From positions 682,001 to 746,000 of the forward strand of contig JBLDXI010000021.1 in NCBI GenBank assembly GCA_047495785.1: a stretch of DNA of 64,000 nt. Reading direction: 5' to 3'. The notes under the pieces are model-generated. The model saw only the letters and a list, made by a program, of their open reading frames with translations. It was not told the DNA's origin and searched no databases. The stretch is from Lepidodermella squamata (lineage: Eukaryota > Animalia > Gastrotricha). Of this stretch, positions 1-64,000 are shown piece by piece (positions within the stretch are counted from its first letter, which is position 1; each line of letters starts with the position of its first letter). The translations under genes were made by a program, and so were the position numbers.

Positions 1-625
1 TGCGTTTGGATAATCGAATAGAGTCTTCAGTCGCAACAGCAGGTTTTTTAAGCAATTTAAGACTCGGTTCGTCCTCTTCACCTTCCGACTCGTCTTCAGC
101 TGCACTTTCATCAGACTCGGCACTTTCCGCCTCTTCGGTGTAAAGAGCCTGCTTTCGCTTGTTTTTAACAGCTTTCGGTTTTGGTTCATCATCACTCTGG
201 ATTTCAGAATCCTCATCCTCTGATCTGCTTTTCGGCGCTTCACTTTGCTGTTTCGACAAAAACTCGCTTTTCATTATTGGTTTCAGCAGATAATCAAGGC
301 CCATATCTTTGAATGAAGCCGGGAGTTTCATCGATGACGCTGAGTCTTCCCTTTTCTTTCCATTTTTACGTTTTCTGCGCTTGTTGAGTCCGAGAAGTTT
401 CTCAAGTCGCCGTATTTCAATTTCGTCCGCATCCAAGTCCTCGGCGCATGGTCGAGATTGCTGAGGTTCGTAGTTGTCGTCCAAACCATCCGCTAAATCG
501 TCATCATCATAGTCAGATTCCTCATCCCGTCGACTCTGTCAAATTAGTAATAATATAATCTCAAGCCATAAAATATTCCATTTAAGTGTTACATTTTTCG
601 ACCTGGTTTGCTTCCGTTTGGGCAT
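1..625 (-). CDS. NOM1: Nucleolar MIF4G domain-containing protein 1 homolog, 5' part (continues off the left edge)
   Basis: Manual translation: ATG at 625, MPKRKQTRSKN, phase-0 intron (about 592-536), then an open acidic exon containing EIEIRRLEKLLGLNKRRK...LPASFKDMGLDYLL. This matches the conserved NOM1/Sgd1 N-terminal motif (EIRKLERxLGLNKRKK...PxSFxxDGLDYIL). Confidence 0.8.
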
Positions 626-762
626 TTGAAAATTCTAATTTATAATTGAATCCTATAAAACATAACAGGAATATAATTGCCTTGAGTTTTTGAACGTCTG
701 AAAGGTAGCAAGATTGGCATATTGTAAAACCAGTAGCAATATGAGAACAAAGACGAGAACAG

Positions 763-1539
763 TTAATTTCTGAAAACAGCACGGCATTCAGCGTTTGAGC
801 AGGACAAGTTAGCGGCAGGTTGTGAGGCTTGAGATGCGGCGGCATTTGAAGCTTTCTTCTTGCAAATTGAGTGAAAGGTAGTTTCGTTTCCGCATTTCGA
901 ACATTCCATTGTATCACCGCGATTGAAAACCAAACGTTTGCAAGATCCACACTCCGGCAAAACACCGGTGAAGTGCTGCACCATGTAGTCATACAGCTCA
1001 GCAACAATGCGAAGCCCAAATCCATATGTGCTGCTGTCTCCGTCAGTGCTAACTTCAGTGCTCAAGTAAGCTGTTTCTTTCAGACCTCTAATGATGCGGT
1101 CGCAGTCAGTGTTTCCAATCTTACAAGTTGCAGCGATCCGATAGAAGTCGGGCGGTGTAAATTCACGGGTTTCGCTGTGAGCCAACGCGCTGAAGAGCTT
1201 TGTAATAAAATCCAACTCCTTCTCAGTGTAATTGCTCTTCCAATCTATGACTTCACGCGTGTTCAGATTAGCAAGAAGGTAACACGCCTTGCCATTAATT
1301 TCGTTTTGAACTCGAACAATTTTAAAATTGTACGAGAGCATTTTAGCGTTGATATCCTGAAAGATTCTGATCAGATCTTGATCCGAATGGCCGAGTTAAA
1401 CTTTCGTTGCAGCACCTGCTTCGCCAATAAAACGATTGATGTCCTGCCTATAAGCAGGCCCGCAAAGTAAAAACTTCTGCGCGATGAATCGATGAGCATC
1501 CGTGTAATTTGTTTGCCGCTGAGATTGTGATGGAGCCAT
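763..1539 (-). CDS. NSMCE1: SMC5/6 subunit Nse1 (non-SMC element 1) with C-terminal RING-like domain
   Basis: ATG at 1539, YTDAHRFIAQKF, a short intron removing an in-frame TAA near 1397, DINAKMLSYNFKI, YTEKELDF, GLRIVAELYDY, then the CxxC...CxxC...HxxC...C Nse1 RING variant. Confidence 0.85.
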
Positions 1540-1835
1540 TGCCTTTTAATTCGCTAGCCTAAATGCCTAAATTGATGGACAGAGATAGACACTTTAAATA
1601 GGTATTTGGGAGTTATGGGTTCTGCAGAACCTAAACAGGTAACCTGCGATTTCTTGGCTGCAGTTATACACCCATCAAGCACGGGCACATAGGGGCTCGC
1701 GTTCTTGGCGCTTTTCATTATCGTTTTTCGCAAAAGTTACCGCGCTTTTAAATTGGTTTTGACAAATAAGCTTTGCATTTCTGAATATTGAATTGAAAAT
1801 CTATCAAAAAGGTATTTTAATGTTTTTAATTTTAC

Positions 1836-1850
1836 GTTGCTGATAGCAAC
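1836..1850. promoter_or_regulatory. Candidate RFX X-box (GTTGCTGATAGCAAC)
   Basis: Near-palindromic match to the X-box consensus GTTNCY-N(0-3)-RGYAAC. It lies about 190 bp upstream of the pre-insertion ATG of the AK5-like gene. Confidence 0.55.
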
Positions 1851-2190
1851 GAGTTATTTGGAACGATTGATTGAAATGAATAGGTCTGAAAAAATCGTTA
1901 ATTTTTCTTTCACGTCGCGGCACGGAGTGCAAATGTTTTTTATACATAATTTCAGTCAGGTGGATCATCTTCCCCATATTCACCTTTTCCATATGCACTT
2001 ATCTAAAATTGTCTCTTTCTACCTAGATAAGTTACCGATCATGGCCTTCATCTTTATACCTTCTCTTTGGTATGAAGTATTCGCAAGATATAATTAGTCG
2101 CTTAACTATATAAGTTTTTATATAGTTGGACCAGTGCCGAATTTCAATGTCTTCAAAATGTTCCTTGCTGGAAAGACGCACCATTTGCTA
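1850..2190 (+). repeat. Upstream copy of the target duplication: 1850-2046 = 6502-6698 and 2047-2190 = 7852-7995 (deleted, non-functional copy of the 5' part of the AK5-like gene)
   Basis: Direct comparison by eye finds both blocks identical to the downstream sequence. The junction is ...ATGGCC|TTCATCTTT... Confidence 0.92.
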
Positions 2191-2296
2191 TCTGCGAATA
2201 TCTGCGATTGAATATTAAATTTTCTGAGGTGGGAGACGCATTTTGTCGACCACCTTTTTTGCCTAGAGTTTTTACTAAATTGGTTTACTGTGGGGC

Positions 2297-3127
2297 ATGG
2301 CGCCCACGGAACTTCGAGATTTCAGCTTTGAGCAGAAGACTGGAGTTGGTGGCAAGCGGACAAATGAAGACATTGTTGCTATGCTATACCAGCTTCGTGA
2401 TGTGATGGTCTCGGTTTTCGACAAACTCGAGAAGAAAATTGACGACGCGATTGGTGCTGATGGCTCTATCAAAGCTGAGTTGAGCGATCAGGAGAAGATG
2501 TTTTCCGAGCGCATCGATTCGCTCGCGAAACAAGTGAAAGAAGCGAAACCGGAAACCTTTGCCGAGGCGGTTAGTAAGGTTAGCAAACTGGAGAAGAAAG
2601 TCGTGAAGCTTGAAGTCAAGGTTGTGAAGAAGGAAGAGAAAGCTGAAGCTGACCTCTACGCCGGAGCAGTGGTGTTGAACGGTGTTAAGGAGGGCGAGGC
2701 GGACACTCTGATCAACGCTGTGAAAACAGCGGTGCCGCGACTGCAGGGTGTCTTCTTTCGTGCCCGTCGGCTGGGTCTCAAGAAAGACAACAGCAACCGC
2801 CCGATACTGGTGGTCCCTGTCAACAGCGCGATCACCAATGAAAATTTGGAGGACATGACGAAAGAACTGCCGAACGGCGTTAGGATGCGCCGCTTTGTGC
2901 CGGCGAACCTTATGGAGGCTGAGAAAGCTCTCGTTCAAGAGGGCAAGCGAAGAAACCCAAATAAAGTGGAGGGCACCAGCTATTTCCAGGTCCGCAGCAT
3001 GAGGTTGCGAGTGGTCAACGACCAAGGCATTGCGCGACTGCGTTATGACCCGACTACGAAGAAGGTTGTCGACAGTGACGAGGATGCGACCGTCTTTGAT
3101 GGTCACTTCCGCCCACGTCGCCTATGA
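2297..3127 (+). CDS. LINE ORF1p (coiled coil plus RRM-like nucleic acid-binding protein)
   Basis: 276 aa. A heptad K/E-rich coiled coil followed by VVLNGVKE...RARRLG...RPILV, typical of CR1/L2/RTEX-type ORF1 RRM domains. Confidence 0.85.
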   Translation: MAPTELRDFSFEQKTGVGGKRTNEDIVAMLYQLRDVMVSVFDKLEKKIDDAIGADGSIKAELSDQEKMFSERIDSLAKQVKEAKPETFAEAVSKVSKLEKKVVKLEVKVVKKEEKAEADLYAGAVVLNGVKEGEADTLINAVKTAVPRLQGVFFRARRLGLKKDNSNRPILVVPVNSAITNENLEDMTKELPNGVRMRRFVPANLMEAEKALVQEGKRRNPNKVEGTSYFQVRSMRLRVVNDQGIARLRYDPTTKKVVDSDEDATVFDGHFRPRRL

Positions 3128-6100
3128 CGGGGGGAGAGGGAAAACAAAGAAGAAGAAAGGTGGCGAGTGCGGTGTGCCAACATCCAAGGCTACTGCACTG
3201 AGAAGTTGGGAGTAATGACTAAAATGGTGAAGGACAGCAGCATGTGTGGCTTCATGGAAACCTGGAAGTATGAAGATGTGTTACCAGATATTGAAGGTTA
3301 CGAAAAGTTTGCATCTCCTGGAAAACGCGTGGGCCGGGGTAGGCTATCTGGCGGCAATGTGGTATACGTAAAGAAGAATCTCGCAGAAAGATGTCGGGTC
3401 GTATGGGAAACAGCATATGCATTGGCATTATCGATCACATCAGTTAGAGGCAAAGTTCTGTGTGGATGGCTGTATCGCCACGAAGACTCCACTTGCTGGG
3501 AGGAATTCAACGATAAAATGCGAGAATTAAGTGGCAACCACGACTCCGTGCTGCTCCTTGGTGACTTTAACAGCCGTCTCGGTGAGGAGAAAGACGCCCC
3601 CGAAGAAATTTGTGAAACGCTACCCAAAAGAGTAAGTGATGACAATGTGAGAAATGGCCACTCGGTAGCTGAATTTGTCGAGTTTGTTAACTGCTATAAT
3701 TTGATTGTTTTGAACGGAAGAGTCACACCTGAAAAGAGCCGCTCTGTCACCCGTCCGGCAAGTAATTCGGTTGTTGACTATGCCTTGGTAGATCTCGACA
3801 GCTTCGAACTGATTGAAGAAATGGCGGTGGAGCGTTCAAGTATCTCTGATCACAGCTCGCTGGTGGTGACAATCACTTTCGAGAGCCCGGTCCTTGATCG
3901 AATTCACATTGATGATCAGCTATTCAAGCTGGAGGTTCAGGATTTGGCAAAAAGGTTAACGGCTAATGAGTCTGTTGCAACGATGTCAGAAAAGCTCGTA
4001 TCAGTGGCAGAAAAGTCGCGGAAACTTAACTGGAAATGGCGAAAACCGAAAGCTACGGCTGCTAATGTCGCTCCTCGCTCGAGTAAATTGGCGCGTTTGT
4101 CTGATGAAGCTAGGTTGAAATGCTTAGTCGAAAAGCCCAACAAGGTCTGGGAGCTGAAGCGTAAGGAAGGAAGACAGCAAATGCCGCCGGTAGAAGTTTT
4201 TCGTTGTCACCTGATGAAAGCACTAGGAGGTGGAAAACCATATGCCGAAGAGAAACCGACTGCTACCCGTGAGAAAGTGACTGTTACTGCAGTGAAGCGA
4301 ATTGCTATCGACGACGGTGTCCCCACCAAATTGATCAAACTGGATGCTCTAAGTGCTTGGTCCAACCCATTCATGAATGCGATGAAGCCCAGCGAGAGTT
4401 CGGTGAAATTACCCGATGGTCGTGTGATTCGAAGGGAAATGATTCTAGATCCGATTTCGGTTGATGAAGTGAAAGCTGCGATTGAGAGATGTGCTAGCGT
4501 ATCTGCGTCTGGCCTTGATGGTATTGGATATCAACATATCCGAGCTAACATTGACGTTATGGCTCCGATGCTGAGCAAGATCTACACTGGTATTTTGAAC
4601 GGGCAACCGTACCCGAAAGCGTGGAAAACCGCCTTGATAGTACCGGTCTTCAAACAGGGAGACTCGAATGACCCGAACAACTACCGACCGATATCACTGC
4701 AACCTTGCATTGCAAAAGTTTTCTCGAAAATTTTGGATGTTCGGTTGAGAGAATGGCTCAGTCTGTTTTCGAAATTGCAAAAGTGCCAATTTGGATTCCA
4801 GGAAGGCTGCTCAACATTAGACGCGGCAATGGTCCTGCACGCTGCTATGGCCTACTGGCGCGAGCGTCATCCACGTGTATATGCAACTTTTGTCGACTTT
4901 TCCTCGGCGTTCGACAAGATCAACCGCAACCTTTTGTTCAAGAAGCTCGAACGACGTGGCGTGCCGCTTCAATTCGTTGCCATGCTACGTGACATGTATG
5001 ATGACACAAAGGCGGCGGTATCGGTGGGCGATGAGATCTCGGCTACCTTCGATGTTCACGATGGGGTGAAGCAGGGCGACCCTCTGTCGCCGCTGTTGTT
5101 TTGCGTCTATATTGACGACCTGGAAGAAGCGCTGGAAATGCCAGGCGTAGCTGGTTTGCCTCTCGGCATCAAGAGCGTGAGGTGTATTCTGTTCGCAGAC
5201 GATGTGGTCATACTGTCGGCCCATCGACACGAAATGGAGGGCTATTTGTATCGACTGCTTAAGTACGAAAAAGACAACTGGTTGACAGTCAACAGACGGA
5301 AAACGAAGTACGTCATTTTCGGCGAACAAGAAGCTGAACCGAAACCGCTGTTCTTTGGCGACGTCGAGCTGGAAAAGGTCAGTATTTTTAAATACTTGGG
5401 TGTTTGGTTCTCCGAGGATCTTTCCTTCAAAGAGGCTATCCGCCAAAGTAGACTGAAGCTGCTGAGGCTTACCGGGCTCTTGCCAAGCTTATTTGAAAAA
5501 TTTAACGAGTTGCCGATTGCAAGTCTCAGACTACTGTATAAGGGGGTCGTTCTGGCGGCTGGACTTTACGGCGCGGAGTTATGGGGCCTGGATAGGCAAT
5601 CAGCTATTCCGCCCTTGCATTGTAGGGTGATCAAGAGAGCTTACCGACTGCCTACATGTACCAGCCAAAGGTTGCTGGAGAGAGAGCTCTGGTTGCCTGA
5701 CGCGAATACGGAGAGAAAAAACTGCGCGATTAGATTTTATTTTCGAATGAAGACGTCGAGTGACGATAGTCTGTTGCAAGCAGCATACCTGACACAGCTG
5801 ATGTCAATGTCACGAAAAATGTACAACAAGGTACATAGGGCGGAGTTGGAGTTAGGAAACATCGGACTGAACGGCCTGACGAAACCTGGTACTAACGCGG
5901 CCGCCGCGAAGGCTGTTGTCAGAAACATGTACACGGCAATCGCAAGAAAGGAGAACGAAGAGGACAAAGGCTCACGGTTGTGGTCGATTAACCCTGTATC
6001 GCGTGAGGCTTCTTACGCCGAACGGTATTTGAAAGATTTGGGCCCGAAATTAGGCAGAACGCTATTATGCATAAGAACTGACTCGACTTTTGGCGTAAGT

Positions 6101-6334
6101 GTTTATGTGAACCAGCGGAGGGAGGAGAAGGTCATCTGCAAATGGTGTGGTGCTCAAGGCATCGAGCCTTCGAATTGGCTGCTGCTTCAACACTTGATGT
6201 GCGAGTGCCCCAGAAATGAGACGAAATGCGCGAAAGCAGATTTGGACCGGCTACTGTTCGGTCGAGCAAGCATGTACACAGGGCCCGCTACCTTGGAGAA
6301 AATCAATATTGCCTACGAGAAGTATTGCAGATAA
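3128..6334 (+). CDS. LINE ORF2p: APE endonuclease, reverse transcriptase and CCHC finger
   Basis: APE motifs ANIQG, METW, GDFNSR, VVDY, SDH. RT motifs NYRPISL, QFGF, FVDFSSAFD, GVKQGDPLSPLLF, LFADD, FKYLG. Finger CKWC...HLMCEC. The frame is open from directly after the ORF1 TGA. Confidence 0.95.
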   Translation, partial: RGERENKEEERWRVRCANIQGYCTEKLGVMTKMVKDSSMCGFMETWKYEDVLPDIEGYEKFASPGKRVGRGRLSGGNVVYVKKNLAERCRVVWETAYALALSITSVRGKVLCGWLYRHEDSTCWEEFNDKMRELSGNHDSVLLLGDFNSRLGEEKDAPEEICETLPKRVSDDNVRNGHSVAEFVEFVNCYNLIVLNGRVTPEKSRSVTRPASNSVVDYALVDLDSFELIEEMAVERSSISDHSSLVVTITFESPVLDRIHIDDQLFKLEVQDLAKRLTANESVATMSEKLVSVAEKSRKLNWKWRKPKATAANVAPRSSKLARLSDEARLKCLVEKPNKVWELKRKEGRQQMPPVEVFRCHLMKALGGGKPYAEEKPTATREKVTVTAVKRIAIDDGVPTKLIKLDALSAWSNPFMNAMKPSESSVKLPDGRVIRREMILDPISVDEVKAAIERCASVSASGLDGIGYQHIRANIDVMAPMLSKIYTGILNGQPYPKAWKTALIVPVFKQGDSNDPNNYRPISLQPCIAKVFSKILDVRLREWLSLFSKLQKCQFGFQEGCSTLDAAMVLHAAMAYWRERHPRVYATFVDFSSAFDKINRNLLFKKLERRGVPLQFVAMLRDMYDDTKAAVSVGDEISATFDVHDGVKQGDPLSPLLFCVYIDDLEEALEMPGVAGLPLGIKSVRCILFADDVVILSAHRHEMEGYLYRLLKYEKDNWLTVNRRKTKYVIFGEQEAEPKPLFFGDVELEKVSIFKYLGVWFSEDLSFKEAIRQSRLKLLRLTGLLPSLFEKFNELPIASLRLLYKGVVLAAGLYGAELWGLDRQSAIPPLHCRVIKRAYRLPTCTSQRLLERELWLPDANTERKNCAIRFYFRMKTSSDDSLLQAAYLTQLMSMSRKMYNKVHRAELELGNIGLNGLTKPGTNAAAAKAVVRNMYTAIARKENEEDKGSRLWSINPVSREASYAERYLKDLGPKLGRTLLCIRTDSTFGVSVYVNQRREEKVICKWCGAQGIEPSNWLLLQHLMCECPRNETKCAKADLDRLLFGRASMYTGPATLEKINIAYEKYCR

Positions 6335-6478
6335 TCTACCATATGTTTTTATAAAGTTTAGTGATATAACGTTTGCTTCAAAAGAAATGTTTCCAAGGCG
6401 ATTTATTGAAGATATTAATTTTTTGCTGTTTTCTTTGTTTCCCTCTATGTTTTTAAAAAATTGATTGACCAATCAATA

Positions 6479-6504
6479 AATCGAATCGAATCGAATCGAA
6501 TCGA
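6479..6504 (+). repeat. (AATCG/TCGAA)n microsatellite tail of the LINE
   Basis: aatcgaatcgaatcgaatcgaatcga directly after AATAAA. The terminal CGA is shared with the target sequence. Confidence 0.9.
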
Positions 6505-6692
6505 GTTATTTGGAACGATTGATTGAAATGAATAGGTCTGAAAAAATCGTTAATTTTTCTTTCACGTCGCGGCACGGAGTGCAAATGTTTTTTATACATA
6601 ATTTCAGTCAGGTGGATCATCTTCCCCATATTCACCTTTTCCATATGCACTTATCTAAAATTGTCTCTTTCTACCTAGATAAGTTACCGATC

Positions 6693-8394
6693 ATGGCCAT
6701 CCAACTTGCAGCAACAAGTGGCGCTGTATCATCCCCAGCTGACAAGGAATCTTCCAAGAAATATCTGTTTGCTGCTGAAATCCCGCATCTATTTGAGGTA
6801 AATTCTTAATTGAAAAATAATTCACTTAGTTATTTGTCGAATTTAGTGTCTCATGAGCGGGTTAATTCATCACCAACCCGTCAATCATTTGTCATTTCTG
6901 CGTAATTGTTTGGCAGCCGTGAAGCAATCCGGGGGCGTTGACTCTTTGCGCTGGGATTCTTTTATCGAGACCAATCAAGCGGAGCAGAGTGTCGTCTTAC
7001 CTAGCTCCAATCATGGCAGTCGATTACCATCTGCTAAAGTGAAGAACCACGAACCCACCGCTAAAACATCCGCTGCGACCCAATCGGACTTGTCGCCGTT
7101 ATCTAAGCGTTTAGTTGATCCAGGAAGAAAATCTGATTTATCGCAGACAGCAGCTATCGTTTTGGTTTACGGTACAGTTCACCAATACACCACAGTATAC
7201 AACTTATTTCGCTCATGCTTTTAGTTGGCCCGATTTCAACAAAGGGAAGCTTTAAGCTGCCCGGAGTGCCCAATGATGCTGAGGTCATCGAAGCATTTAC
7301 ATCTGGATTTCATGACTTGGACGACATGGAGGATGAACAGCTTCGAGAGCAAATATTGTCCAAGCTTTATTCACACGCCGGCAATGCTCCTGTTGTCCTT
7401 GTAAACTACCCAAGAAATGCTAATCAATTGCAATGGCTTCTAAATCGTGTTGGCGGCATCTCGGCGGCAGCATTTGTAGATTACACAGAGGAAGTTTTCA
7501 AAAACAGACTTGCTTTATCCACCGAAAGAGCGCTCACGACTCCATCTGCTATCAGCAGCAAAATTGAATCATACAAACAAGCAACGCTGCCTGTCATTCA
7601 TTGGCTTGATAGGAACGGAAAGCTGACAGTTGTGAGTCCGATTTAGTTGAACTTTAGCTTCAATTACGCTGAATCACGTCTTAGGTTGACGGTAGAGGTG
7701 ATACTGAAATTCACGATCAGCTGGCGAAGTTCTTCGATGACCGATTGAAGTACCGCGCTCGTTTGACTTCTATGATGGGAAAAGCAGAGCAAAATCTGGC
7801 TATTGACATTACCCCTATCACAGATCCTTATCCCAAGTCAGCTGCGGTGAATTCATCTTTATACCTTCTCTTTGGTATGAAGTATTCGCAAGATATAATT
7901 AGTCGCTTAACTATATAAGTTTTTATATAGTTGGACCAGTGCCGAATTTCAATGTCTTCAAAATGTTCCTTGCTGGAAAGACGCACCATTTGCTACAGCC
8001 ACCTCATGATCTGAAGGAAATTACTAAAGTAGTGGCCTCAAATGACGGCCCGTCTGTTTGCTTGAATTTTCCATCGAACCGTGCCGAGTTCGACTGGTTC
8101 CTCAAAAATGTTGGCTTCAGCATTGCGGGTGTTATTGTCATCGATCAGTCTGAAATTACTGCTCGAACTCGCCTTGCATCAGCCCACCTCAATGCCACTG
8201 AAATAGAAGATTCCATTGGAAATTACAAGAAACACGTTATCCCCATAATTCACTGGTTCGATCGTGCGGGAAAAGTCAAATTGGTATTCTTGACATACAA
8301 GCTATCACCATGTTATAGCGTTGTTTTTTTTCAGGTTGATGGTGAAGCTGACGATTCAGTAGTTATGAAAAACGTTGTCACTCACATTAAATGA
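6693..8394 (+). CDS. AK5-like paralog: N-terminal dimerisation/docking (D/D) domain plus two degenerate adenylate-kinase-like domains (multi-exon)
   Basis: KKYLFAAEIPHLFE|CLMSGLIHHQPVNHLSFLRNCL...GGVDSLRWDSFI matches the AK5 N-terminus. The AK-like parts keep NYPR/NFPS and YKQATLPVIHWL but lack the GGPGSGKGT P-loop. GT-AG introns, e.g. 6798-6846. Confidence 0.75.
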
Positions 8395-8745
8395 CATAGC
8401 TGCAATATGAGTTGAAATTAAACAATGGAATGCCGTGTTCTACTAACAACAAACATCAAATCGCCTTTTATTTTTTTCTGAAATGTGATTTCTCCTTTAC
8501 TTATCTTTCATTCTCGCCAAAATGAATTAATGATTTATTGTGCCAAAGCATTTCGACATCGAAAATACTGATTATTTTTGTAAAAGTAGAGCCAAAATGA
8601 TTTTATCATCGATTATCGACGATATAGGTTTATGATTTATTTTAATATCACGCGTGCTATTTTGTATGCGTATGAAATAAATAATTATTTTTGTGATTTA
8701 TTCGTCGTAATTTAGATATTTTTATATTTTTAACGAGCTATAACC

Positions 8746-11700
8746 ATGACAGCAACACATGACAGCGTCAAAGACTACCTATATTCTAAGGATGTACCGC
8801 GAATGTTCGAATGTCTACTCGGATCGTTGATGCATCACAAGCCCGAGAATCCTATAAGCTTCGTTCGAGATTGTCTTCTACAAATAAAAGCAAACGGCGG
8901 CCTTGACGCACTGAAATGGAACACATTTATCGACAGAGCACCTCCACCAGCGACTGCCGATCAAATAGCGACGCTCAAATCGAAATGGCGCCCACTGATG
9001 AGTCAACGACCTCTTCCAGCCATAGCACCGCCACCTCAGCCGGTTAAAGCCGTTCCCCGGCCGCTGATTTGCTTAATCGGCGCCGATCGAGCTCTTTTGG
9101 CTGGTGCATCGTCTCTTCTTATGAAGCAGTATGACTTTGTTTTCAGAAATATGGGACAAGAGCCGTTGGTGAATGACGTACGTTTTTGGAGGGTGAAACT
9201 TTCTTCAATAGAATAATCACTCTATTGGCAGATAACTTCGAGCACTGAAACCATCGGCAATTGGGTAAATCTAGTTAACAAACAAGGCAGCACCTGCTCA
9301 GGCTTTCTAGTTACCGGTTACCCTCCTACAAAATCTCATTTAGATGCATTTCTGCGAAAGGTAACGGTGGCTTAATCTGATGAAGTTGAATGGATAATAA
9401 AATCATTTTTTTTAGAAAATTATGGCCTACCATTTGCTTCTGATTATTCATTTAAAAACATCGGCCCCAGTGACTCCTTCCATTACAGCTTGCATTGAGC
9501 GAGCGCGATCGTCTTCCAAAGGCTTGAATGTCGTCGAGGTGAGTAATTATCACCATCCTGAGAGCCTTCATTATTTGTTTCGATTTTATTTTTACAGTTC
9601 GAGGTTGAATCTGCGGAGGATGGATGCAATGAGGCCATTGGCGCCATTGTCGAGAAGTACCACCTTCACCCCTCACCCAGCCGTTTGGCTAGGGCTGGTA
9701 CCGGTCTAACTTCTGCGGGTGGCGAGGGCGTTTTAGCTTTCAAAGGCGAGAACATGAAAGCCGAAGCGGCTAGGAAGCCTGATTTGAACCCAGCTGTGCC
9801 TCTCGTGATGCTTTACGTCGGGCCCGAATCGAAAGACTATCTAGCTCACATTTCAAAGCTTCCAAATATCCAGTGTTTTGCTCAGGAACCGGCCGATACC
9901 GATGAAAAAGCTCACCAGCAACTGTTAGCCTCGCTGATTATGGCTGGTAAAGATTCAGGTGTTGTATGCATAAATTTCCCGCGCAGTGAGCACCAGCTTA
10001 ATTGGCTGCTAACTCGCGTCGGCGGCCTGACAAGTGCCGCCCTTGTCGACTATACGGAAGAAGCGATGGAGGATCGACTACTCGCGGCTAAGGCAAATAC
10101 TGCTGCGATTCAGTACTACAAGGAACAAACAATTCCGACAATTCACTGGCTTGACAGAAATGGAAAGCTTAAGCTTATCGTAAGTAAATTATTTTTGAGA
10201 ATTTTCCTAATTTCAAAACTTAAATTTTAGTGCCAAATCGCGAAGCCTGACGATGAAGTTGATGCCTTCAAGCAAGTGGAAGAATTTATAATCTCAGAAG
10301 TATTTTATCAGGTATGTTTACACTACCCATGCCAAATTTTGCATAATTGATTGTGATTTTTGTTGATTTGTTTTTGCGTCTCGATTACCAATACTTCTAT
10401 AAGCATCGTTTTATACAGCGTAATAATCGCCCAGTTTTTATCCCGGTATTCATGTGACTTGCCCAGTGTTTGCCCGGTGGGATTCCGGTGTTGACGATTT
10501 ACGCAAACTACTACATACTGTTGTTTTATCGGATTTTTACAAGCCCAACTAGTGGCTTCTAAAATCATGTATTGACTAGGTAGTAATTTGCACTCGCATA
10601 GATCAGTTGCTTTAAGCACTTCATTTTAATTTTGGCCGTAGAACATATCCGCTTTAAAAATCGTCGGTGTGTAGGTAAAGGTATTGCATTATATGCGAAT
10701 GAAAAAAATAAAATTGACAGCCTGATGCTGCCATGCGCGTTTATCTATCATCGTTATAGTAGTAGGTAATACCTCGCCGCCTTAATGTTTTATATTAATA
10801 AAACCACTCGTTCTCGAGCCTTCCGCCGATGGTCTCCATTTCTTTGCATCTGAAGAAGAAGCCAGCATTTTTATACCATCAAGTACCTTGCTACGATGAT
10901 GCAGAGCAGCGGCGCGTCTTAAGCAGCAGCAGCGAGCCGAGTTTGCTCTTCGCTTTTTTTTTCCACTGACGTTGTTCGGCAATGTTCTGCACACGTGGCA
11001 TGTGTACTTTTCCATTTTTTTCATCTTACATTCTGCATCACCGGCCAGCCCCCGGCATACATCTACTCATCGACTCTAACAAATAATAATAATGGTAGCG
11101 CAAAAGAGAGATATAACATTTCTGAGGTGTTGGCGCTCATTAGACGGGGCCGCCTTAATCATTTTTTCTAGAATATCCGCTAAACCGCCCATTTTTTCAC
11201 GCATGTTTTTTTGCGACTGGTGGAGCGAAATGCTCGTTTTTTTGTGCGCATATCGCATCTTCCTTCGCTACAATTTTCTGGCCGAAATAAGTAACTGCTC
11301 GACTGGTTTTGTACATCTGCTCCGACTGCATCAGTTTTCTTATTAAACATATATCGTTAATTATTACCATTACATCTTCTAGACACACTTGCTGTTGTTG
11401 TTTTTCTACACAACATTTTGAAAAGTCTTGCAACTTTTCTTCATAAAGGTGAGTCGGTAATTTAATAAAATGCATATTTAATACTAAATTTCCGTTACAT
11501 TCATCGCCAACAGCTGGCGTGTCTGGCTGAATTCAGCCTATATCATTCTAGAATCAGGTGTTGAAATGCCTTATGCGTTTAATACCTATTATTATTTATA
11601 TATATATATAAGAAGCAATGTTTTGATAAGGATATTATTAGTTTGAAAATATATATACCCCATATCTCGCCGGTTTTTATGGCACAGGTTCTCCGATATC

Positions 11701-14700
11701 TTTATACGAACCCGCCGTAGTACATATAATTCAATCCAGATTTCATCGTTTGTTACGATGCTTGTATATATATACCCTGACTCTTCTAGCGTTGAAAAAA
11801 TGAGCTTTTGAATACGGCTACCTGTTAATTTTATCTCCTCGATAGCGACACTGCGTGTACCCGGAAAAAAAATGGGCAACAAATTAAACAAATTGGTAAG
11901 CGTTTTGACTAATTAGTACTACTGCCTAGGTTAGGCTACCGTGCGTTGGTTGCTCGTAATTCTAATTCAGCATTATTACAAGGCAAATTACGCGAATCCG
12001 AATAAGTGGAGAGATGCTGCGTGAGATTTGCTTGACTTGCATTTTTTCCGTGCTGTAATAGCAGCGGATGAAAACAAAGATTTTTGGCCGAGATATTCAG
12101 CTGCCGCTTGAGATGTATGCCTAGCTATAAGGCAGATTATGATAATAGTATAATAAGGCGGCTTGAGGACCGATGCCTCAATACGTCTGTCACACATATA
12201 CGTGCCGGCGTGTTGTGTGTTTGGGGCTCGATCTTGCGATATGCCTCGTTAGTAATTGCTGCGACGGACCTTTTATACCTACATAGTAGTCCTCGCCTCA
12301 CTCAACCATCGTTTTTCCTCATGCAAAAATCTAGGCTATGGTTTATACATACCTATCTACCTACCTGCATCTGCTGCTGCTGCTGCTGCTGAGCAATGAT
12401 TTCAGTAAATAATGTCTTGTTGCTGATATTATCAGCCGAGCGAGACTCGCTACATTGCTGCAACAAACAATAATAAATAAATCGGCGTCTTTCGTTATGG
12501 CCTGTTCTCTCGTTCTAAAATCACGTGTATTGTTATTATTTTTCGGACACTATAGCCCTCCTAACTGCTATATAATATAATTTGCATAAAAAGCTGTTAA
12601 ATTCATCGCCTGACGCGCGGGCTCGATTTTATACCTGCGCGTGTCACATAACGTCGCCGTTTATCACGCTGCAACGCGATTTATTCCTTATACGAGAAAG
12701 TCATCATCCATGCTTGGGTGAAAAAATAATCTAAGCGCGATTATGTTTAATAACTGCCTGCCTTGCTGCCCGCTGCGCCCGAAACGCCGCTCATCGGCCG
12801 TCGGCCCCGTCCTGCCCGATCAGCAGCAGTCGGGCATGGGCGACGGGCCGTCGAGTGGTTCAGCCTCTCGAAACTCCTCAAGCCGGGTTAGTTTCTATTC
12901 GATTTTTTTTCCTCGTAAATTTGTCATATCATATTTCCTCAGGCGCGAAGACACGTCTTTTTAGCATTATTTTTTGTGAAATGCTATCACCATTATTATA
13001 ACTGAGAAAGCGCAGCGTAAACTGTTAAATGAGATTAACTAGCTTAGCGAGAATGCGCTTAAAGTAATATTAATATTAAAATATATTTTTCAGGGCAAGA
13101 AGGCTCCATCCTCTGCTGCTGTTGCTCCTGCTCCTGCTGCTGAAACGAACGAAACAGAAAACATGTCGATCCGTAAGTTTCTCTTTATTTCTAAATTAAT
13201 TATAAAGGATAAACGGAAAAATCAATTAATAATATTAGGCGGTAGGATGAAGCGCTGAGAGCGGTTTGTGTACCATAAATATTTACCTTTTCATTTTGCT
13301 CTGACAAAGTGTAGTGGCGCGATACATTTTACGTTTTCATTGTTTCAGTTCCGCTATGTAGCGCGCATTATTCTATATTAGGTATATTACTTTCAACTGA
13401 GTCCAAGGTCCAATTTAGTTTTATTAGCCTGCACACCTGCTGAGCGACATATTTTTACACGCTTGACCGAGCATTATTTGTGTTGTTTATATTTCGAGCT
13501 GCGATAAGAAAAACCAAGCTACTCGAATTTTTTGTTGTTCTTGACTTATTGATTTTTCGCTCGCGTGTGATCAAAATAATAAAACTAAAAATTTATTTTA
13601 ATTTCCTGTTTGGACTAAATTTTGTTAGACTGCTGCATTTATTTGTTTTGAAACGACTAAATGCTGATTTCGCAACTAAAACGCCTGTTTCTTCAAACTT
13701 GGCGTGTTTTTTACGACAATTTTACCTGGTTACTAACATATTTTCTTCCTCGAAAATCCCTTATAGAGCCGCAAACCCCGGCGGCTGTGGTTGCTGCTGT
13801 GGAACCTGAGCCTGAGCCATCAGCGCCGGCTGAGACTAACGTCCACGTCCATGTTGAACAGCCAACACCGCCGCCTAGCCGCGAAACCTCACCGCAAGCC
13901 ATCGAAGAGCCGAAAAAAGCTGAGGAGAGCCCAGCTGCGGATGACTCAGCCGCAGTTGAAACCGTGGCAGCTGTCACGGTGGGGGCTGTGATTCTCGCGG
14001 CTTCTCTCGAGGCTGAAAAGCAGGAAAACGACGAAGTGCTCAATTCCGTAGAAGAATCTCATACTAATTCCAATTCAACGCCGGTTATTGTATTGCAAGA
14101 GCCTGTTGTCGTGGCTGAGACGGATAAAACGGTGACAGGCGACGTAGATCAGCCGAATCCTGAGTACTCAGCCGTGCTGGACGCGACTCAGGCCGAGGAA
14201 CAGGCTGCTGAACAGATTTTGCAAGAAGTTATTACGGATGCTCACGTCGAGGCTGCGTCGGCTGAGGAAGAAGCTGCTGAGATAATAGTCGACCAACTCG
14301 TCACCGAGGCTCATCAGGAGGAAGAAATTGCGGTTGTTGAGGAGGTCACGCAAGAGGAGGTTATCCAACCGCAAGTCACCGAGTCTGAAACTGGTCATAG
14401 CGACAATCCAAACCCGGAATATTCCGCGATATTAGATGCAAGCCCCGAGGAAGCGATGGCTGAAGTTGTACTGGAGCAAATCGAGTCGGAGGCGAAAGCT
14501 GAAATGGTGTCGAATATTGAAGAAATCGCCTCGACACCCGCGGCTGAAAATGCTCATGATGGCAGCCATTATCATGACACGCATGGTTTGTTCAACTTTA
14601 AATTTTAACCGACCCCTTTTTAACCATAATAATGACATTCGTTGCAATAATTTTGGGATCAGAAAGCTGAAAAATGATTGCTGAATCAGGCTAATTCATA

Positions 14701-17700
14701 TTTTTTTAATTTAAAATTTAAAATTAAAATAAAATAATAAAAAATAATGAAATTTAAAATTTAATTTGATTTTTTTCAAATTTTGTAATTTTTTCAATTA
14801 GAGAAATTCCGAGAAATAAATATATTTTTCTGATTTATATGTATGTCCGTTTTTTGGCTATTTTCTCAGTATATTGCGACGAATGCTTTCATAGCGGTCA
14901 TTTTCCCCACGTGAATGCCTTGGGCTTACTGGGCCAAAAACATTGTCCAGGCCTGCTCCGTTGCATTATCGTGAAAACAATAACAAAATAACACATTCTT
15001 TTTACTAGAGCATGCGAGTTATCTTACTTTATTTTGCCAAGTCTGATTCATCATTCACGGCGACATTCTTGCTATAGCCTGATTCAATTTGCGCGCGTAT
15101 TGATTTCTCTGACCGTAATTTGCGGCCCAGACTTTTTTTTATGAAACGGACAAAAGCTGTCGTAGTCATTTAAATTTTGTGACATGGTTTGCTTATTTTT
15201 TCTTGAAACTCTAGAAAAACTCAAGGATACCAAGGTCATCTTCGTCCTTGGTGGCCCTGGAAGTGGCAAGGGAACTCAATGCGCGAAGTTGGTCGAACGG
15301 TACGGTTTCGCCCATTTATCGACCGGCGATCTACTCCGAGCTGAGGTCGCCTCTGGCTCGCCTCGCGGCAAGAAACTCGAGGCAGCTATGGCTGCTGGCG
15401 AATTAGTCACCCTCGACACTGTTCTTGAACTTCTCCGAGATGCCATGCTTCACGCCGTAGATAAAGGCCCAGCCCCTGGCTTTTTGGTCGACGGATTCCC
15501 CCGTGAACTCGACCAGGCGTTGAGGTTCGAGAAGGAAATTCGCGCGCCGGACGCTGTCCTATTTTTCGACCTGAGCGAGGCAACCATGCGTGCCCGTTTG
15601 CTGAAGCGAGGCGAGACATCAGGCCGCGTCGATGACAACGAAGAAACCATCGTGAAGCGGTTCAAGACCTTCGAACAGCACAGCAAGCCTGTTGTTGAAC
15701 ACTACGGACCCTCTAAAAAGCTGCACAAGTTCGTCGCCGAAGGTTCGCCGGACGAAATTTTCAGCCAAGTCACCGCAATCGTCGACCCGTTGATGGGCCG
15801 GCAGGGTACGGAATAAACGTTTATTATATTGTTAACAAAACCCTCTGATACCCTGTGCTAAATATCTATAATAATAATAATGAATAATATATCAATTGTT
15901 ACTGACATTTGTTTTATTGACGAAAAGCTAGAGAATTTTATCGCTTGCGCATGATTTTGAAATAAAGAATGTTCAAGTTTTGGCGTGTCCATTGTTCTAT
16001 TTTTCATCCTCAGTAATAACCTCCCAGGCAATCCTACTACCTTCCAACGAATCTGCTGCAAAACTTCCGAAGAACTAATGACAGTGAAAAGCTTTGTTTT
16101 CACTAATCCAACGTAAAAAACACAAATTTTGAAGCAGTTTCGCATATTACAGGCGTGGATAAGCTGAAAAAGACCAAGGTGATTTTTGTTCTCGGTGGCC
16201 CTGGAAGCGGTAAAGGAACGCAATGTGCCAAGCTTGTCGAACGCTACAAATTTGCCCATTTATCAACCGGAGATCTGCTGCGGGCGGAGGTTGCTTCAGG
16301 ATCGCCTCGAGGCAAAAAGCTCGAGGCAGCTATGGCAGCCGGTGAACTAGTCACCCTGGATACGGTGCTCGAGCTCCTCCGAGACGCCATGCTGAATGCC
16401 GTGAATAAGGGCCCAGCGCCGGGTTTCCTCATCGACGGTTTCCCGCGTGAGTTGGATCAAGCTATTAGGTTCGAGAAGGAAATTCGCGCGCCTGATGCTG
16501 TCCTATTTTTCGACCTCAGCGAGTCCACTATGCGCGCGCGTCTCTTGAAGCGCGGCGAGACATCAGGCCGCGTCGATGACAACGAGGAGACTATCATCAA
16601 GCGATTCAAGACCTTCTCCCTCCACAGCCGCCCTGTTGCTGATCACTACGTGCCGTCGAAGAAGCTTCACAAATTCGCAGCTGAAGGCACACCTGATGAC
16701 ATTTTCAAAAGCGTCGCCGCTGTCATCGATCCTCTGATGGGAAAACAAAGTAAGATTTATGTCCTGATCCAGGTCGTTATGCTGCTCTTCATTAAAACGA
16801 ACCAGTATATCGATTTTCATTTCCGTCCTTTTATGCATGTGCCTGAAATACAAAAGCTGAGAAGCCGCTTTCACACATTTTTTTTATTTGCTATTTGACC
16901 GGCCTATTTGTCCCCGGCCAATGCGAACTCTGGCGTAGTATGTATATGGTTTCGGAGGGATAAAAATCGCGTTATCGCAAAATATTGCCGGCTATGCTCA
17001 TCGTTTCAACGCGTGATAAAATGAATAGCCATGTTTATGTACATATGCGATTGCGAAATATCGACAGCGCGAATACCCAAGCGCAGCGTATAGCTATAAA
17101 ATAATGCTAAAAAAATTGCCAGGCCAGACGCTGCCTAAGCGATGTATGTTTTATGTGGAGACTTCGCGTGTGTATAGAAAATCGAACTCGCAATTTTTTT
17201 AGCTCGCGCGCTCAGACTGCTTTTCGCCATTTTGCTTCGCGTAATGTCTTCATTCTTTTACAGCTCGATAATCATTATAAATTCTCTATAATATTACAGA
17301 TAGAATCAAGTATACAAAAATATACTTGCACATTATTTTATACGCGCTCACGCCCATGAATTCGCTTTAGCCGGTCAATATACTTATGGAATAAGAATTT
17401 GGAAAAACAATATAAGCAACCTCATTTCGCCCAAACTGCATTTGAGAAATCACTAATCTTATTAAAGCCGATTAACGATGACTTCAGGTAGATATATCAT
17501 TGCCAAGAATCAGGAAATTATGGTATTTTTAACTGAATTTCTGTTTTTCAGATGAAGAGAAGCTCAAGAGCACCAAGGTAATTTTCGTCCTTGGTGGCCC
17601 TGGCAGTGGCAAGGGAACTCAATGCGCGAAGTTGGTCGAACGCTACGGTTTCGCCCATTTATCGACCGGCGATCTACTCCGAGCTGAGGTCGCCTCTGGC

Positions 17701-18150
17701 TCGCCTCGCGGCAAGAAACTCGAGGCAGCTATGGCTGCTGGCGAATTAGTCACCCTCGACACAGTTCTGGAACTTCTACGCGACGCCATGCTCCATGCTT
17801 TGAATAAGGGCCCAGCGCCTGGATTCCTAGTCGACGGATTCCCCCGTGAGCTCGACCAGGCGTTGAGGTTCGAGAAGGAAATTCGCGCGCCGGACGCTGT
17901 CCTATTTTTCGACCTGAGCGAGGCAACCATGCGTGCCCGTTTGCTGAAGCGTGGCGAGACATCAGGCCGTGTCGATGACAACGAAGAAACTATCGTGAAG
18001 CGGTTCAAGACCTTCGAACAGCACAGTAAACCCGTTGTTGCGCACTACGGCCCCTCGAAGAAGCTGCACAAATTTGTGGCTGAAGGAAGCCCGGACGAGA
18101 TTTTCAAGAATGTCGCCGCCGTAGTCGACCCTCTTATGGGCAAAAAATAA
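8746..18150 (+). CDS. AK5: AK5-like multidomain adenylate kinase locus (longest inferred isoform: D/D, degenerate AK domains, linker exon, three catalytic AK domains)
   Basis: KDYLYSKDVPRMFECLLGSLMHHKPENPISFVRDCL...LKWNTFI (AK5 D/D). The last 5' exon ends CAG|GTATGT at 10311 (phase 0), compatible with exon 13094-13172, followed by phase-1 AK exons at 15215, 16153 and 17552. The connectivity is inferred from phase. Confidence 0.7.
11872..11895 (+). CDS. Candidate alternative first micro-exon MGNKLNKL (N-myristoylation-type start)
   Basis: aaaATGGGCAACAAATTAAACAAATTG|GTAAGC: strong donor, phase 0, compatible with exon 13094. Confidence 0.55.
12743..12886 (+). CDS. Candidate alternative first exon MFNNCLPCCPLRPKRR... 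(Cys cluster plus basic patch)
   Basis: 48 codons ending AGC CGG|GTTAGT, phase 0, compatible with exon 13094. Confidence 0.6.
13094..13172 (+). CDS. Shared linker exon GKKAPSSAAVAPAPAAETNETENMSI
   Basis: tttttcag acceptor and C|GTAAGT donor. 79 nt, phase 0 in and phase 1 out, matching the phase-1 AK exons. Confidence 0.7.
13661..14585 (+). CDS. Candidate alternative first exon: aromatic/hydrophobic N-terminus plus a long acidic region with repeated NPEY motifs and amphipathic helices
   Basis: 308 codons plus 1 nt ending CAT G|GTTTGT (phase 1), which gives ...HDTHEKLKDTK when joined to AK exon 15215. Confidence 0.65.
15215..15816 (+). CDS. Adenylate kinase catalytic exon 1 (AK1/AK5-type, short LID)
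   Basis: VIFVLGGPGSGKGTQC, HLSTGDLLR, DGFPR, RGETSGRVDD. Possible phase-1 donor after 15805, or read-through to TAA at 15816 overlapping AATAAA. Confidence 0.95.
16153..16749 (+). CDS. Adenylate kinase catalytic exon 2
   Basis: Same motifs. Acceptor ttacag|GC GTG GAT and donor CAA A|GTAAGA, both phase 1. Confidence 0.95.
17478..18150 (+). CDS. Adenylate kinase catalytic exon 3 (17552-18150), with its own candidate micro first exon 17478-17487 giving a stand-alone AK1-like enzyme (MTSDEEKLKSTK...)
   Basis: ATG ACT TCA G|GTAGAT...tttttcag|AT GAA GAG. All AK motifs are intact. TAA at 18150. Confidence 0.9.
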
Positions 18151-21100
18151 TTTGATGAAAGCTGCCTCTACGAAAAATCAACATCATCATCTGTTCATTC
18201 AACATCAGCACGGTGAATCGTGTAAATAAATTTTAATTACACACCTTCCTGCCAATGACCAGCCTCATAGAGAAGTCTTTAATCACGCTACATTTTACGC
18301 TATCTTTCGAAATCTGTGTGCACCTTTCTGTCACATCTTTTCGTATTAGCTCGCCCTTCATGTTATACCTAATCGCATGGCATACTGCTGCATTTGTTAT
18401 TATAACAATAATTCTTAGCTATAAGAATTAGTTGGAGAGTAGCGGATTCAAGTTGAATGCCTATCGCAAAAATGAGATAATCAACACGTGAGTTTGGTGC
18501 CTGGAGTGAGTATGGAAAACTTCAAAGAGCCCGTTTTTTGTTTTTCTATTCATTTTTACTTCAACTGATTCGCCTAGGCTGTTAGCGCGGAGATTTTTGT
18601 TACTCATTGTTTCCCTGTATGTGATCTTATTGTATAAAAATTATATTTATTTCATTCGTCTAATGACCGACCAAAGAATGAACATCGATGAATAACGAAA
18701 AACAACAATAAAAGAGCCAACAGTTTGCGACTTGCGACTTGTGTTTATACTTATCACGGCTTTTTAATGGGAATCTCATTCATTGAAATGAATATGCGAA
18801 AATGACCTGTTTATGAATTTCGAGAGGAAATAATTTTGCAAATGACCTCGATGGTGACTATTCATTAGGCCCCTTTCAAGTGACGGGGTTTGCTACTTGA
18901 AAATTGTGTTTCTATTTTCCGCAGCTGTCATCATGTATGTAGGCTCTGATTGACGTATCGCCTGTTGCGATGGCTTTTCGTTAACGATAAATCGACCGCT
19001 CGCCTGGGCGTGTTTGTTTACTCATTGTTTACTTTAATTTTTAAAAGGCGTGGTTGTTGCCTGCCGGTGGTGGGCATTGTTGTTGAATTTCTAGTGAATA
19101 TTCAATTGCAACAACCAGCGAATCGATTGTTGTGTTTCGCGCTTGTGGCCTTTTGGCGGCGCTGCGTGCGGCAGCGATGAGGCCATCGCGCACTCGAGAC
19201 ATTATTGCGCGCACACCTTTCCGTGCGCTGACCTCTTGCGGGCATATCGCAACAACAACAAAAAGCCCATCTTCCAACCTGAGCGCGTCGTAATTCTTCG
19301 CAACATGCCTCGAACACGAACGAGCTTTTGAAAAGCGAAACGGTCGCGACTTCCACGATTCCTTACCGCACGACACTCGAGTTTATCTGTGTCTCGAACC
19401 CAACAAAAGACCTCGTCGTGCGTACATATTTATCAACTCAGGCGAGTGACATTTTACAGCGCTGATGAATCTTTCAGAAAAAAGCGCGTAGTACACTTTC
19501 GCCACGGTGCAATATCCTGGCTTGTTTTTGCGGGTTTGTTTGTTGTTTGCGCGGGGGGCGACTAGTAGCAACAGCAGGCGGCGCTAGCTAGGTACCTCTA
19601 CCATGTGTTATTACAACGCGTCACACGATGCGTGTAATAAATAACAAGAGACACCTGAAAATCCGTGTTTTTGTTTATGCGCGCCCTTTTGCGCGTTAAT
19701 TACGCTGTACTATATGTGATTTAGCCACTCTTTATCACAACAAATCTACTCGGCTAAATATAGCCCGCAGCCAAGTTGCTTAGTTGATGCTGATGATTAT
19801 AGCATTTGTTGTACCTACGAGTTGATGCACCAAAACGTAACACACACCGCGCAGGTTTTTCCACGACAAATTACCAACGATAATAGCCTTGTCAGTTGCG
19901 CCCTCTTGCGGCCGGTTATAATCCGCAACCGCGCGGCTCGCGATGCAAAACGGCGGCACGTCGCCCATATTCACCGCAAACATCATGGCCCAAGCTGCAT
20001 AGACCAGCCACCATGGGCTCTAACGGATCCGAGAAGCCCGCCCGCCGTGTGTATGTTTGCCCACTCGGCTAACATGATCAACAACGTTATTAATTTATAA
20101 ATATCGCCCACTTCGCGACTGTATAATAGGAAACCCTTCATCTACCACTCTTTCGCTTTGCTTTTCACAATGCCGTATCGTAGCTTTTGGCATCGGAAAA
20201 ATTACGCTACCGATCATACAATGCTATATTTATCCGGCTTATTTTTCAGATTTTCCACCGCAAGCGATAGTTTACGCCATATTCAATAATGAATAAATTG
20301 TTTATCGTCGGATACTCGACACCTTTGAGGAAGTTTGGCACCCTTTTTCTCCGCGTCTCTTTCACAGTTAGAAAGTGAATAGAAGTTTTCACAGGAATTT
20401 AGCCTATTGTTTGTAACATCGCGCGCGAGCTCATTGTTCGGCTTAGTAATCGGCGTTCTGTTCAATGAAAAAAGCGCGCAGCCACTTCCGTCGCGTAGAT
20501 GTCGCCTGTTGATATATGCGCCATTTAGAAGAAACGTGGCTGCGGATGGCATCAAGAGTGCCGATTTTAATTCTTCAGCAGCAACAACATAATTTTATAA
20601 CACTTGAGGATGCGAATTTGTTTTGACAACAATACTGCGATTAATTAAATAGTAGTGATTTTTCACCCGTTTTGCCGCGGCTTTAAGGTCAAACGCTGCC
20701 GCTGCGTGAACGTGCCCCGACGACCGCTGTGGGCTTGAAAACGTGCCGAAAGCACCTAGATATGTATATATGAGCGCCGTCGTCGAACGGCTGTCATCAC
20801 AAACTTAGATAGCTGGCTGCCCACCGCTAAAATGCGACTACATTCAGAAATGCCGCGCGCTAATTTCGAGTTAAGTATCGCCTATGTATTGTCAAGCGGC
20901 GGCGCGCGCGTATCTAGACTAGAATTCACACCTTGACTGTTACACGCGTTATTTTCACAACACCGACGATGACAACGCCCAATAAATCTTCATTTCATAC
21001 GCTTATCAAAGCGATGAACTCAATTCGAGACATTTCAACTTCAGCATTCAGTCGGCCCTAAAACTTACAGCTGCATTTATTCGAATTTTCAGCTTCCATT

Positions 21101-21493
21101 TGTCCCAGATTCTGAAGCCTAAGTGAAGTTTTTTTCATAATATCTTTATATTATTTTATTAAACTATTGTATTTTTTTTTTAAGGCAGCTTTTTTATATT
21201 ACCCAAGTCGTCTAGGAATTTTCGCCTCACGAATCCATAATTAACTGTGTTTTTTGTTTCATCATAGACTTTTTCCTGAAAACTTATTTGGACTCGCCGA
21301 AGAAAAAAACGGCCAATTCAGTTTTTTTCGACTATGAAAAGTCGACCGCATGAGACGAATTGAAGCAAAAAAGCCGTTAAAGTTGATGGATTATTATTCA
21401 AGGTTTACGGCTGAAGCGTGATGATCTCCACGTGTTGGTTAACCGAGCGCATGTGATATATCAAGCTCGTTAAGTAGAAGTAGTAGTAGTAGC

Positions 21494-24371
21494 ATGTTCG
21501 AGCAGCAAAATGAGTGCGAAGACGACGGTGCGCCTAATCATCACCCTTATCTGAGCTTGCCTCTTCAAAGCGGGACGAGCAGCAGCAGTAGCAACAACAA
21601 CGCCGTGGGTGACACCCCTGTACCGGGTTATTACCGATCGTCCTACCGGCGGGGTAACAGCTCGACTGGAAGCATGTCCGTCCTCATACCGCGTCGAATT
21701 CGTCGTTTAACTAATTACTACACGAATGAAGCGGTTTCGAACTGCTTTTGCTGTGGAACAAGACCCGGCCAGCCGTACTCGCCAGGCGGCGCGGGGCGCA
21801 GCCGATTTTTCATAATGTGTTTCGCCGTCTACGCAATAAATTTAATCCTATTCGCCGGCGCAATTTTTACCTACGCGAAATTTTCGCAAATCGCCAGCCA
21901 GTCGAGTTCAGCCGATGCTATGGCGATTTTCGCGACATTTCAGAACAGCAACAACAACCGGGTTATGCTTGCTGTCGGCGATAACCAGCAGATAGACGTG
22001 AAATACGAGAAGGATCCGGCAGCAGAGGAGGCGAAGGCGCGGGTTCGGATTCAGCCGTCGGCGACGAAGTGGAAAATCGACGACCATCGCGCGTTTATGG
22101 AGAGGAAACTGCCGCTCGGTAAGGTGCCGCATCGCTACAACCAAACCGGCTACGTCTTCCTAGGTAAAAGCGATTTCTTTAAATTTTCGAGCCGAGTCGC
22201 CACGTCGCTAGTTTACCGCCTGCCGTTGGAAGACCGAGTTCGGCGCATGTTTCCGGACGAATCTGGCGAGAATAAACTGCAGGCGCTCGCGCCGGCGTTG
22301 ACGTTTGTCAACGGCAAGGTGAAAGTCTTTCAACGGCTGTGGATGTCGCAGAACGAGAAGGCGCACTTGACGAATACGCCGACGATGAATACGCTGGTGG
22401 AGAATTACGTGTTGTACCGGACGTTTACGCCCGAGTACGAGCCCGTCGATGATCCGACCCTGCTGCCTATTCCAGTCACTACCAACTGTGTTAACATGTT
22501 CACGTATCGAACCGATGGACCGATGGATGCTAGGGCTTTTATCATAAATGGAACAACTTGTAAGTGCTCAGCTGATTTATTTATACAAAAATTCAAATGT
22601 CGAATTTCAAATAATTTCAAATTTACTTTGAGTTTTGGAAATACTCAAAGCTTATTGGGAAATTGTTGACAAAATGAAAATGTGAAATTTCGTCAGTTTT
22701 TGGGACATTAAAAGCCAGACCGATTCCATTTTTTTTAATTTACTTCAGGATTTTTTTTACTGGAAATTTAAGAATTAGGCACGGATTTCAAAGCACGAGC
22801 ATGGTTTAGGTACCTATTGAATAATTTCTTTTAGTCAAGATGAGTTTTTCACAGGTTTTACAAAGTGATAGGGGTGGGATCCTAGACACAAAATTCACGC
22901 ACAATCTGATGGAATTTTTGAATTATAGCTTTTCCGATTTTCAATCGAATTGAAGAAAATGTCTAACCAAATGCTTCATGCTATGAATTCGGTTGATTTA
23001 GGTTCAAATTAATTTTATTTCTAGAACGTTTAGCGATCTCTTTTATTAAGGTGGGCGATTTAGGAAAAACTTTTGAGGCGAGACAACAACCAAAAATCTA
23101 GCCAATTGCTCAAAAAGTTGAAACCGAAGCAGCTGGTTCCGGAATCGGAACGGTCCCAAGTTGGGTACTCTCAAAATTTAGCCCTAATTCATCCATGTAG
23201 AGAATTGGATAAACGTAATCGAATTTGCCCTCAAGAAAACAGTCAATTTGAACTTGTAGGTAATCTAAAATTTGGAACTCATTTCAATTGTCAATTTTCT
23301 TTAAGCTGGGTTTTTCTAACTTTTTCTCAACAAGCTTCGCTAAATTATTTCGAAAAATTCTTCAACATTTTTTTCATGTTTATAATTTCAATTTTTTTCA
23401 TAGACCTCTCGTTCCACATGTGGCACGTGGATGCTGAGTTCAAATTGCCGCGTAGTCGGCTGTTTCTCTGGAACGAAAAAACGCGGCAAATGTCGAAGCT
23501 TAAAATCGCCGATTACAAGATGATGTGGACTGAGATCAACTGGGTGCCACTCGTTATCAACGGCTCGCTCTACTTCACCTACTCATTCGACCCGTTACGC
23601 GTTATGCATTGCCCAGATTTGAACGCCTACCCAGTTATCTGGTGCAAAATGGTGTTCAAAGCGTCGCAATCATCACACCACGAATTCAACGAGTGGGTTG
23701 ACGCGTTTCGAGGCGGCGGACCCTGGCTACACTACCAGGGCCCTTACTTCATCTCATTCGCCCACACTCATTACCAATACATCAAAGAGTACATAACAAA
23801 TGAAACGTTCGTGGAAAGCGGGATTTACTCTGGAAATCTAGCGGTACTGAAGGTCGTTCCTTCCCCCGGAGGAAAAGAACCAAGTTTCCGCATTGTCTAC
23901 GTCAGTGAGCCGATGAGTTTCAATAGGAAGCTGCTCCTCTCGGGTGATATCACCCGTTCTCAGGTGATTTACTGGCCATTCGCGTTTCCGGTTGGCGCAA
24001 TCTTGTGGAACGGCGATGTTGCTGATATTGGCGTTCACAGTGAGTGATTAATTTCCATTAAATAATTTTTAAATTAAATTAAATGATATTAATTTTAAAT
24101 TTAAATTTTTGAAATTGAATTTTTAAATAATTTTAAATTTTTATTATTTTTAAATAAATTAGTTAACGATTCTCGGGGATACGTGATAAGAATGCATGGT
24201 CTGCTGGCTTTGATGCGGCGCGTTATGGAGGCTGACCAGCGAAGCGTGGAAAGTCTTGGCCTCGACGAGCATTCCGAGTCAGCGCAGCCCGAGTTCGGTC
24301 TCGTTCATAAATTGGCTCGCGAAAGTTTGACGCGAGTTCGCGACAACGAAGTCAGCGAAACATATCCCTGA
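21494..24371 (+). CDS. Type II membrane protein resembling GT91/BMT beta-1,2-mannosyltransferases (3 exons: 21494-22559, 23404-24039, 24163-24371)
   Basis: Single N-proximal TM segment. Ordered motifs DGPMDAR, EINWVP, YFTYSFDPLRVMHC, FRGGG, FISFAHTH, YSGNLAVL and NDSRGYVIRMHGL parallel the BMT motifs GPEDPR, EKNWxPF, FVYSFxPLxILKC, LRGGT, GFAxTH and YRPNL. Exon phases are consistent. Confidence 0.6.
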
Positions 24372-25006
24372 TCCATCCGCTGCTGCAACTACTGCAACAT
24401 CGCTCGGTGTGCCCTTTATCTCCATCGCTATTCAAAACCTTCAACGAAAAAATTCTTCCTCACTTGCCTTCATGAATGTTGTTTCATATATTTTGTGTGA
24501 AAAAAAATCGTCACGCTATATTATCACTGATGTTATAATTACGGCTGAAATTTCTGTGTGCAAATTGATGATAATAACTTTTCGCAACGATTTATATTTG
24601 TTTCTGACGAATTTGTGTAAAGGAAGTCTCTTGGATTTATATTTATTTGAATGCTGATTTGAATTTTCGGTAAAACGCACTTTTGTTGACATTTTTTTGC
24701 TGATAAAATTCGTCTACCTCCTTCTGTATAATTTATCCAAAAATTTCAATATCGATCTTGTATATGATATATATAATACACGACAAATAATACCGAACGA
24801 TCGGTGAATATGAAGTGATAAATCAGAGGAAAAAATAAAAATCAGCACGGCATATATAACAATGCAGATTACTGCGTTACTATCATTTGTTTTGAAATCC
24901 ATTTTATGATATAAAGCGTTGATGCGGAGCTGCTGATATCTTATCTTAGTCTCAGCGAACCAGGACAACAAAACTAAGCTAGTCATAGTAGCATTTTGCT
25001 GCAGCT

Positions 25007-26290
25007 ATGATTACCCGGAATTTAGCAACATTTCTGGTGGTTTTCAATTTAACATTGCTCCACGTTTACTCTACCGAACTTCACCTAGACGAAAATGACG
25101 AGAGGAACATCGAGGCTGCCCTTTATTCTGGCGGTCTACCGGCTATGATTGACCTGATTCTTCAGAAGGCAAAATATTGGCAAACCAGGCCCATAAATAT
25201 TGCAATAACTGGCAATTCCGGGGCTGGAAAATCAACCTTCATCAACTCGATTCGAGGATTAACAGCCGATGATGAGGGGGCCACTCAGCCTGACGTAGTC
25301 GAGTCGACGTTAATACCAAGGCCGTATAGTCACCCGAAAAATTCTATGATTACCCTTTGGGATCTTCCCGGCATCGGCACGTTGAAATTTAACAAGGAAA
25401 ATTACGTCGAAAAGGTCAACCTCAAGTTTTACGATTTTTTCCTAATTTTAAACACGGAACGTTTTCACGAGAACGACGCGTGGCTCGCGAAGCAGATCAA
25501 GTCGCAAAGTAAGCGGTTTTATTTTGTTCGAAATAAAGTTGGCATCGACGTAGCCGGGCATAAGCAGTCGCACCCTAAAACTCACGACGAGCAGGCGGTG
25601 CTTCACAAAATTCGAAACGACTGCGTCACGAAGCTCGAGTCGTTCGGCATTGAGTCGCCCGACGTGTTTCTCGTCGACAGCCTCAACATGGCTGCGTTTG
25701 AGTTTCAAAAACTCAAAAAATCACTCATTGAAGATTTTCCGGCTATCAGGAATGAAACAGTTCACCTGAGCATGACGACTTATAGCGAAGAACTTATTAG
25801 GCGAAAATCGGCTGAAATTCAACGGCGGATTGATTATTTGAGTTACTTATCCGGCGCGGTTGCTGCCTTCCCGTATCACGGTTTGAGCACCCTGGTCGAT
25901 TTAGGAATTACAGCGGAAGAAATTCATCATATTTTCAGCCAATTCAGTCTCGACGACGCGTCTATGCGATATTTAGCTGAAAAAACTGGTCATGACTTTG
26001 ATGCTTTGATCAATATTCGAAATGAAGCAATTCTAGCCCCGCTATCAGGCCATTTTTCCGCTGGAATTTGTTTAACAGCTATGAGAAAATCGGTGCTATA
26101 TTTTGCTGGAAGCGCAGCGGCTCAAATCGGCGAAGAATACATTCGATTTATCCCACCTGTAGGGATACCTATGGCGGTTGGGCTATCCTACAAGGCGACA
26201 AACCTATTGCTCAGCCATATTCTTGAAGATTCAGCTGATATCGCTGCGCTGCTACTAAAAACAAGCATTCAAACTGCTAAAATCAGCTGA
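25007..26290 (+). CDS. Immunity-related (IRG/IIGP-family) GTPase, intronless
   Basis: INIAITGNSGAGKSTFINSIRGL, YSHP, LWDLPGIGT, YDFFLI, RFHENDAWLA, FYFVRNK, and a C-terminal helical region with SGAVAAFP. Confidence 0.92.
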   Translation: MITRNLATFLVVFNLTLLHVYSTELHLDENDERNIEAALYSGGLPAMIDLILQKAKYWQTRPINIAITGNSGAGKSTFINSIRGLTADDEGATQPDVVESTLIPRPYSHPKNSMITLWDLPGIGTLKFNKENYVEKVNLKFYDFFLILNTERFHENDAWLAKQIKSQSKRFYFVRNKVGIDVAGHKQSHPKTHDEQAVLHKIRNDCVTKLESFGIESPDVFLVDSLNMAAFEFQKLKKSLIEDFPAIRNETVHLSMTTYSEELIRRKSAEIQRRIDYLSYLSGAVAAFPYHGLSTLVDLGITAEEIHHIFSQFSLDDASMRYLAEKTGHDFDALINIRNEAILAPLSGHFSAGICLTAMRKSVLYFAGSAAAQIGEEYIRFIPPVGIPMAVGLSYKATNLLLSHILEDSADIAALLLKTSIQTAKIS

Positions 26291-26374
26291 TTTAAAATGA
26301 TTCGACGAGAGTTATTATTTGTGATAATATGATGTTTCAGCAGTAAAATACTTGGCTATAGAAGGTTTATTTGT

Positions 26375-27136
26375 TTAATGCTTATCAGGGGAAGGACTGA
26401 ACGAGTGCTCGCCGATGCGTTGCAAAGAATTTCGATCCGAACATTTTCTCTCCGGCAATTTTCTGACAGGTTGACATCGAATACGACGTTCTTCATTTCG
26501 AAAATTGCCATCTCGCATCTTGACGTAGCCAGAAGTTTCGAGATCTTCGCTGCTCTTTTCAATAGATATGAGATCCATGCGGCAATTATCGCGACAAAAT
26601 TCGAAAAATGCGCTGTAACCGCCATCGAGGAGGTAAATCTCCGGGTAGTCAACCCGAGGATAATCCTTAAAATTTCGAGCTCGGTCGAGCTGGCGGAAAC
26701 GCTGTAGTAAATTCGGTGCTCGATGACTCGAGAATTCGCAGTGAAAGATTAAAATTGGACGGTTGTCATTTCCATCAGATTGCGTGAACAACATTTCCTC
26801 CAATTGATCAATCGATTTTACATTGATTGATCCTAAAATGTGGCCGCCTTCGAATTCGTAGCTGTACCGGCAGTCCAAAATAATGAATGGCGGCGATTGA
26901 GGGGCATCAATTAAATCGGCAATGGTTTTGGGGTTAATTCTTGCCATGCTGTCGTGAACTAGGCATGGCAAACTCAAAGCTAAGGACTATAAAAGAGCTA
27001 TTATTGACAAAAAATGATGACTAATTTGCTACACACTAAGTACCTTATCGTGCTCCTCCATTCTTCCAGCTGCATTAGTGCAGTTTGACACGTCCTCCTC
27101 ACCCGGATGCTCCTCACCTTTTTGCTTGGGAAACAT
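26375..27136 (-). CDS. CDC25: Cdc25 dual-specificity phosphatase, essentially catalytic domain only (exons 27136-27044 and 26986-26375)
   Basis: IILDCRYSYEFEGGHI, catalytic loop IFHCEFSSHRAP, and YPEIYLLDGGYSAFF. Confidence 0.92.
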
Positions 27137-27451
27137 TGTCAAATCGTTGGATATTGTTAGTCTAGTTTTCAATTTTTAATAAGGGGGAATTTTTCTGATT
27201 TTTCGCAAGGTATTAGATATCAAATAATGCTCTGGTTTTGGGATGATATAATACATTATATGCGGACTTGGTTCGCTTTTCTTAAATTAGAAAGTATTGG
27301 CGTATACCCCGGACAGGCGTATCACAGCTGTTGGATAACTGCGGCATAGAATTCCATTGCCAATTAATCGGAACTTGCCCTAATAAACGACATGGAATTG
27401 CCCCAATAAATGAAAAGCACTGCGACACTCCAGCCTTCGTTAAATTTGTGA

Positions 27452-27760
27452 ATGGATTCTCCATCTATCAAGCCTGATAACCTACTGGATGACAACGAAG
27501 CGCTAGCGACACCTCCACCTCAAAATTTTCCTGTCACACCATTGAATCCTCCAACTTTCAAGGAGCCTCGCGACTCGTCGGCTGAAAAGCACCATTATGT
27601 CGACCGTGAAACGCCGGTGTCAACTTCGTGCACTTCGCCGCAAGGCTGCCGCGGCAATATGGAGGGCTGTGTTAGCGACGGGATAGAATCCAAGTGTTGC
27701 AGTGCTCAAAAGCTAGCTCCCACGAAGCTGTTCGAAACAACTCATCATGAGAAGGACTGA
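27452..27760 (+). CDS. Small S/T-P-rich hypothetical protein (102 aa)
   Basis: ATG-initiated ORF, richer in GC than its flanks. No recognised domain. Confidence 0.4.
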   Translation: MDSPSIKPDNLLDDNEALATPPPQNFPVTPLNPPTFKEPRDSSAEKHHYVDRETPVSTSCTSPQGCRGNMEGCVSDGIESKCCSAQKLAPTKLFETTHHEKD

Positions 27761-27963
27761 TTATCATTTCAGCATAAACATTAAAAGCATAACCGCCGAC
27801 ATAATTCTTTGAAAAAGCGATTGTTATGATGGCAAATAAGTTTCTATTCATTGTCTGACTTCCTGCTGAAATGCTATAAATTCTATTTAATCGTTATTTT
27901 TATTCCATTCATAGCATCACAATTTATACTACATCATACTTCATTCTCGAGAAGATTGACCCG

Positions 27964-28254
27964 ATGGAATCTATGGCTGAAGGAGCTTATCAAGCGTTTG
28001 TGAACGACCTGCAGACGATGTCAACTCCAACGAAACTTACCAGCCCGCCGCCAATAAGCGCGAAAAATCTCCGTAAAAATGCGCTGCAAGAAAAATGGTT
28101 CAAAGCTGCCACAATAAAATTGCTGGAAAAATTCGGCCCTGGTACTCCTACGTCGCTCAAATCGGCCGGCTTAGCTAGGTCAAATCCATGTACCCCAGCT
28201 AAAAGAGTCCTGAAACTAGACCAACATCACATTTGTTACCACGAAATTCAGTGA
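27964..28254 (+). CDS. Small S/T-P-rich hypothetical protein (96 aa)
   Basis: ATG-initiated ORF followed by AATAAA at about 28287. No recognised domain. Confidence 0.45.
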   Translation: MESMAEGAYQAFVNDLQTMSTPTKLTSPPPISAKNLRKNALQEKWFKAATIKLLEKFGPGTPTSLKSAGLARSNPCTPAKRVLKLDQHHICYHEIQ

Positions 28255-28300
28255 GAACGAAGCTATTATAATTCAAACTTTGTTGCAATAAAATTCAACT

Positions 28301-28314
28301 GTCGCCATGGAAAC
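28301..28314. promoter_or_regulatory. Candidate RFX X-box (GTCGCCATGGAAAC)
   Basis: Matches the 14-bp consensus GTYNCCATRGNAAC. Confidence 0.5.
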
Positions 28315-29484
28315 GCGCTTGTTTGAAGCTACAATTTATTTTACAGGATTCTCTCCAGAGCGGATGTAACCCATCAACGTCCCTTGATTAAATGCTCCAA
28401 GTTTTGAAGTTTTAGACAGCTGAATGTAAATAATACTAGCACTGAACAAGGACAATTCTGAGCATATAAAATGTGTCTGAAAAGAGGTTCTAGTTGGTTC
28501 TGCTCTGTCCTTTTCCAGGTAACTCTTTGCCGTGTTTACACCAAGCGTGTCCATTCAGCGTTAACCGCGACGAAAAAACAAACAGCGTGCGTGCGTTTTT
28601 ATGTGTTAAAAAACGTTAAAGCCTCTTATCAAGAGCCAGATATCTCCAACGGGTGTTTTGCCACGCCGGCGCATCGGTAAAATATTCGTCTTTTTTTCTA
28701 CTCACGCCCGCAGCTCATTACTAGGAGGTGGCTATTGTTTTGTTATTTTGTTTCATTCTTTTGTCGCGCAAACAAGTTTTTTCAGCGAAATAATTAAAAA
28801 ACCCTAGCCGCAGGTATTTCAGCATATTTTTTTCGAAAAGCTCGAGCATTAGCTTGATTAGGTGAGCTGATGTATTTTCTTGAATTTGGATTATAGCTAT
28901 AATCCTAGCCCTATGCACCATGCACACCTTTTTATACATCAGCAAACTTGAGGTTCCCGATGAAAATCATATTTCAACTTCCGTATCATCACTAGGTACA
29001 TCACAAGGCATCTTCTCATATTTCCTAACTTTTCAGATATCCTAATAATGAAGCGTCAGTGCGTTTTTTCATGCATATAATAATTGAAAAGCTTTAGATA
29101 ATAAATTAGGCGCGATATTTTTCTTTGCACTGGAATACGACTAAAACGCGGCTGTTTCTAGTGCGTCTAGTGAAAAAGTACTAGCACAGACATAACAAAA
29201 TTTTAGAGCCTAAAAATACCTCTATGCCCGGCGTGCGTTTTTGACGATGAAACCACGTGACGCACCTAGTTCTTTTGTCACGCGGGAAAAATAATTTCAA
29301 CGGCCGGCATAAAAGGATGCTAGGTTCATTGTTGGCGATCATTTCATGCGTTCATCAGCGGGAATTTAACAAAAAATTATCCGATGCTCCCCGATCAATG
29401 ACCTTTAGTTATACTAATTCTTCATTCATCTGTTATTTTCCTAATTTAAACTAGAAAATCGTTTGATAACAAAAAATCGAAATC

Positions 29485-30081
29485 ATGGCTACCCTTAGCG
29501 CGGACGAAAAGGATCGAATCAAGACTACGTTGAAAGCGTTTGCGGAAAATGTACCCGACAACATGTGCAAATTTTACCAAAAGTAACGCTAAATACAATT
29601 ATTTGTTTCCTTATTCTATTTCCCCGTCATGTTTTTGTCAAAAGTTTGATGATCGACAACCCGAATTACCACCCGATGTTCTACCACCTGAAGCGCATTC
29701 CAGTTGATGAATTCCCGCAGTGCCAATGGATCCGAACCAACCAAGGCCCAGCCGTAGCCGGGTCAATCGTCGATCTTGTCGAAAAAATGGAGAATCTACC
29801 TGAGTTGCAAGCCAGTGTTCACAAACTTGTCTTCGACCCGATCCACACGAAGCACAAGCTTGGGCTTCAGGACTATCATGTATACTCCATGATTTATTTT
29901 TCCAGAATATTTTTTATTAATTATTTTAATTCAGAATGTGTTGAAAAATGCTTTGAAAACCATGCGCATGCAGCTGGGCGATAAAATGACCGATGACGAC
30001 GCGGCTGCCTGGGTTAACCTGGTTACTCAACTACTGCCATTGTTTGATCAGGAGCTTGCGAAACTGCCAAAGAAGGACTGA
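29485..30081 (+). CDS. Single-domain globin (exons 29485-29582, 29645-29879, 29935-30081)
   Basis: MATLSADEKDRIKTT...KFYQN...HPMFYHL...TNQGPAV...PIHTKH...DYH|NVL...AAAW. CD1 Phe and F8 His are present, and the introns fall at the canonical B12.2 and G7.0 positions. Confidence 0.9.
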
Positions 30082-30271
30082 GATGAAAAAATTTCCAAGA
30101 CTACGAAACATTACTGACACAAGTTTAACCTTTTTGTTTCACTGAATAATTTTACAATTTTTTTCGTGAGAACGTTTTCTTTCTTCTCGACTCAATGTGG
30201 TCTTATATCGTCTTTATTATCACTAATTTAACAAGTAAATTTCGACGTTACTGGTTTTTTTTGCGATTTTT

Positions 30272-33200
30272 TCACAGCAAAATGCCGCGATAGGTTAGTC
30301 TAAATCCCGCTAATGTATTAACTCCTGCCACAACTTGGCCAGATTTGAAGACGAATACTGCCGAATTAGACGAAATCGTCAATGGCGCCACATTTGCCTG
30401 AAAAAGCGAAGGAAATCAATCAATTTTAATTTAATTAAACAATATTTACCGAGCCGCAGAATGTTGATCGAAGTGAAGAGGACTGAGCCGAAAGGCCGGA
30501 ATAAATTGATAAATTATCGGTGGCGCAAGTACTGTTTGGCTGAAGCGAAAATCTCGGTAAAGAAATTTGAATCTGATACCGAATTGGCAGTACAACACGC
30601 CAGGTACACGTCAAACCAGCCGGGTAAATCAGCGGGTAATTCGGGCTAGTAAATGTACCATTTACATGGGTAAAATTTCCCCCGCAGCCAGCGATATTCG
30701 ACGCAGAATAAGTCACGTCGTAACCTCCGCCTTCCATGCTCGAATCGGTGTGGAAATGCAAGAAAGCAGCGTTGGTATTAAGGAAAATCGGGTTGGGGAG
30801 CGACGCGTTGTTGCAAAGTCTAGCGACAATCGGGCCGGAGATATCAGCCCCACTCCGAATTTGAAGATAGTCGAATTCACAGCTGGAATGACGTTCGATA
30901 TCCAGATAATTGAAGTATAGCGCCAACTTGGTACCAATGGGGCCGCGAATAACTGTTTGGCAATCGGTGTTTTTCGGGTACAGGCCGGGAAAACCAGGGC
31001 TGGTAACGCGGCCACTCGGAGTCGTGTAGGTTCGGTTGCAGCTAAGAGTTTGGAAAAACAGCCTGAAAACAGCATTCTGGGTCGGGTTAGTTGGCAACAG
31101 GCCGACGTAAGTAATCGAAGCTACATCGCTTGTTGATTCGTAATAAACCGGCAACGGGACTGAATTCCCGCAGTAATGCAATGGCTGGTCGAATCCTGAT
31201 CGAGGCTCGTGATCTTTGAATTCTAGGTAGCTCGACCGACATTGCTGGGAGGCTGGAATGCTCAAACGGGCCAGGGTGATATTGATTCGGTCATTCGCGG
31301 TAGCACCCTGAATGATCCAACGACACCGGACTAGATTTTGAGGCGTTTCTGAGACGGGTGGCACCCAGGATAATTGAGCTGGGACAGAGGAAGCGTTGAA
31401 TCGGCCACCACACAAGGCTGTAAAAGTAGCAAAATATCTTTTTAATTAAAAAAAAATAATTGAAATTATTATAATAATAATTTTTATTTAATTTTGAAAT
31501 TTTGAAATTTTGAATTTAAATTTTAGTTCAATTTTAAAAATTACGTGTGGTCGAAGTGTATCGAATCGTGAATCCGCGGAAATTCGAATCGGCATTAGAT
31601 TTGAAAACTACAGCCATATTCGCTCCTGTTGAAGTGAATGTCTTTTGAGCTAAAGAATTCCCGCAATATCGGACTGAAGAATTAGCTGCTTGTCTGGTAT
31701 AGAGCCCATCGATTATTTGGACGTAGTCGCCCAGGGCACAGTTGCTACCAGGCTGCAGTTCGAAGGATTCGAAGGTAATTGAAATGATTTTATTAGAGTT
31801 CGCCGGCTGGAGACGTAGCATCCAGATACAGTCGAGATTCGGCTCATAACGACCATCACCATTGGCGTCCAACGAAGTGATGGTACCGCCTATACCACTC
31901 TCCGAAACATTCACGAATCCACCACAAGCTAAACAATTAAAAATTAAAAAAATAAAATTAGCAAAATTCGTGAAAAATCTACCGTATGTTTGTTTGTATG
32001 AAGCGCGGAATCCAATACCCGAGTCGGATAAATCAGATCTGAATCTCGCGAAAAGAACCGGCCCGGAACTGCTGATGGGCGGTGGGGCTTGATTGCCGCA
32101 ATACTGGCCAAGCAACCGACTTGGAACAGCATCGTTCGGTCCATCGTAAAATTCGACATAATCAAACAAGCAACGAGGATGGGCTTCGATACCGAAGGCC
32201 AAAAAGTTGACAGTGATAATACGGCCGGGTGGTGCTCTAATAGTCCAAGAACAGTCGGCGCCGTGAGGATACTCCTGGGGTGACGCAGGGGTGCCAAAAA
32301 CACCCGTGGGCGCCGTTAAATTTCCACCGCATTCAGTTACCCGATATCGTATCTGGAATCCTGTCCCATTTACCGCTTCATCGGTGACAAAGCGAACAAT
32401 TGCTGTGTTACTCATAACGGAAAATGGTTGAGGCTTATTTGAGCCGCAATATGGGCCGAAAGCTTGGTTGGGCATCGAAAGATTGCCGCCGCGAATCAGA
32501 ACAGAGTCCGATCGACAACCCGGGCTGAATTCGATATCCAAAGATAGAAATTCGAAGACGATGAACCGACCGGATCGTTGACGAGCGGCTGAAGTTGGCG
32601 CTACGAGATACTCGCAGCGTAGGTTATTTCCGTAGTTACCAGGATAGTTCGGGCTGGAAATAACCCCGGTGTCTTGAACAAAAGTGATCCCGCATTCAAC
32701 TGTCCAGGTAATTGCAAAGCCAGCAGCTGGAATTGACCCGGAGAAAATAATGGCAACGGCATTTTCCTCCGAGTTAAACGGCCCTGGGGCTGAGACTGAA
32801 CCACACGAAGCTGATAGAATTGTGTTTTGATTCGGAAGAACGGCAGGGTTTCGAATAGCAACTGGGATTAGTTGATCAGCGGCGGCTGATGTTGGAAATT
32901 CGACGGCTTTCACGTAATTATCAGGGCAAGTTGTGTCAGTTTGAGGTACATCGAAAAGAGGAGCGAAGGCAAAGTGGTAGTGGTACCCAACTGGAACTGA
33001 TAAAATCCACTATAAAATTAATAAAAAATATTAAAAAATATAATTAAATTCAAATTTTTTATACCGTGCAAGAGGATTCGTTCGGATATCTTTGCGGGTA
33101 ATTCGGGCTAGAGACATTCCCAACAAAGGAATGAATCACCCCTCCGCATGTCCCGACCGGAGCTTGAGCCGATAACCGGAACCTGCCTCGAATTGTCGCG

Positions 33201-36200
33201 CCGCCCCTTTGCTTCAATTGATAAACAATTCTCATACGAGACGTCTCTAGCGGTACTACAGTGTTCAACGTTTCAGCAGGGGTTGAGCCGCTGTTGCATA
33301 GGCGAACAACGTAGGGTGACCTGAGCGACGGTCCGTTGAAAATCGTCACATTTCCAATGGCACAATCGATAGATAGATCGTCGACCCGGAATTTAGCTCG
33401 GCTGTTCTCGGAACCATCAGCGAGCCAGGTGCAAATCTGTGGGGTTTGATCGTTACTCGGGTAGCTTGGATTTCTTATCCCAATCCAGTTATTAGGAGGT
33501 AGCGATATACGACCACCACAAGCTATACATTTAATTCAAAAAAATTATTGAAAAATTAAAAAAGTGAATTACGAACCAAAATATTGATAGGTCAAGTTGA
33601 ATCCAACACCGGAGACTGATTCGTCTGTCGTGAAAACGACCCAAACCGAACTTGGCCCAACAGCAGTTGGGACATCAATCGGTAGGGCAGATCTGGTTTG
33701 ATTGGCCGAACAATAGGAACCCATAGACAGGGTGTCCGAATCGATGTTGAAACCCTCGTGAATTTCGACGGCATCATACATGCAATTGCTATGGTATTCC
33801 AGGCGCAAGTCGACAAACCGCAGCAGTAAAGACCCGGAAATGCCAGCTGGGACGACGAATTTCCATACGCAATACATGCTGTGGTTGTAGGTTCCATTTT
33901 GCGAGGCAATTCTGTAACCAGGGTTGGTTATACTGCCCCGATTTTGAACAGATGGGTTCAAACTAATTGTACCGCCACATTCAGCAACTTCAACTGAATC
34001 GAACAATGCCCGAAAACCGCCGCTATTAACCGAGCCATCAGTGCTGAAAACCACTGACATTTTGTTCATAGACGATCGGATAATGCCAGGCAATTGATTG
34101 CCGCAGAATTTACCGATCAACGGCGCTGATCGGTGAATTCCGTTGTAGGCAGCGACGAAATCGTACATGCAACTTTGATGCGATTCAAGGCTGAAATTTG
34201 TGAATCTCAACCGAATTCTACGACCGTCTGGGACTCGGATATTCCACCGACAAACGCGGCGATGCGGGTAAAGACCCGGGAAGTTGGGGCTTTGAATCGA
34301 TCCAGTCGCAGCTTCGATTTCCCCACCACATTCTTCAACACTAGCCGTGAATCTAGCGGCAAATCCTGGCGCGGACGAGGCGTCGTTGTTTGACTTGAAT
34401 CTCACAACGGCCCAGCTATCGGATGTATTCACAGAAAACGGCGCTGCTTCGTTCAAATTGCCGCATAGTGTCCGGATAACTGGGTCATTAGTTGTTCGCC
34501 CGTCGAAGACTTGGACGTTGTCTTCGCCGGGTGGACAGCCGATGTAAGTCGGGCGGGTATGGGCGAGTTCCAAGTGGGAGAACGTAACGGAAATGAAATG
34601 ACCAGTTGGGGCGTGAAGTTGCCAAATGCATTCGGTATTAGCTGGGTAATTAGTTGGATACCTCGGCGAGGTGAAATACCCGGTAGTTCCGTAATAACTT
34701 CCACCGCACTGAGCTGCAAAAATCAATAAAAATATTTGAAAAAATCAATCCAATTTCCTATAACTTACCAATATCAAGCTTGATAGAAAAGCCCGTTCTC
34801 TCGACAGATTCATCAGTAATGAATCTAACCAGCAAGGTGTTGTCAGAGGTTCGAAGTGTTGAGACTGCATCACTCCCACAAACACTCGCCAGTAGCGGTG
34901 AATGGGTGGTCGAACCATCTCGAAGCTCAACTACGTCATGAAAACACCTCGACAAGAAACCACTCTCCAAATCAATTTTTTCAAAATTTATCCGAATAGA
35001 TTCGCCAACTGGGGCTGTAATCCGCCATATGCAGTCAAGATGGGCCAGATAATTCTGAGGAAAACGTGGCGATGTGATTGTAACTGAAGGATTCTCGTGA
35101 GACAGCGAGAATAAATCGCCGCATTGGAACGGAATTTCGCTGAAACTCAACCGAAATCCGGGCGCAACTGGGTTTGTCCTCGACGCGAACACCACGGTCA
35201 TGTAATTTGATTGGCTCGTTAATTGCCAACCAGGCCGAGTAGTGCCGCAGTAACGATTACGTCCTGTTGCCGATACTTCGACGTAGTTATTTAAACACCT
35301 TGGCGGGATGTCGTTAATTCCAAACTGGTCAACAAAATTCGCCTTGATTTTTCGCCCTGGTTTAGCTACGATTGTCCACAGGCAGGTTTTATTCGATGGA
35401 TAGGCCTGAGGGTACTTCGGGCTGGTAATATTGCCGCTGGATGTTGTTATCAAAGATCCGCAATCCTCAGCTGCAGTAAAGTTGAAACCAATACTGCCCA
35501 GTGACGTAGTGAAGGGTATGAAAGAGGTTCGCGGGGGTCTGTAGATTATGGTCACTTGATTGGTGATCGAACTTAGAGGCGTCGAAGGCCTTTGCTGACC
35601 ACATAGCCGCCTTGATTCGACTGTTCTGCCGTAGACGTCTGAAAAATTGAAAAAAAACAGCAAATAATAAATTTAATTAAAAAAATAATAAATTAGTTAA
35701 ATTAAATAAATTAATAAATTAATTAATTAATTTTGCAAATTTTTATTTAATTTAATTTCAATTTCAATTTAATTTCATCATTTTAAAAAAATTTTCGTAT
35801 TTAAGTATCTTGATTTTCGAACCTTCATAGAATGCGACGTAGCTATCCTGACAAGCTCGGGACCACATCGGGATGTTGAGAGATGAAAAGTTGAAGGTCA
35901 AATGACTCGCTGGCGATGAAGTTATCCTCCAACCACAAAGTGAGGCGTTCGACGCATTAGCCGGTGGTGTAATCACCACAGGCCTTGAGTCGTTTACCTT
36001 CACTTCAAAAAAACACGGCATGAACGCGTAAGATCCAGGCGCTGGGGGCCTCCACAGCGTCGCCGTCCAGTTGGCTAAAAATCCAAAAGACTCGATAGAA
36101 GAGTCTGTATGCAGGTAAAAATGTAGGCTGTTTCCAGTTGAATAGACAACTCTCGGCGAAGCCCGGCGTCCGCACATTCTACGATTCAGGAGTGGGCTAT

Positions 36201-39200
36201 CACGAGAAGGACCGTCCCGAATTTCGAGAAAATCTCCCAAACACCTGCCAATTTCATTCGAGTTGGAATTCTCAAGATCAAAAGCCAGAAATTCGAGACG
36301 AATGACGTAGTTAGGCCTGACGTTGATCGTCCACCTCACGTCAAGATTCGGCTGGTAATGACTTGGGTAATTTGGCGACGCGATTTGGCCCGAATCGCTC
36401 GAGTAACTTCCGCCGTAGATCGTGAAAAATCGCAGCATAAAGCCACGACCTTGAATGTTAGCATCACTGCTGAATTTCAGCCATATCGGGTTGGCTGGTT
36501 GAACGTCACTTGAAATATCGTTACGGCCACAAAGCCGGGGTATGAGCAACCGTCCACCTGGACCGCCCTCTCGAAGCTCGACGAAATCACTCGAGCAAGG
36601 CGAGCTGCGTTGAAGATCAAGCTCCCTAAATTTCAAGGCTTAAAATTAAGTAGATAATTTGAATCAAATACTCACGTGAACTGAATTCCGATTTTATTGC
36701 CAGGCGACGCCTTAATTGTCCAAATGCATTCGAAATTTGGCGGATAAGAGTCTGGGTACATCGGGGAGGTAATGATTCCATGATCAGCCTCAATTCTTCG
36801 ACCGCAATCTAAAATGGGAACAATTTTAGAAATTGTTTTTCAGTGAATTTTATTCCTACTCGTAGATTGGTCTAGACGAGTTGCCGTAGCCAGGAATCCA
36901 GATCTAGGTATGTAATTGCTGGACGAGATGAATCTGACGACCAATTTCAACGACCTGGCAAAAATTGGTTGTGGTAACTCCGTGCCACAAATCGGCCCAC
37001 CGCCCAAAACGATTGAATCTGGCCGTTCACCATCAGTAACGCGAATGTAAGTCTCGCAACCGGCCGAAGTCGCGTTAGGCAGATCGAAACGGGTGAAATC
37101 AAGCATAACACGGCCGCCATTGATGGCCGTGAAGATCCAGGTGCAATTAGCGCCAAGATGGTAGGGTCTTGGGTGATTTGGCGAACTGAACTCAGCGGAA
37201 GGTTTCTCAGTTGTTAAATTAACTGCGGCTCCGCAATACTCAGTAAAAGCCTGGGAATATTCAAAACTCGTTTTTTAGATAGACTTCCAAGATTCAAGAA
37301 ACTTACAGCACTGAAGCCTGAATACTGGATTGAGCCGTCAGCCTTCATCTCAACCAGCATATCATTCCGATGAGAGCTAATGTAAGTTCGAGGCTGGGGC
37401 ATATTAACGCCACAATGGCGAAGTAGCCGCGTCCTATTATTTGAAGTCTGGAAGCCATCGTAAACATCAACATGGTCGTAGACGCAAGCTCCATTGGGAC
37501 TGTCTTCGAGTTGGAACGATAAGAAGGTCAAATTTACCTAAATTAAATTTAAATTAAATTCATTTCTTGTCAATCCAGCTAAAATTACCGCATGCATTGG
37601 CTGGGCATGAAGGAACCACTGACAAAACACGTTTTGAGGGTAGACAGTAGTTCCGGGTAAAACTGGTGATGAAATCTGGCCAGATGGAACGCTGAAGGAC
37701 CCGCCGCATCCGCCTTCGATGAACCGATAGTAAGCTCGAATACGACTTCTTTCGTTCGGGAAAACCTCCATAGGATTGAGGTGGAGGGTCATGAAATTTC
37801 CGGTGCTCGTGAAATTTCGCTCATCGGCTAAATAGCCGCAGATCGTCGACGCTGGGTTGCCTTCAACCGATGGCGAGTTGAAAATTTGCAACGACGCGTG
37901 TTCACAAGCGCCTTCTGTCTGCTCTCCGATGCTGATCTCTCGAATTGAGAGAAGAATTCGATTACCAAGCGGCGCTCGGATCGACCACTGGCACTCAACA
38001 TTAGGATTGGCGCCGTCGTAATCCGGGTCTGGTGTAGAATATTCGATGTAGCCGATAGGGTGAGTGAAAATTCTTCCGCAACCTATAAAATTTAGTTTTG
38101 AAATTTGCTCATTTTTATACCGAAATTGTTACCGATGACGAGATAGTCCAAACTAAAGCCATCTCCACTTCTCCGATCTCCATTGGTTACAAATTGGATG
38201 AAAACTTTATTGGTGTTTGAGGAGACCAAACCAGGCAACCGATAACCACAAGATTTCGCCAATAATTTACGGCTATTATCTAGCCCGATTTCATAAATCT
38301 AAAAATACCCGAAATAGTTCATTTCGACATTGGAAAAATGTGAGCTAACCGCAAGGTAATCATTCGTACAGTTTGGCGATCTATCGACATCGAAGACTGC
38401 GAATGTTATGTTGATCTTATTTCCAGCCGGAGCGTTGATAGTCCAGGAACAATTTAGGTAATCCGGGTATAAATCCGGATAGCCAGGGCTTTGAATCGTC
38501 GCATGCAATGAGTTTAATTCTATACCCTGGCAACGAGTCTGATAATTTATCATGAAACCAGTTCCAGACACGCTTCCATCCGAGCGGAACCTGACCCATA
38601 GCCGGCTTGAGTTGACGGAAATAGCCGGTGGTATGTTAGTGCTGTTGCAGTAACGCCCGACTAAGTTGCCCATAGCCCCTCCATCTCGCATTTCAACGTA
38701 GTCGAAATCACACTGGTGGTGATCTTCAAGATCCATAACAGGGATTGTCAGCCTCAATTGATTACTACTCGCAACTCTAATGTTCCAATAACAATCGGCT
38801 TCATGATCATACGGCAATGGGAAATTCGGCGATAAAATCGTTCCAGACGGCGACGACATCGTGCCGCCGCAGCCTGTTGTTATCGAGTCGAAAATCAGCC
38901 GGAAACCTCGACCTTCGATTGACGAGTCGGAGAAGAAGCGAAGATATAGCCGGTTAGAGTGGCTAATAAAAACACGCTGCGATATCGAAGATCCGCATAA
39001 TTTAGCGACGAGTGGCGATGACGGCAATGCGCCTTGACGAATTTCGAGGTAATCATAGCAACTACCGCTATTTGCCGGAGGTTCGAGGTCAAAGTCCGAG
39101 ATGTTCAATTTTACTTGTGATCCGGGCTGAAAATTCGCATATTTTGATAATGATTATCAAGCGATAGAAATTAAACTCACCCTTCCTATAATGGTCCATT

Positions 39201-42200
39201 CGCATGACAATCCACTTCGGTATCGTTCCGGGTAGTTGGGTGACCTAATTTGCCCGTAAGGTTGGCGCAATTCTCCGCCGCAAGCTGAAACAGCAGGAAT
39301 CATGGCGTAGGTCACCGTGAAGCCGATATCAGCCACCGATGCATCGGAAGAAAATTTGATGTGAAGAATGTTCGAGAAAGACGTCAAAACAGGTGGCGTC
39401 GAGTTGCCGCAATACCTTAGAAAATTTATCTCGATATAATGTTTAACTCATTTTTCCCTACTTACTTCCCTAATGTCCCGTTATAACCAGGGGACGGGTC
39501 TTCGTAGACATAAACGGAATCGAAGTCGCAATTTGCGTGTGATTCAAGGCCGAAAGTTGAGAAAGTGAGGCGAATGACATTACCCGCTGGCGCTGAAATT
39601 CCCCAGTAGCACGACACACCGTGAGGATATCGCCCTGGAAAACCAGGTGTGTTGATTGTACCATGCGAATCGGTTAGGACGCCGCCGCAATCGAAGCCGA
39701 TTGATTCGTAAAAGCCGCGGAAACCCACCCGGCCGCCGACGATGGGTAAGAAGCGGACTAGAAGGGACGATGCGGTTGAGTTGAGTTCAAACGCTTGGCC
39801 GCGTCCGCAAATGCGCCGCTTCAAAGGCGACTCGGCGGCCGATGGGCCGTCGTAAATCTCTAAACAGTCACGTTCGTGTAAATCGAGCGAAGTGAATCGA
39901 ATTACCAAACGCAGAGCAGCCCCTTAAAATATGAAAAATATAATGAAATTAAAAATAATCATAATTTTATGATGAATATTCCTAATTTTCAAAAATTAAT
40001 TTAATTTGATTAAATATATTTTATTTTATATATTTTATTAAATTCGAAATATTTTATTAAATTTAATTCTGTCAATTTCCTTAGTCGAATAATTAATAAA
40101 TTTAAGATTACCTGTGGATATCAGATAGTTGCACTCCGAGTCGTTGGTGTAAGGTCTCGGAAAATTGGGACTACTAATACGACCTCTGTGGTCTGTAAAT
40201 ACGCCACCACAAGCTGTTGAATACCGCAAGCTGAAGCCCGAACCAATCGTGTTCGGGTTCATATCTGACCGAAATTTAATCAACAGCGTATTCCCAGGTG
40301 TTGTGCCCTTCAACAGCGACGCATTTGCAGGCTGGCCGCAAAATATTCCCAACTGTTGGGTGGTATCTCTATCAAACGATGACTGCAAAGACACGTAATC
40401 AGCAGTGCAGCCGGTTGAATATTCCATGTCAAGCCGTTGAAATTGGTAGCTGATCAAACGATCTGACGGTAGAGTGATCGACCAATAACAAATAGTGCCG
40501 GGTGGGTAGTTGCCCCGAGTTGGGTAGGTGATCACCCCAGATGGGGCTGAAAAATCCTGGCCGCAAGTTCGCGTCGAAGAGTATTGAATGTTGAAGCCGC
40601 CATTTCGATTATCGATAAAATCAGATTTGAAAATCACCGTGGCAACGTTGCTTAGGGTGCGAACAGGTGTGAGCGTCGCGGCTCGGCCGCAGTAACTTCC
40701 TAACAAAATGCTGACAAGCGGCGGATTTCCATCGTAAATCTAAAGTATTTGAATAAAAAAGTCGAATTCATTCATGGAAAAATCCTACCTTGAGCGAATC
40801 TGCAGAGCAATTAGTGCTAGAGTCGATGTCCATGGATGCGAAAGTGAATTGAATAATTGAACCAGGTACCAGTAAAATGCGCCAAACACAATTCCTACCC
40901 GGAGGATATGGGCCGGGAAAACCTGGGCTAGTTATGCTTCCGAAGGGTGCTGTTAGGAACCCGCCACACCTCGGTCGAATCGACGACCAGCGAAGCGTGA
41001 ACCCCATGCCTGAATGGGACGCATCGCTGTGAAATTTTATGATAACAGAATTTCGGGACGAATTTCTCGGCGCTGGTACCGTTTTGCCGCACATCCTCGG
41101 GAAAAGTAGAGGGTAAGCCGATGTTGGGCCATCCCTAATCTCGACGTAGTCGTAGTTACAATCAGGCGCGTCGAGTTCCAAATCCATTTGCGAGAAATCG
41201 ATTTTTAGTATCATATTCGCATCTGGGTTCAAAATTCGCCACTCGCAATCCATCGAATGGTTGTATGCCGTTTGAAATTGCGGATATTTCAGCGTGCCAT
41301 TCGGAGCTGTTAACAACCCACCGCAGCCTTCAAGCTCTCGCTCGCACATGCGACCAGTGAAGCGAGCTGGGCAATTACAGCGGAAGCCATTTACGCCATC
41401 TTGGCAGGTACCGCCGTTGGAGCACCTCACGTAGGCGCAATCGTCGATGTTAATCTCGCAACGCTGGCCTGAGAAGCCGGCCCGGCACAAACATGTGAAG
41501 TAACTCGCTCCGGTAGGCGATTGACAAGTGCCGCCGTTGAAACAGGTGAGGTTCGAGCATAGCCCAGTAGATCCACCTGCGAGCGGGAAACATCCTGATG
41601 GGCCGTAACCCGCGCCGGTATAACCAGGAGGGCAATTACACTATAGGATGAATCGTCCACCTTAATTCTGCAATTTTTTTTGGATTTTTTTTGTATACAA
41701 ACCTGGGGCAGTAATGAATTTTGAATCGCGACACATGCTGCGAGAGGGTGGCAGAGTGAATTTCCAGCTTGGCACCGGTCTATAGGTCGGCAAATGCGGC
41801 CATCGCCCAAGAAACCCTGTGGGCAGCTGCCGCAGATGTAGCTACCGGGTGTATTCGTACAGCTGACGTAGGGATTCCTAGAACAAGGCCTTTGACCGGC
41901 GCACTCGTCGATGTCAACGCAGTCACGCCCTACTGTTGAGTACCCAGCTGGGCAGCGGCCGCAAGCGTAAGTTCCTGGTAGATTTATGCAAGCGACTCGT
42001 GGCACTCTGGAGCAAGCGTGGGTTCCATCTCGGCACTCGTCGACGTCCGTGTTGCAAGGCCCTAGTGGAGCAGTTGTGGGCGATTGTTTCCAACCGGTGT
42101 TACAAATGCATCTATAAGCTGGCTGAAAGATGAAAAATGATTTTTATAATTTTTTCGTAATAGTTGATATTCCTACCGTTCCTCTGATGGTTCTAGCGAT

Positions 42201-42857
42201 ATCGATGCACGTGCCATTACCGCATGCTGTCGATGTGCAATCGTTAATTGAAATTTCGCAAAACCTGCCGGAAAATTCTGGTGGGCACTGGCAGGTGAAT
42301 GACCCGGGCTGATTTAAGCATGTGCCGCCGTTGTGGCAGGTAGGAAAACGAGACTCTATACACTCATTCACATCTACCCGGCACGTTGGCCCCTATAAAA
42401 TTGGTAAATTCACGAGAATTAGATTCAATTAAGAGCTTGCCTTCCAATTTGAAGGGCATACGCAGAAATTTTTATTCCCTGAAGGAATACAAGTGCCTCC
42501 ATTGTTACAGGTGGATGAGGAGTTGCACGCGATGTCAGTCTAAAATATTCCAATTTTTTCGATTAGTCTAACTAGAGACTGAACATTTTTACGTTTCCAA
42601 GGAAAGCAGCTAGGCTAATCCCGTTAACAGTGACAACTCCGCTCCCTGCTGTTTTTAGGGACAAATTCCGATTTGGAGCCGATGCGATAACTAAATTTCC
42701 ATCCGGCAGCACCTGGAGGTAAGGCCTGCAAGGACATTAGACAAATCGAAAAACAAATTTAAATATTTTTTCAAGACCTGCTGTCATCTTCTTGCTGAAT
42801 TGTGAACTCGATGAAAGTGTAGAAAATAGCGCAATAAACAAGACAAAGCAAGTTCAT
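30272..42857 (-). CDS. CUBN: Cubilin: signal peptide, N-terminal amnionless-binding segment, 8 EGF domains and a long CUB array (many short introns)
   Basis: ATG at 42857, then PYLQVLPDGNLVIASAPNRNLSLKTAGSGVVTVNG (cubilin N-terminal motif), eight EGF/cbEGF repeats and more than 20 CUB repeats (CGG...SPNYP...C.W...DY.EI.DG...GF) with no TM segment. The last exon ends GFRLTYRGILL-TGA. Confidence 0.93.
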
Positions 42858-43340
42858 TGCTGGCAAATTTAATAATTATTATACTGCCGGTGAATTATAT
42901 ACCGACAGTTGCAAATATCTGATTATACAACCCTTCGCCCGCGTGTTTCGGTAACATCACATGCTGAGATTTATTCATGCATGCGAATTTCATTTCATTT
43001 CACTTCACCCACAACATCGGTTCATGTGTAATTTTGCAACACGGCTTGGTTACTTAAAAGCCTTGCAATAATATCAAAATTATATAACGATCAATGTAAA
43101 AGGAAAGAGTTTGAACAGATTTAGACAATTGAATATCCAATCAGATGTTTTACTAATTCATGGGGCGTGATTCGACGCGCAGTTCTTATCAATCTCGAAA
43201 AAACAGAAAGGAATCATCAATGATTAAAGCCCCTCTTTTGATATCGTTAAATCAATGCTATAACAACGCGCAGGTTGTTCTTGTACGACCCTCCAAAAGC
43301 TTCGACGCATTTGAATTTTTTTGAGTCGCATTGTGTAAGT

Positions 43341-44660
43341 ATGATACATTTTAGCCAGGTAACATTACTGCTGCTTTCGTTTTCAACGGTCGCCAACTCG
43401 GGGCCGGCTGTTACGGGGCGAGCGGCTGTTGGCTACGTTCTACTGAACGCCAACGTGCTAAGCACGACAACCACTGTAACATCTGCGAGATGTTTCGCCG
43501 CTTGCATAGACACTGGAGCGACTTGCAAGGCTGTTAATTGGTTTCGCACGTCTCAGAATTGCACCCTTTTAAGCCAGGCCTACGGCACAGTGGGTACCAA
43601 TTTGACTTGTAACATGGATGCGGTTCATTACACCGTCAATATGGCCTTACTACCTGCTTACAGCTTCGTCAGCCCTGACGTAAAAAAAACTCACGGTTTC
43701 GAAAGAAAATTTGCTGAAATACTGTTTTTTTTAAGATTGCTTGCTTGCAAATTAACTCGAACGGGGACGCTTGTCCTAATGACTATGACCAGTGCCAGTT
43801 GACATGTGTTAGCAATGTCTGGAAGGCATCTTGCGGCGCACCAACGACTTATCTGTCGTGCAAGGATGCCTACGCTAAGGGTGAACGTAGGAATGGAGTT
43901 TACTCGTTGAAACCAGACTCAAATGCTGCCTTTGCCGCTTACTGTGAAATGGTTCCTGATCCGATCTCGAATTCCCCTCCGGGCTATACAGTTATTTATC
44001 GGCGAAAGGACGGGACTTATCCTACATTGGGATCAATGACGTGGTCTACGATGGTCAATGGCTTCGGAGCCATGGACGGAGAGTTTTTCTTAGGTTTGTT
44101 TTCATCCCTATTGAAAACACATTTTGAGCCAAAAAATTTCTAGGTAACGATAAGATCTCAAGACTTTCCGCACAGTCCAGCGAGCTCCTTGTTCTGCTGT
44201 GGCCGTTTGATGGCGACAAACACTTTTACTCGGGCGCTCAGCTTAACAACTCTTTTGCCAGGTACACCTCTTTCAAGTTGAACGGTCCGGGGAGTTCGTA
44301 CGGCTTATCAATTCCAACATTCGCGGAAGGCAATGCTGGTAGGTGTTTCTTAGATAAGCTTGTAAATCCATGGAACTTCTATGTGCCATACCAGGGGACT
44401 CGCTAAAGCTCCAAGCCGGATTAGGCAAATTCTCAACGACGGACAATGACTACAGTGGTAGATTTAGCACGTTTCAAAGCCCAGGCTGGTTGACGAACAC
44501 AGTGCCGCAAAATCCGATTGCTACAGCCGTTAGCAATTTATTCGGCCGATACGCGTATGGCTGGACTACAGGCTACAACAGCCAAACAATGTATTGGACC
44601 ACTCTTAACGCAAATATTTCGTCTTACAGCTTGCAACGTGTCGAACTAAGAATCCGTTAA
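43341..44660 (+). CDS. Secreted PAN/Apple plus Cys-rich linker plus fibrinogen-related domain (FReD) protein
   Basis: Signal peptide, PAN pattern (RCFAAC...CKAVNW...NCTLL), and FReD motifs SCKDAY...GVYSLKP...AYCEM, YTVIYRRKDG, GFGAMDGEFFLG|NDKI, KFSTTDND. Four exons. Confidence 0.8.
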
Positions 44661-44793
44661 GTATGAGCGTACGATTCAAAGAACCATGAGACAGAACTAA
44701 ATTTATTTTTATTAAGACTATTTAGATAAGTCTGAGCAAACGTTGACGTGATTCATTGATAATATTTCCCTAATAAACCAAGTTTGACTTTGG

Positions 44794-45336
44794 TCATCCT
44801 ATTGATTTGATGATGCGTTTGAAGAAGTGCCAAAACATAGATTGCCAGTCAATTTGAAACTCGCGCCGGTATTGCTGCAGCAGTTCTGGATTTTCTTTGA
44901 ACCTTTGGCATGAATTTTGGCATTCTTCCTCACTCGTGTACATGTTATGCCCTGTTCCGCAGCCTATAGATACCTGCTCACAATCCAATCTTGTTCGATT
45001 GAATACGAATGCGCTGCGGATGATCGAACAGTCCCATAGTCCTGGTCGTATGTAGTAAGCAGAGCCGACGCAGCCTACTTCTTCCCATGCTGCAAGAGAG
45101 GGTAAATAATATTCCACTTTAAGACCACTTCAGACGTGTGAGATGGCTAATTGAGTAGGACAAAGGTAAACTAGCTCACCTACCTAGTGGCGGCAGTTCT
45201 TCTTCGCCCGATGCGCCCGATGTTACCCTGGATAAAAAAGGGAAGACATATATTATGATTGGAGCTGGAAATAGCGGCTTTTTCCTTACAATAACAGGCA
45301 GCAGAAATATGCGAGGGAGTTTCCAAGCCTGAACAT
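44794..45336 (-). CDS. Small secreted Kunitz/BPTI-like domain protein (3 exons)
   Basis: Signal peptide MFRLGNSLAYFCCLLLVTSG and six Cys in Kunitz spacing: GC...WDC...FVFN...DC...IGCG...NMYTSEEECQNSC. Confidence 0.7.
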
Positions 45337-46079
45337 ACTTTTTAGCTTGTTTTAACTAATTTGCACTGATTGCAACTCCCTATGTTTTTAATTACCCCCA
45401 CGCATTCGGTCACGCGTCATTGCGCGACGTATTTTCGGGTTTCAAGTTCACGTGATTTTTGCTCCCCACCAATAGTGGGATATTTGTTTCGGTCTCAGTA
45501 TAAACCTTGTGTTTTTACAAACAAAAGTGAGCATATTTTGTCATGTCAAAAATTAATCCGAACCGGCTGTATGAAATCCGGTTTGAATCTCTCAATCAAA
45601 TCACAAATTCCCAAAGCAATCGCATCAGGCCATGAGCGTCGCGCACCTGTCTCTGCTGCGCTTCTCGTGGCACAGAGCAATATTCAGAATTAATCAATGC
45701 GTCCGTCAAACATTGGCGAATGGCACTCAGCTGTCATGGATTCCACTTCATTACTACTTTATTTTTTATTGCTGCACAGGGCCATCGCGGAACACGCGCG
45801 CCATCAAGGGAGTAGGCCTACAATATATCAATATCCCGACGATATATGCCGAGTAAAGAATCAATATGTTTGACGTAGGTGTGTATGACTGCGCTTCTCT
45901 AGTAAAATAAAAAAATTCATGATTTGCGCTGTATATTTCAATTTCACCATTAAGTGGCATGGCTGGATGTTGGGCTTACCTCTCGGTCAATAACGGCGGC
46001 AGATAGCAATCGGCTGAAACTTTAAGCCTCGGCAGCGCTTTCGCATTCTAATAATTCTCTCTGTCTATAAAGTCATTCG

Positions 46080-49000
46080 ATGCGAATTACAAAGTATAAC
46101 AATGAACAAATCGCGCCGCATCAAAATGTCTCAGCGCCCACGAATCACCTGCCTGAAAACCCACCTAATAGTGAGCACGTAACTGGTGTCGTAACTTCGC
46201 AACCAGCTAATAAAGTTACGGAGCAAAGTATGCCAGTAGTTCACAAATCTGACGAAGAGCGACCATTAGATGACACGTCCCCGCAACGCCCCGTCGAACT
46301 CAACTTATTGTCCGCGAGTCTAAGTGACGCACTCTCACCATCTAATATATTGAGCACGACCGAAACTGTCAGCTCACTTGGTCCGTATTTGGCTCATACT
46401 GAGCAGCAGCAGCAAAACATAAATCGAATACGCAGTCGAAGTCAGAAGCGCCCGAAAGATCGGGTGAGCGCCAGCGTCATCCTCAACCCATCTACTGCAG
46501 GCTACACCCACACTATCAAGGCGGGTGTTGAAAAATTCCTGAGCCGCCATATCGACGACTTGTTTGAAAAGGGTAAAATCGACCCAGAATCGGAAATAAA
46601 CACAATTGATGACGTCGATTTTGTCTTCGTTGCCCGGAAACGCGGCTCACGAAGTTTCTCTTTCCGGTGCGCAAATTGGCTGGCTAGGGTTATTGGCCGC
46701 GAAGAGGTAACTGAGGATGACATTGAAAACGCTCGCGAACGCTATCTTTCGGGCCTGAAGCAGTTCTACAAAATTTCTTACAAAAAGATAGAAACGCCAA
46801 GCTATGACTTCTATCCGATTAAACTGTCTTTCTATCACCTCGGACTTATGATGCAACTAGCTGGATATCAATGGCGGCTGAGGAGCAGCGCTGAAAACAA
46901 GATTGCCTACAAAACGTTTTACTTCATGAAACGTGATATTGAAAGGTATCATGAATATCATAACTGCAGGAGCCGAGCTGATTTTTCCGCTCGTTGGCGC
47001 TACGATTTGACCTACAACTTTCTTGTAGGCGCCAACATTTCGGTTTTTACTATCAATCCTTGGCGGGCTTTGCTACGGCAACGTTCCAGCACTGGAAGTA
47101 TCCACGTCCCATCAGCTGAAGATCTAGAACGAGCTCCGTCTGCGACAGCTAGGGTAAATGTCAAGTGCTAAAAATCATATCGATTTAGCCTTATATTTTT
47201 AACAGGAAAAGGAGTACTCACTACTGCATTTGTTTGCTGACGAAATATTTGATGATTGGATTGTGCCACATAGCATTATGCGCGAGCGGTCGAGTGAAGA
47301 AGCGACGCAAGTCATCGAAGATATTCTTGAGAGCGGGTCGAAAGTAGAAAAATTCTGCACAACCTGCTGCTTCCCGTGTTGGACTTGCCAGTGCGATGCA
47401 GCGAAGAAGAACCAAATGAAGGATAGGTACGACGATGAAGCAGACTCATGCAACGCTTGCGCAACAGAATTCTGGTAAATTTTTCTACAAAATAAGTGTT
47501 TAGTTATGTATTCTGTTGGTTTTTTAGTGATAGCTGGCGAAATTTCTTCTTCCGCAACTCAGTTGACTGCATGGATGCGGTTCAACGGCCGGGTGAGAGT
47601 AAGCGTTTGACTTTTAGCTGCTCCTTGTTTCTCTCATGATTTATTTTACAGATGAGCGAGAGTTTCTGGGACGAATCAGTACCATTCGAAATGCCGTCAC
47701 GAAGCACTCATTTCCAAGTCCACCGGAAGAGGAATCTGCCAGAATCAAGCACATATTACCGTTGAAAACTCTTGTCGACTATCTCGGAGAAAAAATCGGC
47801 TTCTACTTTGGTTGGGTTGAGCTACTGATTCTTAGTTTGACCATTCCTTCAATTATTGGCACTTGTATGTTCATTTGCGGCGTTTGTTACTATGCATGGG
47901 CAATTTTTTGGGATACCGGCGATGAGGACCCGACTGATCCAGCACAATGGGTTCTCGCAAAAGCTTGCGATAATTATGCCACACCTGCGTTTTCTGCTTG
48001 GTAAGACTTGAATTTGCTTTATGTCTCTTATATCACTGTTCTTTTCAGTATGGTAATATGGGGTACTACGTTTTACGAAATCTGGCAACGCCGTGAACGC
48101 TGGTACTCGTATATGTGGCGAGTCGAGAAGCTTGAAAATACCGAACTTGAGAGGCCTCCAACTAACACTTTCAAAACGACAGCCCGGCTGAAAAAGTCCA
48201 GGATATTCCGTCCCGTCCTCTACATCCCATCTTTTGTCGTAACGATATTCTTCATCGTTCTCGTATTTATCAGCGTCTATTTCGTGAATGTAGTCGGCGT
48301 GTTTTCTATTCCGTATTGCCCAAAGATGCGGATGAACAACAAAACCGCGGCAGCGGCGACAAATACGTCCAGCGCTAGTACAACGACAGTGCTTTCACCT
48401 AATTTTTCGAGCAACTACACAATGTTAATGCTGAATAATTCGAGCACAGCTTCAACCCATCAACGGCATGGCGAGGAAAAAGTTGATAAGTTCATATGCA
48501 ATTTATTTTCTGCGGCTCAAGTTATTGCCAATTCGCTATCAATGTTTGTATTGGACTTTTTCTACACACGTCTTTGCTATCTGCTAACCGATTGGGAAGG
48601 TCATAAAACGCAAAGCACTTACACCAACGCCCTAGTTATTAAGGTTTATTTTTAGTGACACATTCGTTAATAATGCTGACAACTATTTTTCCAACAGCTC
48701 TTCACTTTCCGGTTTTTCAACTACTACTCAGTATTGTTTTTTATTGCTTTCGGAATCGCTGCAAAAGCTGTACAGTATCCGCAAGAGCTTACCGGAGGTC
48801 AATATTATGACTACGTAACGTTCGGCTGTGGCGAACAGCCCTGTATGGCGATGCTGTCCCGCCAACTGCTATCTGTCATTGTGACTCAGCCGTTGATCAA
48901 TTCGCTATATGACGTGATTGTACCAGGTTTCAAACTCATATATTTCGCAATCAAACAACGCGTGAAATCGGAGGCGTATGAGGAGGCTGTCAAAATGGGC

Positions 49001-49877
49001 AAGTCAAACACTGCGTTGGATAACGACGAATTCGACACGGCTAGCTCGGTAAATGGTGCCTCTCGAGGAAGCACTAGCTCGAGGTACGACCATTCACCTC
49101 TAGCCGATGAGCTGGTTAATCAGGCGCATCTAACACAACTTTCAACTCTCGATCGCAGAGAATTCACGACTGAAGAATATACTGAGAAAGTCATTGTCTA
49201 CGGTGCTTTGCTTATGTTCAGCGTAGCTCTTCCACCGGCACCAGCCCTAGCTCTTTTGATCATGAGGATTGACTTGAACTTGGATATTGGTAGAATGTAA
49301 GCAGTTCTGAATTTTAATATTTATTTTTAACATTTTTGCGTTTTTCTATTTCAGAATGACCGAATTCCGCCGACCTGTACCTATTCGATCACAAGACATT
49401 GGAATGTGGGGACCGATCGTCAACTTCTTGACTTACTTAGGGATTCTGACAAACCCACTCATAGTCATCCTTACAAGCTCATGGGGAACTCCGATGTCGC
49501 AGTTTAACAAATTTCTAACATTCCTTGCTTTTGAACACATAGTATTTGCTGGTAAGGAAGTTTTTTCGCAATACATTGTTGCCCTACCTCAGTCTTAATT
49601 TTTAGTTCGAATGCTTGTATCATTTGCTGTTCCTGACGTTCCGAAATCCTTGGTTCGAGAACAGCTTATTCATAAGGCTACAAAAGATGAGCTTCAGTCT
49701 ATTCTCCTTGATGCTAAAATCGAGCAAGCCGGCGCAAAAACAAAACGCCAGTTGATCTCTCAGGCGGCATCCAGCAGCGCTGCAAATAATTCTAAATACA
49801 CAAAGAAGACAAAGAACAGTAAATTGGCTGCCATCGTTGAACACCTGATCGAAAAAATCGATGATTCGAAGACCTGA
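46080..49877 (+). CDS. Divergent anoctamin/TMEM16 family member, paralog 1
   Basis: LVDYLGEKIGFYFGW, FYEIWQRRE, LTDWEGHKTQSTYTNALVIK, FFNYYS.LFFIAF, EEYTEK...FSVALPPAP, FRRPVPIRSQDIGMW. Confidence 0.9.
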
Positions 49878-50266
49878 TGCAATTATAATGCGGTCTCCAA
49901 TAATATTTGATCATAATCTACGTGCATATTATAATTTGCAATATTGGGGTCACCGAATCTTTCTTGTACCCAAGTGAGCACGATATCCGGTGTTGTTTTT
50001 TATGTTTGCAAATATCGCTACTGGTAACTGCTATGTGATCTTTATTGCAAAAGCGAATTTAATAAAAAAAGCCTGAGTGCTGTTCACTGCTATACATGCG
50101 TTATCGAATTTTCTGAGTGTTCTCCACGCAGTCCACGCAGACTGTGCGAATCATTCGTCATATATATTCCAATAGGTGTGGACTATATCAAGTGTTTCTC
50201 TCCGAGCAGCATTTGTTGCGCTTTTATTGACCGCACTCGAGTGACAGGCACCATGACCGCAACGTT

Positions 50267-50280
50267 TTGTCCATAGCAAC
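50267..50280. promoter_or_regulatory. Imperfect X-box (TTGTCCATAGCAAC) about 150 bp upstream of anoctamin paralog 2
   Basis: Perfect CCATAGCAAC right half and a degenerate left half. Confidence 0.35.
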
Positions 50281-50431
50281 ATCCGATAATCAATTCTCTA
50301 ACACTAATCGTAAATGATGCGTGAAAAAACACGTCGTTTTCAATGAACAGAAGCAGATCGATTATGCTTCAAAAATGTCAAGCTAGTACGTCGTAAAGCA
50401 ATTAGTCCCACAGCCCAATTTTCAAGACTAA

Positions 50432-53400
50432 ATGGAGCGAGATAACGCTAAATCTCCGGACGATCTCAGCGAAGGCGATCCGGACGAGGCTGCCACTGAG
50501 CGACCTCGAATACGCAGCGTCGATTTTACCAAGAAAAATTCTACAGCTCCCTTCGAACCGGTGCAAACGCCTATTGATACTCTTAACCTTAATTTCAAAA
50601 ATCGATTCGCCAAGCTATGCAGAAAAATTTCCATACTACAAGATACCATTCACGAGAGCTATGAAAACTTTCGAACAATCGACGATATTGATTTCGTTTT
50701 TGTCGTTGACAAAACTGCATCACCTGGTTTTGCGACCAAGTTCGCCAACTGGATTGCAAAAATGAGAGGACGCGAGCCTATTGATCAATCGAAAATCGCC
50801 GAAGCACGGAAGATGTACATCAATGGGCTGAAAAATAAGTTCCATCTTAATTGTGATGTTATTGAAACTGACGATCGGGAGTATCATCTGGTTCAAATGT
50901 CTTTTCCGCATCTCGGACTAATGATGGAACTCCTTGGCTACCAGTGGCAAATGCGTTCTTTGGACCCTGACAAGTATAATTTTCTCATCTCACAATGATA
51001 CTTCAGATATCATCTTTTTCTAGGAAAGCATATAAAACCTTTTTCTATGTCAAACGCAAAGTCGAGCGGTACTTGGAATACATGATTGGAAGGTTTGAAG
51101 TTGAAAGTTTTCATGAGTATTTACGCAAATTTTATGACTTAAGGACACGGGATTCGTTTCCAGCTCGGTGGCGTTATGACTTAACTTATCATTTCTTGAT
51201 GGGAGCTACAGTTCGAATGCCGATCCACAACCACTGGAGAAACGCTCTGAAAGAATCGCTTGATGAGCAACGGCAGAAAATACAAACTGCTGATGATGCT
51301 GAGAATGGAGAAGTCGGCGAAGCTACAACGAAAAAAGTAATATTCCTTTACTGTGAAATTGAGAAAAATGTAAGACTTCTTTATGGTCAGGAAAAAGGCT
51401 ATTCTCTGATGAGAGTCTTCGCAGATGGTTTGTTTGATGATTGGATGGTGCTGCACTGTAAAATTCGACAGCGAACAGCTGATGACGTCAACAAAGATTG
51501 TGAAGAGGTAGCTAATGCGCCGCTGTGTTGTGATTCTTGCGGCGCGAAGTGCTGTTTTCCAATGATAACTTGCCAATGTTCGGAAATGCGAGCCAAAAAG
51601 ATTGACATAGACTACCAAGCTGAGCGTTCATGTGGCAGGCTCTCCTACATTTGGCGAAAGTTTTGGTACAACAACCTGATCAACAGCATTGATTTGAGGC
51701 CGCGGCGATTCGACGACGGTACTTACGAGAGTAAGAATGGATTCTTTGCTGGGACATTGTTTCCAATATCTATTTTGTTAAACCCAGATACCAGAGAATA
51801 CTTTGGGCGAATTTCGACAATTCGCAATGCTTATCATCTTACTGCATGTCCGACCATCCCTGAAGAAAGAGCAGCCAATTTTAGGCACATACTGCCGCTC
51901 CACAACATCACCGACTACTTTGGAGAGAAAATAGGCCTATATTTCGGTTGGGTCGAGCTCTTTCTTCTGACCATGGTTTTTCCCGCGGTGCTTGGTGTGG
52001 CCATGTTCATTTGCGGCGTCGCATACTACAGTTACGATATATGGCAAACTGACGATGCAATCCAGGCTACCGACTATATCAGCTACATATTAGCCAAAGC
52101 GTGCGATAATTACGCTACGCCAGCTTTTGCAGGGCTCATGATCATATGGGGTACAGCCTTTTATGAGCTATGGTGAGGATTTTTCGATCATCGTTAGATG
52201 AGAATCCCACATACCTTTTCATTTCCAAGGGCGCGTCGTCAGCGTTGGTATGCTTTTTTGTGGCGGGTAGAGAAATTGGAGAACACCGAGCTGGAGCGTC
52301 CACCTGTTTATTCCTTCAAATTCGCAGCGTATATCCGATCATCCCGGTATGGGTCATGGCTGATGTACCTTCCGTCTGTGCTCGTGACTATACTCTTCAT
52401 TGGCTTCGTTTTCTTCAGCGTTTACTTCATCAACGTTATGAACATTTTTTCGATTGAATATTGCCCGAAGCCGAGGAGTATGCTTAATTATACCAAAACA
52501 AATTCAACACAAGTTGCTAGCTCTGATTCGGACTCGTTGGTCAGTATACTGTTCTGCAATCTGTTTGCTGCTGCACAAGTTCTTGCCAATTCTTTGTCGA
52601 TGATTGTATTTGATTGGCTCTATACTCGTATAGCCTACCATTTGACAGATTTTGAAGGGCATCTCACTCAGAGCGAGTATACGGACGCCCTCATTTTGAA
52701 GGTAAGCATATTAAGGCAATTTATCCGAACCAATAACTCTAATTGTCATTTTCATCCCATAGCTTTTTACATTCCGATTTTTCAACTACTACACCGTTCT
52801 GTTTTACATTGCATTTGGAACTGCGACTAACATTGTCAAATATCCTCCTGAAATTACCGGTGGTAAAACTTACGCTTATGAAGCGTATGGATGCGGTCAA
52901 CAACCTTGCATGGCCCTTTTGTCCCGGCAACTTCTTTCCTTGATCGTGACCCAGCCTTTCCTGAATTCCATGATCGATCTATCTTTACCCATAGTCAAAC
53001 TCGTCTACTATGCCTTGCTTGACGCTAGAAAGAAGACTAAGGCCAACAAAATTACACCGGACGAAGAGGACAGCTCGAAAAGAGATTTAGCAAACGAGCT
53101 AGATACTCAATACAAAATGATGGAACTGTCTACCTTGGACCGAAAAGAGTTCACAGCTGAGGAGTTTACAGATAAGCTGATTGTGTATGGAGCACTCGTC
53201 ATGTTTAGTGTTGCCCTGCCGCCTGCTCCAGCGTTGGCTTTCTTGATTATTCGGATGGATTTGAACTTCGATCTCGGCAGATTGTAGGTTTTACTAATTG
53301 GCTTACTGCTAATTTCAACTTTTCTTCAAATTAGAATGACCAAGTTCCGGCGCCCTTTGCCAATGCGAGCACAAGACATAGGCATGTGGAACCACATTGT

Positions 53401-53795
53401 TAATTTTCTCACATACGTCGGCGTCATCACGAACCCTTTGATTGTAGTGCTGACAAGCTCTTGGGGAACCAGGTAATTATTTGATCTCACTCCATATACT
53501 TGAATTAATATTCTCTTGACGACAGGTTTGACATGTGGTGGAAGTTTGTTGTCTTCCTTCTGGTTGAACATGTTGTCTTCGCAGGTAAACTTTGCCAATC
53601 GCGTTGAAGATCTCTTGCCCATGCTTCATTTCTTCGTTAGTTCGTATGCTGGTTGGCTTCTTAGTTCCAGACGTTCCAAAGTCTCTTATCAATCAGCAGC
53701 AAGAACACAAACTTATTAAAGATGAGCTCCAAGCGACTTTGATTAGGGAAAAAACTGAGTTCATTCGTGCCCAAAGTCGCTACAAGCAAAACTGA
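50432..53795 (+). CDS. Divergent anoctamin/TMEM16 family member, paralog 2 (tandem duplicate)
   Basis: Same motifs (DYFGEKIGLYFGW, LTDFEGH, EEFTDK, FRRPLPMRAQDIGMW), and several intron positions are shared with paralog 1. Confidence 0.9.
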
Positions 53796-53899
53796 GACTC
53801 GTTTGGACATTCCATTTCCAGTTTTTGTATCAAATTTGAATAAAATAGTTGTGCATTATTCCCGATGGATTATGTTATAGGATTTGTCCATATAATGTT

Positions 53900-54245
53900 A
53901 TATCATCGCCAGCTACGCTCTGCAGAAAAAGCGTAGAAATTTTGACAAAGCTCAACTTCGAAATATCCATGTCGTTTTCATTCCGCGGAGAAATTCGAAT
54001 GCCCGGTTCATGTCCTAAGTTTTGTTACCTGAACCTGATTGAGAGTTTGGTACTTCAGGCTAGTCTGTCCTTGTCGGCTCAAGAAATCTCAGATGCTTAC
54101 TGTCAAATGCGTTTGAGCTCACCAGGTTTGCTATATATGCAAGCTCTGTCCCATTTTTAAGCGTTTTCAGAGCTTCGTTGGTGTAACCAACTTTCGAGTT
54201 TTTTTTCTTCCCTTCCATCCTGTATTTTCGTTTTTCGTTGGCCTG
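53900..54245 (-). mobile_element. Possible degenerate 3' fragment of a non-LTR retrotransposon ORF2
   Basis: The stop-interrupted translation QVQVTKLRT*TGHSNFSAE*KRHG...C resembles the 'LxRLRTGH...R.G...C' stretch that precedes the LINE C-terminal zinc finger. Weak. Confidence 0.3.
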
Positions 54246-55520
54246 AGTAATTTGTTGGAAAAAAGGACACAATAAAAAGCTTTTCGTTTTTCGTTTCGAG
54301 TCGATCGACAAGATATAAATGTACACCTTATAAACCCTTATCTAACCCTTATCTGATCAGCAAACTGTAGAGCGCGATCTTTACCTCGGGATCCTACGCC
54401 GACGTGGGTTTTAATGCTAAATGATGGAGATAAACTCTGCGAACAAGCGGAAAAAAGGGAAGGGAAAAAAAATCCGTCAACAAAAACACATGCGACAAAT
54501 TGTTTTTAGTTCTGCCAGCAAAAACATTTGAAAATAAAATATTTACGGATCAAAGAATATAATTTTGTTGAAATAATGCATTTCTAGAAATCATCATTCA
54601 TCTTTAGCGCGGACTTTTCTACCTGGAAAATCTTCCCGGATCTGTTCCTTTATCGCTTTATCGGCTCTGATTTCGCCTCTATCCGGTCATGCTTGGCTGC
54701 CAACAGCCAAGAAGTAAGCAAATACATTGCATTTCTTGGGCCGGGCACCTGGGCACCAAAATCTATGGGAATTTGAGCGGAAGGATATATACTGGAACCT
54801 AGAACCAAAGCCTGATCTTTAAGAGTTGCATGAGCTGCCGATATCTCTGATTGGAAGTTGAACCAAAACGATTATATCACATGAATAAAGCTGGAAGCTG
54901 AAGCCGATAATAACGACACCTCTCTCTGGTATGCGACTGCGTTGCCCTCTTTATTATTCGCCGTTCGCTGCTTTTTTTATGTTGTGCACACATCTGCGTC
55001 TTGCGTGTTAGAAGACGTGTCAACTTTCTACATTGCGCACCTCCCTTTGATTTTTTATCAAAATGAGTTTCAATCTATGGTTTCCAACAACACTTGGATC
55101 GCTTTCTTCATTTTTCCAGGTCTATCCCGGCTTACTACAGAACCCCGTGTTATTTCCATGATTGAATGATATTAGAATTTAGGAGCTTGAGATGTATACC
55201 CACATCAGCATCTTGTAAACTCCTCTTTTTAGTTATCAGTTAACATTTAACATTTAATTCACGTAGTTTAGTCTGAAAACGTTATCGTACTGAATGCAGT
55301 TGTTGCCTCCACCGAGACGTTTTAATCTTAATCATGATCTATGTCGGCGATTACTTATTTGCCTGCTAATGATTGTCAGCATCGCCACATCTTTTGCCTA
55401 TCTACATTATTCAGGCCTTGCAGTGAGTCCGATAACCCATGTTTAGGAGCAAATGCGATTGTGCAATCAGCGAGTTTATGTTTTACCGTACAGTTTTATT
55501 CTAGCTGATGTATTTTTTTG

Positions 55521-57093
55521 ATGTCGGCGACTAAATCTCGTAACAAAGCTGGATCGAACGTTACAAATGATAGCACCGATTACAATCGTTTGGACCGTTA
55601 TGGGTTTTTCGCCGATGGAACGACCGATTCGTTAGTTTGTTTGATCATGGGAAGCATTTTAATCGTTGATATGTGCCTTACAGAGAAGAAGTATTAGACG
55701 TTGAGAAGCTACAGTCGCGCGAAAAGAAATGGCTCGAGATGCTGAAAAATTGGGATTATTGGATGACAGAAAAATTTCCCAAAGTCCGAGATAGATGCCG
55801 CAAAGGCATTCCACCATCTGTGAGAGCCAGAGCTTGGCTCAAATTATCCGGAGCTGAGAAGAAGATGCAAGAAGGGCCCGGAACCTTCAAGGTAACAAAG
55901 GCCTCCTAACCAAGACTATTTAACTGTTATCTTGGTTTAGCGTTACGTCGAAAGTGAAGCTGACCCGAAATGCATTGCTGATATTGCTAGGGATGTTGGC
56001 AGACAATTCCCCGAGCATGTGATGTTTCATACAAGCAATCCTGAAGAGACTCATTTGAAGTTCTCACAACTTGAAAATTCCCCTAATAAACGCGCTGTTG
56101 GTAACGTTTTGTCTCCGCTGTCTGGCGATGGAGGGGGAAGCAAGGGCCATATCGGGCAAAATGAGCTCTATCGCGTTCTCAAGGTTTGATTGAAGTTAGC
56201 TGCGCGATTTTTCTCTCATTTTATCTTCTTAACATAGGCCTACTGTGTGCATAATCGGCGAGATGGTTACTGTCAAGCTCAAGCACCCATTGCTGCTGCA
56301 TTAATTATGCAAATGCCGGATGAAGAACAGGCGTTCTGGGTAATGGAGCGTGTATTCGACGTGTACCTGACCGGATACTATAAGGATGGCTTGGTTTGTG
56401 ACTCCATGCTCTTTCAGTGCCAATGTTTATGTTGACTGTATTATAGGAGCAAATGCAAATAGACGGTGAGATATTGATGGAGTTATTAAAGGCTGAACAC
56501 CCAAAAATCCACAAATTATTTGTAAGTGAACCTCTTGGTGTTTGACATTTAAGAATATCAAATTGATTCTGTTATTTTAGTCCAATCAAAAAATCGAGCC
56601 ACCATTATTTATGACGGATTGGTTCATGTGCTGCTTCATTAGATCTTTGCCATGGCCATCTGTTCTGCGAGTAATGGATATGTTCCTATGCGAAGGTGTA
56701 AAAGTATTATTCAGAGTGGCGTTAGCCATCATCAGTAACACGCTGAACCCCAAGGCGTTGAAGTCATGTACAAGCCAATTCGAAACACTTCCCTTGATCA
56801 AAAGACCACCCAAAGAAATTTTAGCAGCTGATTTCCTTATTAAAGAGGTATTAATGATATTCAAGTTATTCAAGTTAATACTTCAGTCATTTGTGTTGTA
56901 GGCCCTGAAAACTCATATTTCCGAACGTGATATCGCTTCTGCTCATGTTAAGGTGCTACGGCGTTGGAAAGAAAATAATCGGTTTCGGGATCAGCAACGG
57001 CATCAGATGCAAAGTCAGCAGTCTATTCAGAATAACAGGACACCACAAACACAAAATGGTTCTCCTTTTAAAATTGTGGAACATCGTGTGTAG
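55521..57093 (+). CDS. TBC1D10: TBC1D10 (EPI64)-family Rab GTPase-activating protein
   Basis: DRYGF, REKKWLEMLKNWD, RCRKGIPPSVRARAW, R-finger IARDVGRQFP, Q-finger GYCQAQAP, and WFMCCFIRSLPWPSVLRVMDMFLCEGVK. Confidence 0.92.
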
Positions 57094-57734
57094 CTTTCAT
57101 CTCGGTTCTCTGAAATCAGTCGTTTCTGCTGATAGTGTCCGGTGAGACACTATTTCCCGTTTAAATTATTGTTTAGTTGTTGCTTTTTATGTCAGAAGGA
57201 AGAAATCAGCGTGTAAAATTTTTTAATCGAAAAAACCGAAACTCTTGCTCCTTGTAAAAACAATCGGTATGATATTAATATTTTTATCAACCCTTCTTGA
57301 GCCAAAAGAATTGTTGAAGAAACTCGATTTTGCCGCTTCCAAGTGCTTGGGCATTACCAAACCGGAAGAACTGTGGTCATTCATGTTGATTCACTATTAT
57401 TTTCTGCAGCATAGAATCTTTGAAATTTAAATAATAAGTAATTGTTGTGAACCTATCGAATATTATCATAATTTTCGATCATTGTGAAATTTATAGCTTT
57501 CCTAATTCTGATGAAACAAATGGTTTTGTTTTTCTACAATTAACCTCATTTTATTATGTTTTAGGATTATTAAAAATTTTTACATCAAACGGTCACATTT
57601 TTGGTTCGGCTTCCAAACAGTCAGTGCCTTTACGCAGCAGTGCGAACTCTTTTCAGCAGTTTCAGCAACACGCGAATTCTTCCGATCCTCGTTCGTCCTC
57701 TGGGGCTTTTAGCCGGCTTGAACTCGCCGACGTA

Positions 57735-58708
57735 ATGCATAGCCAACAGTTCGAAGACTTGCGCCGCCAGGCCAGGCACCTCGAGAATGAGCTCGAGATG
57801 AAGCTCATTTCTTACAACAAATTGTGCTCCGCTTTCACTACTTCTCAATTCAGGTAGGACATATAAATTTTTTGTTAATTACCGATGAAACAGCAAAGCC
57901 TCAGAAGTCAAAGAATTCATTCAAATACATCCTATGTTGGTGTAAATTTCGAAAAGATCTTCTTGGTAGCTGAACTAATTTCTAACATTATATTTAGTGA
58001 TAATTCTCCTCTGCTTGGAAAATCTGGAAGTGACCCGACTGCTGATACAATGACCATTGAGATTGAGCAGTTGATCAACAAGCTGACATCGCTAAACGAC
58101 CGAATGGCTGATTTCAGCCAGCAAATGTCCTCAACCCCTTCCAGCTCGTCTGCCAGCTCTCAGTCGTCGCTTTTCCACGTTGTGCAGCGACATCGCGATA
58201 TTATGCAAGATTATAGCCGCGAATTTGCGAAAACTCGGTCTAATCTGCAGTCGGCCAAAGATCGCGCCGATCTACTCGGCACATCTCGCGCCTCTGGGCC
58301 GGGTAATACTAGTCTTTCGAATAGACGCGCTGAGCTCTATAACAAAGAATTGGGTCACATCTTGAAGTAACACCTTGAAATCCACCTCAACCAAATGCTA
58401 AAGTTGATTTTTCAGCACTGATCGTATGGTGGATGAACAAATCGAATTGGTGATGAGTACTAAAGACCATTTAATCGGTCAGCGAAGTAGAATTCAGACG
58501 TTTAGCCAACGTTTGCACGTGATCACTAGTGAGTAAAAAGTTACCTTGATTTTGTTTTAGAATTTGATTGCTGTGTTTTGCAGATAAATATCCGATGCTG
58601 AATAGCCTAATGAACAGAATAAACTTCCGAAAACGCCGGGATGCCATTATCATCGCAGTTGTTGTTGCTGTTTGCATGCTTCTCCTACTAATTTACGCTG
58701 TTCGGTGA
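57735..58708 (+). CDS. GOSR1: Golgi SNARE GS28
   Basis: FEDLRRQARHLENELEMKLISYNKL, QRHRDIMQDYSREF, KYPMLNSLMNRINFRKRRDAII and a C-terminal TM segment. The start may lie further upstream. Confidence 0.93.
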
Positions 58709-59234
58709 ACGCGAGACCTGACCCATCTTCTTGTCCTTGAACGGCTCAGCTGGAGAAAGCAATTTCTTCATCATTTTCAGCGGCAAATTGCAACTTCTAA
58801 CACTTAACTTATAACAAAATGGTAAAGGCGGTTTTCGATTCGAATTGCAATCAACATCCGCTGTGCATGTGGATGCTAAAGTATACGTAGCTTTGTACAT
58901 AGACGACGATCGGCCGGTCAACTCCTTTTTCGTAATATGGTTGTGCGATACAGCGGTTATATAAAAATAAGAGTAATCTATATAAATGAAAATATGAGAA
59001 AAAATATTAATAATATTGTAATCGTTCGGAGAGAAAACAACGTCCTTTCAAAGCTATCTACTGAAAATGCCGTGTGAAGCTTTTGTTTTTTGTCTAACTA
59101 CAAATGCTATTCGAGAAGGTGATTGATATGATTGAAGACTATCGTCTAATATTCTAACACCAGTGTTGACAAAATTTTCGTAAAAACAGTAAATTCTGAA
59201 AAATTGTGACATTTTATTTTCCTAGGATTTAAAA

Positions 59235-59873
59235 ATGGTTAAAAATTGCGCTGTTTGCGAAAATCCTGATTCAAAGTACAAATGTCCAGCCTGTTTCGCG
59301 TTTTAGTAAGTTCGCTTTAAATCGCCCGGGTTCCTGATGAAACTTATTCCAATAGCTGTTCAATAGCCTGCTGCAAACAGCATAAAGGTAAGCTATAGTG
59401 ATATCCTAATTGCCACCGCTTATCAGCTTATTTTCTTTAGAATCGCCCGAATGCTCGAAAAGGCAACAGCAACATTTGGCTGCGAAGTTGCAAGCCGGTG
59501 ATATCGATCAGATTTTAGTGGAAAGGAACTTTGCGCAATCAACTTCAAAGCGCGATGACGAAGATGATGCTCATAAGCTTACCCCACAACAGTTGGCTCT
59601 CCTTGGTAGTTTCTTGTGATATTGGTTAAATTTTACGAATTAATCTAAATTTTTATAGACGAATCTGAAGAGCTGAAAGAAGTGCTGAAAAGCGATGATC
59701 TGAAGCGTGTTTTATCGAAAATTGGCGCGTTCAAAGACCCTCGGCAGGCTGATCGTGAAATTCGGCAGTTGATGAATTCGAACCACGATTTTCTACGATT
59801 CGTTGATACTTGTCTTGAAGTTGTGCAACCTTCGAACCTGGCCGATGTTGTTACAAAGTTTTCTAACCATTAA
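59235..59873 (+). CDS. ZNHIT3: Zinc finger HIT domain protein 3 (box C/D snoRNP assembly, Hit1)
   Basis: CAVC...KYKCPAC...Y|CSIACCKQHK zf-HIT domain and C-terminal LxxSEELKEVL...FLRFVDTCLEVV. Four exons. Confidence 0.88.
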
Positions 59874-59926
59874 ATCTTCCTAATTTTCTGCTAGGATATT
59901 ATTAACTGTGATTTTTGATCTGCGAA

Positions 59927-61384
59927 ATGGCTACCTGGTGCAAGCTGCGTCTTCAGGGCCCTCGCACCTACTGCTGCGCCGATATTTCTAAGTCAAAGGT
60001 GTGCCTCGGCCGGTCAGCTAAATGTGATGTTGTGATTTCTGAGCCTTCCGTATCTATGAAGCACCTAGTCATTGAGCGTTTGGCTGACGGCCGAGTGGTT
60101 GTGATTGACTGCCCGGACTCGACAGGCACGTATCTCAAAACTCAGAGGAGTAGCCGTTTCAAAAAAGTAACTCCTAGCCAATCGCAGGAGGTCTCTGATG
60201 GAGATCACATCGCGTTTGGAGCCGCGAAAGGTAAATTAAGGTGGCATTTTCAACCTTCCGGCTTTGATAATTTTTTACTCAGATGTGTTTTTCACTTTGG
60301 ATCTGATACAAACGAATCAAGAGCCTCGCAATAGTCGAAAGCGTGATCATAGCTCAACTACTCAAGCGCGGAAGCCGTCTGTCGTCGAAATTTCTGACGG
60401 CGAAGGCACCGATGCTCCGACCACGTCATCTCGCGAACCGAAAAGACGCTCGAAAAACATCTCGCAGAAAAATGACAAGACTGAAGCGAATAGCGGCGCT
60501 AAATCCAAAGAGAATAAGGCCGCTGCATCCTCAGCTGAGAGCGCCGCCGCTCCAGCTGCGAAAATTCCTGATGATTCCACTTTCCTCCAAGAATTCCTGA
60601 CTTGCCACATTTGTCAGAGCTTGCTTTACGAGCCAGTCAATATCGCGCCTTGCAACCACGTTTTTTGTAAGAGAAAATTGAAAATGAATCATTTTAAATC
60701 AATTTAATTTCTTTAAGGTGGCGGTTGTCTTTCTCCGTGGCTGAAGACGTCGAAAAATTGCCCAACTGTGAGTTTCTACGAGATTTTATGAACTTGTTTG
60801 ACCTATTTTTTTCCACCCAGTGCCGGACCAATATTGATCGCGTTGGTCTTCATCACATTCTGAAAAATATTGTCGCCGAATTTGTCAAGCGCCACCCTGA
60901 AATGGAGCGGACGACAGAGGATCGGCAGGCCCTGGATAAGCAGGATACGATTACAAAGCCGAAACCGGCTCAACGTCGGCGTCAAAATCAGTCGAATCAG
61001 TCGGCGGCTCAGGGTGCCGATCCGATTCTGAACATGCTTCTGTCCGTGCTCAGTAACGCCCATTCCGGTCAAACTGTCACGTTTAATACGCTGGCTCGCT
61101 TTCATGACGATGGTGAAATTACGATTAACAATGACGAGGATGAGGAAGATGAGGACGCTCTTACTATCAGCTCGAGCGAAGACGATGATGACGAGGATGA
61201 GGAGGAAGAGGATGATAGCGAAGAAGTTGACGATGAAGAAGAGGATGACGGAGATGATGAAGATGACGAGGAGGATGACGATGATGATGAGCCGCCGCCA
61301 CGTCATCACCATCACCATCACCACCACCACCATCAGCAGCAACAACAACGGCCGCCTAGCAATAACAATTGCCGAATCTCGTGA
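59927..61384 (+). CDS. CHFR-like FHA-RING E3 ligase, paralog 1, ending in an acidic/His-rich tail and CRIS-stop
   Basis: FHA (LGRSAKCD...VSMKH...STGTY), C3HC4 RING (CHIC...PCNHVFC|GGC...CPT|CR) and the CHFR post-RING motif IVAEFVKRHPEMERT..D...LD. Confidence 0.85.
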
Positions 61385-61858
61385 AGATATCACGAGTTCG
61401 AAAAATTGCACAAAATCTTTTATCCACGTTAATTTCACCGATATATTCCTATGTTTTTCACTTGATTGTTGTCTTGTGTACAAAAAAAAAACAAAATAAT
61501 TGTTAAATTTTTCAGTGCTCTTCAGTATCTCATTGCTCATGCCTTGAAGGATATGGAAAATCGCAGATTATTGCTGTTATTAGACGTGAACGCAGTTTGA
61601 ATGTAGTTTGATGTCCCCAACCTAGTGTATTATTAGACCGATATATTCCCGCTGGTCGAATTTATTGTCTCGAAAATACACGAAACTTATTGTAGTGATG
61701 TTGCCTGTATTAGCTGCGACTCCCGGTTATAATGGCCATAACGCTTAATTGATGACTGAGTCACCAAAAATTGTAATAATAAAATCAGGAAATTAATTTT
61801 GAAGTAAACAAACTATTTGAAAAAATCATCTTGATATTTTATAGGTTAATTTGAAAAA

Positions 61859-63978
61859 ATGCGTGTTTGGGGTGAGCTGATTGCGAGCGGCGATCGGCAG
61901 GCAGGAGTTCATTCGCTAGAGAAGCAAACTATCGTTATCGGCCGGTCGTCGAAGGCCGATATCAAGCTGCAGCATCACCAGATTTCAGCTCAACACTGCT
62001 TGTTGATCTGGAATCCGGTTTCGAATCGTGTCGTAGCTATAGATAAAAGTTCTAACGGCACGCTGCTCCGTACCAAAGGCGTTGTGAAGAAAATGACGAA
62101 AAATGAGGAGTACGAAGTCGATGACCTCGATCGCATAATTATCGTGAGAACCGCTACCGACGAAAAAACTGACGGTGTGTAGTAACCACTATGCTAAAAA
62201 AATATTTTAATTTATTTGTAAAAATTTAGAGTTATGGTTCGAATTTCGCCGTCTCGCTCCTGCTCCCAGTGAAAATTTGCCAGCAGTTCCGGAACCAACT
62301 AAAACTGAGATGCCGCCTCCGAAACCGCCTGTCGTTGTAATGGGCAATAAGCCTGAACCTGTTCAAACCGAGGCGACTCAGCCTGTGATGGAGAGAATAC
62401 CCACTCCAGAGCCGATCCCCCCACCGCCATTATCTTCTAGGTTAACCACAGCAATGCCCAGCCATCAAGATGAAATCAGCAATGAGAGCATGAATGAGTC
62501 TGATGTAAGTAATTTTCGAAAAATTCGTAAAAAAAACCCCGATTTTTTGTGTATTTAGCTTCCTGATTTCGACGACTGTCTGAATCCTTTCCAAGCTTAC
62601 GTCCCACCTCCTACTGTACCGATTAAAAAATCGGATGCGCCCCCAGTCGCCTTAAAAATTGTTCAACATGCGCCGAAACGGTCGGCAATGTCAGTCAGCT
62701 ATTCTACCTCTATTGCCAATACCTCGCCATCCGCCAGTCCTTCCGCGCCGAAAAGGGCCGCGACTTCTGTGTATCCAAGCTCTTCGACCGCCCAATCCAC
62801 GGCGCCGTCTATTGTTACTCATCAAAATCGGACGACTGTGAAAGTCACAACCCTTGATGATTCTCTGGACGAACTCGCTGATATAATTCCGAATTTCAAA
62901 GCTCCGGCTAGTGTGGCGGAGTTGAGGTCGAAACCAGTTGTACCTGCTGCCCCGTTGGTCTCAACGAAAACCGCCCCGTCATCGTCAACATCGACTCTAT
63001 CAGCGGCTGATCGAGCGAGAAAACTCATGGCCAGCGCTTTGCCGGCTGATTTTCTGCCGGTTAGCGAGAAAGCCGCGGAACCGGAGCCAGCTACAGATGC
63101 GACCCCGACTAGTTCCGCCGCTCCGGCTAAAGCTGCTTCGTCGGACGATGGCGGCATGGATGAGCAGTTGTTGTGTTCGATTTGTCAAGAGCTTTTCCAC
63201 GATCCTATCACAGTCACCCCGTGCAATCACGTGTTTTGCGCAGGTAAAGCTCGAATTTTGGCTATTTTTCAGTTAAATTTTAATATATCTCTCAGGCTGT
63301 TTGAGTATGTGGCTAAGCAAGTCAAAAGATTGCCCACAATGCCGTGGGAAAGTGGAGAAGTGCAACGAAATTCATATAATTAAGAGCCTGGTCGATTCGT
63401 TCCTAGCCAAACACCCTGATCGAAAACGCTCGGCTGAAGAGCTGGCGGAGTTGGACAAGCAGAATACGATAACGAAGAACAAGCCACCAGCTGCTGCTGG
63501 AAAAGCCGCTAAAGGAGGTAAATTTTGCTCGAACGATTGTGCCATTGGATAGATGAACTAAGGCCGTGCTTTTTGTTCCGCTTTTCCGCTTTTTTTCATA
63601 CAGGTCGGTCGTAAATTAAAGCGCTTCGCGATTGTGCTTGAAACTGACTACTATTACTGAATGCCGCCTTGTTTTTATGTTGTTACGACCTATCTCATTA
63701 CTCTTTGTACTGATTTTTGAGCTACGACTCAGTGTACAAAAAACGAAACCGATGATTTTGTTTTGCATGATATGAAAATTTTCCTCGCTTGCTTGCATGC
63801 TTCTCTCTGTGTTGCTTAGATTTTTCGTTACCGAAAATGCTGATATTGTTTTTGTGTTCAAATCGCAGTTCCGGCCAATCCATGGGGCGGCGGCGGTGGT
63901 TACTACTCGGGGGATGACTCGCCGCCTTACTACGACTCGGATGACTCGGATGACTCGGGTCATGATTATGGTCTGTGA
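61859..63978 (+). CDS. CHFR: CHFR-like FHA-RING E3 ligase, paralog 2 (3' end uncertain; may continue beyond the window)
   Basis: VWGEL...IGRSSKAD...ISAQHC...DKSSNGT FHA, a Pro/Ser-rich linker, RING CSICQELFHD...PCNHVFCA|GC...CPQCR, and LVDSFLAKHPDRKRSAEE. Confidence 0.82.
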
Positions 63979-64000
63979 AAATAATCCAGCTTAACATCTT

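What the first reader, a model, noticed from the sequence alone, without database searches (positions are those of the whole stretch)
8746..18150. Modular adenylate kinase locus: five phase-compatible alternative N-termini on shared catalytic exons
Seen in sequence: three upstream units end in phase-0 donors (D/D unit at 10311, MGNKLNKL at 11895, MFNNCLPCCP... at 12886). All three fit the linker exon 13094-13172, which exits in phase 1. Two more ATG-initiated exons end in phase-1 donors (13661-14585 and 17478-17487). All three AK exons begin in phase 1. Established: an MG start with basic residues indicates N-myristoylation (as in mouse AK1beta), N-terminal Cys clusters indicate palmitoylation, and the AK5 N-terminus is an RIIa-like D/D domain. 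Inference: one gene acts as an addressing system that sends the same phosphotransfer enzyme to scaffolds, to two lipid-anchored sites, to a membrane-anchored site and to the cytosol through alternative promoters.
Basis: partly seen in the sequence, partly recalled or inferred. Interest (0 to 1): 0.8.

Follow-up and report, generated by a model that had tools for sequence, protein, structure and literature searches.

The report
Adenylate kinase gene with alternative anchor exons
One energy-shuttling enzyme gene (AK1-type adenylate kinase) of a small invertebrate really is spliced behind different short start exons with lipid-anchor-like sequences and an optional acidic insert, extending the known mammalian AK1/AK1beta design, but its proposed link to the neighbouring docking-domain gene is unproven.

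Summary
Contigs of two RNA-type runs confirm four of the six predicted junctions: 11895>13094, 12886>13094, 13172>15215 and 14585>15215. The "membrane-anchor first exon" is therefore mainly an optional internal 819-nt acidic cassette (13767-14585) behind the linker. Its own ATG at 13661 has only conservation support, and its N-terminus is not hydrophobic enough for a membrane helix.

A syntenic contig from a relative (AK body 80% identical) keeps phase-compatible counterparts of every module, but with one AK body. Here the body is triplicated, and all three copies are under purifying selection.

The D/D unit is an AK5-family protein with two AK-like domains that have lost their P-loops. A paralogue lies just upstream. 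The D/D unit has no reads in either RNA run, so 10311>13094 is untested. Both species nevertheless replace the paralogue's stop codon with a consensus donor at that point, so I put cis-joining at about 35%.

AK_B has no start or stop of its own and ends in a strong donor. I predict it is an internal exon spliced to AK_C.

Verdict: observation confirmed, interpretation partly supported. It is a new variant of the known AK1/AK1beta principle.

The parts
6847..8394 (+). Upstream paralogue of the D/D unit (D/D plus two degenerate AK-like domains). It ends in its own stop codon.
   Evidence: tblastn of D/D exons against the window; the terminal exon reads ...VVTHIK*.
8746..10311 (+). D/D unit: an AK5-like gene of five phase-0 exons (449 codons). 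It has an R1D2-type docking/dimerisation domain and two AK-like domains without P-loops. It ends in CAG|GTATGT with no stop.
   Evidence: phmmer matches to AK5 N-termini. Pfam ADK is silent. hhalign against an AK profile gives 94.5% probability. Depth is 0 at its last exon in RNA runs X1 and X3.
11872..11895 (+). Coding part of first exon E1a (MGNKLNKL), a candidate N-myristoylation start. The transcript's 5' boundary lies about 11632-11726.
   Evidence: Junction 11895>13094 in X1 (depth 93.6) and X3. X3 contig 17 links E1a, the linker and the cassette.
12743..12886 (+). Coding part of first exon E1b (MFNNCLPCCPLRPKRR...): a Cys cluster plus a basic patch, a candidate S-palmitoylation start.
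   Evidence: Junction 12886>13094 in X1 (depth 19.3). An orthologous exon is in L001 at 7336-7416.
13094..13172 (+). Shared linker exon: phase 0 in, phase 1 out.
   Evidence: It accepts from 11895 and 12886 and donates to 13767 and 15215.
13661..13766 (+). ATG-started 35-codon extension in front of the cassette, a possible further start. It is also the 3' end of the intron when the linker is used.
   Evidence: The ORF and its ATG are conserved in L001 at 7970-8074 (tblastn E 6e-5; alignment). RNA depth there is at intron level. Hydropathy is 0.33, below the transmembrane range.
13767..14585 (+). Optional 819-nt acidic cassette exon (phase 1 in and out). It carries a conserved hydrophobic stretch, NPxY motifs and AKAP-like amphipathic helices.
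   Evidence: Junctions 13172>13767 and 14585>15215 in X1 and X3, and the skipping junction 13172>15215 in X1. Conserved in L001. Motif scan.
15215..15817 (+). AK_A: an AK1-type body exon with a stop codon. It is the terminal exon for the linker and cassette forms. AATAAA lies at 15961.
   Evidence: Pfam ADK E 1e-45. Junctions and contigs run through the stop into the 3'UTR. Poly(A) signal scan.
16153..16749 (+). AK_B: an AK body, phase 1 in and out, with no start of its own. A donor (AAA|GTAAGA) stands in place of the stop. Predicted to be an internal exon.
   Evidence: dS about 1.2-1.3 and dN/dS about 0.06 against AK_A and AK_C. Transcribed in X1. Its splice partners were not seen.
17478..17487 (+). 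Mini-exon ATGACTTCAG, the candidate start of the plain (cytosolic-type) form of AK_C.
   Evidence: Phase 1 and a 64-nt GT..AG intron. The relative has a counterpart, ATGTCTG|GTCAGC, 70 nt upstream of its AK acceptor. No reads were laid here.
17552..18150 (+). AK_C: an AK body with a stop codon. AATAAA lies at 18225.
   Evidence: Pfam ADK. 95% amino-acid identity to AK_A, with stretches of about 100-120 nt free of mismatches.

Best explanation
The locus holds one complex AK1-type adenylate kinase gene.

Shown by RNA: at least two alternative ATG-first exons, MGNKLNKL and MFNNCLPCC...RPKRR, are spliced to a common 79-nt linker exon. From the linker, splicing goes either straight to the first AK body (AK_A) or through an optional 273-codon acidic cassette and then to AK_A. 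That gives up to four N-terminal make-ups on one catalytic body.

Inferred: the two start exons act as lipid-anchor addresses. One would carry N-myristate plus a basic patch. The other would carry S-palmitate on a Cys cluster plus a basic patch. The cassette adds a docking region with AKAP-like amphipathic helices and NPxY motifs. The same phosphotransfer enzyme would then be placed at different membranes or scaffolds.

Supported by conservation only: two more starts, the ATG at 13661 in front of the cassette and the mini-exon 17478-17487 in front of AK_C, the latter giving the plain cytosolic-type form.

The AK body was triplicated in this lineage. AK_A serves the anchored forms, AK_C keeps the plain start, and AK_B lost both start and stop and is predicted to be an internal exon.

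The upstream D/D unit is most probably a separate gene. It encodes an AK5-like protein whose two AK domains are catalytically dead, and it has a paralogue directly upstream.
For: -: junctions 11895>13094 (X1 and X3), 12886>13094 (X1), 13172>13767 (X1 and X3), 13172>15215 (X1) and 14585>15215 (X1 and X3). All are GT..AG and none appears in the DNA-like run X2. One X3 contig links E1a, the linker and the cassette. Another runs from the cassette into AK_A.
- X1 carries SMART cDNA oligos, so it is a cDNA run.
- the syntenic contig L001 keeps MGN-, Cys/basic-, linker-, ATG-cassette-, internal-acceptor- and mini-exon counterparts in the same phases, in front of a single AK exon.
- apart from the Cys/basic exon, the surrounding non-coding DNA cannot be aligned between the two species, so these matches are meaningful.
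- all three bodies match Pfam ADK; dN/dS is 0.06-0.08.
- the D/D domain matches AK5 N-termini, and AK5 is listed in the D/D superfamily (PMC8339350).
- the D/D unit's AK-like domains lack P-loops but are still homologous to AK.
- the paralogues end in stop codons.
- the D/D last exon has depth 0 while the AK gene is well covered.
Against: - No lipid modification, localisation or enzyme activity was tested.
- In the relative, the MGN start is followed by Asp at position 6, which the usual N-myristoylation pattern disfavours.
- RNA depth just upstream of 13767 is at intron level, so the ATG-13661 form is minor or absent in these samples.
- AK_C and most of AK_B lay outside the single read-laying run allowed, so their splice partners are unknown.
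- In both species the D/D unit lacks the paralogue's stop and has a consensus donor exactly there. That argues against it being a simple separate gene.
- The evidence is from contigs, not reads, so rare isoforms can be missed.
Confidence: 0.6

Rival explanations
1. One reading: the D/D unit is a fifth alternative 5' module of the same gene, spliced 10311>13094. The product would be D/D, two dead AK domains, the linker, the optional cassette and then an active AK.
For: The donor is CAG|GTATGT at 10311 and the phase fits the linker. The relative has CAG|GCAAGT, a GC-donor consensus, at the homologous codon, and its linker acceptor is also phase 0. The paralogues in both species have a stop right at this point, whereas the D/D units do not. 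No other conserved coding block lies between the D/D end and the linker apart from the Cys/basic exon, which is ATG-started. Relatives with three or four AK domains behind a D/D domain exist.
Against: The D/D last exon has zero depth in both RNA-type runs although the linker and AK exons are covered. Read-through reaches a stop after 12 codons here and 4 in the relative, so a separate gene is viable. The D/D unit already has the complete AK5 layout. The relative's donor would have to be of the rare GC class.
Confidence: 0.35
2. There are three independent tandem AK genes, and the upstream small ORFs are unrelated or untranscribed.
For: There are three complete AK bodies in tandem. AK_A and AK_C each have their own stop codon and poly(A) signal.
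Against: RNA junctions join E1a and E1b, the linker and the cassette to AK_A. AK_A and AK_B have no usable ATG of their own in frame.
Confidence: 0.03
3. The alternative 5' ends do not arise from separate promoters. Instead, spliced-leader trans-splicing at unpaired acceptors just upstream of each ATG exon acts on longer, possibly operon-like, primary transcripts.
For: Other agents' notes report leader trans-splicing and TAG acceptors before start codons in this genome (unchecked by me). Candidate [TA]AG acceptors lie 7-35 nt upstream of the ATGs at 8746, 11872, 12743, 13661 and 17478. The gap from the paralogue's stop to the D/D ATG is only about 350 nt.
Against: Such AG sites are expected by chance at these distances. 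The relative lacks one upstream of two of its ATG exons. No leader sequence appeared among the listed loose ends. Coverage upstream of E1a starts at about 11632-11726, which fits a local start.
Confidence: 0.3
4. AK_B is an internal exon spliced 16749>17552 to AK_C, so the locus also makes a tandem two-domain AK.
For: AK_B is phase 1 in and out. A strong donor (AAA|GTAAGA) sits exactly where AK_A and AK_C have their C-terminal ends. It has no stop for 49 codons, and the first poly(A) signal (ATTAAA at 16791) comes before that stop. It is under strong purifying selection. Two-domain AKs are common among the database matches.
Against: No reads were laid on 16232-18150. The 49-codon read-through ORF is longer than expected by chance (about p 0.04 by my rough estimate), so it may be a real hydrophobic C-terminal tail. 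AK_B's upstream partner was not among the listed junctions.
Confidence: 0.45

Closest known systems
Mammalian AK1 / AK1beta: one gene whose alternative 5' exon adds an N-myristoylated, membrane-targeting N-terminus
   Same: The enzyme type is the same (short AK1-type, 59-65% identical to proteins annotated as adenylate kinase or AK isoenzyme 1). The principle is the same: an alternative start exon puts a Gly2 lipid-anchor-like N-terminus on an otherwise cytosolic AK (PMC2680645).
   Different: Here there are at least two anchor-type first exons with different chemistry, a shared linker exon, an optional 273-codon acidic cassette and a triplicated AK body. Nothing has been shown at the protein level.
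Plasmodium falciparum AK2: an AK with N-myristoylation, a palmitoylatable Cys and a basic stretch
   Same: It also combines an AK with N-terminal acylation and basic motifs used for membrane targeting (PMC4409355, PMC4912828).
   Different: In PfAK2 the motifs sit on one fixed N-terminus. Here the Gly2/basic and Cys/basic motifs lie on separate, mutually exclusive first exons.
AK5: D/D domain (R1D2 clade) followed by two active AK domains
   Same: The D/D unit's first 70 residues match AK5 N-termini from lamprey, fish, a viper, a nemertean and flatworms. They carry the two loop prolines (KPENP) named as the R1D2 hallmark in PMC8339350. The layout, D/D plus two AK-like domains, is the same.
   Different: Both AK-like domains have lost the P-loop lysine motif and escape Pfam ADK, so this is a pseudoenzyme version. 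It is duplicated in tandem and lies directly upstream of the AK1-type gene.
AKAP amphipathic helices that bind RIIa-type D/D domains (for example RSP3 in radial spokes)
   Same: The cassette has conserved helices such as AEIIVDQLVTEA that fit the RII-binding pattern as I recall it. D/D-domain genes lie next door. D/D-AKAP pairs that do not involve PKA are known (PMC3494852, PMC8339350).
   Different: No binding was tested. In the window the motif count is not significant against shuffles (p 0.09); in the relative it is (p 0.0015). An AK that carries AKAP-like helices itself did not turn up in my paper searches.

Membership tests
AK1-type (short) adenylate kinase, Pfam ADK PF00406 | Match to the ADK profile above its cut-off | tested here: met
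   AK_A, AK_B and AK_C score 151-156 bits against a cut-off of 26.8.
AK1-type (short) adenylate kinase, Pfam ADK PF00406 | Intact P-loop GGPGSGKGTQ and the conserved Arg/Asp motifs (GFPRE, RxDDN) | tested here: met
   These columns are invariant in the alignment with ten AK1-type proteins.
AK1-type (short) adenylate kinase, Pfam ADK PF00406 | Enzyme activity | not testable with these tools
   Only purifying selection (dN/dS 0.06-0.08) speaks for function.
AK1beta-like alternative-first-exon myristoylated isoform | A separate ATG-first exon spliced onto the common AK body | tested here: met
   Junctions 11895>13094 and 13172>15215 or 13172>13767.
AK1beta-like alternative-first-exon myristoylated isoform | Gly2 in an N-myristoylation context, using the PROSITE-type pattern G-{EDRKHPFYW}-x(2)-[STAGCN]-{P} recalled from memory | tested here: inconclusive
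   The window's GNKLNK fits. The relative's exon MGNIL followed by the linker's DK puts Asp at the [STAGCN] position.
AK1beta-like alternative-first-exon myristoylated isoform | Actual myristoylation and membrane localisation | not testable with these tools
   Needs metabolic labelling or tagged G2A mutants.
N-terminal S-palmitoylation signal (Cys cluster next to a basic patch, GAP-43 type) | Cysteines within the first ~10 residues followed by a basic cluster, conserved in a relative | tested here: met
   Window: Cys 5, 8 and 9 plus RPKRR. L001: Cys 6 and 11 plus RPTKRR. tblastx E 0.009 within DNA that otherwise cannot be aligned. The modification itself is untested.
AK5 / R1D2 docking-dimerisation domain family | N-terminal D/D domain homologous to that of AK5 | tested here: met
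   phmmer gives 106 matches. Residues 5-70 align to the N-termini of proteins named adenylate kinase isoenzyme 5. All ten proteins scanned carry ADK domains behind it.
AK5 / R1D2 docking-dimerisation domain family | Two prolines flanking the loop between helices I and II (PMC8339350) | tested here: met
   ...MHHKPENPISF... in exon 1.
AK5 / R1D2 docking-dimerisation domain family | Two catalytically competent AK domains | tested here: not met
   The P-loop positions read GADRALLAG and VGPESKDY. Pfam ADK finds nothing at E<=1. Homology to AK shows only at profile level (hhalign 94.5%).
AKAP-type amphipathic helix | RII-binding helix pattern (recalled from memory), present more often than composition predicts and conserved | tested here: inconclusive
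   Window: 4 overlapping hits in two helices, p 0.09. L001: 5 hits in three helices, p 0.0015. The helix EEEAAEII.DQ is invariant between the species.
   The maximum is 0.33 in the window and 1.07 in L001. The only stretch near 2.0 (AVETVAAVTVGAVILAASL) lies inside the cassette, so it is shared by the linker-joined forms.

The most novel reading that the evidence does not exclude
The locus may encode both halves of an AK-anchoring pair. The long AK1 isoform carries AKAP-like helices in its cassette. The two neighbouring genes encode dimeric D/D-domain AK5-like pseudoenzymes that could dock on those helices in trans, or, if 10311>13094 is used, be fused in cis. This would be a PKA-independent D/D-AKAP system that positions adenine-nucleotide phosphotransfer, perhaps in cilia or sperm.
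Probability: 0.2. Interest if true: 0.75.

Novelty: new variant of a known kind. Interest (0 to 1): 0.5.

Why it matters
How cells place phosphotransfer enzymes next to ATP consumers is a standing question. The best-known case is the single myristoylated AK1beta variant of mammals. This locus shows, with RNA support, a richer version in an invertebrate: two different lipid-anchor-type start exons, a common linker and an optional docking cassette on one AK body. Further starts and a triplicated body are also present. It offers a compact natural system for testing whether N-terminal addresses alone re-localise AK. It would also allow a test of whether AK5-type D/D pseudoenzymes pair with AKAP-like helices on another AK.

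Tried and rejected
1. The word search with the cassette ORF found nothing, not even the relative's ORF. I suspect low-complexity acidic words swamped the candidate list.
2. The metagenome contig scan with the cassette alignment gave 600 pattern matches, none confirmed.
3. The AlphaFold model of the second dead AK domain had mean pLDDT 49. That is too poor for a fold search, so I ran none.
4. phmmer of D/D exon 4 against PDB sequences gave no AK match. Only the profile-profile comparison showed the homology.
5. The SMART oligo at 11719 is not a clean transcription start, because 7 nt of genome there match the oligo's 3' part (possible strand invasion). I rely only on where coverage begins.
6. 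The loose ends at 12296, 12780 and 16162 look like fold-back chimeras (the 12780 match is imperfect), not leaders.
7. I rejected 'three independent AK genes' because of the junctions.
8. I rejected 'transmembrane N-terminus' because of the hydropathy.
9. The species itself is absent from the protein collection: the best AK match is 80% identical. No spliced products could therefore be recovered that way.
Full report
**Observation.**
- The D/D unit runs from ATG 8746 through five phase-0 exons (8746-9177, 9232-9360, 9416-9538, 9598-10179, 10231-10311). It ends CAG|GTATGT.
- The MGNKLNKL exon (ATG 11872) ends at 11895 in phase 0. The MFNNCLPCCP exon (ATG 12743) ends at 12886 in phase 0.
- The linker 13094-13172 enters in phase 0 and leaves in phase 1.
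- The ORF from ATG 13661 ends at 14585 in phase 1. The 10-nt mini-exon 17478-17487 also ends in phase 1.
- Three AK bodies start at 15215, 16153 and 17552, each needing one nucleotide from the upstream exon. All three match Pfam ADK at E about 1e-45.

**RNA evidence.** One run search and one read-laying run were allowed. I laid three runs on 10232-16231.
- X1 carries SMART cDNA oligos and covers exons far more than introns. X3 covers exons only. X2 is evenly covered, like DNA.
- These junctions, all GT..AG and none present in X2, were seen:
  - 11895>13094 (X1, X3)
  - 12886>13094 (X1)
  - 13172>15215 (X1)
  - 14585>15215 (X1, X3)
- One X3 contig carries the MGNK exon, the linker and the start of the cassette. 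Another runs from the cassette into AK_A.
- Four of the six predicted junctions are therefore real.
- Depth just upstream of 13767 is at intron level, so transcripts starting at ATG 13661 are at best minor in these samples.
- Contigs run through the AK_A stop into its 3'UTR, so AK_A is a terminal exon.
- The D/D last exon has depth 0 in X1 and X3, so 10311>13094 was not tested.
- AK_C lay outside the stretch. AK_B's first 79 nt are covered in X1, but no junction into 16153 was listed.

**Comparison with a relative.** The closest AK in the protein collection is 80% identical and comes from a metagenome scaffold. Its 11.3-kb locus L001 is syntenic. In order it holds:
- a paralogue gene and then a D/D unit;
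- an exon MGNIL|GT;
- an exon MSFFNCLVPPCLRPTKRR...|GT;
- a phase-0-in, phase-1-out linker-like exon;
- an ATG-started ORF whose first 35 codons match those after ATG 13661 (E 6e-5);
- a positionally conserved internal phase-1 acceptor, and an acidic cassette ending G|GT;
- a mini-exon ATGTCTG|GT 70 nt upstream of the AK acceptor;
- a single AK exon with a stop codon.

Outside these blocks the DNA between the D/D end and the linker cannot be aligned between the two species, so the matches reflect constraint. This supports the ATG-13661 start and the AK_C mini-exon as real. It also shows that in the ancestor all starts served one AK body.

**The three AK bodies.**
- AK_A and AK_C differ at dS 0.36 and share stretches of about 100-120 nt without mismatches, which suggests gene conversion. 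AK_B differs from both at dS about 1.2-1.3. dN/dS is 0.06-0.08 throughout, so all three are maintained.
- The remnant of the mini-exon is unusable upstream of AK_A. Upstream of AK_B it is out of phase.
- AK_B also has no stop. At the homologous point it has AAA|GTAAGA in phase 1. Read-through runs 49 codons, and the first poly(A) signal comes before that stop.
- I therefore predict that AK_B is an internal exon spliced to 17552, giving a tandem AK. A hydrophobic C-terminal tail is the alternative. Neither was tested.

**The D/D unit.**
- phmmer of exon 1 against 1.84 billion representatives gave 106 matches. Residues 5-70 align to the N-termini of proteins named adenylate kinase isoenzyme 5, from lamprey, fish, a viper, a nemertean and flatworms. 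Every protein scanned carries ADK domains behind the D/D domain.
- AK5 is listed in the D/D superfamily, R1D2 clade, whose hallmark is two loop prolines (PMC8339350). The window has KPENP.
- The unit's two AK-like domains have no P-loop, escape Pfam ADK and match an AK profile only by hhalign (94.5%, E 8e-8). It is an AK5-like pseudoenzyme, complete in layout.
- A paralogue with the same layout lies at 6847-8394.
- Against cis-joining: there is no RNA coverage, and stops come soon after read-through.
- For cis-joining: the paralogues of both species end in a stop exactly after the last helix. The D/D units of both species instead have a consensus donor there (GTATGT here, GCAAGT in the relative). 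The only conserved phase-compatible acceptor downstream is the linker.
- I put the junction at about 35%.

**How it probably works.**
- Shown: alternative first exons, a shared linker, an optional cassette and one AK body.
- Inferred from the sequence motifs: MGNKLNKL followed by the linker's GKK is a Gly2-plus-basic start of the kind that is N-myristoylated, as in AK1beta (PMC2680645). MFNNCLPCC...RPKRR is a Cys-cluster-plus-basic start of the kind that is palmitoylated. Such motifs target PfAK2 (PMC4409355).
- The cassette's invariant helix (EEEAAEII.DQ..EA) and its repeats fit the AKAP pattern. The count is significant in the relative (p 0.0015) but not in the window (p 0.09).
- The N-terminus from ATG 13661 is not a transmembrane helix by hydropathy (0.33). 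The only hydrophobic stretch near 2.0 lies inside the cassette.
- Whether the 5' ends come from promoters or from leader trans-splicing is open. Other agents' notes report trans-splicing in this genome and suggest a rotifer. I did not verify either point.

**Limits.**
- All the RNA evidence is from contigs, which show presence but not absence or abundance.
- Several searches led nowhere.

**Verdict.** This is a new variant of the AK1/AK1beta alternative-N-terminus principle. It leaves an open and more interesting possibility: that the neighbouring D/D pseudoenzymes and the AKAP-like cassette belong together.

Noticed in passing
window 6847-8394: A tandem paralogue of the D/D unit with the same layout (D/D plus two P-loop-less AK-like domains). 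It ends in its own stop about 350 nt before the D/D unit's ATG. The same pair exists in the relative (L001 2005-3449 and 3658-5262).
   Followed up: partly
window 2134-2190 and 7939-7995: A 57-nt stretch that translates identically (19 of 19 residues) occurs both at the start of the ORF listed from 7939 in the paralogue region and about 5.8 kb upstream. It may be a repeat or a duplicated fragment.
   Followed up: no
window 13099 and 13550: In run X1 an intronic fragment is flanked by the SMART oligo in inverted orientation on both sides. At 11719 the oligo abuts 7 nt of genome that match its own 3' end. Both look like library artefacts (strand invasion or chimeras) rather than transcript ends.
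   Followed up: partly
window 13730-13737; L001 about 8033-8040: A TACTAAC branch-point consensus lies inside the conserved TWLLT codons of the ATG-13661 extension in both species. Part of that conservation could therefore serve splicing of the internal acceptor rather than coding.
   Followed up: partly
window 16750-16898: Read-through of the AK_B donor gives a 49-codon stop-free extension with a 13-residue hydrophobic run (IYVLIQVVMLLFI). It may be a C-terminal tail if the donor is not used.
   Followed up: partly
window 15229-15783 against 17572-18126: AK_A and AK_C share patches of about 100-120 nt without mismatches between more diverged parts, which suggests gene conversion. DNA run X2 shows about double depth there, consistent with collapsed contigs.
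   Followed up: partly
protein P0142 (Macrostomum lignano, 556 aa): A flatworm AK5-like protein has a D/D domain, one AK domain with an altered P-loop context, a second with Lys replaced by Arg (GGPGSGRR), and a C-terminal IQ-like motif. Partial decay of AK5 catalytic motifs may be wider than this lineage.
   Followed up: no

Follow-up and report, generated by a model that had tools for sequence, protein, structure and literature searches.

A Candidate Docking Module Encoded by an Optional Exon in an AK1-Type Adenylate Kinase Gene of the Gastrotrich Lepidodermella squamata

Introduction

Adenylate kinases that bear a docking/dimerisation (D/D) domain (AK5, AK7, AK8) are docked by helices of other proteins. 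Within a 64,000-nt stretch of Lepidodermella squamata DNA (hereafter the window), an AK1-type adenylate kinase (AK) gene raises the question of whether the roles can be exchanged, as a kinase with docking helices of its own, a lipid anchor and control by splicing would be the reverse of the known arrangement. If this were true, a single polypeptide would link cAMP signalling with AMP production and the local buffering of adenine nucleotides, switched by splicing, and the locus would offer a compact case of metabolic and cAMP signalling within one protein.

Gene Structure and Splicing

The exon structure was taken from cDNA-like contigs of two runs (X1 and X3), and the exons were analysed one by one. 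All coordinates refer to the window unless a contig is named.

11872-11895, + strand: coding part of the first exon (MGNKLNKL, a start of the N-myristoylation type), with a GTAAGC donor after it
13094-13172, + strand: second exon, 79 nt, phase 1 (GKKAPSS...NMSI), with a basic patch after the myristoylation signal
13767-14585, + strand: cassette exon, 819 nt (273 codons), in frame with phase 1 at both ends, very acidic
15215-15816, + strand: catalytic exon of the AK1 type, in which the GGPGSGKGT P-loop is intact (Pfam ADK, 1.3e-45), ending in a stop codon

The first exon is identified by the loose ends of X1 and X3 cDNA contigs before 13093, which read ...ATGGGCAACAAATTAAACAAATT, a string with a single occurrence in the window (11872-11894). 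From there on, the donor at 13172 is spliced to 13767 (X1, X3) as well as to 15215 (X1), in both cases as GT..AG. The joints 13172>13767 and 14585>15215 were found in the two cDNA-like runs and were absent from the DNA run; the exon-skipping joint 13172>15215 was found in one X1 contig and was equally absent from the DNA run. One X3 contig extends beyond the stop of the catalytic exon, up to 15903. A sequence-only reading of this DNA had assigned the stretch to an adenylate kinase gene, and the cDNA joints confirm that it is a real coding exon, expressed and spliced, within a gene of the AK1 type: positions 13767-14585 are an alternatively included, in-frame cassette exon. The limits given in that reading had to be corrected, with the cDNA contigs placing the 3' end at 14585 and not at the stop codon at 14608. 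Ten variants in the cassette differ between samples, eight of them synonymous and two non-synonymous, a ratio that was counted as purifying selection on the exon.

Repeated Motifs and Their Conservation

Translation of the + strand frame from 13661 placed the following motifs within the cassette exon.

13865-13885, + strand: TPPPSRE block, invariant in both species compared below amid an unalignable linker
13955-14005, + strand: hydrophobic segment, VETVAAVTVGAVILAAS, with 15 of 17 residues identical in the relative
14147-14185, + strand: NPxY unit 1, DQPNPEYSAVLDA, where a long predicted helix has its N-terminus
14207-14242, + strand: helix 1, AEQILQEVITDA, full match to the AKAP consensus, gap in the relative
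14261-14314, + strand: helix 2, the 18-mer AEEEAAEIIVDQLVTEAH, which includes AEIIVDQLVTEA (14276-14311), a full match to the 12-residue consensus
14402-14440, + strand: NPxY unit 2, DNPNPEYSAILDA
14459-14494, + strand: helix 3, AEVVLEQIESEA, one position off the consensus

The two NPEY 13-mers and three related helices described earlier were all recovered in this way, and helices 1 and 2 do fit the AKAP consensus at every position, as had been claimed. The single failure of helix 3 is a Glu at position 9 of the 12-mer. Together, the elements make up a module that is repeated in the exon, namely D-x-PNP-x-YSA-x-LDAT followed by an amphipathic helix of the form AA-x-x-(I/V)(I/L/V)-x-x-(V/L)(I/V)-x-x-A. 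A structure prediction without alignment gave the cassette helices at a pLDDT of 75-93 (helix 2 at 87-93), with the long helix beginning at the Pro after the Asn of NPxY unit 1.

By synteny, the orthologous exon was located on L013, a metagenome contig of a relative whose adenylate kinase is 80% identical, and the evidence on conservation comes from this one relative.

L013:8076-9095: orthologous cassette exon, 1020 nt, also a multiple of three

Most of the exon evolves fast. In the two-species comparison, the linkers are unalignable and five blocks are kept: TPPPSRE, the hydrophobic segment, the D-x-PNP-x-YSA-x-LDAT units, helix 2 and, more loosely, helix 3. The blocks reach 80-100% identity within these linkers, against 80% for the AK domain. 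Helix 2 is found in the relative as EEEAAEII.DQ...EA (14/18 residues identical), and its polar face is as conserved as its hydrophobic face. The counterpart of helix 3, AADTIVDEVIVEA, matches the consensus in full with its hydrophobic face kept. The helices of the sequence-only reading are hence conserved in part, helices 2 and 3 being kept along with the NPxY units and helix 1 being absent (an alignment gap).

Searches further afield gave blanks. No paralogue of the cassette exon was found in its own genome, and no homologue by word searches with either the ORF or the two-species alignment as query, by a full HMMER search of 1.84 billion representatives, by a JGI metagenome scan with protein patterns of the exon, or by a protein Atlas search. 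Pfam returned nothing above threshold for the exon, a PDB sequence search gave chance matches only (best E=1.2), and a degenerate DNA pattern for TVGAVILAAS gave only 17 chance matches (GC 51-73%, mostly bacterial-looking). These homology blanks say little because the orthologue on L013 was missed by all of the searches, and for acidic low-complexity exons a blank is no proof that relatives do not exist.

Membrane Association

The first two exons supply the candidate anchor. Their product starts with MGNKLNKLGKK, which agrees with the pattern for myristoylation, G-{EDRKHPFYW}-x-x-[STAGCN]-{P}, and basic residues come next, so that the isoform is plausibly membrane-bound via predicted myristoylation and the basic patch. 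In AKAPs, a determinant of its own targets the scaffold to its site in the cell, a role for which this leader is a candidate. The membrane-type isoform of the sequence-only reading is hence retained as plausible with this first exon in place of the ORF start assumed at the time. According to the cDNA joints, the leader exons are joined to the AK exon both directly and via the cassette. In vertebrates, an alternative 5' exon gives AK1 a myristoylation signal and targets the resulting AK1-beta to the plasma membrane (PMC2680645). Similarly, an intact short-type ADK domain with its P-loop is spliced here to a predicted myristoylation leader, and the alternative leader stands on an otherwise ordinary AK1 catalytic domain. 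The difference is that AK1-beta has a short leader only, whereas in L. squamata a 273-residue, motif-bearing cassette can be spliced between anchor and enzyme. No clear counterpart of the myristoylation exon was found in the relative, the sole candidate being ATGGGAAATATATTG followed by GTAGGT at L013:6284.

A second possible membrane contact is the hydrophobic segment at 13955-14005, which lies inside a predicted helix (cassette residues 60-99) and is a candidate for either a marginal transmembrane segment or a buried helix. Were it a true transmembrane helix, the docking helices and the AK domain would be luminal or outside, and the protein would be an ecto-adenylate kinase with no PKA or D/D partner at hand. 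This topology finds some encouragement in the conservation of the segment, in its mean Kyte-Doolittle hydropathy of about 1.9 over 19 residues (hand calculation), and in chance matches, apparently to bacterial cytochrome oxidase subunit I, that carry the same ten-residue string. Nevertheless, we regard it as highly improbable, since the segment is rich in Ala, Val, Thr and Gly, contains a Glu and would insert at an unfavourable cost of about +2.7 kcal/mol (Hessa scale, hand calculation), while a cytosolic protein is indicated by the predicted N-terminal myristoylation and by an AK1 domain of the cytosolic type that lacks a signal peptide.

Upstream of the cassette acceptor, the open reading frame continues.

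13661-13766, + strand: in-frame ORF extension (MLISQLKRLF...TWLLT...), holding a branch-point-like TACTAAC and a pyrimidine tract

The ATG at 13661 was considered as a start codon and set aside as a minor alternative at most, the read joints putting the acceptor at 13766/13767. RNA over the extension is weak, of low depth and confined to X1. In the relative, the protein sequence of the extension is conserved (BLASTP E=2e-6, 12/24 identical, several synonymous differences), and the extension may be an alternative first-exon N-terminus.

Similarity to PKA-Anchoring Helices

Helices of AKAPs are amphipathic, span 14-18 residues and are hydrophobic at positions 2, 5, 6, 9, 10, 13, 14 and 17 (PMC12083921). 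Helices 1 and 2 agree at seven of these eight interface positions and helix 3 at six, position 2 being Glu in every helix. Type I (RI-selective) AKAPs carry F/Y-A at helix positions 1-2 (PMC12083921), where helices 1 and 2, like the helices of the relative, have A-E.

Such patterns are easily matched by chance, and they were compared with residue shuffles. Over the whole exon, the loose 12-residue consensus gave four overlapping matches versus a mean of 1.58 in the shuffles (P=0.09), and for the helical half alone P=0.013 was obtained. A strict 18-residue rule (hydrophobic at 5, 6, 9, 10, 13, 14 and 17, no Pro or Gly), whose hydrophobic face helix 2 passes, gave two matches here (P=0.006) and two in the orthologue (P=0.0001). 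Being internal repeats, the three helices do not count as independent matches, and by a rough estimate from average residue frequencies even the strict rule would be passed by a few per cent of all proteins. Known anchoring-disruptor peptides single out one helix: helix 2 is the exon's best match to Ht31 (9/22 identical, P=0.007; P=0.035 in the relative), and RIAD also picks it in the canonical register (P=0.017 here, 0.002 in the relative). The curated RII-binding profile Pfam PF10522 (RII_binding_1) reached 11.6 bits (E=0.38) on helix 1 only, with a cut-off of 18.8, and a Pfam search with the single helices gave no match. The strongest candidate for docking is helix 2.

Could the exon simply be a fast-evolving acidic spacer, rich in Ala, Glu, Val and Ile, with helical chance matches and with conserved blocks that reflect limited divergence time? 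The result of the loose consensus over the whole exon, the loss of helix 1 in the relative and the finding of no homologue beyond that relative would all agree with this. However, blocks of 80-100% identity stand in unalignable linkers while the AK domain is only 80% identical, the strict pattern exceeds the shuffles in both species, the variants are mostly synonymous and both species have an exon length divisible by three, which makes a mere spacer very unlikely.

The reading that we prefer, at a probability of roughly 40%, is that the exon would act as a docking module of the AKAP/D-D-interactor type on a membrane-bound adenylate kinase. Lipid-anchored AKAPs are known, among them AKAP18/AKAP7 alpha, smAKAP, AKAP12/gravin and Drosophila AKAP200. 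The predicted protein resembles them in its candidate N-terminal anchor of the myristoylation type, its acidic, largely disordered sequence and at least one amphipathic helix of 14-18 residues that is hydrophobic at positions 5, 6, 9, 10, 13, 14 and 17 (PMC12083921). It differs in that the scaffold sits in an optional exon and forms one polypeptide with a catalytic adenylate kinase, and in that helix position 2 is acidic, without the FA motif of type I anchors. No sequence homology of the exon to any named AKAP was found.

NPxY Units and Other Possible Partners

The most conserved element of the exon, above the helix, is the 14-residue NPxY unit (D.PNP.YSA.LDAT). Its core, NPEY here and NPAY and NPGY in the relative, is kept in every repeat of both species. 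Classical PTB ligands have a hydrophobic or aromatic residue at -5 of NPxY. As ligands of PTB or FERM domains, the units here are atypical, with Gln or Asn at -5 in five out of five and in a protein that is not a receptor tail. They share the Asn-Pro-x-Tyr core with the receptor-tail motifs of the LDL receptor, integrin beta and APP, but differ from these in lacking the hydrophobic or aromatic -5 residue, in standing outside a receptor tail and in their place at a predicted helix N-terminus. Going by its conservation over 14 residues, D.PNP.YSA.LDAT is a longer, undescribed putative motif.

It is quite conceivable that the exon serves for docking or as a linker, with conserved helices and PNPxYSAxLDAT units that bind partners other than D/D domains. 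These could be phosphotyrosine/PTB-type adaptors, receptors of the cytoskeletal or LD-motif type, the membrane, or the enzyme's own AK domain; the likeness to AKAPs would then be convergent. The NPxY unit and not the helix being the most conserved element would fit this, and the repetition of every helix together with an NPxY unit suggests one composite module. Furthermore, the conserved polar face of helix 2 could reflect a partner other than a D/D domain, the Pfam RII_binding_1 score is below threshold, and the PDB holds no significant sequence match. On the other hand, the period-of-four hydrophobic pattern and the Ala and beta-branched make-up are typical of AKAP helices, the disruptor peptides align best to helix 2 and in register, and the NPxY units, besides their unclassical -5 residue, lie exactly at predicted helix N-termini and may perhaps partly be helix caps.

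Candidate D/D Partners and Proposed Function

Two D/D domains lie a few kilobases upstream.

6693-6960: second D/D domain, in an AK5-like gene upstream of this AK1 gene
8746-8910, + strand: D/D domain in an AK5-like gene, BLASTP E=3e-9 to the PKA-RI D/D of the same genome

The D/D domains proposed at 6693 and 8746 thus proved real, the latter by its match to the genome's own PKA-RI, and by sequence both appear to be of the PKA-R type, a helix-turn-helix akin to the N-termini of RI and RII, with Pfam Dpy-30 remaining sub-threshold (E=0.18). The list of PKA-R D/D superfamily members includes AK5 (PMC8339350). Their assignment as isoforms of this gene was not supported: judging from their position before its first exon, the D/D exons seem to be parts of separate AK5-like genes further upstream, whose P-loops are divergent.

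Amphipathic helices also dock non-PKA dimers of the RIIa or DPY-30 fold, including nucleotide kinases with such domains (PMC12203939, PMC3494852). Like RSP3, the exon would offer tandem helices on one scaffold. These other dockers are mostly axonemal or nuclear structural proteins, however, and there the kinase bears the D/D domain and the scaffold the helix, whereas here the kinase bears the helix. The idea that the neighbouring AK5-like proteins are docked by these helices through their D/D domains, giving a self-assembling adenylate kinase complex encoded at one locus, draws on these domains being real and RI-like, on the docking of D/D-bearing kinases to amphipathic helices in radial spokes (PMC3494852), and on the AK5-like/AK1 adjacency, which the relative shares (AK5-like gene at L013:4541-5131, upstream of its cassette). 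Adjacency also results from tandem duplication, though, and the neighbours have divergent P-loops and are apparently separate genes; we consider such a complex unlikely.

Within the preferred reading of a docking module of the AKAP/D-D-interactor type, inclusion of the cassette exon would make the membrane-bound kinase a scaffold, in which helix 2, and probably also helix 3, would dock in an AKAP-like manner onto a D/D dimer at its X-type four-helix bundle. The likeliest partner would be a PKA regulatory subunit because the genome encodes both RI (L004) and RII (L003) with D/D domains; another protein of the RIIa/DPY-30 fold, or the AK5-like D/D proteins next door, would be less likely. A complex prediction of two copies of the RII D/D (L003:1480-1602) with helices 1 and 2 (window:14180-14329) scored 0.45, compared with 0.37 for an unrelated-protein control, a result that argues neither for nor against binding. 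Local interconversion of ATP, ADP and AMP would thereby be placed beside cAMP signalling at the membrane, with splicing deciding whether the kinase carries the scaffold. The more specific claim, that a membrane-anchored adenylate kinase is itself an AKAP which recruits PKA or the neighbouring AK5-like D/D pseudo-kinases, is rather doubtful.

Gene Model and Splicing

Contigs of three public sequencing runs (X1, X2, and X3) were placed on positions 13000-18400 of the window. The X1 and X3 contigs are cDNA-like, with SMART-type adapter ends and GT..AG joints; X2 is contiguous DNA and contains no joints. Contig loose ends upstream of 13093 read ATGGGCAACAAATTAAACAAATT, which occurs a single time within the window, at 11872, and this match together with the read joints therefore gives a four-part gene.

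Exons and splice joints of the AK1-type gene
11872-11895, +, exon 1, coding part, encodes MGNKLNKL
13094-13172, +, exon 2, encodes GKKAPSS...NMSI
13767-14585, +, optional exon (the cassette), 819 nt, 273 codons, phase 1 at both ends
15215-15816, +, AK1-type catalytic exon, stop codon at end
13172>13767, +, joint in X1 and X3
14585>15215, +, joint in X1 and X3 (shorter side 255 letters in X3)
13172>15215, +, joint skipping the cassette, somewhat weaker (one X1 contig, 29-letter anchor)

The catalytic exon matches Pfam ADK (1.3e-45) and has an intact P-loop (GGPGSGKGT); its named best matches, at roughly 60-65% identity, come from molluscs and flatworms. The N-terminal start MGNKLNKL fits the pattern for myristoylation, with basic residues after it, and the leader plus AK1 domain have the same arrangement as vertebrate AK1-beta (PMC2680645). 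The membrane-type isoform proposed by the sequence-only reading is thus plausible, but on a different basis, namely a myristoylation-type leader exon that was invisible to that reading. Expression of the cassette, on which the proposal depended, is borne out by its splicing in cDNA-like contigs of both X1 and X3.

Conserved Motifs of the Cassette

All motifs listed by the sequence-only reading are present in the translated + strand frame opening at 13661, and helices 1 and 2 do fit the quoted RII-binding consensus at every position.

Elements of the cassette and the orthologous exon
14147-14185, +, NPEY 13-mer 1, DQPNPEYSAVLDA
14207-14242, +, helix 1, consensus matched at all positions
14276-14311, +, helix 2, consensus matched at all positions
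14402-14440, +, NPEY 13-mer 2, DNPNPEYSAILDA, near-identical to 13-mer 1
14459-14494, +, helix 3, related to helices 1 and 2, one consensus position missed
L013:8076-9095, orthologous exon of a relative, length a multiple of three

The ORF from 13661 (308 residues) is extremely acidic: Glu (51) and Asp (14) stand against 11 Lys and Arg. It contains no Pfam domain, and no paralogue was found in the 121-Mb genome. In an AlphaFold2 prediction made without an alignment, helices span cassette residues 60-99, 131-197 (pLDDT 75-93), and 226-255, with both NPEY motifs exactly at predicted helix N-termini, so that helix capping may account for part of the NPEY conservation.

For the AK exon, ENA metagenomes contain a relative with 80% identity (P0004), carried by a 14-kb contig, L013, that is syntenic with the window locus: an ORF of 384 codons separates the AK exon from an AK5-like exon farther upstream. 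This ORF is the cassette orthologue, with 42% identity overall (alignment A1); its exon, L013:8076-9095, agrees with the cassette in the codon and phase of the acceptor and in the donor, G|GTTTGT. Word searches, a full HMMER search, and a metagenome scan with 13769-14584 had returned no relative of the cassette and so missed this 42%-identical orthologue in an ENA contig; since it exists despite them, blank searches with acidic, low-complexity queries are no evidence of absence.

Conservation between the two species is highly uneven: TPPPSRE is unchanged, the hydrophobic segment V-E-x-VAA-x-TVGAVILAAS is retained, and D-x-PNP-x-YSA-x-LDAT (x = E, A or G) is kept in two copies here and three in the relative, while the linkers between conserved blocks are unalignable. 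As for the helices, helix 2 (AEEEAAEIIVDQLVTEAH here, AEEEAAEIILDQVINEAA in the relative) and, more loosely, helix 3 (in the relative AADTIVDEVIVEA, a full consensus match) are kept in the one relative compared, but helix 1 falls in an alignment gap and is not. Lack of conservation, which the sequence-only reading named as a refutation, thus applies to helix 1 alone. Within the cassette, eight of ten between-run variants are synonymous and the other two are conservative (T>M, I>V); a functionless spacer is very unlikely.

Chance Tests of the Helices

Over the whole exon, the loose 12-mer consensus gives four overlapping matches against 1.58 expected (P=0.09), which is unconvincing by itself; the relative has five against 0.56 expected (P=0.001). 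A strict rule (hydrophobic at 5, 6, 9, 10, 13, 14, and 17, no Pro/Gly), with interface positions taken from PMC12083921, is matched twice per species (P=0.006 here, 0.0001 in the relative). When peptides that disrupt PKA anchoring (PMC4526808) were slid ungapped along the exon, Ht31 picked helix 2 in canonical register with 9/22 identities (P=0.007). RIAD selected helix 2 as well (P=0.017; in the relative, P=0.002). The pattern and peptide tests establish a conserved amphipathic helix of AKAP shape; they bear on shape rather than on binding, and the helices, as repeats, do not count as independent matches.

Lipid-anchored acidic AKAPs are known, as are myristoylated AK1-beta and adenylate kinases with D/D domains to which helices of other proteins dock; no adenylate kinase with AKAP-type helices of its own came up in the literature searches. 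Because AKAP class membership is defined by binding, and the cassette does not reach the curated RII-binding profile threshold, the cassette-bearing enzyme is an AKAP-class candidate only.

Possible Docking Partners

In the best-supported account, the optional exon would make a scaffold of a membrane-anchored adenylate kinase, with the conserved islands as short docking motifs; helix 2 matches D/D-dimer-binding helices in shape, composition, and register, and helix 3 probably does too. We estimate a probability of roughly 40% that the cassette docks some RIIa/DPY-30-fold dimer. Nearly as likely, the modules bind something other than D/D domains: conservation is highest in the 14-mer that contains NPxY, and it extends to the polar face of helix 2. 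A transmembrane topology placing the helices outside the cytosol is, like a functionless spacer, very unlikely.

For D/D docking, the genome encodes an RI-type subunit with cNMP-binding domains (L004), an RII-type first exon (L003), three other RIIa-domain matches, and six DPY-30-domain matches; PKA R subunits would tentatively be the likeliest partners. The D/D domains that begin at 6693 and 8746 are genuine: the one at 8746 aligns to the RI D/D (E=3e-9), and the PKA-R D/D superfamily, as listed in PMC8339350, includes AK5. They had been taken as isoforms of the cassette gene; however, they lie upstream of its own first exon, and the AK-like ORFs after them have divergent P-loops (GPISTKGS and GADRALLAG instead of GGPGSGKGT), so we read these exons as belonging to separate AK5-like genes. 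Given these P-loops, the products may be pseudo-kinases. Docking of the cassette to them is an improbable, minority case. The two tandem genes, 6693-8394 and 8746-10230, each have an RI-like D/D followed by AK-like domains, an arrangement that the relative's contig retains ahead of its AK1 gene (L013:4541-5131).

Further Observations

Before the cassette acceptor, 13661-13766 comprises 35 codons open from an ATG and includes a branch-point-like TACTAAC; its protein is conserved in the relative (E=2e-6, ...TWLLT...) despite diverged DNA, and it may encode another N-terminus, amphipathic and rich in aromatic residues, used from an internal promoter. The Ala/Val/Gly-rich segment 13955-14005 (VAAVTVGAVILAAS), nearly identical in the relative, is hydrophobic on the Kyte-Doolittle scale, with insertion unfavorable on the biological scale.

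In cDNA-like contigs, a GT..AG joint, 16749>17552, links AK copy 2 to copy 3 in frame (...PLMGKQ-N-EEKLKSTKVIFVLGG...), so that 16155-16749 and 17552-18150 make up a single transcript for a two-domain adenylate kinase. Because a loose end after 17487 likewise continues into 17552, there may be one more alternative upstream exon, at 17357-17487. An AK1-type protein of another organism (P0064, Logan assembly) shares 64% identity; its N-terminal extension is rich in His and contains an IQ calmodulin-binding motif (Pfam PF00612). Different invertebrates' AK1 enzymes seem to acquire different N-terminal docking modules. Just upstream of the AK cluster, a non-LTR retrotransposon (2297-6334) carries a 276-codon ORF1 and a 1055-codon ORF2.
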